Shown piece by piece: positions 1 to 64,000 of a stretch of DNA of 64,000 nucleotides. The position numbers and the translations under genes are program-made. Positions within the stretch are counted from its first letter, which is position 1, and each line of letters opens with the position of its first letter. Below the pieces are notes generated by a model. It was not told where the DNA came from. It saw nothing but the letters and a program-made list of their open reading frames with translations, and did not search any database. The stretch spans positions 308,822,001 through 308,886,000 of the forward strand of contig OZ024741.1 of assembly GCA_964016885.1 (NCBI GenBank), written 5' to 3'. The stretch comes from Eledone cirrhosa. Lineage: Eukaryota.

Positions 1-127
1 ACATATATATATATATAGTAATAATAATAAATTTGGAGACTAAAATCCAAAGAGGGCTCGATAAGGATAAATATATATCAAATATATAAGAACCATAGAG
101 CAAATATTTATTAAAATAACAGATTAA

Positions 128-176
128 AGTTTAAGCAAAGAATCGCTGCTTTCACCCTTAACGGGATCTTCTGAAA
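128..176 (-). ncRNA. Type I hammerhead-like motif, CAGAAGA core variant (inverted pLTR copy)
   Basis: Reverse complement reads ttt CAGAAGA tcccgttaagggt GAAA gca..tgc TT aaact; stem I only 3 bp in this copy. Confidence 0.55.
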
Positions 177-208
177 AATCAATCTGTGAACGCAGAAGTA
201 AATATTTC

Positions 209-803
209 GACCCCAGCACATAAATATAGTAACATTTTTTATAGAAATACCATTAAAATTTCTTACTCTACGACTCTTAACCTTGCACATAACATCACAG
301 CTTCAAATTTAGCTAAATTACCTAGCCGTAGGAACACGTGCAACCCTATAGCTAGTACTAACTGTAATTGTAGGAATCGGGTTGACTGCCCCCTATCCGG
401 GAAATGCCTCTCTAGTAACATTGTCTACAAATGTAAGGTTGAAACACCCACGTCCCGTAGGGCCTACATAGGGTTAACCGCCAATAGATTCAAGCAGCGT
501 CTTTACATGCATACCCATTCTTTTCTTAACCCTTTAAGAAGGAATATGACGTCACTTTCAGCTTATATCTGGAGTCTAAAAGACAACCACACCCAATATA
601 AGTTACACTGGGAGATCCTAGCTGAGGCTAGATCGTATAACGGAAATAAAAGACCATGTGACCTCTACGCCGCTGAGGCCCTGGAAATACTCTACGCCAA
701 AGCCCACATCTTAAACAAAAGATCTGAGGCAATTTCCGCTTGTAAACATAAATTGCACAAAACTTTCCTGTATTACAGCCCCACATTATACCCTAACGCA
801 TAG
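209..803 (+). pseudogene. PLE GIY-YIG endonuclease domain fragment
   Basis: IF..NTIKISYS, CNCRNRVDCPLSGKCL, NIVYKC..AYIGLT..FKQRL..H, LNKRSE motifs typical of Penelope endonucleases. The ORF-track start (186-208) is borrowed from the inverted pLTR. Confidence 0.9.
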
Positions 804-1828
804 TACGAACTATACGCAGATATTTTACGTCTTGATGTGGTAGCTAAGTATAAGTTATGTTTATACTATTACTTATTTGTATAGGTAAGTATATATTACC
901 TGTATGTTTTGTGAAGGTACGTATACTTTCTCGTACGTATCTTGTATATGTTATAGACGTATATATTGTATTATATATACCGGTACATGTGCATATGGTT
1001 ATGTGTATACGTGAGTTTTGCGTCTGTGTGAGTATGCGGGTTCGTACGTATGTAGGGTGTGTGTATATGTGTACTTTGCGTTTTGGTTGTCGTACGTCTG
1101 CGAACATATGTGTATTTACATGTAGGTATGTGTGTGCGCGCGTTATATACGTATTTATATACGTTTATATAATTATATGTATACACGCACACACACACAC
1201 ATATATATATATTTTTTATATATATTTTTATGTGTATTTGGTGTATACATTCGAATATGTGCGGGTACAGGCGTTGCGTGGGTTCTGTATGTGCGTGCGT
1301 GTTTTTTTTTGAGTACGTGCTTGCATTTGCATACCCATGGCTAGTGTTTTCGCGTATGCATGTGTATGTACGTATTTGGATGCGTGCATGTATATATATT
1401 TAATTTCATTTACCTCTGTAATTTATTTACATTATTCTTAACTCTGAAGCCGAGAATCATTCGGTTTCCTAAATAGAATTTTAGTCTACGACTTCAGTTA
1501 TACCATAAACGTGGTTTTGTCTTTGCGTGTAATTGTTCTCAACGATCCACATAATGATATATCTTCGTTTTTTCCGTTCATTGCCAGAGAAGGTCTCCAT
1601 GAACCACCTAATAGAATATTAGTCTACGACTTCTTTTATACCATAAACGTGGTTTTGTCTGCGTGTAATTGTTTTTCACCGCTCCAAATAATGACGTATT
1701 ATCTTCGTTTTTTTCCGTTCTTTGCCAGGAAATGTTTCCACGAACCAAAGTATCGTCTTCCTGTCTTCCTTCGGTTGCAACGTTTTTAGAAATATTTACT
1801 TCTGCGTTCACAGATTTATTTATTTTTT

Positions 1829-1879
1829 AGTTTCAGAAGATCCCGTTAAGGGTGAAAGCAGCGATTCTTTGCTTAAACT
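1829..1879 (+). ncRNA. Type I hammerhead-like motif, CAGAAGA core variant
   Basis: agttt CAGAAGA t-ccc gttaa ggg-t GAAA gca gcgattctt tgc TT aaact: all three stems pair; located at the PLE 3' end. Confidence 0.7.
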
Positions 1880-1899
1880 TTGATCTGTTATTTTAATAA

Positions 1900-1959
<60 letters not shown>

Positions 1960-2593
1960 GGGTGTGTGGGTGTGTGTGGGGGGGAGTGTACATATACATA
2001 TGATGATGATGGCTGCAACTCGATTTCGAGTAATGCCACCGCTTGATACTTCAGCATGAACATCACAGACGTGTCTTTTTAGTCCTGTTAGGGATTTACC
2101 TATGGCCAGTAATACCACGCATTGCAATAAAATATCACATATTCACTTTTTTTAAGTGAGGAAAGGCTTTGCACAGAGCCAATCCCATTCTCTGGGATCG
2201 AATGCATTTATCAAAAAAAAAAACTTGTCTATCATTGGATAGAAACGATGTTGTGGGTGACCTTCTCATAGAGATATCTCTTGATGAAGACTAGGAGTCT
2301 CTCGACCAGAAAAAAAAAAACTTTATTTGATGGCCGTTGATTCTCTTGAGTTCCTCCCTCCGCCCGTTGACGGGTTTTGTTTTTCATCCCACAGGATGTC
2401 CAAAACCTCTTTTCCTCACGAAGCAAGCTTGGTGGGGTTGCCGGTTTAGACGCCGACGTCCGACCATGTACAGGTTGTACTGGGTTAACGTTACCAGTTT
2501 GCTGAAAAGCGACCTTACATAACATATAAATATATACATGTATACATATATATTAAATATTGCCTCAGCCGGATGGCTGGAACAGGGAAAAGA

Positions 2594-2655
<62 letters not shown>

Positions 2656-2955
2656 GTGATATTTTTTTTATAAAATGAAAAATAACCGAGGTGTCCTACA
2701 CGAGTGAAAGTATAAAGAAAAAAGATGAAATCGAAAATGCAACTGGAGTCTTATTTAAAAAAATATATATATATATTTATTTGGTTCCTGTTACCGGTTT
2801 CGCAGTTCTTCTGCTTTTCAAAAGTAGAGTTGTGATGGAGGGTCTGTGGTTTTTCTCACATCTGAGGCAATATTTAATATATATATATATATATATTAAA
2901 TATTGCCTCAGCCGGATGGTTGGAACAGGGAAAAGAGTATATATATATATATATT

Positions 2956-2986
<31 letters not shown>

Positions 2987-3004
2987 GATAAAGTCTAAAG
3001 TCTG

Positions 3005-3501
<497 letters not shown>

Positions 3502-3576
3502 TATATGTATACATATATATATATGTATACATTCTGTTAATGTCGATATGATTCTTATATCGTTATTAATTGGGCA

Positions 3577-3700
3577 TCCACTGATGAGTTTATAAGTGCC
3601 CGCTTGTGTATAAAACTATGGATTATATACAAGTTTCTACATAACATGGAAATTATTTATTCCAAATTGTAGAAATCTTATAACGAAACGGCCGTCTGGA
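3577..3700 (+). ncRNA. Type I hammerhead with four-way-junction stem II
   Basis: tcca CTGATGA gtt(t)ataag..two sub-helices..cttataac GAAA cggccg TC tgga; covarying homologue at 49918-50040. Confidence 0.85.
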
Positions 3701-3889
3701 AGGAAAGAGATATTTATTTAATAATGTCTCATATAAAATAATACAACCAATTATCCACGAAATACTGATTAGTTAGCACTCCAAACACTAAATTGGGATA
3801 ATACTTAAGTATATCCTAATGTTTGTTGAGTGAGATGGAGTTGGTCGGAGTATCGCTTAAGGCTTTCTCTGTTTATGTATTGAATTGTA

Positions 3890-3920
<31 letters not shown>

Positions 3921-3964
3921 TAATTCAAAATATTAATAAATATAGACATTCATGTAATCAAATA

Positions 3965-4030
3965 TATTTTATTATATATATTTCGGAGGTACTGTGCTGT
4001 TTTCTCAGTACGTCCTCATCAGATAAAATA
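3965..4030 (-). ncRNA. Type I hammerhead (UAUUUUAU stem I family)
   Basis: Reverse complement: tattttat CTGATGA gga c gtactg..cagtac c tcc GAAA tatata TA ataaaata. Confidence 0.9.
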
Positions 4031-4197
4031 TATAAATTGATGTATGACATACCTCAAAACTGTGCTGATGGTTCAATTCCAGTCTTGGCAGTATTTTGAA
4101 TTAATAATAATAACTCCAGAAAACATTGTTGAGTGCTTCTAATCTATTGTAAAACTATATTCATTGATTAATCAATGAACCTTGTTTAACTTTTGGT

Positions 4198-4306
<109 letters not shown>

Positions 4307-4960
4307 TAAATTTAGTCCTTCATTAGTGATCTTCCAGCCTTCATTGGTATTTCATCGCTTTAAAGACCATATACCTCTGGTTGGTGCGATCAACGGCTAA
4401 AGAAAGTCGTTGGGACACGTAAATAGGGGGAACGAGCGAGACAGTAAACAAACAAAGATGGTAATGCAACGAAAAGTGAGGAAGAAGGAGTCAAGTTCCT
4501 GAAATCGATGAACATAAGTTCTGTGAAATCGTAGACGAGAGATAAAGACCATCCGACCTGGTCGAAATGCGAGTGAGGAAAGAATCTCGCACAGGTCAAA
4601 CGGGAGGAAGTAGGAGAGGGAGTAGCAGAGAGTGAGTGAATGAAAGTGTGAGGAAGAGGCTAACAGAGAGAGTGACTGTTAGAGGGGGGTAAAGGAAGTG
4701 AGAGATACGGAGAAAGGGGAAGCAGTAAGAAAGAAACAGACGGGTCACAGCGGAGGAAATTATATATGAATATGAAAACATGGCGTGCTGCGTGGTTGGA
4801 AATGGGTTACATATGAATAAATTTAGTCCTTCATCAGTGATCTTCCAGCCTTCATTGGTAAGCCATTTGCAACCACGCAGCACACCATGTTTTCATATAT
4901 ATATATATAAAATAAAATAAAATAAATAAGTCAAATGTTTAAAATTTAGCATCGTTTATT

Positions 4961-5015
4961 ACTGCTATATATATTTCGGTGACAGCCATCTTTGGCTGTG
5001 ACTTCTTCAGGTAGT
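4961..5015 (-). ncRNA. Type I hammerhead
   Basis: Reverse complement: actac CTGAAGA agtc acagcca aaga tggctgt cacc GAAA tatata TA gcagt (one stem I mismatch); lies within IR ~4911-4973/5130-5195. Confidence 0.7.
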
Positions 5016-5292
5016 CCGAATTAGTGTGGTATAGACAAGTACATATGTTGTTGAGGTGTATAACTTTGTCAATACTCTGATATGCCCAGTTCCTGGTTGG
5101 GTTGTTATTTCACTGAGGAACTGGAATCATATATAGCAGTAATAAACGAAGCTAAATTTTAAACATTTGACTTATTTATTTTATTTTATTTTATTTTACA
5201 TTACTCCGGAGTAACCAAACCAACCTGCGCACTTCGTCGAGTGCTCCAATCTGCATACTGAGGTGTTGGTATACAACCAACATATACTCAAA

Positions 5293-5351
<59 letters not shown>

Positions 5352-5929
5352 TATATATATATTTTTAAATAAGACTCCAGTTACATTTTCGATTTCATCT
5401 ATTTTTCTTTATATTTATATATTTATATATATATGTCTGTGTCTGTGTGTGTGTGTATAGATGTATACTTACCTAAATAAAACTGACAGGTATAGTTCGA
5501 ACAATAATTGTTTCGTGTATTCACTGTACACCTGATAGCCATATCAACAGTTTGGTCATCATCATCATCATCATCATCACCATCATTGTCATCAAACTCA
5601 TCACCTCCCCACCACCACCACCACCACCACCATTATTATAGTCTTAATTACCCTAGTCAGCAGCACCAATAAGAAATTATATTGTGTCACATGTATTTAA
5701 TCATATTGTGGTTGATAATAGTTCTTAAGACAATCGCTTTTATCACTTAAAACGGGTTTACACGCACACACATACACGCATGAACACACACACACACACA
5801 CACACGTAATTATATATATATATATATATATGTGTGCGTGTGTGTGTGTGTGCGTGTGTGTATGTGTATATATATATATATATATATATCCATATATATA
5901 TATATATATACGCACACACACACACATAC

Positions 5930-5971
<42 letters not shown>

Positions 5972-6179
5972 GCATGTGTATTTGTATATATATATACATA
6001 TATGAGTTGCTATAGTTTGACCTTGGCAATGAGGGCTAAAACAAACTAAAGATCATAGATAAATGAATGCCCCCCCCCCACACACACACACACACACATA
6101 TTTTTTTTTTTTTGCAAGGTTTTTGATATGAAATCGTGTGTCGAAACAAATATTGTTATACTTGGGGAGGGACATATTG

Positions 6180-6325
6180 TTATAAAATTTGTTTCTACTT
6201 TTGGCACAAGGCCAGCAATTACCCACTGTATTACTGTTACTTTATTTTATCGACCCCGTAAGGATGTAAGGCAAAGTTAACCTCGGCGGGATTTGAACTC
6301 AGAATGGCAAGGGCCGTAACTCATA
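6180..6325 (-). mobile_element. tRNA-derived SINE (family 1), partial
   Basis: Reverse complement of gagttcaaatcccgccgaggttaactttgcct..tacggggtcgataaaataaagta; more than 15 copies in the window. Confidence 0.8.
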
Positions 6326-6411
6326 TTGTTATAATATTGTCAGAAATAATAACAGAACACACTCACTGTTAGATTTGGGTTAGTTTTCGTTTCTGTATCT
6401 TTTATATCTCC

Positions 6412-6740
6412 ATAGTTAATTTATCTGGCAATCAATGTTTATCATTGATTGACCAACGGTCAAAAATACAGATATAAATATATATATATATAGTCTATCA
6501 AAGTTCTTTCGTTACACATCTGCGACATCATCAGTGGTACTATTATGTTTCCTCCCGTTGTGTTGTAAAGTCTTTAAATTTTTTATAACACAACGGGAGG
6601 AAACATAATAGTACCACTGATGATGTCGCAGATGTGTAACGAAAGAACTTTGATTGACTATATATATATATATTTATATCTGTATATTTTAACCGTTGGT
6701 CAATCAATGATAAACATTGATTGCCAGATAAATTAACTAT
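6412..6740. repeat. ~330-bp near-perfect palindrome of a pLTR fragment, carrying a hammerhead motif on each strand
   Basis: Arms are reverse-complementary around ~6575. CTGATGA tgtcgcagatgtgtaac GAAA gaac TT at 6613-6654 (+) and 6497-6538 (-). Confidence 0.9.
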
Positions 6741-6977
6741 ATATATGTAGGAGGTGAGTTTTATTGTAGCACAATAAAGCAATGCAAATATCGGATAAGT
6801 AGCACTCAACAGTTTTTAGGACTGGAGTATAAATAATATAAAATCAAAAGATGGTTACAAGAGTTCCATGTATTTTATTATGCGCATTTCAAAAACAAAT
6901 ATCATCATGGGATGATATAAGTTGATTTAACACTTCACTGCTCGCAAGTGTTTTTTAAGCTTCATATCATGTCTCCC

Positions 6978-7048
6978 TATTTTATCTGATGAGAACGCAA
7001 ATATCATCCCATGATGATATTTGTTTTTGAAATGCGCATAATAAAATA
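6978..7048 (+). ncRNA. Type I hammerhead (UAUUUUAU stem I family)
   Basis: tattttat CTGATGA gaac gcaaatatcatc ccat gatgatatttgt tttt GAAA tgcgca TA ataaaata; partial inverted copy at 6840-6918. Confidence 0.9.
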
Positions 7049-7074
7049 CATGGAACTCTTTTAACCATCTTTTG

Positions 7075-7136
<62 letters not shown>

Positions 7137-7289
7137 GAGGTTATATTTAATTTGTTGGGATACAACAAGGTAAAATATTTTTATAACTGATATAAAGCAC
7201 TCAACAAATTATTGGAGTAAATATACAATATATTAACAAATGGAAACTATATTTATAAAACCATATTTATTACCATTTATAAACATTTG

Positions 7290-7327
<38 letters not shown>

Positions 7328-7532
7328 GATAAATCTACCAAGAGTTTACGGTAGTGTCCAATCCGTATGAAGAACTCAATGTAATCCGGATATCATGGAA
7401 AGAAGAGATGCAATGAAATATCACTTTCGGTGAAAGATAAACGGAATACAGAGTCAATATAAAATATTAAAAAAATAAAAAAAAATATTAAAAAATATTA
7501 AAAAATATTTTAAAAAAATATTAAAAAAAATT

Positions 7533-7680
7533 ATTATTTCTGAAGACGGCATATATATGTGTTGGTATGTATATTTAATTTTGATAGTTTGTATAATTTT
7601 GTATAATTTTGTACATAGATCTGTTGAATATGCATGCCAATTCTAACACATATATATCCTAGAAACGATCGTTAAATAAT
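7533..7680 (+). ncRNA. Type I hammerhead with ~115-nt rod-like stem II
   Basis: attattt CTGAAGA cgg c atatatatgtgttgg..taacacatatatat cct a GAAA cgatcg TT aaataat. Confidence 0.8.
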
Positions 7681-7737
7681 GAACTTTTTTTGTTTAATAT
7701 AAGGAACTGTTTCATTGTTTTATTCATTATTTTTTTA

Positions 7738-7784
<47 letters not shown>

Positions 7785-7786
<2 letters not shown>

Positions 7787-8000
7787 ATGAGTGGTTGGAG
7801 AATTGGATTCGCAATCGTAGGGTTGTGAGTTCGATTCCCGGACCGGGCGATGCGTTATGTCCTTGAGCAAGACACTTTATTTCACATTGCTCCTTCTACC
7901 TGGAGTTGCGACCGATAGATAGTAATAGCAACTGGAAAGACCAATGGAAACATTGTTTCCTCGGTCTGATTTGACGAAAGTCGATCGTTCCTCTCATATA
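7785..8000 (+). mobile_element. tRNA-derived SINE (family 2)
   Basis: B-box gagttcgattcc followed by tgtccttgagcaagacactttatttcac. Confidence 0.7.
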
Positions 8001-8082
8001 TATTATATATGTATACATGCACATATGTATGTGTGTGGATATATATATATACATGTATATACATGTATACATGCAGATATGC

Positions 8083-8119
<37 letters not shown>

Positions 8120-8143
8120 TATCTGCATGTATACATGTGTGCC

Positions 8144-8235
8144 TTTGCACATCCATGCACATACATTTTGCACATCCATGCACATACATTTTGCACATCC
8201 ATGCACATACATTTTGCACATCCATGCACATACAT
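8144..8235. repeat. 23-bp tandem repeat, 4 copies
   Basis: tttgcacatccatgcacatacat with period 23. Confidence 0.9.
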
Positions 8236-8324
8236 CACTGATGACTGTAGTAAATCTTATATTTAAAGTGTTGTTAACTTATATATATATATCGTATGTG
8301 GATATGCATACGTTAGATGTTTGT

Positions 8325-8385
<61 letters not shown>

Positions 8386-8580
8386 ATGTGTGTGTGTACA
8401 TACATATATGTGTGTGTGTTTCTCTCTCTATATATATATATATGGGGTGGAGAAAGATATAGCTGATGTATATGTAACACAAAGTGTGTGATAAAAATGG
8501 TGATCTATATGAGACACTAAGAGTGAGAATGAAAGTGGGGTGAGTGATGTGTGATGCAGAAGCATGAGCGTACGTGCAGG

Positions 8581-8624
<44 letters not shown>

Positions 8625-9000
8625 CCTAATATTTGTGTGTGAGTGCGCATCTATATCTCTAAATGTGATCTAAGTATTTATGTGTTTATGAAAGATACTG
8701 TGCAATAGATAAATGTTTGTGTAGAGACATACACACACACACACACTCACATACACACTCACACACTCACAGACATAAACGTGTATGCAATGTGTGTATA
8801 TATATATATTTTTTTATGTATATATAAGTAGATAGTTAGATATATACATACACTAACAATCACACAGAAACACACAACTATATGCATAAACACAGATAGA
8901 TAGATACACGCACACATATGCATAAATACATATATATATAATTATACATATATATATGTGTGTGTGTGTAAAAGTAATAACAAAAATAAAAAACTGCATT

Positions 9001-9064
<64 letters not shown>

Positions 9065-9105
9065 TATATATGCCGTTTGTTTTGTTATTTTTGTTATTAT
9101 TATTT

Positions 9106-9136
<31 letters not shown>

Positions 9137-9439
9137 ATACCAACATACATACATACATACATACATACATACATACATACATACATACATACATACATAC
9201 ATACATACATACGTACATACATACATACATAGGTGAGTGCATGTATGTATGTGTTTGTGTATATAAATGGTGTTGGTGGTGGAATATAGATGGAAGGGGA
9301 GGTCAATGTGTTTGTTTTAATGTGTCTGTTGTGTTCCTAAACAGCAAATCGATACCCATTGAAAAAGATTAACAATTTTTTTTTAAGAGGATAAGATTAT
9401 CTAGGCACTTTCTTTCTTTTGTATTGTCAGGTTCAGATT

Positions 9440-11771
9440 GGTGGCGGTGGTGGTGGTAGTGGTGGTTGTGGTGGTGGTGGTAGTGGTGGTGGTTGTGGTG
9501 GTGGTGGTAGTGGTGGTTGTGGTGGTGGTGGTAGTGGTAGTGGTGGTGGTTGTGGTGGTGGTGGTAGTGGTGGTTGTGGTAGTGGTGGTGGTTGTGGTGG
9601 TGGTGGTAGTGGTGGTTGTGGTGGTGGTGGTGGTGGTAGTGGTGGTGGTGGTGGTAGTGGTGGTGTTGGTAGTGGTGGTGGTAGTGGTGGTGGTTGTGGT
9701 GGTGGTGGTAGTGGTGGTGGTTGTGGTGGTGGTGGTTGTGGTGGTGGTGGTAGTGGTGGTGGTAGTGGTGGTGGTTGTGGTGGTGGTGGTAGTGGTGGTG
9801 GTTGTGGTGGTAGTTGTGGTAGTGGTGGTTGTGGTGGTGGTTGTGGTGGTGGTTGTGGTGGTGGTGGTAGTGGTGGTTGTGGTGGTGGTGGTAGTGGTAG
9901 TGGTAGTGGTTGTGGTGGTAGTTGTGGTAGTGGTGGTTGTGGTGGTGGTTGTGGTGGTGGTGGTGGTAGTGGTGGTGGTAGTGGTGGTGGTTGTGGTGGT
10001 GGTGGTAGTGGTGGTGGTTGTGGTGGTAGTTGTGGTAGTGGTGGTTGTGGTGGTGGTTGTGGTGGTGGTGGTTGTGGTGGTGGTTGTGGTGGTGGTGGTA
10101 GTGGTGGTTGTGGTGGTGGTGGTAGTGGTGGTGGTTGTGGTGGTAGTTGTGGTGTTGGTGGTGGTAGTGGTGGTGGTTGTGGTGGTGGTGGTTGTGGTGG
10201 TGGTGGTAGTGGTGGTAGTAGTGGTGGTGGTTGTAGTGGTGGTGGTAGTGGTGGTGGTTGTGGTGGTAGTTGTGGTGGTGGTAGTGGTGGTAGTGGTGGT
10301 GGTAGTGGTGGTGGTTGTGGTGGTAGTTGTGGTAGTGGTGGTTGTGGTGGTGGTTGTGGTGGTGGTGGTAGTGGTGGTGGTAGTGGTGGTGGTTGTGGTG
10401 GTGGTGGTAGTGGTGGTGGTTGTGGTGGTAGTTGCGGTAGTGGTGGTTGTGGTGGTGGTTGTGGTGGTGGTGGTTGTGGTGGTGGTTGTGGTGGGGGTGG
10501 TAGTGGTGGTTGTGGTGGTGGTGGTAGTGGTGGTGGTTGTGGTGGTAGTTGTGGTGGTGGTGGTGGTAGTGGTGGTGGTTGTGGTGGTGGTGGTTGTGGT
10601 GGTGGTGGTAGTGGTGGTAGTAGTGGTGGTGGTTGTAGTGGTGGTGGTAGTGGTGGTGGTTGTGGTGGTAGTTGTGGTGGTGGTAGTGGTGGTAGTGGTG
10701 GTGGTTGTGGTGGTGGTTGTGGTGGTAGTTGTGGTGGTTGTAGTGGTGGTTGTGGTGGTTGTGGTAGTTGTGGTGGTGGGTGTGGTGGTGGTTGTGGTGG
10801 TGGTGGTGGTAGTGGTGGTAGTTGTGGTGGTGGTTGTGGTGGTGGTTGTGGTGGCGGTTGTGGTGGTGGTGGTGGTAGTAGTGGTAGTGGTGGTGGTTGT
10901 GGTGGTGGTGGTGCTTGTGGTGGTGGTTGTGGTGGTGGTGGTGGTAGTGGTGGTAGTGGTGGTGGTTGTGGTGGTGGTTGTGGTGGTGGTTGTGGTGGTG
11001 GTGGTGATGGTGGTGGTGGTAATGGTGGTGGTGGTGGTGGTGATGGTGACGGTGATGGTGGTGATGGTGGTGGTGGTGATGGTGGTGGTGGTGGTGGTGA
11101 TGGTGATGGTGGTGGTGGTGATGGTGGTGGTGGTGGTGGTGGTGATGGTGATGGTGGCGATGGTGGCGATGGTGATGGTGGTGGTGATGGTGGTGATGGT
11201 GATGGTGGTGGTGATGGTGATGGTGATGGTGGTGATGGTGGTGATGGTGATGGTGGTGGTGATGGTGATGGTGGTGATGGTGGTGATGGTGATGGTGGTG
11301 GTGAGGGTGATGGTGGTGGTGATGGTGACGGTGGTGATGGTGATGGTGGTGGTGATGGTGATGGTGGTGATGGTGATGGTGATGGTGGTGGTGGTGATGG
11401 TGGTGGTGGTGGTGGTGGTGATGGTGATGGTGGTGGTGGCGATGGTGATGGTGGTGGTGGCGATGGTGATGGTGGTGGTGGTGATGGTGATGGTGATGGT
11501 GGTGGTGGCGATGGTGATGGTGGTGGTGGCGATGGTGATGGTGATGGTGGTGGTGGCGATGGTGATGGTGGTGGTGGTAGTGTCGACGGAGGCGATGGCA
11601 TAATTGGCAATGTCATGACATTGGTAGTCTCTGTTGTGCTGATAAAGATTATGGCGATGATAGTGATGATGGAGGTGATGGAGGTGATGATGGAGGTGAT
11701 GGAGGTGATGATGGTGAAGATGAATGTGGCAATGGCATTTATAGTGAAGATGTCCGTGATGGAGATGATAG

Positions 11772-11805
<34 letters not shown>

Positions 11806-11933
11806 GGTGGTGGTGGTGGTGCGGATTGTGGAGATGTTCGTGGCGATCACGAGGATGATGGTGATCATGACGACGGTGATGATGATAATGATGAACATAA
11901 TGATGATGATGAACATGATGATGATAGTGGTGG

Positions 11934-11983
<50 letters not shown>

Positions 11984-12020
11984 CACATGATGATGACAAT
12001 GATGGTGGTGATGATAATGA
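9440..12020. repeat. 2.6-kb in-phase trinucleotide array: GGT/TGT/AGT, then GGT/GAT, then degenerate (GAT)n
   Basis: Phase is kept throughout; higher-order duplication with ~402-bp period (10211 vs 10613); several long low-complexity ORFs. Confidence 0.9.
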
Positions 12021-12397
12021 AATTGATGGCAGCAATGTGACATAATCTCGAGACAACTGCTTGTTAACTTTCTTATTTCTTATTTCCTTTTCCTTCTCTT
12101 ATTACTTCTGTTAGAGTACCTATAGATCACCGTGGTTGTTGTTCTTGTTGTTGTTGTTTAGCCCAATCTGAACATGACCATCCCCCCATTTGCTTAAGAT
12201 ACAATGATTCTAGAACTACACTATCTAATTGTACCTTCCTTTATCAAGATGGTAAGGCAGGATTTCATGTAGATTTTTCTACCGAGATTTTTCTACCGAG
12301 AACATAAAAAATAGCATTGATCATTCCTCTGGGGCAAGGTATACTGTGTAGTTGTACTTTTGTCCATATGTACGCGTATGTATGTACGTGCGCATAT

Positions 12398-12790
12398 TTC
12401 TTCTTCTTCTTCTTCTTCTTCTTGAGAGGGTCATGGGGACAGAGTCCGCAAACACTCCTTATGGCGGGTCCTGTCAGCAGCAACCGTCTCCAACTCATCA
12501 GGCAGGATCCCCAAGCGAGACCAGCCAAGCTCATTTATGTTATCCAACCATCTTGCTCGGGGTCTACCCCTGGGTCTCCTGTCGGCTGGTTTTGCCTGTA
12601 AAATCTGTCCAGCGATTCTTTCCTGAGACATTCTAACCACATGCTCATAATATCGGATCTGCGATCTCTCAATTCGGAGAAGTAGCCTCTGTACCTGCAG
12701 TGACTCTCTGTTCTCAGAGCTACGCACTCTATCGAGTAACCTTATTCCAAAGGCCCTTCGGAGGAACCCCATTTCAGCCGCTTGTATATA
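12398..12790 (-). mobile_element. RTE-clade LINE 3' fragment with (GAA)n tail
   Basis: IQAAEMGFLRR..LLDRVRS..RPRGRPRARWLD; homologous to 57470-57830. Confidence 0.85.
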
Positions 12791-12791
12791 C

Positions 12792-12884
<93 letters not shown>

Positions 12885-13398
12885 GAGAGATATACTACTC
12901 ATACATATATACAAAGTGTGTATATATATATACACTACTCATTCAAACGTCCAGAAATAGTCGTCGAAACGGCTTGAGCTCTGCCGTCGGGGTCTTGAAC
13001 ATTTTCCTATTACCCACTTTACTACTCTAAGTATTGAGTACTCTGGTGCGTTACGGTCCACCTGGTTCCTTACCACACTTCCTTCGTTATATATATATAT
13101 ATAAAACCACAAACCCTCCATCTCAATTCTACTTTCGAAAAGCACGCGAACTGCGAAACCGGTAAAGGAACTAAATAAATATTCTTAAAAAGACTCCAGT
13201 TGCATTTTTGATTCCATCTGTTTTCCTTATATATATATATATATATAAGGAAATGGTTATACGGAACAGGAAGAATAACCGTCATGCGCAGGAACGGTCA
13301 CTTCACCCGTAGTTTTGTGTTGCCTGGGTGAAGTAACCGTTCCTGCGCATGCGTGTTCATACGGTTGTCCTTCCTGTTCCGTATAACCTTGTCCATTA

Positions 13399-13436
13399 CG
13401 AGCTGAAGATCCGCTAAGGTGAAACAATTGTTCTCG
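13399..13436 (+). ncRNA. Minimal type I hammerhead
   Basis: cgag CTGAAGA t-cc gctaa gg-t GAAA caattg TT ctcg; preceded by a snap-back hairpin at 13255-13388. Confidence 0.85.
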
Positions 13437-13557
13437 ATATGGTGAACTAACTGTTGTGTTACCACTTCTACCTAACTCGTCCCATGGACTAAGTGCTCTA
13501 CCACTACGGATATTACCTTCCAGTATTCTACCTCTCTCTCTCTCTCTCTCTCTCTCC

Positions 13558-13605
<48 letters not shown>

Positions 13606-13759
13606 AGACAAAAATACAATTACAGTGTTGTTAGGTTGCTCTCCCTTGGTTGCTGAAAGACTAGTGGTGACTTAATCACCTCTTCTAAAATTCATAGCGA
13701 GACTATAAAATGTTTATTTACATGAACATTTCTTATATGATCCCATTTACAACCCCAGT

Positions 13760-13840
<81 letters not shown>

Positions 13841-14339
13841 GTGTGTGTGTGCGTGCGTGCGTGTGTGTGTGTGTGTATGTGTGTGTTTGTGTGTCTATGT
13901 ATGTGTGTGTGAGTGTGTGTAAATATGTAGCTTAAGTTTATCCTATACCTTCAGTCATTCAGCATAAATATTTATTATTTGTTTAAATAGGTCTCCACAA
14001 CGTCATGATTGATAGGCAAATTAGACTGGCCATTTCAAGTATTGACTATATTCTATGACCTAACATGCCTTGCTATAGCACTAATTCTCTGTACACAGGA
14101 TTGTGAAGGTATTTGTTCTCTGATAAGGATTCCGTAACGCCTGAAGTGCATAAAATTAATCTCTTACGTTTTTCTGTATTTAGAGGAATAGCTGAAAGTT
14201 TTTTTACAGTTCATCGTTTTCACAACCAAAGCTTCTAAATCAATAATGATATTTATATGTGCCTTAGGTTACTTTGATGTTGTATTGTCTTATGCATCTC
14301 CAAAACGTTTTAGGGCACAGTACCTGTATGTCCTGGCTA

Positions 14340-14515
14340 TAATAATTGTTTCTAATTTTGGTACAAGGCCAGCAATTATTCCAGTGCATTACTGGTACTT
14401 TATTTCATGGACCCCGTAAGGATGAAAGGCAAAGTTAACCTCGGCGGGATTTGAACTCAGAATGGCAAGGGCAGTAACTCTATGCTGCAAAGCATGGCGT
14501 CCGACCCTCTATAAT
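14340..14515 (-). mobile_element. tRNA-derived SINE (family 1)
   Basis: Same core as other family 1 copies. Confidence 0.8.
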
Positions 14516-14882
14516 AATACAATCCGTCCTGGCTATAATAATACAATCTCACCCTAACGTATGAAATTATATTTCCATGGGGTAGTTGAAGAAAAGATTA
14601 GATACTTGTATTTTTTTGTCGCTTATGTCAGCTTTTCATGTGCACGTTTGCTAATATTTATGTGTGATTGCGCGTGCGTGCGTGTATATATATTGGTGGA
14701 GTTCTTTGTTGGCGAAAATTCTAGTTATTTGAATTCTACCAACCAATCAGTGTGTTCTTTGCACACCTTCTTCCTCAGTTTTTGGAGGTCAAGTGATTAC
14801 ACGGTATTGCACTGCTAGAATCAGGAAGCTAGTAGATTCGTTAATCTTGTAGATCCTATAGATCGATATGTTATTGTATAGG

Positions 14883-15012
14883 CTCCTTGCTGATGAGTTG
14901 TAATTAGCCCGATTGCGTAACATTCACCGATATTACGCAATCCCCTGCATATAACGCATTTAATAACTGTTATAGGCAGAAGGTTACAATGAAACAGGAT
15001 TCCATCCAGGAG
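14883..15012 (+). ncRNA. Type I hammerhead with four-way-junction stem II (diverged)
   Basis: ctccttg CTGATGA gttgtaatt agccc [gattgcgtaa/ttacgcaatc][ctgcatataac/gttataggcag] ggttacaat GAAA caggattcca TC caggag; stem III closing pair mismatched. Confidence 0.7.
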
Positions 15013-15075
15013 ATCGACCAGTGTAACCAATACCTGAACACTGCCATACAACTCACTAACTAGACCTGAGGAGGC

Positions 15076-15320
<245 letters not shown>

Positions 15321-15377
15321 CTTGAACCGTTAAGGTATCTTTTCTTGGTTATGTCAACATTTATAAAACAAACTTTG

Positions 15378-15438
15378 TATTTTATCTGATGAGGGCGTAC
15401 CAAAGTTTTGGTACCCTTGAAATATATATAATAGAATA
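15378..15438 (+). ncRNA. Type I hammerhead (UAUUUUAU stem I family)
   Basis: tattttat CTGATGA gggc gtacca aagttt tggtac cctt GAAA tatata TA atagaata. Confidence 0.9.
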
Positions 15439-15477
15439 AATATGGTTTTATAAATATAGTTTCCATTTATTTAATAT

Positions 15478-15563
<86 letters not shown>

Positions 15564-15611
15564 ATAAAATAACAGGAGGCTGGACTGCTGTAAATCCTTG
15601 AAAGGTTTATT

Positions 15612-15669
15612 ATACTATGATCATTTCAATGACCGGGTTCAGTATGAATCCGGTGACATCATCAGGTAT
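15612..15669 (-). ncRNA. Type I hammerhead
   Basis: Reverse complement: atac CTGATGA tgtc accggattca tac tgaacccggt catt GAAA tgatca TA gtat; within IR ~15569-15616/15777-15824. Confidence 0.8.
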
Positions 15670-15972
15670 TCAAAATATAACAAAGGAATATAACAGATAA
15701 AATCCATGGGGATGAAAATCAGAGACAAGAGGACGACCGACCATTTAGCAGCTTCTACTTCAGTCGGCCGCTCTCAAGTATAATAAACCTTTTAAGGAAT
15801 TACACCAGTCCAGCCTCCTGTTATCTTATAATAATTAACTCCGTACTCGCACCACCAACTACACAAACGAAGACGGGTGAGTTGCATTACGTTGAGTACT
15901 CTCCATAATATTACATCGAGGTTGACCATACGGAATGACCAGTTCTATCCAGTGGTGAACCAACACACCTAC

Positions 15973-16046
<74 letters not shown>

Positions 16047-16607
16047 GAATAATCGAGTATCGAAAAATCGGCGCACGAGTTCACGATAAACAAAATTCGA
16101 TATGAGTGGCAGAGGGCTCAATAATTCAGATAAATCAGAGCTATAACTATCGTTAAAATACCAACACACATAGATTATGTCTAAAATCAACCATACGACC
16201 GAAAAAATTACGATCTGGAAGATTCGGGTCACTCAGATAAAATATCAATAAATCAATAAATCATATGAATGTAAAAAGCTTACCCGGACCCGCTAGAAAG
16301 ATGGTAAATCTAGCTTCTTGGGTTTCTGTAAATCCTTAAATCGCCCACTATCAGCCCACATAAAAATATATAAGACTTCTAGAGAGCAGCGGACAGGAAT
16401 TACTTTCTCAACGAGCTTTTGTCCGAACGAATAAAAAGGCACAACCCAAGCTTAAAACGCACATCGAATTCAGCAAGGGAGATAACCTCTATATCCGCAA
16501 AAAATATTCGGGAAAATGTGGAAAATCACATATCGAATAAGAGTGCTCAATAGACATGTTAAAATAAACAGGAGCTATTCATCATTTAATAGAATCGACA
16601 AAAAGTG

Positions 16608-16667
<60 letters not shown>

Positions 16668-16685
16668 TTTATATATATATACACG

Positions 16686-16768
<83 letters not shown>

Positions 16769-16780
16769 CAAGAGAGAGAG

Positions 16781-16920
16781 AGAAATGGTTTCTACAGGAC
16801 TAGAACTATTTCATTCGAAGGAAATTATTTCCTTCGAATGAAACAGTTCTAGTCCTGTAGAAGCAATTTCTATATTAAAAATGTATACTCTGTTATGTAT
16901 TGAGAACTTTACTTAATGTG
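16781..16920 (+). mobile_element. Snap-back pLTR fragment of the 33.4-36.9 kb PLE family (3' half of hammerhead duplicated as a palindrome)
   Basis: 16781-16871 is palindromic; right arm matches 36790-36885. Confidence 0.85.
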
Positions 16921-17037
<117 letters not shown>

Positions 17038-17235
17038 ACTTCGTTTTTGAATTGGTTTTGTGAGATTTCTTATCTGAAAACGTGTGTTGAAACAGATATT
17101 GTTATACTTTGGGAGGGTCATGCTGCCAATAAAAACACACGCACCTATTTTGTTTTCACTTCAATTTATTAATTTATTATAAATTTCCAGTTGGTTGGTT
17201 GGTTGGTTCAATAACCGGATGATTGTTTATATATT

Positions 17236-17278
17236 GTCAAACCTCTTTCGTCACACATTCTGTGACCTCCTCAGTGAC
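17236..17278 (-). ncRNA. Type I hammerhead-like motif (GUCACA/UGUGAC stem II family) within repeat 17040-17345
   Basis: Reverse complement: gtca CTGAGGA g gtcaca gaatg tgtgac GAAA gagg TT tgac; the repeat is homologous to 45460-45930. Confidence 0.65.
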
Positions 17279-17860
17279 TGGGTTTTTATTTTGTGTCTCT
17301 CCTTTGTTCTGTCCTACACTATCTTGTTTGTTTGTGTTGACAAAAGAGTATATATGATTATTATATTTATTCATATCCTTACAACATAGCTAGAGCTATG
17401 ATGTTTCAGCAAAGCGAGTTCAATGTTCATTGATCTTCTTCAGAATTCTCTGTGAGAAACTGAATAAATAAAGGTTTATAGATATATACACAACACACAC
17501 GTACTCACGCACACACACACAGACACACGCACACACATTCATGCACAAACACGCACATACACACACACAGCATGAGGATACTGTATCACTGCCACGTAAC
17601 TGAAGCTATTTGTTTGCTAGGAAGAAGACAAAATAAATGTATTATCATGTCCAGTTAGAAAGCAGTTTTACTGTTAAGAGAATTCAATTGGATTAGATTC
17701 AATATCTTTCACTTCACATAGACCAATTCCTCATATCATGGTTCCATTAAACCTTCAAGAGGGGCAGAAGATGTCTGCAGTGTGATTTCTTCAGTCTGAC
17801 ATTTATGAATAAATATAAGAAAGTATGTTAATAGGTACATAGTTATTAACAATATATACA

Positions 17861-17916
<56 letters not shown>

Positions 17917-17987
17917 GATACACACAAATACACAGACACACACAAACACATACCATTCACACGCACACATACACACACATATATATA

Positions 17988-18036
<49 letters not shown>

Positions 18037-18184
18037 CATAAATTCATATATACATTATATATATATATATATATATATATATGCAAACAAACACACATAG
18101 AGACACATATATATATATATATATATATTACATAAATATATATATATATATGTACATATGCACACACACACGCACGCACGCACA

Positions 18185-18293
<109 letters not shown>

Positions 18294-18543
18294 TTATATA
18301 TATATTCAATATATGAAAATTGTATTTAAAAATCTATTATCTCAGTCTGAGATGAAAGCTTAAAGTAAAAAATAATAATAAAACAACTGCAGCAACAAAA
18401 GTCTGGCAGACTTGATTCCTGCCTGAATGAGACAACGGTGATTCCAGTATCTTTTGTGAGAGAGATATATTTTGGTTAAAACAAATATAATAAAAGGATT
18501 AACGGCAATATATACTCACATATACACAGACACATAGACACAG

Positions 18544-18582
<39 letters not shown>

Positions 18583-18744
18583 TATATATATATATATACT
18601 CAGGGGCATGTATTTATCTTTGCGAGTATACGTCTGTCTGTGTGCACTTTAAAGTATTTATATGTTTTAGATAGATATATATATATACATATACACTCAC
18701 AAATATATATATATATATTTATATATATATATACATATACACTC

Positions 18745-18791
<47 letters not shown>

Positions 18792-18843
18792 CAAACATAT
18801 ATATAAGTATATATATATATATAGACATCTACCTATTAAACAT

Positions 18844-18977
<134 letters not shown>

Positions 18978-19489
18978 TGTGTGCGCGCGCGTGTGTGTGC
19001 GTGTGTGTGTGTGTGTGTGTTTTTTGTTTTCTGAAAAAAAGTTACGACTGATAATCTGATGTCTGAATTTCCCCATAATCTTCAATGAAAAGAGAAGCCA
19101 AATATATTCCTATTCTAATCTTCCTTGTTCTCAGTAAGACAAAGTGGCAACAATTCCAGAGATAATGGTTAGAGCCAATCGAGGAATACCAGTTGAAAAA
19201 TAACACTTTCTTAGAGTTTTTTTTTAATATTTTGTTTTATTTATCAACTTCACAGGTATAAGTATATATAGTGATGGGTAAATGTGTTAATGCAAGTGGG
19301 TTTATTATTTTTGTACGTGCCTGTGTATGTGTGTTTATGAGTATGTGTCTGGCTTGTGTTGCTGCGTATTGTACGTTTATTGTCTATGTATGTGCTTATG
19401 AAGCGGTTTTATGTGATTGCAGATAGATATCATATACGCATTGTATAATATCTTGATATTATTACTATTTCTGAAATTATCATTATTAT

Positions 19490-19787
19490 TATAGATTAAT
19501 GTACTGGGTAATTGCTGGCCTTGTGCCAATAGTAGAAACAATTATTATTATAGATTGGCAGCATCGGTAGAGGGTCGGAGGCTATGCTTTGCAGCATAGA
19601 GTTACGGCCCTTTTTGATCTGAGTTCAAATCCCGCCGAGGTTAACTTTGCCTTTCATCCTTACGGGGTCGATGAAATAAAGTACCAGTCACGTACCGGGG
19701 TCGTTTTAATCGACTTTTCCCTCCCCCCAAATTACTGGCCTTGTGCCTATACTAGAAATCATTATTATTATTATTATTATTATTATT
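19490..19787 (+). mobile_element. Tandem SINE family 1 copies ending in (ATT)n
   Basis: tggcagcatcggtagag (A box)..gagttcaaatcc (B box), conserved core, (ATT)n tail. Confidence 0.85.
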
Positions 19788-19999
19788 GGCGACCTACGTA
19801 GGAAATCGTATTATCGTGAACTCCACAGGTTTGTTGTTTTCAGTTGTTTCAAATTGCCAGTTATGGAAAATTTTTGTTGTTAAGTGTTTATAAGTTCACA
19901 TATATTGCTTTCTGAAAAAGACACTCAATAATATTGGGGCATTGAGCCCAAAATTTAAACTTTATTTTATCAAACAAAAATTTCTTTGAAAAAAAAAAC

Positions 20000-20371
20000 A
20001 TGGACGGCATTCAGCTACCCAAAACTGCTGACAGCGTTTCTAACAGACTAACATCTCCCACCACCACCACCACCACCATTGTAAACCTTGCTACGGTTGC
20101 CAACACTGAAAATATAAGTAATAGCAGTGGCAATTATTTACTTTTGTCACATGCTGACATGGATTTCCCGCCATTACCAATGTCTACAGGTTTTAAAGCC
20201 GCCATGCCCACCACCACAATGTCAAAAAGAACAACCAACACCACAGCAACAACTGAAACAAAAAATAAATTATTAACTCGTGATATCGAAATGGATTCTC
20301 CCAAAATCGACTCTTCCACACAGAACGCTACTGACACCACCACCACCACAACTGAAACTAAAAATAATAAT

Positions 20372-20402
<31 letters not shown>

Positions 20403-22009
20403 GCAACAACAGTAACAATAAGAATAACAACAACAACATCAACACCAGCGCAAAACCAAATGTGTCGTTTGCTAAACCCGCAAACAAAAACGAAACGGTT
20501 GAGGTAAGCCAGGAAGAATTGAATGAAACCAAGCGAATGGTAAACAAATATGGCTACAGGGTCAGCCCCCCTCCCCATCTAATACCATGGAGCATCGGCG
20601 CCTATACACCGTATCATATCGCACAGTAAATATTAAAACACGCCGAGTGGAACGGGCATCCGAGTCCCAGATACAAAAAGCTTTGGGACATGTGTGGGCT
20701 CAAAAAACCCACATCAGACGTGGGCAAAAATATGGAACCGTGGACGTGTTCTTTGGAACCCCACAGGAAGCCAGAGATCACTCCATAGACCCATTAAAAA
20801 GTGACGAGTTCACGCTCGTCCCAAGCTATTGTGGTCAGAGGCTGGTAAAGATCAGGGTGAGCCAGGTTCCGCCAGTCATTGAAATTCCCTGGCTAATGGC
20901 TGCCGTCCTCGCCAACAATGAGGCCGACACAAAAATAATTGAGGTGATAAAAGTAAAGCAGGAGAACTGGTCCGTATCTGGGATGGAGCTCCTGGTCCAA
21001 GCGGACCAAAAAAAACAGACAGGAAATTCCAGAGGTGATAGACCTCAATGACGGCAGCCACCTCACCGTAATCGTTGAGGGTAGAAGGCCTAGGTGTGTC
21101 GTTTGGGGCGAAGGAACCCACCTAAAGGCTTTCTGCCCTCAGGCTAAAAAGTTGAGGCCACCTCTCCTGCCCACCCCAGTGACTCAACCATCAAAACCAG
21201 CAGCAGAAATGGCAGCAACAACTGTAGCAACAACAACAGAAGCAACTGTAGCAGCAACAACAGCAGCAACAGTAGCAAAACCAACACCACCACCACCCAC
21301 CGCGCCAGAATTAGCACCAGCGCCTCCACCATCCACCACGCCACAACCAAAACCAACACCTGTGGGGGATTTTCCACTCCCCGACCTGTCACAACTGGAG
21401 ACAGACTGTGACGACGAGGAGGAGTGGCAAACTGTATCTGGAAAAAAGAAAAAAAAAAGAAGCCAGAAAAGAAAAAAATCCCCTTCCTTCGCCCTCCAAA
21501 AACAAAATGCAGGGCGAAACAAACAAACAAACAAAAAAGTTAAGACAGCTATGTCACCACCCACACTAGCATCACCAGCCTCATCACCACAAACACCAAC
21601 ACCCTCACCATCATTAACCCCAACACCACCATCACCAACACCACAAAAATCACCAACAAGCGAAACAGAAACAAACCCACAACAAACGCAAACAAAACAA
21701 AGCAACCAAAACGATACACACTATACAGCATTAGATTTGAACAACAACCAATTATTACACAACATCCAACACAACACCACATCACAGAAAAAGACTATAC
21801 AACACCCCAAAATTCACACCACCCCACCCATACAAATCACTCGCATCACACAGAAAACGTACACGACGCTAAAATTAAAATTCCCCAAGGACATCGGAGA
21901 CTTCCGACAAACACTCTCTAGGAGGATTTATAAAGACATCCTTCCAGAAGGGGCCACAAACAGTGAGAAGGACGGAAAAACCATCCTTCCTCCACAAGAA
22001 GTGAGGTAA
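20000..22009 (+). pseudogene. LINE ORF1 (three frames), with degenerate CCHC zinc knuckle
   Basis: ATG at 20000; VIVEGRRPRCVVWGEGTHLKAFC resembles CX2CX4HX4C; Pro/Thr-rich tail with basic cluster. Confidence 0.75.
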
Positions 22010-22059
22010 GTGGTCTTTCCCATCTTTTCCCACACCTTTTCAACATAACCTTACACAGA

Positions 22060-25000
22060 ATAGGCAGCATAAATGCGCGTGGCCTGGGGTCGTCATGGAA
22101 GCAGGGCCGCCTGCTCAATAACCTCAGGTCACTAAATATAGATGTGGTGTCCATCAGCGAGACCAGAATCTCCGAAGCACGAGCCTTCGCACCGATCTTC
22201 AGCGGCTACGATGTATACGCATCTCCCAGTCGTCCAGGATCGGGGGGGGGGGCAGTGCTTTTTCGGAGAAGCTTGGATCTCACCATATGGGCCATCTTCC
22301 TGGACCCAGAAGGTAAGTCGGTGGTGCTGGACGTGACTGGCAGCGAGGGCAATGCTTTCAGGCTAGTAGCCGTCTACGCCCCAACAGGGGCAGGACGGCC
22401 AGATTTCTTCAGACAACTAGAGACCTTTCTTGGAACGTCCCGCTCTTTAGTGTTAGTGGGCGACTGGAACGGTATCTTAGATGCACGCTGGAATTATGTG
22501 GATCTAGTAGACAGGGCAGGAGGGTGTAAAAGCTTCAACAACCTGCTCAGACGTTTTGAACTGTCTGACAGGTATAGACTGGATTATCCTAATGTGCCAA
22601 TGTGGACATGGGCAAACCGCATCGGGTCATCCAGATCGTATTTAGATAGAGTATTCTGTAGGGAAACAGATAAGGCTAGTGTAGGTTGTCCACAATTGAA
22701 AGTAGTCGACTACACGGACCACACATTTGTGATCTGTGAAGTTGACTTAGATAGGCTCCATAGGCAAGGGCCCGGCTATTGGAAGCTGAACGCGTCGTTC
22801 TCGGCGCACAAAGCTTACAGAGACCGGATTAGCGAATTAGTTAAGCGTGCGTTGACGGGTGCGATCGTCAGTAGAATCGATAAGGTTTGGCAAAGGAGTA
22901 GTGATAGAGGAAAATAGAGTAAAGGGATAGTTAGTTAGAAAGCTAGAAGAGGCGTTTAGGACAGGCATCGCAACCGACGTGCGTGCGGCGAGATTGGCAC
23001 TCGACCAATTCTTCAACGCAAAACATGACGTTTGCGTTGTCAGAGCTAGAGCGCGTGCTCTAAGACACGAAGGGACGAAAGCCGTTCAATGGGCCCGGGT
23101 GGTGGAGGCACGATGTGGCAACAAGTCCACAATTCGGTCTTTGCCTGATCAAAACGGGCGCATGCTGCTCGAACTCGAACAGATGTATGCGGCTTTTCAA
23201 CAGCACTTTGCTCAATTGTTCGGGAGCGGCGGCGGGCCGGATCGGAGTATGGACTTCGGTGCATACCTCGACGGACTGCCGTGGCTCTCGACGACCGCAG
23301 CGCAGTACTGCGAAAAGCCGATAACAGCCAATGAAATACTGGAAGCGATGTCTGACTGCACGAGGGGTAAATCGCCAGGTTTGGATGGTCTACTCTACGA
23401 GCTTTATGCGTATATGCCATACTTGTTCGACGACCACTTGGCAGATGTCTACAGTAATTGGCAGCAAAACGGGAACATTCCCAGCTTTGTGAGCCAGGGA
23501 GTGGTGGCGCTGCTGAGAAAAGACCCGAACAAGGGGGACTTAAGATTTTGGCCAAGGTGTTAGCAAAGAGACTGGCGCTTGTCGTCGGTGATCTGTTGGG
23601 AGAGGCGCAGACATTCGCCCGTTCGGACGGATCAATCCACGACAACCTCCATCTCATGCGATACATCATAGAGAGGGTGGTTAAGGAACTCGGCACGGGT
23701 GGGGCCCTGATCAACTTGGATCAATCTAAAACATTTGATAGGGTCGACCATCGGTACCTGGCTGCGGTCCTCGAGGTGGCCGGCTTCGGGCCCGTTTTTA
23801 GGGGCTGGATCGCTGCGATGCACAGCGACATCTGCTCGATTGTGAGGGTGAATGGTCACCTGTCGCAGCCTTTCAGCATCATGCGCTCGGTCCGCCAGGG
23901 TTGCCCCCTCTCGTCCCTCTTGTACGTACTGGCCCTCGAGCCGTTACTTCACAAATTGGAGACGATGAGAAGGATCCCACACGAACTGGGATGCGGGAGA
24001 TCCGTGTCAGCTTACGCCGACGACGTCACCGTGGTGGTGTCGAGCACCAAACACGTCAAGATGCTCGGCACCTCTTTCAAGGAATACGAGGTGACAGGAG
24101 CAAAGAAAAACCAGGAAAAGTCGGTGGGCTTGCAACTCGGCACCTGGAGAGGCAAGTCCATGTCGTCCGACAGCGTCGTGGGCGATGGACGGAAGGACCG
24201 GTTAAATTGCTCGGAGTCTGGTTCGGTCCGGACCTCCAGATGGAGAAAAACTGGAACGAGGTGACGAGCAGGGTGACCTCTCTCACCCAGAAATGGGCCG
24301 AGAGGAGGCTGTCTCTGAAAGGTCGGGCGGAGGTGCCGAATGCGTACATAGCGTCCGTCATCTGCTACCGCCTGACCGTCGTACCTTGCCCCCGCCCAAC
24401 TTTGACCAAAATGGAGCACCTGCTCTTCCGCTTTTTGTGGATGGGACGTGCTCCTAGGGTCAGACGATCCATTTGCTGTCAACACCCGTTGCGTGGAGGA
24501 CTAGGCATGCCGTCGCTGATGATGCGCAAACATGCGCCGAGGCTGCGATATCTCTGGTGCTTCCTTGACGGTGAACAGGTGTGGTCGCCGTTTGCCAGAC
24601 GCGTTTTTCCTCAGCTCGTCTCCTTGACGGGGCTGCAGTCCTCGATCAGGAAAAGACCCAGGGATAGTGCTTGGAAGCTGGAATGTCTCCAAGCGCTCAC
24701 CGCCCTCTACCAGCTGGGCACTAGTATCGGAAGAACATCCACCTTGGCGTTCTATAGAGGGCTAGTGGAGGGAAAGAGCGACGACATTCTCGGAGAGACC
24801 CTGGGCGTCGAAGATGATCCTCTGTTCGCTCTCTCTTCAAGAGAACTTTCAGACCGGGGCCTATGGACAACTTCCAGAAATCCTTGGCCTGGCAGTGCTA
24901 CCGGGGAACGTTGCCGGTTCGGGATAAGCTCTACAGGCACGAAGGTGCTGTCAGCCGAGATGCGTGCAGGGCGACGAAACCGTGCTGCACGCACTCGTTC

Positions 25001-25370
25001 AGAGCCCGGGGATTGCTGACTGTGGAGCTATGTCGAACAGCTGTTGTCGCGTGTAGGACGGATCCGGCTATCGACTGAGTCCATTGTGCAGATAGCCCCG
25101 CCATCCTCCTTTAAAGAGGTGGAAGGGCAGGCAGTTTTCATCTGCCTGGTGGCCATGGCGAAAGAGATTGCGTGGTAGACAAGGTTGAAAGGGCTGAAGA
25201 CGGACACTTTCCTCTTCGGCCAATCCCTGATTAACGTTTTCAAGTTTCACTTGAAGAGGAAAATCAGGGTGGAGAGGCAAGTGCTGTCTTCTAGTAAGTT
25301 TGTTGAAAGGTGGGTGAATGTAGCGAGTCTGGTCTGAGTGAACGGGCCCGCTCTGAGTATGCGCCTGTAG
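22060..25370 (+). pseudogene. LINE ORF2: apurinic-type endonuclease + reverse transcriptase, frameshifted
   Basis: SINARGL, SET, VYAP, GDWN, SYLDR, TDH, YWKLN; KSPGLDGL, LDQSKTFDRVDH, QGCPLS, YADD, GGLGMP. Confidence 0.92.
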
Positions 25371-25680
25371 ACTGAGGAGTGGGAAAACTGAGAGAGGGCG
25401 CTTGTCCTGGTGGTCAGGGTGACCGGGGTCTTTTGTGTGGTTTTCGCCACGAGTGACCTTCGGAGTTTTCCCCCTTTTTGGGGAATTTTTGTTGTTTGAA
25501 TTTTTTTGATTTCTAGCCCAATTTTGTTATAACCTGTTTACACGACCAAAACCCAATTTGTATCGTCCTGTACTGTTCTGTGCCGTCTCTAATGTTTTTC
25601 TTCATGTTGGCCCTTGTGGCCAATAAAGAAACCATTAAATCATTATTATTATTATTAATAATATTATTATTATTATTATT

Positions 25681-26192
25681 GAGGGGGGTGAATTGGCAGT
25701 ATTGGCAGAGAGTCGGACACCATGCTTTGTAGCATAGAGTTACGGCCCTTTATGATCTGAGTTCACATCCCGCCGAGGTTAACTTTGCCTTTCATCCTTA
25801 CGGGGTCGATAAAATAAAGTACCAGTAATGCACTGGGATAATTGCTGGCCTTGTACCAAAAGTAGAAACAATTATTATTATTATTGATAAAATAAAGCAC
25901 CAGTTACGCACTGGGATCGATTTAATCGACTTCTCCTCCCACCAAATTGCTGACATTGTGCCTATATAAGAAACCATTATTATTTTGATATCTCAGAACG
26001 GGGGGGTGGATTGGCAGTATCGGTAGAGGGTCGGACGCCATGCTTTCCAGCATAGTTACGTCCCTTTACGATCTGAGTTCAAATCCCGCCGAGGTTGACT
26101 TTGCCTTTCATCCTTACGGGGTCGATAAAATAAAGTACCAGTAATGAACTGGGTATTTGCTGGCTTTGTGCCTAAAGTAGAAACAATTATTT
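25681..26192 (+). mobile_element. Array of about three SINE family 1 copies
   Basis: Repeated heads and cores separated by (ATT)n. Confidence 0.85.
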
Positions 26193-26219
26193 TGATATCT
26201 CAGTCATTGTTGTTATTTA

Positions 26220-28045
26220 ACCGGAAAGTTTGCCCTAATAAACTTCAAGCCCCAAATATTCTGGACTTATCGGAGGGTCATTGCTGTTCCTAGTAGGCAT
26301 GCCTTCTGGAGTGTTCGAAAAAAAGGGGGCAGGCTAATGTTCTTTAACCAGCCTTGGAAGCTCTTCGAGATAGTGTTCCTATGACGATGAGGACGTCATT
26401 GATCTCATGACAGTTCCAAATCTTTTTCAGTTCCCACTTTAGATCATGGTACCAGTTAATTTTCTTCTCATTTTCTTGCATTCTTGTGTCAAAGAGACAG
26501 GCTACATCTATAATCAAGCAAGATCTTTTTTTCTTGTCAAAATTTAGCTCAGGCCTATTGAGTTGTAATTCTTTATCCGTTTGTATCCTGAAATCCCACA
26601 ACACCTTCACCTGATTGTTTTCTATCACTGACTCTGGTTTATGCTCATACCATTTCTCAGAATGAGGTAATTTGTTCAGCTTGCATAAATGCCAGTGAAT
26701 CACCTTTTCTATCATATCATGCCTCCATCCTTTATAGTGAGTCTGGGCTAGGTGTTTACACTCGGATACGATGTGAGCCACAGTTTCCCCTCTCTCTCTC
26801 TCCGCAGATTCTACAAAGTGGGCTAGCCTCCTCCTTGTCAATGTGGTGTTTAATCTACTTCGTTCTAAAGGATTGCTCCTGTGCAGCCAGTAGCATTCCC
26901 TCTATGGCTTTCTTAAGATTCCCTTACTTTAACAAGTTCCATGTCTGCGGATCTCAGAATTCTGTTTTCTTTAAAAAGATGCTATGAAGAGCCTTTTTAT
27001 TCAGGTTGTTCTTCCTCTTTGTTGTTACTTCTTTCTAGGACATCCCATGGAATATTGTCTCCTTCTTCAATACAGCCTTAAGTATTGGCTCATTACTCTT
27101 AGACACATATTTGTTTAGACAACTCTCATCCATCTGAACACAGTTCTCCACGCTGATTAGACCTCTTCCACATTCAGATTTCCTTAAGTACAGTCTATCA
27201 ACATCATATCATCCTTATTCTGAAGCATACTGTAAGTAGTCATTAATGTCCTTGTCGTTCTATCCAGTTCTTTTTGCTCGTTTACATTCCATATAAGAAT
27301 TCCCGCATTGTACCTAATAATAAATTCAGCTTGGGAATTTACCCTACTAATGGCATTTCTACGATTCAGATATGATTTTAATGTGTTCCTTACTCTCCTT
27401 ATGTTTTCAGATCTTATCATCCCCTTCATTCTATTGTCCTTGATGTTATCTGCCTCCAGAACACTCAAATACCTCTCACCCTCTTCGGTGTCGATTTCCT
27501 TTATTATCCCGATTCCTTTGCTTCCCTTCAATTTACCTCACTTCATCACTAACACTTCACACTTATTAACACCAAATTCTATACATATTTCGTTGCTAAA
27601 ATACGGACAGTGTCAACAAGTACATTCAACACCTCACTCTCCCCGAAGAATTTTAGGTCGTCCCTAATTAAGAGGTGGTTTATGGTAAGATCTCTTCTTC
27701 CCAATTCGTATCCTGCCTTCACTCTTCGTAATACGTAGGACAAGGGTATGAGGGTAAAGTCAAACAATGAAGGGGAGATACTTTCTCCTTGGAAGTTACT
27801 TCTCTTGATTTTCACTCCTCTCAAGGATTCTCTGATACTAGCTCTGTCTCCCATGTCTTCATGCTATTACTTAATAGGAGGTGGATGTTGTCTGCCACCT
27901 TGAAGATTTCCAGACACTTGGTTATCCAAGAATGAGGAACCATGTCGAAAGCCTTGTAATCTATCCATCCCATGGCAAGACCAGTATGCCTCCTTTTGCA
28001 GTTCCTTATTATCATCTTGTCAAAAAGTAACTAGTCTTTTGTAGC
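26220..28045 (-). mobile_element. R4/Dong/NeSL-type (restriction-like endonuclease) LINE fragment
   Basis: WIDYKAFDMVPHSW, FQGESISP, INHLL..DDLK (RT); HIVSEC..RHD, WDFRIQTD..NRP, IIDVA, K..WY.DL (RLE). Confidence 0.85.
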
Positions 28046-32800
<4,755 letters not shown>

Positions 32801-32804
32801 ATTA

Positions 32805-33030
32805 GAAAGGGCTGTGGATTGGAGGTATCGTTAAAGCGTGGAACAACATGCTGTGTGGCATAGAGTTGCGTCTCTTTATGTTCTGATTTAAATCCCGCAA
32901 AGCTTAGCTTTACCTTTCATCCTTACGGGGTCGATAAAATAAGCACCAATAATGCACTAAGGTCGATTTAATCGAATTTCCCCTCCCCCAAATTGCTGGC
33001 CTTGTGCCTAAAGTAGAAATCATTATTAGA
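32805..33030 (+). mobile_element. SINE family 1
   Basis: Head and conserved core. Confidence 0.8.
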
Positions 33031-33184
33031 AAAGAAAGCCAGAAACCAGTGACAAATAAATAAATAGACACATTTATAAACACAGAAAATTACAATTTGA
33101 GAAACACAAATGAAAAATGAAGAAATGAAAATCTAAATAGTAATCTTGATAGATTGAGAAAGAGTTGTCCTTATGCATTTAACC

Positions 33185-33232
<48 letters not shown>

Positions 33233-33912
33233 TAGCGAGAATCGTATTTCGGCTTTGGAATTAGCGAAAAACAACTTCCAAGATGTGTGGCAAGCGCTCA
33301 ATAATTCTGACGAACCAGAGTTACAACATACGTTAAAGGCCAAACACACTGAGACGATGGTTAAACCGTCATCCGCACAACCATAGAAACGACCAAGTAA
33401 TTCGGGTCAAACAAATAAAAAAATATGTGATTGATATATATATTCGGAGGAAATCATCAGAAAGCCGACTGTCAATGTAAATTTCTGGTATTTATACATG
33501 GTAAGGGAAGGGTAGTGGTTGGGGAGGGGTAGGGGGGTAGAAGTCATGGTGGGATTAAAGGTTGGGGATTCTTAGAAAAAAACAAAATTTATTTAGAGAA
33601 AGAAGTTTAGTAGCAAGTTGCAATTGAAATAAACACTATCTTATTCTATAGTACAACTTTGAACAAAAGGTATATCAAGTAGTTGATCGAAACATCTGTG
33701 GAAATGGTAGGTTAGTACAAGGTCACAAGCACTCACGCCAACACACACGCGCCCACGCGCACACACACATACACACGCACATAAATACATATATGCACAT
33801 ACATATACCTATATACAGACACACATATACACATGTGTGTGTGTATATATATATATATGTGTGTGTACACATACACACATACATACACATACATATATAT
33901 ATACATATATAT

Positions 33913-33953
<41 letters not shown>

Positions 33954-33954
33954 T

Positions 33955-34125
33955 ACAATACATTAACAGAGAAAGCTTTAAGCTATACTCTGACTGGCTA
34001 CCAACTCACTCAACAAACATTAGGATATACCTTAGTATAATCCCAATTTTACGTTTGGGGTGCTAACTATATGTATTTTGCGGAGAGCCAGTTGTATTAT
34101 TTTATATGAGACATAATTAAAATAT
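33955..34125 (-). mobile_element. pLTR-leader fragment of the four-way-junction hammerhead family
   Basis: Reverse complement of ~3720-3880 and ~50055-50210. Confidence 0.75.
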
Positions 34126-34145
34126 ATATAGTTTTAATATAGATG

Positions 34146-34196
34146 AGATTCTACAGGACTAAAACTGTTTGATTTTTTAGAAATCATCAGGAATCT
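34146..34196 (-). ncRNA. Type I hammerhead, degenerate (GAAA to CAAA), in PLE 3' region
   Basis: Reverse complement: agattc CTGATGA tttctaaaaaat CAAA cag ttttagtc ctg TA gaatct; stem I covaries with 36778-36828. Confidence 0.7.
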
Positions 34197-34458
34197 GGCT
34201 TTCCAAAAATAAATGTTGTGGTATTTATATATAAACACATATAAAAATACACAAAGGGGAAAATTTAAGGAAACGATCAAGATATGAAAAACCATCAAAT
34301 AACATGAATTAAAATTAAGTAACATAAAATACAAGTAGAGAAAAGTAAAGTATAAGTTATAAGTTTGAAAGGTAACAAAACGGAGATAGGTTTGGGATGG
34401 GAGGGGAGCGCGGGAGAGTGTGGTTAAAGTTTAATGTCGATTCCGTCGTCTTATGGGA

Positions 34459-36599
34459 TCATTGTTCAGGGGGAAAGAACTGGTCTATATGACTTGTAAG
34501 TAGCATAGTTTTTGTGCATGCAATTCGGCCAGTGTTCTGCGAGTCTATTGAGTAAGGGTCCTTTGGCGAATAGTATTTCGTAACTCTCGGAAATACAAAG
34601 GTCACAACAATTATGGCCTCCTGTGTAAGACCGCGCTCCCTGGAGTAGTTTCCATTTGAGCGTAAAGGGTATGGAGTTCCTTTTAGGTTCCAGACATGGG
34701 CGGCGAGTGTTGTTTGGTTGGACTTGTCCGGGCGTCGAAAAGAATGGGTGTGTGCGTACCAACGGGTCTTAAAGTTGTTGGAGGTCATCCCGATATACGT
34801 CTTTCTCTCTTCATTAGGGCCTGAGATGACATCACATTTGTATACAATATTCTTTGTAAGGCATTTATTGTTGAAGGGGCATGCAGCCTTATCGTGGCAG
34901 TTGCACAGGACCTCAGTGCCGAGATGGGTTTCGGAGGTAGTAGACTTATTTAACATAGTAATATTAATATTGGCTAAGTTCCTAGCTAGATTTGGCGTAG
35001 TGGAGTAAGAGAGTCTGATTGTATTCTTATTAAAGATGGTGTAGTACCTATGCTGGGTGGGGAAGTGCTTGTGCAATAGAGTAAAGAAATTGTTTGCTAT
35101 AGGTGTAGATACCTCGCTGTTGAAGGGGGGGGGGGGGGGTGTAACAGCTAATTTGCTTCTTCCTATTCCTCCTGGGTGAGCGTGGGGCTATTCTGAGATA
35201 AGAGATCTTATCTTTAAAACCGCTACGAGCTAGGGCTTCGTTGTAATAAGGGGCCGCGGCCCTAAAGATATCCTCATTGGCAGAGAGGCCAAAGATCCTA
35301 AGGGAGACACTTTTAGCTAAATTATCTGTGATGTTCTTGGGGTGATTCGAGTTAACGTCTATATATCTAAGGGATTCGTTAGGTTTGTGGTACGGATAAT
35401 AAAGGGAGGTTTCTAAATCGAGAGTTACATCTAAGAAGTTGGCTTTAGTTAAACTCGAATCTATAGTTATTCTGGGGCCTAGGTTATTGAAGAAAGCGTT
35501 AAGGTTTTTCCGAAACCCATCGGTAGTCCTGGGGTTAATTTTATGCAGGGCAAAGAGGCCGTCATCTCGGTATAATCCGCCTGTAAGGCCTGTGAAGAGG
35601 GTTTTCATCCGGTTAAAGATAAACAAGCCCACCAGATCACTAATCTCAGCCGAGTCACTAGCACCCATGCTGACATCGAAGGGAGTCTCCGATTTTTTGT
35701 TGATCCAGTGGGACTCGTTATGGTACAAAAAAGTCTTACGTGCATGGAGGATCACATCCTGCTCGGCGTCGGTTATGGTGGTTAGGTTTCTTGCGAAAGC
35801 AATTGCATCCTTCAGCAGGGACTCAGAAATGGAGACGTAGTAATCCTCAATGTCAAGTTGCAGGAAACGGGTGTTGTGTTTGTCAGGCAGTTCTTGGAAC
35901 CATGAGATTGCTTCGGATGTTCTATTCCAGAGTGGGAGAGGTGAGGCTGCACGCAGTGTCGGTAGTATCCTGTCCAGGATCTTCTTGCTGACAGATCCTA
36001 TGTCGTATTTTGTGGGGTTTATTAGCCGGACCGATGGTTTATTGGTGAAGTTTCCCTTGTGGTCCTTAAGGGGCCTTTACCCACAAAGGTTCAGTCCTAT
36101 CTTCAAATTTAAGGGAAATGGCGATGTATTTTCCGGCTAAGTTTGTGTCTGTCAGTACTGTTTCATCCACGTTTTTGTAATTTGCTGTAATCGCATTATT
36201 AACCAGCTTCCTATAGGTATCCTGGTTAACCTCATAGACGTTTTTTGTTTTGTCGGAAGGGACGTGGAGATTCGGGGAACTCTTCATTTTCTGTACTTTG
36301 TCTCTTAAGTCAGTCTGGAATGGAATGTTGACTCTGAGGAATTTAATATTTTTGATCATTTTGAAGAGATCTTCCTCAAAAGGTTCAAGTAAACTGTTGG
36401 TGGGTGGTGCCTTATTTGATTTAAAGCCGAACTTCTCATTGTTGGTTGATGCTACATCAGGGTGGTCGAAGAAAAAGGATCTCCATCTAATGCGTTTGAT
36501 GAACTCATCGGTCCTTCTAATAAGAGTTTTTAAGTACAATTTCCTTGGTGGGATCGGTATGTTTTTCATGGAGGTATCGAGGTCAAGTTTGGTCAGCAT
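34459..36599 (-). pseudogene. PLE polyprotein (RT + GIY-YIG), frameshifted
   Basis: SMKNIPIP..FIKRIRWR, PSDKT.N.Y, FDVSMGA.DSAEISDLVGL, GLYRDDGL, NFLDVTLDL, YI...SNHP, CNC....CP...KCL..NIVYKC..TYIGMT. Confidence 0.93.
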
Positions 36600-36777
36600 C
36601 GTTTATTGGTGATGGTTATTAGGGGCACGTTGGCGGGCTAGATGTATGTAGATCCAGGGTTAAATCTAAAAATCTCCATCCTTTAATCCCACCATGACCT
36701 CTACCCCCCTCCCCAAACCACTACCCTTCTCTTACCATGACAAAATGTGTAAATACCAGAAATTTACATTGACAGTC

Positions 36778-36828
36778 GGCTTTCTGATGATTTCCTCCGA
36801 ATGAAACAGTTCTAGTCCTGTAGAAGCC
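36778..36828 (+). ncRNA. Type I hammerhead in the inverted 5' pLTR
   Basis: ggcttt CTGATGA t-ttc ctcc gaa-t GAAA cag ttctagtc ctg TA gaagcc; GUA cleavage triplet. Confidence 0.85.
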
Positions 36829-36907
36829 ATTTCTATATTAAATTACTTTTACTCTGCTATGTATTGAGTACCTTACTTACTGTGGTTATCCTCGATTTAA
36901 CCCGGGA

Positions 36908-36958
<51 letters not shown>

Positions 36959-37074
36959 ATTTCGTATTTCTAGAGAAATACGGTACGTTTATAGGTAAAC
37001 ATTTAGAAAGCCGTAGCTACGCAAAACACCGGGACTATCGCCATCTGGTGGTGTCCAGCAGAAGCAAGGGGTTC

Positions 37075-37120
37075 AATCGTCGATGCATTTCGAACTTAGC
37101 TGGTTCTCATCAGGACGATT
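37075..37120 (-). ncRNA. Canonical minimal type I hammerhead
   Basis: Reverse complement: aatcgtc CTGATGA gaac cagctaa gttc GAAA tgca TC gacgatt; sits between ~86-bp inverted repeats 36957-37042/37135-37221. Confidence 0.92.
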
Positions 37121-37468
37121 CCTCCTAGTCTTGCGGCGACAGCCCCGGTGTTTTGCATAGCTACGACTTTCTAAATGTTTACCTATAAACATACCATATT
37201 TCTTTGGAAATTCGAAATTCCTCTACATATCTGTATACAGCTATGCATTATGCTAAATCCTAATTATATATATATATAATTATTAACGAAGATTATTGAT
37301 ATTATGTCAACGGTCCTCTAGCTCACTCAATGAATCTACCAAGTTGCAGTAATGCAACTGCGGCCAGCAGTCCAGACTGCACTGCACACATTTTCGTCAA
37401 CGGTGGATGTTTTGGTAGAGATAAAAGTATACACACACACACAACACACACATATATATATGTATATA

Positions 37469-37555
<87 letters not shown>

Positions 37556-37739
37556 TGTTTGCAATTATAGAAAAAGCCCTCACAAAGCTTATGTTGACCT
37601 GGGTCTATGGTAAAATATATTTGTCCAAGATGTTAGGCAATGTAATTGAACCCAGGACCTTATGATTGTAAAGTGAACTTCTTAACCATTTCGCTTGCAT
37701 CCACAGATACATACTATACATATAGGCTCGTGTAATGCT

Positions 37740-37986
37740 GGAAACAGTCCCTGGATAGATGTGAAGTGTAGGTTCCAAAATCTGGCAATAGTCTCAAGCA
37801 AAATATGAGAAATAGGCTCACAAAGGTGGAAACTGACGCATGTCAGATTAGAAATAAGTACTCCTCAGTCTGGTAATAGGCCCAAACTAGATGTCAATTA
37901 TAAGCTCCCAAAACGGGTCCAAGATAGACGTGAACTGTAAGCCTCAAAACTGATAAGCCCCGGCTAGATGTGAAATTTACGCCCCA
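37740..37986. repeat. Degenerate ~44-bp minisatellite, about 6 units
   Basis: Recurring (c/a)tagatgtgaa..taagc..caaaa..tgg.aa.ag motif. Confidence 0.5.
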
Positions 37987-38799
37987 TTTCAATCTGTCTG
38001 TTAATTATTCTAGTAATACGTGTACATGTGGTTCACATACGATAGAACAGAAGAGTAAAATTAGAATTTAAGGGGAGTAGGCCCTATGAAAATCGTAGAC
38101 CCATTTCAGTTGGGCTACCTGCCCTCATTTCTGTCCTTGTCTGTGAATAGGCATATTTATACACATACAAACATACTTATACACATACATATATTTACCC
38201 ATGAAAGGATACACATTTACACAACTATTCCCCTTTTACACATACTCTCTCTCACACACACACGCACGCGCACACACACACACATACACACACATACACA
38301 CACATACATTTACATTCACATACATATATACATTGACCATTTACTATCTTTCAAGAATAAAACGAGGGTGAAAGAAAGTGTGTGTATGTATATTTGTGTG
38401 TATTAATGTTTATGCGCGCGTGTGTGTGTGTGTATGTATATTTATGTGTATGTATGTTTGTGCGTGTGTGTGTGAGTGTATGTATGTGAGAGAGAAAAAA
38501 AGCAAAAGAAACAATAAGAAACCAAGAAACAAAGAAGGATTAAAAATAGCAAAACCCACAGAAACAAAAGACATAAATAAACCAGCCAAGAACCCAAACC
38601 ATCCAGCCATACAGCCAGCCTGTCACCCAACCACCCAGCCAACTAACCACCCAACTAGCATTACAACCTACAAGAACAAACAAAAATAATATAATACAAA
38701 AGATTCTATTATAGAAGTGAGAATAAAGAACTATCAGATGATTCTATGGACTACTTTGGAGTTAAGAATGGGAGTCGGTCTTTTGTTCTTGTAGATAAG

Positions 38800-39158
38800 T
38801 ACTCCTGGGTCTCGAATGACCCCCCCCCCCCCTCGTGCTTGTTAAATTTTGCTAGTCTATCTCCGGCGAAATTTTATTTAAGTGGTAGCATTCCTACCAC
38901 AATTAATTTTCTTTATACATTGAAAAACATTATACATAACAAAAAATTATATTACTAGAAATCCCATGTTATAAAATAAATAGGATGGGTTGTGGTCTCA
39001 ATATGTAAACTAAACGATTAATTCTGGTTTTTAAAAATATCAACGGAGACAACCTAGAAGAAATACCGATCCCACCCCTCGCTTATTATAACCGCTCCGC
39101 TTATCCACCCCACTTATTTCATCCCCACCCCCCACTTATTATTTGGGATTCGAGAGTA
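38800..39158. mobile_element. MITE (TA-flanked, Tc1/mariner/pogo-like TIRs)
   Basis: tactc..gggtctc.aat ... atttgggattcgagagta; second copy at 61695-62049. Confidence 0.75.
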
Positions 39159-39338
39159 CTTGAATATATCAATACATATTAAGGAAGTAATCTGGTGGAA
39201 TCATTAGGGTGCCTGCTAAATAATACCTCAATATCTCTTCCAGCTCACTGTGCTCGGAGTTCAAACCCTGCCAAAATCAATTTAACCTTTCATCTTTTTG
39301 AGGGTGATAAAGTACTCAGTTTTTAGATCATCCCCCCG

Positions 39339-39388
<50 letters not shown>

Positions 39389-39511
39389 GCTCTGAAAGAA
39401 ATCGGCTGTGTTCCAAACTGGTGAGGGATAGGCTCTGCTAGGTTTAAAATACCCAAAACATGCTAGTCAGGAGTCAAGGGACCTTTACCCTATATTAGAC
39501 AATATTAGTCT

Positions 39512-39553
39512 ATAAAAGTTCTTTCGTCACACACCTGTGACATCATCAGTCGT
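39512..39553 (-). ncRNA. Hammerhead-like motif (GUCACA/UGUGAC family), stem I degenerate
   Basis: Reverse complement: CTGATGA t gtcaca ggtg tgtgac GAAA gaac TT; homologous to the 6412-6740 family, with partial inverted copy at 39645-39800. Confidence 0.55.
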
Positions 39554-39672
39554 ACTATTATGTTCCTCTCGTTGTCTTGTAATGTATTTTGAAGGAAACA
39601 CAGTGTTTTAAGAAGCGAATTTGTTCTGTTGTTATTGAAAACAGTGTGTGACGAAAGAAGTTTGATAGACTA

Positions 39673-39742
<70 letters not shown>

Positions 39743-40109
39743 CTGTATTTTTAACAGTTGGTCAATCAATGATAATCATTGATTGCCAGTTATTAAATTA
39801 AATATGGATATATAAAAGATACAGGGGGGGGGGGGCAGAAATGAAACATGGATTGCAGGTTAAAATGTAGTCTAGATAGATGAGAAACAAAACGAGGATC
39901 TAGTTTATGGTACACCCAAATGATTTAGAAATCGACCTTAAGTAGGAGCAATAACATTAAGAAAGATATGAACTTTCTTTTGAAAATTTTGAAAGTCCGC
40001 CACTGTATATATATATGTGTGTGTGTGTGTGTCTGTGTGTGTACATATATATATACACATATATGTATATATACACATACATACACACATACACATATAG
40101 ATATTGGGT

Positions 40110-40690
40110 AATGCCAAATGCGAAAATGAGCTTCTGTACCATCGTAGAGATTATTAATAAAGGCTGATCCAGTGGTTTGTTACTCTTTGCGCTGGCAGTT
40201 GACAGCATTGCCTGCTCTGTCCGGTTGCTCTTCAACGTTTGGTACCTGGACGATGTGACTTTGGGTGGCTCGGCTGAGACAGTAGTTGAGGACCTTCGGC
40301 TAATCAATCCAGCTCTAAAGCACCTCGGACTCGTGATCAACCGATCCAAGTCCGAGGTGATAAACGTTAGCTACGGAGAGGCCGAATTCCACGACGCCGA
40401 ACTCAGCCATAAAAGAGTGCCTGGAGACCAAGCACGCAGATCTCTCACGAATAGCAGAGAGGGTGCACTTCATTGACGCTCACCCGCCACTGGGTAGAAT
40501 TCATCTGCAATGTCAGTTTCGAGAGCGCCGACTGGCAACAAGCGAAGCTCCCAGCGATGTTTGGTGGCCTCGGCTACTATCTGCTTCGGATCTGGCACTA
40601 CCGGCCTACTTCTCCTCAATCCCCTCCAGTCTCATCATCGTCAGCGAGATCCTCAGCAAGATGGCCAAATCTCTTTCTTCTGTTGTCCAA
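40110..40690 (+). mobile_element. CRE/NeSL-like LINE RT fragment
   Basis: LLFALAVD..WYLDDVTLGG..GLVINRSKSE; WQQAKLP..FGGLG. Confidence 0.7.
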
Positions 40691-41534
40691 GAGTCCCTGC
40701 TTTTTACCTCCTTTTCCTCTCATTTATGACATTTATAGTCCTTTCCTCTACTTTTCCATACAGCCAGATCTGCCCTTCTTTAACCCTTCCCACTTTTCTC
40801 ATTACTTAATTTTGTTTTTATCTTTCCTTTTCATATTTATGTAATTATTAATTGCTTTAAAGCCAACTTTGTGAGTGAAACACATGTATTGAGAATAAAC
40901 ATTTATTTTATCTAAAAAAAAAAGAAAAAAAAGAAGCAAACTTGGCCTTAATGAGGTTTGAATTTAAAACATAAATGACTGTAAGTAAATACTAGTGGTA
41001 AGAAACTCTCAGGAGAGCTGGACAGTAGAAGGTCTTCAGAGTAGAAACCCTACTTAAGCAAATGTTTCGGCTCTTAATTTCTATTCTATTAAATATACCA
41101 ATTTCTGGTTTTGTATTGGGATGGACCTTCATTAGTTTCAACAATGAATGTTCCAGCTATTCCATTGGCAAAACAGCCTGCTCATAAGATTAACATAGAC
41201 ATGATTAAGCATTGCACAGATACATGTACCCTTAACGTAATTCTCGGGAGATTCAGTGTAACAGAGTGTATGACAAAGATAATTCATTGAATTACAAATA
41301 CAGTCCATCTTCGGGGTTTCCAAACAGTGTCGGTCAACCCGATTTCACTCCCACAGCTTGGGTCAACTCTAAGCTATGGTAAATGGCACATGTCCAATAC
41401 ACAATACAGTAGGATGGAATGCAGGACCTAATGATTGCAAAGCAAACTTCTTAACCATTTGGTCATTGTATTATTTACAGCTTTTTTTTTCTTTTGTGTG
41501 TATCCTGGTGTAAGAATAGGTACACGATATTACT

Positions 41535-41975
41535 GTATGGTGAATTAACAGAACTATCAGAGTATCGAACAAAATGCTTTGATGCATTTTAGTCATGGGG
41601 CTTTATGTTCTGAGTTCAAATCTCACCGAGGTCAAATTTGCTTTTCATTCACCTGGGGTCGATAAAATTTAGTAGGTAGTAGTCCATTACCGGAGTCCAT
41701 ATAATTAACTTTCCCTACACCCAAAATTACTGGCCTTGAGCCTAAATTTGATTGGCCGTATATTGGCCGTATCGGTAGAGCGTCGGACAATATACTTTAT
41801 GGCATAGGGTTACGCCCCTTTACGATCTGAGTTCAAATCCCGCCGAGGTTAGCTTTGCCTTTCATCCTTACGCGGTGGATAAAATATGGCACCAGTAATG
41901 CACTGGGGTCGATTTAGTCGACTTTCCCTTCCCCCAAAATTGCTGACCTTATGCCTAAAGTAGAAGCCATTATCA
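41535..41975 (+). mobile_element. Two tandem SINE family 1 copies
   Basis: B box and conserved core twice. Confidence 0.8.
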
Positions 41976-42199
41976 GAAGCGACTAAACCATTATTAGAAA
42001 TAAGGACATCAAGTCGTAAAACATTGCCTGAAAAATCATGTCCAACCCACGTCAGCATGGAAGAGTAGGCATAAAACGATGATGATAATAAAACGATGAA
42101 ACAGTACAGAGAAGTACGGAATACCTCGGCCTCGGGATGCTTTCGTGAAATAAATACGTTTGTTCATATTTTGTTTTTGTGTATGCAAAAATATCTGTA

Positions 42200-42714
42200 C
42201 ACGAATATATAATTATATATATATTAAAATAACAGATTAAAGTTTAAGCAAAGAATCGCTGCTGTCACTCTTAACGGGGTCTTCTGAAACTAAAAACATC
42301 AATCTGTGAAGGCAGAAGTAAATATTTCGAAAAACGTTGCAACCGAAGGAAAACAGGAAGACGATACTTTGGTTCGTGAAGACGTTCCCTGGCAATGAAC
42401 GGAAAATAGCGAAGATAATACGTCAGCAATGAGAACTTGTTTTCATAATGTCGTAATGCAGACATACAGACATATATTATAAGGGCGCGACGTTACAGCT
42501 ATGTATCTATCTAAAAAGACAGACTAAGAAAGACAGAGAGATCGCTAACCGGCGCCTAATGTGGTCCCTAGGGCATTGAAAATTTGAAATATATTTTGCT
42601 CAAAACACTCACACGCCCATAAGTATTACATGTGTAAAGTTTGAAAAAAAATCGGTTGGGTGGTTTTTGAGTTATAGGGAATCAGACAGACATTGTCTGT
42701 TTTAGATATATAGA
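42200..42714 (-). mobile_element. Helitron-like 5' segment joined to a pLTR fragment with a CAGAAGA hammerhead (42241-42291, GAAA mutated to GACA)
   Basis: 42222-42425 matches reverse complement of 1690-1897; 42408-42560 matches 31057-31170; ends ..atatataga|t like 31503. Confidence 0.65.
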
Positions 42715-43132
42715 TGACAACGACAACAATGATGATGATTGATCTGTCATTAATAATAAGAACAGCAACAGTAATAATAGTTTCTAATTTAGACATGAGG
42801 CCAACAATTCTATTTTATCACCCCAGGTAAGCTGAAAAGAAAAGCTGGCATTGGTGAGATTTGAAACCAGAACATAGAGGATCATCATGAAATACTGCAA
42901 AGGGTTTCATCCGACACATTAACAATTCTGAAAATCTACCACTCAAACAACAGTAATAGTAAAAACTGCTTTGTTTTGTTGTTGCATTTGTGTCTGTTAT
43001 GTTTCTTTTTAATTGTTTTATTTGATTTTCTCCTATTTTCTTTTGTTCTGTCTTTTGAAACTTGTGACCAAGCAACCTGTTACAATTTTTTTTTTTACAA
43101 CAGAGGCTATGCAAAGTAGATAGCAAAGATAA

Positions 43133-43261
<129 letters not shown>

Positions 43262-43330
43262 GTGTTCAACTGGGGGGAACCACAGTAAGTAAGGTACTTA
43301 ATACATAGCAGAGTATAAATATTTATAGCC

Positions 43331-43370
<40 letters not shown>

Positions 43371-43546
43371 TAAGAATATTTTCGAAACAGCGAGTGGGTT
43401 TGAAATTATTAGAAATGTAAGCTATCGTACATGTACGTCAATATTCATCTTTTTCCATTTTCTCCGAGGGTTCTTAACCCCACTATCAGGCTAAATAATT
43501 TCTTTAATTTCTTTAGTCAAAATACGGCGATAGCTTACATTTCTAA

Positions 43547-43667
<121 letters not shown>

Positions 43668-44289
43668 TCATATCATCATTGTCGTCATCATCGTTTAACG
43701 TCCATTTCCACAATAGCATGGGTTAAACGAGTCGTCCTGTTGTAAGACATGTCAGATCAGGTGACCGTGTCTTGCTCATATAGAACTGTCTGGCTTGGTT
43801 TTTATGGCTGGATGCCCTTCTTAACGCCAACCATATTTACAGCTTGGACTGGGCGCTTTTTATGGCAGTACCAAAACGATTAACTGACAGGTTGGACTGG
43901 GGTTTCATTGTATCCCCAGCAGGACCACCTTACAGGGTGGACCAGATGCTCTTTTGTCATGTCACCAACACGAGCACCTTATATGGTGGACTACAGCAAT
44001 TTCAACAGCAATTTTGGAAAGCATGTCCAGCTTTCCATGCTTGTATGAATGGGTTGGAGAAGGTGGAGGATTGGGGAGAGTATGGTGTGTGTTTGCAGGA
44101 CGGAGTTTGGAGTTTGGCGAGGGAGGTCTCAAGTGGAATACTTAACTGGTGAAGAGTGGAGTGTTAAGACATGGAAGGTGTATGGATGGAAGAGAGAAGA
44201 AAATTTGGTGCATATTAATGTTCTCTGGATGTTTGCTTCATTCTGTGCACATGGGAAGGCAGGTCTTCTGCTGTACTGTATATCGCCAG

Positions 44290-45030
44290 AGATCTCAATC
44301 CTGTGTAATTGCCTTTGAGAGATTCAATTATGCAAGGTCAGCTTTATTTCACTTTATTCCATGATTTCCTAGGTCTTCCTCTTCCATATTTTCTTCAACC
44401 TCAAGCGCCCTTCTCCATTTAATACAGCTGTCATCTTCTATACACATTGCATATCCATACCTCCGGAATCTTCTCTCCTGTACACAGCTCTAACCCTTCT
44501 TATGCCCAGTTTCTCTCTCAGTTCACTAACGCTTTGCTGTTCATGCACACCAATATTACACATCCATTGGAGCATGCAAGCTTCATTTCTTTCCATAGTG
44601 TCCAAGTCTTACTTGTATGCAACAATACTGCTCGTATACAAGAGTCATACAATCTGCCTTTCATTTTGAGGGGGAAAAGAATTCTAGCTAGGAGCAGAAG
44701 TAGCTCCCTGAACTTTTTCCATCCCGTTCTCACTCTGGCTGCTTTATTTTCAGAACATCCTCCTCCACTGTTAATTTGGTCACCCAGGTAACAGAAGCTA
44801 TCAACTACTGAGCATTTAATGGAGCTTGTTTTCTTTGAGTTCTTGCTGGCTACTGCTCCTGTGCATCTATTACATAGAAAACCTACGTTCTTTATTAACC
44901 TGTATGAGATCCCACTACATTTCTTGTGTACCCAAAGTTTGCATTTGGAACATAGGATGGAATTTCTACCCACTCCTTTCCTGCATTCTGAAGGGATCTG
45001 TGCCATGTTTTCTTTTCTACTTACTAGGAC
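44290..45030 (-). mobile_element. RTE-like LINE fragment with Cys-rich insertion in RT
   Basis: GVGRNSILCSKCKLWVHKKCSGI..VVDSFCYLGD..GG..ARVRTGWKKFREL; older remnant at ~55600-55970. Confidence 0.8.
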
Positions 45031-45032
45031 TT

Positions 45033-45093
<61 letters not shown>

Positions 45094-45742
45094 GGTGGTG
45101 GTGGTGGTGGTGTGTGTGTGTGGGGGGGGGGGGGGGGGCTAGTAGTAGTAGTAGGAGGAAATATCGTGAGTGTCTTCACCAGCAAATATCTTACTTTGCT
45201 TTCCCATCACAGTTCTGTGGGCACCGATCCTTTGCTAAATTCAACATCTACTCGAGTAATTCTTATGTAAATGTAACATAGGTGAGACAGCTCGTAGTAT
45301 AGGGGAACGGATAAATGAACACTGGCGAGACCTTCAAGATAGTAAAGAATCATCTGTACTCTACCAACATGCTAAAATAGAACATAAGGGTAAATTAGAG
45401 AACATAGAAATAAAAATAGAATCTACACACAGAAAAGACGCAATGTTTAGACAAATCACAGAGGCAATAAACATAAATGAATTACAACCAAAATTAAATA
45501 GAAAACATGAGTGGAACAGCAACATCACAACTTACAATTAAGGACAAAATGAAAACACACACGCACATAGAACAAACAACCAACCAGTAACATGTAAATA
45601 AACAAATAAATAAACGAATATAAACACACACAGACGCCCGGATGTAACACATGCGCAAACTAAGCACACAACACACACACAAAAACAAGATGGCGTAGGA
45701 CAGAACAAAGGAGAGGCACAAAAACAAAGAAAAGAATCTCCA

Positions 45743-45785
45743 GTCACTGAAGAGGTCACAGAATGTGTGACGAAAGAACTTTGAC
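45743..45785 (+). ncRNA. Type I hammerhead (GUCACA/UGUGAC family)
   Basis: gtca CTGAAGA g gtcaca gaatg tgtgac GAAA gaac TT tgac. Confidence 0.75.
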
Positions 45786-45994
45786 AATATATAAACAACC
45801 ATCTGGTTGTGGAACCAACCAACCAACCGGAAATTTATAAATTCCTAAATTTATAAATTTATTATAATAAATTGAAAGCAACTGGTGCGTGTGTTTCTTA
45901 TTGGCAACATGACCCTCCCAAAGTATAACAATATATATATATATATATTGATACACAATTGATATAAAATATTATTTAGTCAGTAGTTCGTGTG

Positions 45995-46062
<68 letters not shown>

Positions 46063-46153
46063 GTTCGGTAAATATTGTTTTGGTAAAAACAGGAGTAAGC
46101 AGGAGAAAGCTCTCAACATCGTTGTTTTTAGTTACGATGGAGTGTTTTATAAA

Positions 46154-46431
46154 AATAACAAAATAAGATACTGAGGTTACATATATCGTTTAATCAGAAT
46201 ACTTATTTCCACGGTACTCCATGCAATCGAGATGTCCTTCATGCATTTGCTGTTAATTATGAGAACGGTTTCCTCAGATGAAACTCGATATATTTGATAT
46301 GTCGCTGGCGAGGAAACCGTTCTCATAATCAACAGTAAATGCATGAAGGACGTCTCGATTTCATAGAGAACCGTGGAAATAATTATTATCATTAAACGAT
46401 ATATGTAACCTCAGCATCTTATTTTGTTATT
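46154..46431. repeat. ~120-bp-arm inverted repeat (snap-back pLTR fragment)
   Basis: 46154-46275 pairs with 46309-46431; inner ends carry a hammerhead 3' half (GAAA ccg TT). Confidence 0.85.
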
Positions 46432-46449
46432 TTGTTTTATATATATATA

Positions 46450-46828
46450 TATAATAATGTAATATATAAATGCACTGTGTCTACTACTGACTCCAACAAA
46501 TCGTATATAGGATCTACATCGAACACATTTAAGAAAAGATATTACGCACACTCCAGTAGCTTTAACAATACTAAGCTAGCTAACATCACATCTTTAGCTG
46601 AAGCAGTAAATAACTATAAAAAGAAAAAAAATAGATTTCAAGCTATCGTGGGATACCATTCTACAAAGAACTCCATATCTTGGGAACAGGAGAGAATGCA
46701 GATTATGTTCCGGAGAGATCTTGGAAATAACTAAATCTAAGGACGATTTATTGAACAAAAGACAGGAACTGATTATAGCTTGTAATCACCGTATACGAAA
46801 AACATTTAAGTATTATAAACCTAATTAA
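46450..46828 (+). pseudogene. PLE GIY-YIG remnant (element extends to ~48220)
   Basis: NVIYKCTV..SYIGSTSNTFKKRYYAH.SSF; in another frame CRLC..E..LLNKRQEL..C.H. Confidence 0.85.
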
Positions 46829-47035
46829 ACATTCTAAATAGCAGCTCACTATAGTTCTATGTGACGTACCTTTTATTAGTATCCCCTTCTCCTAATTATA
46901 CGCCTTCCTGTTAATTTTTTACCTTTTAATTTTTTAGCTTCCATAGATTCATGCGTTACTGACTAAGGGCATCAAGGTACATAACTACCTGTAATTGCAT
47001 GGGTATACATGTATCTATGTATGTATGATAAGAGA

Positions 47036-47189
<154 letters not shown>

Positions 47190-47218
47190 ATATGTATGTG
47201 TGAGTACATGTATATATG

Positions 47219-47298
<80 letters not shown>

Positions 47299-48032
47299 GG
47301 GTGCGTATATGTATGTATGTATATATGTATATATCTATGTATGCGTATGTATGTTTTTAACAGAGTATCTATGTAATTATACCTCTATCTATATATGTGA
47401 GTATATGTACTTTTGTGATCTAAGAAAATTATGCGTTTTGGCTATATGTCAACATGCATTTATCTGGGATTGATTACTTATGCATTGACCCACTTGAAAA
47501 TATTTACTATTTTATATTTTATGATACATCATACGCTATACTATACTATATACAATGTACCATACTGCACTATATTATATTATATTATATTATATTATTA
47601 TATTATTGTATTTTATTATCTTATTAGAATTTTCATCTTTCAATATATTATCCTTCCTAGTTATGACCATTACTTTACCTATCTATATTTATCCTAGTTA
47701 TTTCCGTATATTTTATATTTCTGTATTTATATTCACCTAAAAATTCCATACAACACAACTCAACATATAATTTTTATATCCCTTTTTAAACTTCACTCCA
47801 CCATCTACATTCCACTATCAATATAACAATCCCTTTTTCTTCATAGGTTCTTTATAGTAATTCTATTTTTAACACGATTCAACCATTCCTTTCAAAAAGT
47901 CATGACCTTAACTAAAATGAGTTATATTTCGTCTTAACATCATATGGCAAAACACCATTTGATTGGTTTGTTCTTCAGCTACCTCCAAATAAGGTCATAG
48001 AACTCAATTTACTATTGATTTTGAATAAAATG

Positions 48033-48178
48033 TTCATTGCTTTTGACAACGGCTGATGATATACACGTAGGTAAATATATTCCTTATTTGATATTTTGTA
48101 ACTAACCTTACATAGATCGATAACGAAATATGCGTACGATGTATTATCGTCACCTAGAAACGATCGTAAAGCAGTGAA
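48033..48178 (+). ncRNA. Type I hammerhead with U3-A8 core variant and long stem II
   Basis: ttcattgctt TTGACAA cgg c tgatgatatac..gtattatcgtca cct a GAAA cgatcg TA aagcagtgaa; 10-bp stem I; same junction as 7533-7680. Confidence 0.8.
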
Positions 48179-48219
48179 GTATATTCCTAATGACTTGAAT
48201 TTTTATTTCATTGTTTTAA

Positions 48220-48279
<60 letters not shown>

Positions 48280-48357
48280 AAAAGTAAATAACAACAACAA
48301 TGAGTACAGTTACGAAAGGTGTTAGGTATTAGGTTCACGCTTAAAAGTGGGGTGTGG

Positions 48358-48393
48358 GGCGACATTTCGGGCATAAGCCCTTCATCAGGAGAA
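48358..48393 (-). ncRNA. Minimal hammerhead-like motif, stem I degenerate
   Basis: Reverse complement: ctc CTGATGA a gggc ttat gccc GAAA tg TC gcc. Confidence 0.55.
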
Positions 48394-48775
48394 TGGTGGG
48401 AAGAAGAAGAGTTCCGAGAGGGTGTGAGGGGTGTGTGTGGAAAACAGTATGTCTGTGTCTATATATGTATGTTTGCATGCATCAATGAATACAATAAGCT
48501 TTAGATTTAGTACAATGTACAACCACTGATTCCAGCTATTTGCACTATCGTATATTTTGGTTTCGGGTAATTCCCTGGGGAACTGGTTGACCAAATGCTT
48601 TGCTTAATTGTTTTATTTGTTTTTTTTTTAATGTTTCTTTTTCTTAGATTTCGGGTATTTTTTTAAAGCAGTGTATTGGACTCTAAAATACTACAGTGGG
48701 CTCTGCAATGCTACTGTGGGCTCTTGCAATGCTACCGTTGCCATTGGGCAACCTGGCAACTTGGCCAGTCCGCCA

Positions 48776-48860
<85 letters not shown>

Positions 48861-48931
48861 CACAGAAATACGTATTGCAGCGTATTACGTAATAAAAATG
48901 AATTATGAATATCTAGCCTTTGCGTTATATC

Positions 48932-48989
<58 letters not shown>

Positions 48990-49117
48990 AAGGAGTCAGC
49001 TGTGGATCCAAAAGAAACCTGAACATGTTCATAATTATTATTCAGTTTTTCGTATTTTCTTATTAGTTCTTTATGTTTATTTGGAACAATAACATTTTTA
49101 AATCCACATGTAACTAA

Positions 49118-49161
49118 ACTTCACTGAGGAGGCGCAATAAAGCCAAAACATGTCGAGAAGT
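49118..49161 (+). ncRNA. Degenerate minimal hammerhead (GAAA to AAAA)
   Basis: acttca CTGAGGA ggc gcaataaa gcc AAAA catg TC gagaagt. Confidence 0.55.
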
Positions 49162-49489
49162 GTCACAGTTAAAGATGAAATTCTCTCTCCACTGTTGTCA
49201 ATATTTAATTAAATTTTATATTTCGAAAGTCTCCAAACTCACTTTTTTTTTTCAGTGTAGAATTAATTATTTAGAAAATGATTTCTGTTATCACTAAGAG
49301 TTAACATTTCTTGATAATGCATCAAGTTACGCTACCATCACCCACTTTGTTATTGCATTTACATGCAGCAGGCGTCCCGGGGTACACGCATGCGCGCGCG
49401 CGCGCATACACACACTTACACACAAACACACACATACATGCATACATACATGATGGATGCAAACTCTGCAAAGAGTATTGCAATCGCTT

Positions 49490-49722
49490 GTCAGATTCAG
49501 ATGTGTGATGGCTTTTCAAGCCTGCTAGAGACTTGCACTCCTTCGCACACTGACGACAACTATGGATCTCCCTAGCTTGAGGTCTTGCATCAGGTTGCCC
49601 GTGAACCCTCACAATACCGTGGAGATCATAGTTCACTGGTTCTCTTTTAACATTGATGCGACTGTGGCTCCTGAGACTAGATTTGCTCAAGCAAATATTT
49701 CCACACTCGGGGCACTTCAATT
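49490..49722 (-). mobile_element. Probable RTE-type LINE C-terminal fragment with two C2H2-like fingers
   Basis: CPECGNICLSKSSLRSH and CRQCAKECKSLAGLKSH. Confidence 0.55.
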
Positions 49723-49917
49723 CAATGTGTGTGAGTGTGTGTGTATATATATATATATATGTTTTTGGCGGTAGTCTCCTTTCTCCTATTTTCGGGACAG
49801 TGTGAGATTTTCTTTAGAACTGCTGGACTAACAACCTAGCAGCTCCCTCAAGCACTGATGGTGATTATCGCTAAATATTGATGTTGATTTGGTTATCAAT
49901 ATTAATATTATTGGGCA

Positions 49918-50040
49918 CCCACTGAAGAATTATAAGAGCCCACTTGAATAAGTATCTGTTGATCTTATACAAGCTTCTACATAATTTGGTATAATTTCAC
50001 CCAACTTGTAAAAATCTTATAATGAAACGAGTCGTCTGGG
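49918..50040 (+). ncRNA. Type I hammerhead with four-way-junction stem II
   Basis: ccca CTGAAGA attataag..cttataat GAAA cgagtcg TC tggg; compensatory changes relative to 3577-3700. Confidence 0.85.
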
Positions 50041-50303
50041 AAGTAATATATTTGATATATCTCATATGAAATGATACAGCCAATTTTCCACACAATACAA
50101 TTAGTTAGCACCCCGAACGTTTAATTAGGAATATACTCAGGTATTTCTTAATGTTTGTTGAGTGAGTTGGAATTTGGCCGGAGTATCGCTATTAGCTTTC
50201 TCCGATTATGTATTTATATATATATCTTCCTGCTATATCAAGCGTTAACCTAATATATACCTTCCATATACTGTACCGATTGTGTTGTTATTTCTGTTTA
50301 CCT

Positions 50304-50427
<124 letters not shown>

Positions 50428-50995
50428 TATGTATATGTATGTATATATGTGTGTATCTGTGTATGTGTATGTGTATGTATATCTATGTATGTGTGTGTAT
50501 GTATATGTATATATATATGTGTGTGTATATGTGTACATATTTGTGTATATATATGTATATATATGTATGTATGTGTGTGTATGTCTATGTGTGTACACAT
50601 CATGTGTGCGTATGCATGTATGTATGCATATGTTTATATATATATGTGTGGGTGTGTGTGTGTGTATATATATGTATACATACACACACATGTATACATA
50701 CACACATTCATACACGCACATAATTCATTCATAAATATTTATTTCATTTTCAAGTATGTTACAACCGGCATTTGTTTTTATTTTAAAAAGTACACATACA
50801 CACACACGTATATTATATATATATATACATATGTGTGTGTGTAAAAGTAATGTATGTTCTTTTGTTATTTAAATATATTTTTTATTTTGTTTTCCATAAG
50901 TTTTTTTTAAATTATTTATTTTCCTTTTTTTCTGAAAATTATTTGTTTATTACTAAGCACCTAAAATTTTTCGGTTCGTTTGAGCTTCCTTACGC

Positions 50996-51034
50996 TATAA
51001 ACGTCTGATTGTTAGCTCTATCGGCCGGTCAGCA
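50996..51034 (+). promoter_or_regulatory. Possible core promoter (TATAAA plus Inr-like TCAGCA)
   Basis: TATAAA at 50996-51001 and TCAGCA at 51029-51034, in a CpG-retaining patch just upstream of a Kozak-like gcagccATG. Confidence 0.35.
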
Positions 51035-51053
51035 TCTCTACAAGCGGGCAGCC

Positions 51054-51128
51054 ATGCTTTCGTCTAATAGGTTGTTATCGCAGATTTCTAAGCGATTCTT
51101 CCGATCACAGATCTTTGGAAGACAAAAG
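51054..51128 (+). CDS. Probable first coding exon of a nuclear-encoded mitochondrial protein (presequence-like)
   Basis: MLSSNRLLSQISKRFFRSQIFGRQK: Arg/Ser/Leu-rich with no acidic residues; ends at AAG|GCAAGT, a consensus GC donor. Confidence 0.55.
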
Positions 51129-51520
51129 GCAAGTGTGTGCATGTGACCCATTAACAAAATAACATTTATTTATTTATTCAATTTTTCTCCTCTTCCCTCT
51201 CTGTTTTCCATGGCCTACATTAGTCTAATAACTAAACGAATACTACCACTACAACAACAGCGAAAAACTACTCGGTCGCTCGATCTGCTAGAAATAGAAA
51301 ACTAATCTCCTTTAAATCATACGTCTTTACTGTCATAAAAAAAGGGAGTGGGTAAAGTATATATTCGATGATATGGTCCTAGAGATGCATTATGTTATAA
51401 GGAAGCAAAACATGGCATTGTCACGGCTGGAATGACTTTGATAAAAAAAAAAGGTCTGCTCGATAAGGACCTGTCTGAATAAGTAGAGAGGGGAACTTTT
51501 GTTCCCACGAAACTGGACTG

Positions 51521-51555
<35 letters not shown>

Positions 51556-53261
51556 TATACACATATATGTGTGTGTATATATATATATATGTAAACAACA
51601 TGACCTTGTACACATGTCCTTTTTAGTTCTTGTTTTCATCCCCACACAATCTTTCTGTAAGCAATGGACATATAGTAATAATAAGAATTTACTAATGAGT
51701 ATTAATCCCATCATATTTAAAACATTTTTTCCTTAGGTATTTTTTATTTCTAATTTATGTGTGTGTCCATCCAAATATTAGGTAAAATACTCTGACCCAC
51801 AACCTAATAACTTGTATATTAAAGTAACTACTAAACTTTTCACCTTATTTGCATTTTTGGTTGTGAATCAATATTATTTATAATAATATAAAATATAGCT
51901 TAATATTTTAGATATATTTCATCTAAAAACTGCGTCCTTGTTTTATAGAATTGTTATCATTAATCTCAGTCGACCTTACCTAACTTACGTATTCTACAGA
52001 ACTCATAAAACGGTGCCCCTGAAATATGTAAATCTCCTTTGCTTCATTCTCATCTAGTACCTAAACTTACCCTACCTTTACTAATTCTTCATTCCATCTA
52101 AAGATCTGTTCTTTCTATTAAAAAAAAAATTCTTCTCAGATATATAATTAACATATATATAATCTACAACAAATCCCCATATATACGCTTGTGTGATATT
52201 CTTTTACCCTTGTCTCCTAAATTATATCATTTATAGGTCAAACAATAATAATAATAAACCTAACCTTGTTCGTCCTTTCTCCAAACCTTTGAATTTTTTT
52301 TTTTTTTTTGTATTATTTAAAAAAATATTTTATTTTAACCAATTGCAATCCGTTGATAAATCCATGTGTTATTGCTTCTCCGGGTCTCCACATCAATTTT
52401 AACGTATATACCCATATATGTCTGTATGTATGTATGTATTATTAATGTAGTCTGTGCCCAGTGCCGGTATGGTGGTGGACAAAATAAAGTACCAGCCAGG
52501 TACAGAGTTGATTTAACCATCTATACTATCTTTCTAAAATATCGTGGCCTTGTGTTTATCTATAAAGATGACGAAAATCCTTGTCAAATTGAGCAATGCC
52601 CTTCAATCAAGGGAGATAACTCAAACACTTATGCCGTAATATGTTATACACATACCAATACATATACACGCATTAATTTTCATGTATATATATATATATA
52701 CACGCAATAATTTTCATGGGTACGAATCATAAAGTAACTCTGTTTATATATAGAGCGTGGTTTTCTTGACAACCTTGCTACACACACACACACACACATT
52801 GATATATATATATACGTGTATATATACACATCAATAAGTTCAAGAAGTAATTGGGCAAGTTTGAAAAATTGAAATGGATTTACTTTTGTTGTGAAATGCT
52901 GTCACAATTCATATGTTAACTAAAATGGTTGACATAAGTCGAGAAATACATGGTTCGATTCCAGCTAGCTTCTTTGTTCATCGTTTATCGTCTCCTAGGA
53001 TAATTTGTCTAGCTTACTCGATTATTTTATAGTTGATATGTGTGTTGTCGCAGCTTTTTACCACAAAAGCAAATAATTTCAAGTGCTCATACATATGTGC
53101 ATATATATATATAGTTTTGATGTAGAACTACTGTGGACAGCTGGACGTGGCCTTTGATAATCGATATTAATAATCACCGTTTATAATATTAGATAGTAAT
53201 AAACATCAAAGTTAGCATTGATTGCATATATATATATTCCATAAACAGCTTGCATTCCTAG

Positions 53262-53377
53262 GCATTCCTTTCTTGTGCTGGAGATCTCAACGATTTTGGC
53301 ACATTCCGACTGTATCGCTTCCTCTCGCGGTACCCCAAGCAGCAAGCATTGATGCTACCAGGGAATGCCCGTCATAT
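53262..53377 (+). CDS. Candidate second coding exon of the same gene
   Basis: ttcctag| acceptor, phase 0, open frame AFLSCAGDLNDFGTFRLYRFLSRYPKQQALMLPGNARH, donor AT|GTATGT; a GC-richer island in AT-rich DNA. Confidence 0.4.
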
Positions 53378-56300
53378 GTATGTATGTATGTATGTGTGTG
53401 TGTGTGTGCGCGCGCGTTTGTATGATGCAAACGTCATTAAACTGTATATAATATAGATTCCCTGAAAAGAAATATATACTGTCTTATTTCTATTTACGAC
53501 GACACTTAGTTACAAGCACTACTATATATATATATATATATATACATATACATACACACAGAAGAGCTTCGCAGTACATACCTCAACTTATCGAAAAAGG
53601 GGGTATTTTGCTAATCAAAAAATAATTATAGCTATGACAAACGGTGTTTACATTAATAAAATAGAGACCAATGAAAGAATAAAGTATTAATCTTACAAAA
53701 CACTCATACGTGTATATATACGTATGTATACACACACACATATATATGCGCGTGTGTGTATGTATGATGTATATATATTCCAGCTGTGATTACGTCTGAT
53801 TATATAATCGATGTGACGTAATCTTGACCTCGTGAACTGATTTGTTACACGTGCATTTTCTTCTATCTTATCGACATTGTGAAATTCGGTTAACGGACAC
53901 TATATCAATATTCCCGTTGATAATGAATTTGATAATAATAATAATTGTTTCTACTATTGGCACAAGGCCAGCAATTACACAGTACATTACTGGTACTTTA
54001 TTTTATCGACCCCGTAAGGATGAAAGGCAAAGTTAACCTCGGCGGGATTTGAATATAATGAATATAATAATAATATTTGATAATAATAATAATAATAATA
54101 TAAGAATAATGGTATTGATGAATATGACACAAAATATTATCTATTGTTGACTTCTTTTGTTCGTTGTTTAGCAGTCTTTTACTTTGAACTGTTAGGCCAT
54201 AAAAACAATAAATAGAACAATAATAATGATAGTGTTATAAATGGTATGTCGTGTTAAGAATATAATTATTTTATTTATAGTGTCACATAATCGAAGTACG
54301 TGCGTGTATGTGTGCACACACGTTATGTTCGTGTATGTTTGAACAAGTAATGCTATCTGGTCATTTTGTTTTGAAATATTGTTATATGGATGGCCACATC
54401 GCTATTTAGAAATCATCGTGGACATCATTATCGTCATCAATGTTGTGTTGGAAAGAAAAAACCCATACGAATTCTTACGACATACCGAAAAGTGTATCGA
54501 TCACTAAATATATTCCCACTTTCTATCATATCACTGTATCTAGTCAAGGTTAAAGGGAGATAAGTAATCGAAGATAAAACTTAACTAGAGAAGTCGGTGG
54601 CGGTGAACCCGGTGTTGGCTCGCTAGTTGGGTGGCTGGTAGTATGACAGGCTGTTGGATGACTGGTCGGCTGGATAGTTGGGGGTTTGCAAGAATGGGTG
54701 GTTGACTAGCTGGTTTCTCAGGACTGTTGTTTACAATTTATTCATAATGAGATATTTATTATTAGGGAAGAAAAAAAATGAAAATAACCCCAAATGATTT
54801 TATTGTATGAAGATTAATGTCTGAAGAATTAATGGATATTATTCTCTTCTAGAATGTACCACAAGTGAATCTAACAAGGATAGGCGTACATAGCTAAGTA
54901 ATAATTTTAGGAAGTTGCAAATCCTTACTTTAGCATTTCTCAATGGGACTTCCAGGAGATATGATTTCTTTTAACTCTTTCATTACCATATTACTAATGA
55001 AGTACACCACCTATGTTTTTCAATTATATTTGGAAATAATCAAATTTGAAGGGATTTAGTAAAATAACTAACCATATTAAAAGCTGATGTTTAGTACATA
55101 GCTTAACAAAGATAGTCTTCCATAATATTATTTTTTATTTAAATATGATTATGTAGAACTATGATCAAAGATGTTCCACCTTTTATTTCCACATACATAT
55201 ATATTTCCAGATACATAACTACATTATCCAGTCTTTTTTCCCAGTTCTTTTTAATGACAGTGGGGTGTGAAAAGATGGAGATTTTACTGCTGCTTTTAGC
55301 AGGCCAAGTGACAGTGTAGAGGTTTCAGTGCTCATTACCTTTGGAGTTCCTTTCAGACTGGTCAGGTTTATATAACTGACATCAAACCTGAATTGTATAA
55401 GGTGGGCGAGGGAAAGGACTAAAGGATCCAGTTTAAATGCTACCATCATAGTGAGCTTCACTGAAGATATAGCCCACAATCTCTGTCTCTTGTAACATCA
55501 TCATTATTAAGGTTGTTTTTCCATGCATGAGTTAGACAAGTTTTCTCCAGTACAACTTTCTGCCACTTTTTTTCCTGTGTCATTTCCTTTGTGAAGTTCA
55601 ATATCCTGAGGTCAGCTTTTACAACTTCTGCCCACATTTTCCTTGGTCATCCTTTTCCCTAGCTTCCTTCAATTTGAATCTCCTGGCACTTCTTCACTAA
55701 ACGATCATCATCTGATGCCCAGTTTTTCTCACAACTCAGCTGCTTTTTGTTGGTCTTACATACTAACATTACACATCCAGTAGAGCACACTCAGTTTGTT
55801 TCTCTCCAGCCTTCACATAGCCTCTATATTTACTGCCCATGTTTCCTCATGTATCTTACATCATTGCACTATGTACACAGGCATCATATAATCTACACTT
55901 CACACAGAAAATCCCTTCGTTACCAACAGAAGTAGCAGCTCCCTGATTTTTTTCAATTCCTGCTCATCTAAACTAGCAAGTTGTCTTCCAACCCTATCCA
56001 AACAGCCAACCTTCCACATCTTGTCATTCCATTTTGTGTCTCCTTTCTTCTCCATACTTAACATTTCACCAAAATCATTCTCATTCTCAAAACTGCAATC
56101 TTCTGGAACCCTCTTGCCATTTATTTACCTACACTGACTGTTCAATAGAGATGTTTTATGGATCCTACTTTGGTTTCAACAATTAGCATTCAGTAGTTAA
56201 TATGGGTATCTTTGATGTAATTCTTAAGCCTTGATAGTCTATGACATGACTGCATCTTTGTATTACAAGTACAGTCCATTCAAAGGGCTTCCACACAGAT

Positions 56301-57469
56301 TCTATTGATTCAGTTTCATTTACAAAGTCAGTGAGGGAAATTGCTAGAAATAACAACAAAACATCCTTTAACTATTTTGATACCGATACCAACTGTCCTG
56401 AAACTGCCCTTGTTCTGAAACTACTTATTTTAAATGTTCATCTCATCGTAATATTTTAAAATAAATTTTTGTTAAGTAATGTTCCTAACAATAGCTTAAT
56501 AAGCAAAAAGTTATTTTACTAAATTCCTTCATATCTTTGATTATTTAAAATATGCAAGACACATTTTACAATGTAGTGTAAATTATATTATACCTTTAAA
56601 AAAAGTTGGCTAAAATGGTTTTTGATTAAATATCTGTTTGACAAGGGATGACCTTGACAACAACATCAGTGCACCAATGAGGAAGTATCCACATGGTCAC
56701 TTATCTTGCTGGAAATGGCAGCTAAATTTTCATCAGATCACACCATAGATCATCATCATCATCATTTTTATGATGATTTTTCCATATTTGCATGAGTTAG
56801 ACAAGTCCTCTTCAGTACAGCATCTCTCCACTTGTTTCTTTCCTTTGCCATCTCCTTTGTGAGATTCAGTCTTTAAAACACAAAGGACAGATTGGATAAT
56901 GTAGATATGTATGTATATGTAGACCCATAACCCTTGGTGGAGTTGTAGGAGCACCGCCATGACAGATGGTGTGTTTTGAGCACTTTAAACCTGGTAGCTT
57001 ATCCTTCTCTCCAGGTGTGAATATAGCTGATTTATTTCAGAGAAGGAGAGAGGAAGTAAGAAAGAGATATAGAGGAAGAATCAATACCAGTGCTTGACTG
57101 GTAGTTTTTTTTTAATCTCGAAAGACAGTTGACCTCAATGGGATTTGCACTCAGAGAGCTGGAACTAATACAACAAAGCATTCTATCTGATGTTCTAATG
57201 ACTCTGTTATTTGCTGCTTAGTTTTAGATATGCTATGCCTGAAAAAAAAAACGCTAGTAAGGTCATTACTAAAATACCTTTTGATCATAGGATTGCTTGA
57301 TGAGGACTGACCTACCACTGACTAATAACAATTAAATACCACCCAAGTCAAGTTTGCTTTTCAAGTAGCTGTCCTTCTCAGCAAGGGTCTTGATAAAATA
57401 GGTGCTGGCTTGATATTATAACTACACAGACAGCAAATAGGCAGTCATTAAAGCTTCTCTTCTTTTATT

Positions 57470-58960
57470 TTGCCCAATTATTACTGAGAGGGTTGTGGGG
57501 GCAGCAGGTCCTATCAGAAACAATTGTCTCCAATTGATCCAGTTGGATCCTCAAGCGAGCCCTGCCAAGATCAAGGGTGTTATTCAACCATCTTGCTCAG
57601 GGTCTAATCCTTGGTCTCTTATTGGTTGGTTTTGCCTGTAAAATCTGTCCAGCAATTCTTTCCTGCGACGTACTAAGCACATGTCCATAGTATCGGAGCT
57701 ATGATCTCCCAATTTGGAGAAGTAACTGCTCTACCTGCAGCGACTTTAATCTCCATGCTACACACTTTATCGGGTAATGTTACTCCAAAGAGCCTTCGGA
57801 GGAACCCCCACTTCAGCTGCTTATATTTGTGATCGTATTCTTTCGGTCATTACCTAAGATTCATGACCATAGGTAAAGGTTAGCTCAAATACTGAATTGA
57901 AGATAGCGAGTTTGGCTTTCACACCTACCTCCCTTCTTTTGGTTACCGAATGCTGAAGCTGGCACATTACTGCACCAGCTCCTACAATTCTTGCACTTAA
58001 TTCAGCCTCCTGCCTTCCATCACTGATGAACACAGCCCTGAGATACTTGAACTTCTCCACCTGCTTCAATGAAACTTTATTCACATGTAGAGTGCACTGC
58101 ACATGTTTCCTTGAGAGGATGAGTGCTCAGTCTTCGCAGCACAGATTTTCATTCTAGCCATGCAGCACTTGGCATCAAACCTATCAAGTGCATGTCAGAG
58201 ATCATCTTCTGATGAGTTAAGTAATGCCATGTCATCTGCAAATTCCAACCAACTGATCCTACACCTGCCAGTCATGATACCACTTCCAACCCAGCTGTGC
58301 ATGTCAATCCTGTTCATGAAAATAATGAGCTGGAGAGGTGACAGTATGCACCATTGGCAGAGTCCAATACCCACATTAAATAGCTTCAATTTAGCACCAT
58401 TTATATGAACATAAATACTTGGCCATATGTATAGAGAGATCAAGGCAACAAGAAGCAGGCCATCGATCCCATACTCCTTCACAACCTTTCACAGCAGGTC
58501 CCGTGGAACGCAGTCATATGCCTTTTTGAGGTCTGCATAACAAGAAGACACCATCCTGGCAGTACTTCCATGATTTCTCAAAGACCTGCTGCAGTATGAA
58601 TATCTGGTTGGCTGTGCTGAGTCTAGGGTGAAAACCACACTGTTCATCAGTTAGCTTGGACTCGACAATTTCCCTACATCTCTTTGCCAGACATTAAGCA
58701 TAGACTTTACCGAGGAGGTTTAACAAGAAGATCCCTCTATAATTGGAGCAATCTCTCTTGTCTTTTTTTTTTGAAAATTGTGATTATCACTCCTGATCGC
58801 CATTGCTTAGGGGCCTTTCCAGAGATCCAGGCCATCTCGCAACATGAGTCACCCAGAGAATACCTTCTCTGTTTACAGCTTTTAACATCTCTGGCCAAAT
58901 TTCCTCCTCCCCAGCAGCCTTGTCACATTTGAGCCTTTAATTGCTCTTTTGACCTCAGGC
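57470..58960 (-). mobile_element. RTE-clade LINE fragment, decayed
   Basis: GLCQWCILSPL, LEFADDMALL, QVEKFKYL, TFTYGHES; 3' part homologous to 12421-12790. Confidence 0.85.
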
Positions 58961-60169
58961 CCATCACCAGTTTTTACAACATGAAATGGAGACAGCAATA
59001 TATTTTTCAAATAGACCCCTCTACCTAAGAGCTGAACACGTCCCTTGTTAACCCATGTGAAGGACGATGTGGTATGATTAATTTTATTACCTCTCACCAT
59101 ATTGCCGTTTCGGTGGTCTTATTTACGCCAGTCACCAATTTTGTACTTTCTCAGACTGACTCTTTTGGAGGTGACCTTTATTTGCCTCATCATAGCTACA
59201 TAACTGGGTTGTGAAGGTTTTCCTGGGAGCTAAAGGTGTTACCCATTGCTCCATCTCCTCTACTTGGTTTGGGGTTGCTTATTCATCTGGCAGGTGCCTC
59301 TTATATCGCAACTAACCATCATATCTGGTGGCTGTATCACTATCCACAACCTGCGATACGTTCTCTAGCAAAACATCTCTCCCAAAAAGTCAGCTCTGCT
59401 GAAAAGTCAGTTCTGTCTTGGTATTACTTTCAGCTTTTTTGTGCTTTAAGTTCAAATCCCACTGAGGGCAACTTTGCTTCATTTTGTTCTTTTGTGGTTG
59501 ATAAATATAATAATACCAGTCCTGAGGTGGTGAATTGGCAGAATTGTTAAAGAGTCAGACAGGATGCTTTGCAATATCTGATCTGGCTCTTTGCATTGTG
59601 TTCTGCCAGGAATTGTGCCTGGGACATAGTATCAGCAATAGAAACATAGTTTCTTAGGTCCGATCAGACAATCAGCTCCTTTCCCTCCTTTCTGTGCCCC
59701 TGAAACGATTTTCAACCTTTTTCAATTCACAGTACATGTTTTTATTTCCTTCCTTTATATTGACATCAACCCCAATACACTCTGTAAAGTGTTTGGTGAT
59801 ATGAAGGATATCCAGCTGTAGAAGACCTATCAAGCAAAGGGACTGGGAGACTCTTCAGCTGTGTTAAAGAAGTGACAATTTCCCTGGTGCTGGTGCCATG
59901 ACAAATTGCATTCAGTAGACCGTAGGAACATATGTAAGTGAGATGCAGGCTTATCTGAACACTCAGTAGAGTGTGGGAACATTTGTAAACAAATTCCAGG
60001 CCACTCAGTTCATTTGGGAGTTCAATAGATCCACTTGAGTACGAACTTGGTTTGTCACAATCCATTCAAGCCTTGCTAGTAAGGTAAACAGACATTAAAT
60101 GATGATGGTCTGCCTATTTTGGGCTTTTTTTTATCTCTAGTTCTCTATAGTCATATGCTTTTCTAAATA

Positions 60170-60490
60170 AGAGAAAGGGAACCAGGAGAGGGCACTTGTA
60201 ATGCCCATGAAGTAACAGGATAATCTGAGGCTTTATGTGGAGTGTCTCCCTGGGATTACCTTATAGTGTAGTCTCCCATTATTGGGGAACTTGTCCTTGT
60301 TAATATTTGTTATTGTTTTCTTTATTTTTTTCTATGTTCATGTGTATATATTAGAATTTCTAATATTGTTATTCCTACTGTTTTCACTTTAGTGATATCC
60401 CTTTTTCTTTACTTGATGTAAACCCCACTTTGTGTTGTGTTGTCTTTGTATTGCTCCCAGTGTCCTGGGACCTTGTGGTCATTAAAAGAA
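60170..60490 (+). mobile_element. Old 3' UTR remnant of the Tx1/L1 family, followed by a SINE
   Basis: Ends gaccttgtggtcattaaaagaaa, matching the LINE 3' terminus at 25610-25631 and 32770-32792. Confidence 0.5.
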
Positions 60491-60734
60491 ATTGAGTTCA
60501 AATCCCGCCGAGGTTAGCTTTGCCTTTCATTCTTAGAGTGCCAATAAAATAAAGTACCAGTAATGCACTGAGGGCAATTTAATCGACTTTCCTCTCCTCT
60601 AAAATTGTTGGCCTTGTGCCTAAATAAGAAACCATTATATATTGAAAACTGTTTTGTATTATAAAACTAAGGGCAGAGCCAAAATTCTCTCACCTTTCTG
60701 TTCAAACCAGTCACTGATACTGATGTTAAGGTAT

Positions 60735-60920
60735 TGTTGGCAGTATCGGTAGAGAGTCGGATGCCATGCTTTCCAGCCTAGTTATGTCCCTTAACGATCT
60801 GAGTTCAAATCCCGCCGAGGTTGACTTTGTCTTTCATCCTTACGGGGTCGATAAAATAAAGTACCAGTAATGCACTGGGTAATTGCTGGCCTTGTGCCTA
60901 AAGTAGAAACAATTATTATT
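60735..60920 (+). mobile_element. SINE family 1, young copy
   Basis: Nearly identical to 26010-26190. Confidence 0.85.
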
Positions 60921-61694
60921 AGAAATAAAAATAAATAATAATTATTATTTTCTATATATCTTAAAATTATTTTATACTGTTTAAATATTTGTTCTTTCTT
61001 TTGTTATGTTTGTGTGTGTGTGTGTGTGTGTTTGCTCTTCCTTCACTCCCACTCATTATTTATGTTAGGTCTCACATATGGCAACTAAAGATCACATGAC
61101 ATTTTATTGTTGTTAAAGAATCCTATTTGATGACTGGATTTGATTGGTTTCCTTAATTAAGACAATTATATTGCAAATTGTCATTTTGAGAAGAGAGAGA
61201 AATTATCATCATCATTTAACGTCCGCTTTCCCTGCTAGCAAAGGTTAGACGGGTCTACATAGACCAAGTCAGTACTGAAGCGGGGCTAAACACTTTCCAG
61301 ACTGGCCAGAGGGATGAATATATATATATATATATATAGATAGATAGATAGATATATACAACATGGGGCAAGGCTGGACTGTTGAATTATTCACACAGTT
61401 CGTCTGACACGCTTCAACGCTATTTCTGTCTACACTTGCCTTAGATGCCATGCAATAGGTTCAAACTCAGGAACTCATGCATGTGAAGTAAGTTTCTTAA
61501 CCATTCAGCCATGCCTGCATCCATAGAAATAGCAGCTATATCTCCCATAACTCTTTTCTTACAATGTTTCTAATGAAAGACACTGCCTGTGATTTTAAAA
61601 TAATTTTGAAAATAATCAAGAATTCATGACTATCTTTCTCATTATTAAGCTGGTGTTTAGAACATAGGTTCTTACATAAAATTATAGTGGAAAA

Positions 61695-62049
61695 TACTCT
61701 CGGGTCTCAAATAACCCCCTCCCCCGCTTATTTATTTTCCAGATTTTTTACACACCCCGCTCTTATTCCAAAGCCTCTGCTTATTATATTTTGCTAATCT
61801 ATCTCCGGCGAAGTTTTATTTTAAGTCGTAGCATTCCTGCGATAATTAATTTTCTTCGGACATTAAAAAACATTACACATGACAAAAAAAGAACATTACA
61901 AGAAATCCCATACATTATAGAATAAATAGGTGGGTTAGGTCTCAATATGTAAACTAAACGACTAATTCTGGTTTTTAAAAAAAAAAGGGAGACAACCTAG
62001 AAAAATTACTGATTCCCCCACCACCCCTATTGTTTGGGACTTAAGAGTA
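61695..62049. mobile_element. MITE, second copy of 38800-39158
   Basis: TIRs tactctcgggtctcaaata / tgtttgggacttaagagta; shared internal sequence. Confidence 0.75.
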
Positions 62050-62141
62050 TAAAGATTTTGAAACAAATATTTCTGTATTATAGAACCAAGTGCAGTTTCA
62101 GGCAGTTTGGTATCCAAGCAGTTAAATCACATGATACTCTC

Positions 62142-62370
62142 TTAACCCTTTAGCATTTCTATCGGCTGTATCCAGCCAGATTTCTCTCACCTCTTTCTGT
62201 TCAAACCGGCCGTAACTGGTTGCTCATACTGATGTTAGGGTATTGTTCTCAAAATAAATAATATCAAAATCACTTAGATTCAATATTATGTAAGATAATT
62301 ATGTGAGGTAAAGCCTTTACCGTGAAAATATAATAGTATATATAGAGTAATGTAAATGTTAAAGGATTAA
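62142..62370. mobile_element. piggyBac-like MITE
   Basis: TTAA ccctttagcattt ... aaatgttaaagga TTAA. Confidence 0.65.
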
Positions 62371-63244
62371 AAGATGCAAATGTTGGATGATATAGTGCCA
62401 ACTAACATTTGTAACACTAAATCTGTAAGGTTGTAGTGCCAGAGTCATGATAAAATGTTCCCACTATACACTGTAAAGTGTTAGGAAGCACTTCCAGCCA
62501 TAGAAACTAAGCCCCAAATGGAATATATGAGCAATATATGGTTACCTGACTAGTCAAGCCTCAGAATATGATAATCCAGCTAACCCATGCAAGGATGGAA
62601 ATAGATGTGAAATGGTGATGATGATGATGAAATTAGCAGAACATCATGAAAAGTATGCCTTGCAGCTTAAGGTTGACTTGGGAGTGAGGGGGAAAACCTA
62701 AACAGTTGTAGTCTAACTAGGAAGCATATTTCATAGGTGATTGAATCATTTGGAACCTATCCCAGTTAGTAGAATCAGAAAATTAAATATATACAAACAA
62801 GGATGTAATATAATGAGACTATTAATTAATTAGTTTCTTAGAAAAGTTGTCTGTGTTATGTATCTATGTGAAGGTGCATGGCTTTGTGGTTAGGGTAATC
62901 TGCTCACAATTGGTTGTGACTTCGGTTCTTGGCAGTACACTGTGTCCCTAAGCAAGACACTTTATTTCACATTGCTCCAGTTCAGCAACTAAAGTACAAA
63001 AGTCAGTCCTGGAGAGGATGCCAGTTTATTGCAGGATAAACTCTGTTTTTCAGCTGTGTGTACTGGAGTAACTTGAAATAAAATATCTCTCAAGAACACA
63101 ACTTGCCATCTGGTCCACAACATTATGATCATAAATCCAATACCCTAACCATGCACTTCACTCCTTAAGTAGTGGAACTTATCACCTGAATGATGATATG
63201 TGTATATATATATCACGACACACACACACACACACACATACATA

Positions 63245-63326
63245 TATAGGGTGTCCCCAAAAATGTATACACATATTTATTAGAATGCTGTTGAAGTATG
63301 TATACACTTTTTGGAGACACCCTGTA
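63245..63326. mobile_element. Tiny Tc1/mariner-type MITE
   Basis: ta tagggtgtccccaaaaatgtatac / gtatacactttttggagacaccctg ta. Confidence 0.75.
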
Positions 63327-63859
63327 TATATATATATATGCATGTTTTTTTTATTTTTATTGATACTGACTCTCAGTTTGGCTCATTTTTTTTCTCCCCA
63401 TCCCCAGATCCTTTCTATAACTTCTCTTGATGCATCAGTCACCACCAAAACTTTCTATGTCTCTTTCTCTCTGTTCTTACCCACCATCTCCCCCTCATTC
63501 CAGTTCTTTGTTCTGTTCTTGTCATCTATGACAGTGGATGGTAGTGGTGGTGGTGGTGATGTTGTTGAAGATATGTGTCATTGGCTTTTAAAAATATTTT
63601 TTATATTAAACATACATACACACATACATATATACATACACATACATACATATCACTATCATCATCATCAACAACATCACCATTCCTTACCAGTCCCTCT
63701 TCTCCCTCTGTCCTTGGTTTATCCTTAGATCTGATCAATAGCCATATTGCTACTTATTGTCCTTCCTTTGGTTGTTGTTGCTACAAGAAAAATTATTATT
63801 TTTATAAAGTACTTATTTTGTTTTTGTCTTATTTATCAAAATGTATTATTATTATTATT

Positions 63860-64000
63860 ATGGACTGGCAGTATTGGTAAAGCATCAGAAAATCTGCTTT
63901 GTGGCATAGAGTTATGGTCCTTTACATTTTGAGTTCAAATCCTGCCGAGGTTAATTTTGCCTTTCATCCTTACAGGGTCGATAAAATAAAGTACCAGTCA
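63860..64000 (+). mobile_element. SINE family 1, truncated by window end
   Basis: Head, B box and core. Confidence 0.8.

Follow-up and report, generated by a model that had tools for sequence, protein, structure and literature searches.

The 64,000-nt stretch of Eledone cirrhosa DNA analysed here, which we call the window, raises the question of how a hammerhead ribozyme can house a large branched domain in stem II and keep its stems I and II in contact. Large stem II inserts usually destroy the contact between loop I and loop II. An earlier note on the window had proposed a hammerhead with an unusually large, branched stem II and a candidate pseudoknot reaching back to the strand before stem I. 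We found that the window carries a type I hammerhead motif with a branched stem II in non-autonomous Penelope-like repeats. This assignment is well supported, and the large branched stem II is now seen in nine families. The setting, high-copy non-autonomous Penelope-like repeats with a palindromic stem III, was overlooked in the earlier reading.

Three copies of the motif were identified in the window (Table 1). Each consists of CUGANGA, a stem II insert (97, 95 and 94 nt in copies 1, 2 and 3, respectively), GAAA, a short stem III, an NUH triplet and an open-ended stem I of 4-5 bp, which is the type I topology. The hammerhead of copy 3, which belongs to the old family c3, is probably impaired. 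An Rfam scan of the window gave no hammerhead family among the best 150 of 229 matches at E up to 1; the matches listed were to miRNA only, driven by microsatellite. Many hammerhead-like cores with a short stem II were also observed in other repeat families of the window (6617+, 6534-, 45747+, 17274-, 39549-, 36784+, 15386+, 5010- and 13403+), with 6534- and 6617+ forming an inverted pair. Among the other repeats are a degenerate LINE at 19946-25526 (+), with an ORF1-like region, an endonuclease (PF03372) and a reverse transcriptase (PF00078), together with a LINE fragment at 31705-32458, and a 2.6-kb GGT/GAT-rich simple repeat at 9439-12020 with strong GC skew and long low-complexity ORFs.

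Table 1. Features of the branched hammerhead copies in the window (positions counted from its first letter)
Feature	Position	Strand	Remarks
Repeat copy 1 (family c1), 5'-truncated	3530..3888	+	full unit ~760 nt, without ORF, flanked by (TA)n tracts
Candidate pseudoknot, 5' strand GGGC	3572..3575	+	
Stem I, 5' strand	3577..3580	+	partner 3697-3700
Core CUGAUGA	3581..3587	+	from sequence
Stem II, 5' strand, one U bulged	3588..3596	+	partner 3677-3684
Junction strand, ~6 nt	3597..3602	+	contains GCCC 3598-3601, candidate pseudoknot 3' strand
Sub-helix IIa	3603..3633	+	
Sub-helix IIb	3635..3674	+	
Core GAAA (3685-3688), palindromic stem III (ACGGCCGT, 3688-3695) and GUC	3685..3696	+	predicted cut after 3696
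Tail of copy 1, ~190 nt	3697..3888	+	hairpin 3707-3730, cross-family motif block; ends at fixed 3' junction with (TA)n
Repeat copy 2 (family c2), 5'-truncated	49762..50225	+	unit ~695 nt
Hammerhead of copy 2	49913-50040	+	GGGC 49913-49916; core CUGAAGA 49922-49928; GCCC 49938-49941; GUC, predicted cut after 50036
Repeat copy 3 (old family c3), decayed	14692..15062	+	ends approximate, by eye
Hammerhead of copy 3	14880-15010	+	core CUGAUGA 14890-14896; AGGC/GCCC; stem III mismatched
Tail-only fragment, c5-like family	33949..34121	-	separate insertion beside a Penelope-like element

We identified nine families of the branched motif (c1, c2, c3, c4, c4b, c5, c7, c8 and c9) in the 3.0-Gb genome (1796 contigs), the last six of which were recovered by HMM rounds on flanks and on DNA picked by position. 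The family sets are the best-scoring part of 26-40 matches each and hold 20-35 rows; a single row of c2 type is included in the c1 set, and the c4 set includes three of c4b type plus a duplicate. All nine consensuses carry CUGANGA, GAAA and the NUH triplet exactly, and the core was intact in 26 of 31 rows for c1, 31 of 33 for c2, 20 of 23 for c5, 23 of 25 for c8 and 19 of 20 for c4b. When eight consensuses, 37-87% pairwise identical on an imperfect alignment, were folded, the insert of 83-98 nt formed stem II, a junction strand of about 6 nt and the sub-helices IIa and IIb in all eight, with folding z-scores of -3.5 to -5.3 against 100 dinucleotide shuffles. In the ninth family, c9, inspection by eye and a fold of the region revealed the same parts. 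In the folded consensuses, stems I, II and III surround the core, with an open stem I of 4-5 bp and a stem II of 7-9 bp.

In a 13-sequence alignment, pairs changed on both sides were found at 3 of 4 positions of stem I, 6 of 6 of stem II, 7 of 10 of IIa and 2 of 6 of IIb. The covariation score was 0.410, compared with 0.187 for shuffled data (none of 500 as high) and 0.08-0.19 when slid. One alignment misregisters c4 and c7, and its counts for the knot and IIb were excluded from the evidence. Although relatedness inflates such scores, the branched secondary structure is well supported, because the changes separate family consensuses and span whole helices. The change in stem I that the earlier note reported between copies 1 and 2 (TCCA/TGGA to CCCA/TGGG) is present, and two sub-helices appear within the insert; when folded without constraints, copies 1 and 3 form both, and copy 2 forms IIa. 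The junction, which had been called four-way, is a three-way junction of stem II and the two sub-helices; four helices meet only if the pseudoknot is counted. At the base of stem II, the proposed exchange of G-C for A-U holds between copies 1 and 2, but the position is not paired in every family: 10.1-11.1 is G-C in c1, A-U in c2 and G-U in c3, and is mismatched as U.U in c5, C.A in c7, c8 and c9, A.C in c4 and A.A in c4b. The cut triplet is GUA or GUU in c4 and c5.

Other large hammerheads were seen in the same genome. A family with an 82-nt insert, c6 (L128:914+, L044:1002+ and L261-L280), was considered as a branched member and set aside, as it is rod-like and has no GGC/GCC; it is a type I hammerhead with U.U at 10.1-11.1 and a palindromic stem III, and sits about 450-760 nt after a GIY-YIG end. 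A hammerhead with an 87-nt insert lies 1046 nt after another GIY-YIG end (L333) and may be a separate insertion. It is possible that these two motifs are relatives of the ancestor of the branched form. Moreover, a type I candidate with a straight 98-nt stem II and a palindromic stem III was found at L066:994 (-).

The candidate pseudoknot was examined at the level of families. The GGGC and GCCC strands of copies 1 and 2 are complementary, as had been noted, and homologues conserve this complementarity: GGC 5-9 nt 5' of the core and GCC 9-11 nt 3' of it occur in nine of nine families, while the helices turn over. A fourth pair is present in eight of the nine consensuses, which have at least four possible pairs between the two sides, like the pseudoknot hammerheads of Perreault 2011. 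It is an outer G-C in c1, c2, c3, c5, c8 and c9, and an inner G-C, giving GGCG/CGCC, in c4 (24 of 35 rows G-C, 6 G.U) and c7 (13 of 26 rows G-C, 3 G.U and 7 A.C). The knot of c4b has three pairs only, with G.A at the inner position in 19 of 20 rows and A.G at the outer in 18 of 20; this family is young and abundant, its 40 scored matches being 98-100% alike. The base at 3597, just before GCCC, is unusually variable, being A, T, G or C across c1 copies that are otherwise 96-97% alike.

The covariation of the pseudoknot that the earlier note had read among the three copies disappeared on this comparison. Each of the three families has GGGC/GCCC as its consensus; the differences cited in the note are variation between copies. 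The A-U pair of its 'gggca/tgccc' is found in just 6 of the 31 aligned c1 rows, 21 having A.A, and its 'ggct/agcc' comes from copy 3, a decayed copy with AGGC, an AUC triplet and a mismatched stem III, the family having GGGC, GUC and the palindrome ACGGAATTCCGT. Across the families, the covariation of the knot amounts to one coordinated change, GGGC/GCCC to GGCG/CGCC, with three pairs invariant. Counted by position, this is two compensatory swaps; counted by sequence, one pair was gained and one lost, each on both strands, probably in a single event. It can also be read as a one-base register shift around the invariant triplet, and the invariant GGC/GCC fits a protein or triple-helix contact equally well as plain pairing. 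No third knot sequence was found with a descriptor on 1.7 Mb, HMM rounds and two covariance models, and in metagenome and viral scans for the pattern GGGC..core..GCCC, none of 162 loci, among the matches listed, passed the stem filter. A longer stem I beyond the knot was considered for c1 and rejected, its 3' partner preferring a local hairpin. In our judgement the GGC/GCC pairing quite probably exists, and the conserved sequences suggest that a knot of three to five bp likely pins the stem II junction to the stem I side.

The carriers of the motif are dispersed repeats with a fixed 3' end in (TA)n, 150-200 nt past the predicted cut, and scattered 5' starts. Tandem spacings are about 760 nt for c1, 695 for c2, 619 for c3, 859 for c4, about 990 for c5 and 611 for c7 (611-992 nt overall), and the longest ATG-started ORFs in the c1-c5 and c7 stretches encode 41-81 aa. 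Head-to-tail tandems with two hammerheads were found at seven 3.2-kb loci (L041, L044, L209, L215, L194, L069 and L305), a length too short to reveal long arrays, and c1 gave partial tandems only. The fixed 3' end, 5' truncation, partial tandems and microsatellite targets are features of a non-autonomous Penelope-like repeat, and the same insertion pattern has been described for Penelope-like elements (PMC8557442). A first look returned 3105, 1784 and 106 candidates for copies 1, 2 and 3, respectively, which are not copy numbers. The 40 scored per copy were 96-97%, 97-99% and 75-86% identical, the window's own copy aside, so that for copy 1 the value covers the other 39 of its 40 genome matches. 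With a covariance model, six matches at E < 1e-8 were obtained in 1.2 Mb taken by position (L091-L170 and L221-L260, 200 kb of which adjoins the window); a rough extrapolation with wide error puts the genome at about 15,000 copies of the motif.

The tails of c1, c2, c3, c4, c5, c7 and c8 have motif blocks in common and, ahead of the (TA)n junction, a terminal hairpin; in c1 the 3' end lies at either of two positions a few bases apart. The shared blocks are likely the start signal for the reverse transcriptase. The window also contains a broken Penelope-like element at 34225-36850 (-), with an N-terminal region, reverse transcriptase and GIY-YIG in three frames (the Pfam match to GIY-YIG is weak), and a GIY-YIG-like end of another such element at 162-803 (+). 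The tail-only fragment beside the former was considered as a pseudo-LTR or end of its ORF (34459-36602); most of the element's 40 genomic matches stop at about 34225, before the tail, and the tail is therefore a separate insertion. A descriptor search found no hammerhead within 1.3 kb after that ORF. In the genome DNA sampled, the branched motif followed none of 52 GIY-YIG ends, at least 15 of which are of one family and several of which have little downstream DNA; five precede an insert of 82 or 87 nt that folds into an irregular rod, and another precedes a 14-nt insert.

Stem III, which the earlier note took for a covarying hairpin, is better described as a palindrome, such as that of c1. 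It is an exact palindrome in 6 of 8 consensuses and a near-palindrome in c2 and c7. Within a monomer it forms 1-2 bp in most families, and the hairpin has no predicted stability (energy 0) in 6 of 8; as a duplex it reaches -6.4 to -20.9 kcal/mol. The palindrome thus suggests cleavage as a dimer, and palindromic stems III are described as letting type I hammerheads cut in this way (PMC4209133, PMC7229834). From the palindrome and these known cases, we propose that two motifs, in tandem or on two RNAs, would join by pairing through stem III, and that cleavage of this dimer would release monomers of 610-990 nt that could circularise. A Penelope-type reverse transcriptase/GIY-YIG protein, most likely of the Hydra clade, would nick (TA)n, and copying would start 150-200 nt 3' of the cut and cross it on circular or uncut RNA, giving 5'-truncated and partial-tandem insertions.

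When copies were selected solely by the 94 nt that lie 3' of the cut, 37 of 40 extended at least 73 nt across it and 3 started 3-6 nt before it, indicating that the template was mostly continuous across the cut, as uncut RNA or a re-joined circle. The three starts (L021:927, L564 and L565) lie inside the stem III palindrome, and may mark a stall of the reverse transcriptase at the dimer duplex. As for tail-only fragments, 7 of 12 had 5' ends just after the cut by BLAST; after inspection, about 5 of 12 lay at +9 to +23, TA/GA repeats having inflated some. Retrozyme circles have been shown in coral, mussel and axolotl (PMC7761336).

What, then, does the pairing do? In the explanation we favour, which we hold with a probability of about 0.55, non-coding repeats with a type I hammerhead at their 3' end likely ride on a Penelope-like retrotransposon, and a knot centred on GGC/GCC likely ties the three-way junction to the strand entering stem I, allowing the RNA to cut itself after GUC. 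The core, the cut triplet and the anatomy of the repeats are observed, and stems I, II, IIa and IIb are predictions supported by covariation. From the conservation and the one coordinated change, we infer that a knot of 3-5 bp replaces the usual contact between loop I and loop II and props up the stem I of 4-5 bp and the often mismatched 10.1-11.1 pair, with IIa and IIb serving as the scaffold on which the junction strand (about 6 nt) is presented. The fold would need such extra bracing because stem I is short and six of nine families have a mismatch at 10.1-11.1. One known route to bracing is a pseudoknot joining stem I to stem II; such knots raise the cleavage rate and are rescued by compensatory mutation (PMC3088659). 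The knot-free hammerhead fold of the monomer lies 1.7-10.9 kcal/mol above the minimum free energy, and the knot strands as a duplex contribute -5.4 to -9.0 kcal/mol, with the loop cost uncounted. Two reports count against this explanation: the purified Poseidon protein starts copying downstream of the hammerhead and inserts from uncut RNA, the hammerhead being unneeded in vitro (PMC11167929), and 8 of 9 predicted Xenopus retrozyme dimers failed to cleave (10.64898/2026.07.22.740005).

The same pairing could instead act as a brake or switch. It would then form first during transcription, either bridging the core as a hairpin or making a knot that throws stems I and II out of alignment, leaving the RNA mostly uncut or circular and usable as a template, and cutting would occur only in the dimer. 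Several results point this way, the first two of which also count against an activating knot. A nested hairpin over the core, built from the same GGGC/GCCC pairs, is the minimum-free-energy fold of window copies 1 and 2, with a probability of 0.19 in c1, 0.26 in c2 and 0.90 in c5. Stem II exceeds stem I by 3-4 bp, an inversion of the lengths in canonical type I hammerheads. Moreover, in c2, c4, c4b and c7 the 3' strand of stem I can be taken up by a hairpin just downstream, which, in the predicted folds, would free the product or turn the motif off, and none of 40 copies begins exactly at the cut (one shares 3 nt before it, maybe by chance). A precedent exists in the CYDV-RPV satellite RNA, in which contacts between the loops of helix I and helix II control cleavage (PMC6155905; title cited in PMC3185516). 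However, the nested hairpin has a probability of at most 0.04 in six families (c3, c8, c9, c4, c4b and c7), in which the triplets are kept nonetheless, so that the conserved state is more likely a knot alongside stem II; the strict conservation of the catalytic core also argues against a brake. We rank a knot that activates cleavage above one that restrains it, and regard a brake as unlikely.

It is less probable still that the branched domain is a protein-binding or packaging module grafted into stem II, with GGC/GCC recognised by sequence and pairing only incidentally, and the ribozyme a minimal dimeric hammerhead without a tertiary contact. The triplets never swap in nine families, in which nearly every helix pair does, and c4b thrives on three knot pairs. 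In those Penelope elements of this genome that are linked to a protein, stem II is long (82 and 87 nt) but unbranched and lacks the triplets, and minimal Penelope hammerheads without tertiary contacts are described in PMC7761336. Against such a module, the conserved triplets complement each other exactly and keep fixed distances, and the pair next to them was gained on both strands and lost on both strands in c4 and c7. That the motif no longer cuts, and is a structured relic carried along by a repeat tail that spreads successfully, could be read from the mismatches at 10.1-11.1 in five or six families, the GUA/GUU triplets of c4 and c5, the weak folding of the monomer and the continuity of templates across the cut, but is very improbable, as CUGANGA, GAAA and NUH are exact in every consensus though identity falls to about 40%, such mismatches and triplets are common in Hydra-clade hammerheads (PMC8557442), and U10.1.U11.1, reported from natural hammerheads, is the best-tolerated mismatch.

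If the knot activates cleavage, the motif would be a natural answer to an engineering problem, with the contact kept despite a large insert and two arms left free. More tentatively, at somewhat less than even odds, these RNAs could form a subclass of hammerheads of about 130 nt, in which a three-way junction atop a long stem II presents a knot strand that docks on stem I. This would be a third kind of stem I/stem II contact, independent of the sequence of the appended hairpins, kept over at least nine families, and giving fast cleavage at cellular Mg2+ with two free cargo arms. If the knot brakes cleavage, it would help to explain how Penelope-type RNAs keep a ribozyme yet are copied across the cut. 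The nine natural sequence variants make an activating or braking role testable with few transcripts. A motif of about 15,000 copies slips through hammerhead searches because descriptors assume short stem II loops, and comparable large hammerheads are possibly absent from the annotations of other animals.

The closest known counterparts of the motif are the hammerheads of Hydra-clade Penelope elements, as given in PMC8557442 and its Files S1-S2. These are likewise of type I, with a stem I of 4-5 bp, a long stem II and a palindromic stem III, and the palindromes include ACTCGAGT, the same as in c4. Also shared are mismatches at 10.1-11.1 (U.U being frequent), GUA, GUU and GUC triplets, a position close to the 3' end, (TA)n targets, 5' truncation and partial tandems. 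In every row of File S2, stem II is given as a single stem capped by a single loop, about 35 nt at most, and these motifs are described as having no tertiary contacts, whereas the motif studied here has a branched insert of 83-98 nt, a conserved pairing to the 5' strand and carriers without an ORF. Similarly, non-LTR retrozymes, or non-autonomous derivatives of Penelope-like elements, are non-coding units with one type I hammerhead each, arranged head-to-tail in thousands of copies and probably moved by the proteins of those elements (PMC7229834; PMC7761336; 10.64898/2026.07.22.740005), and a bioRxiv preprint argues that non-coding hammerhead repeats are Penelope derivatives (10.64898/2026.07.22.740005). 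Retrozyme units measure 150-400 nt (51-972 nt in the same preprint), compared with 610-990 nt here. In contrast to retrozyme arrays, our repeats are mostly single truncated copies and have no canonical loop 1/loop 2 motif.

With the pseudoknot hammerheads, the motif shares Watson-Crick pairing between a strand beside stem I and one beyond stem II. Such knots are predicted in about 40% of hammerheads of all three types, including the human C10orf118 motif, and often accompany a stem II of 1-2 bp with a knot of 4-6 bp (PMC3088659; PMC12192606). Here, in contrast, stem II has 7-9 bp, and a three-way junction with two more helices houses the partner strand. The CYDV-RPV satellite hammerhead is of type III, has an extended stem II with a bulge, and makes its contact as an attenuating pseudoknot; we know of no three-way junction in it. 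It is alike in that a contact between helix I and helix II controls cleavage and that a double hammerhead is required, and differs in being part of a viral satellite RNA (also named BYDV; PMC6155905; PMC3185516). In canonical Schistosoma-like type I hammerheads, conserved loop nucleotides link a helix I of 6 bp to a helix II of 4 bp (PMC4209133), whereas our motif has 4-5 bp in stem I and 7-9 bp in a stem II that ends in a junction, which sets it apart from that form. The type-SGC permutation (PMC10085705) is not matched either, as the motif has the classical order. In the full-text, mostly open-access literature searched, we found no natural hammerhead with a knot strand in a three-way junction of stem II. 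Taken together, the motif is a new architectural variant, not a new class, and would work in the manner of a retrozyme's pseudoknot hammerhead: knots that join stem I to stem II and the hammerheads of Penelope elements are already known, and what appears to be new, in the literature searched, is a branched stem II that bears the knot.
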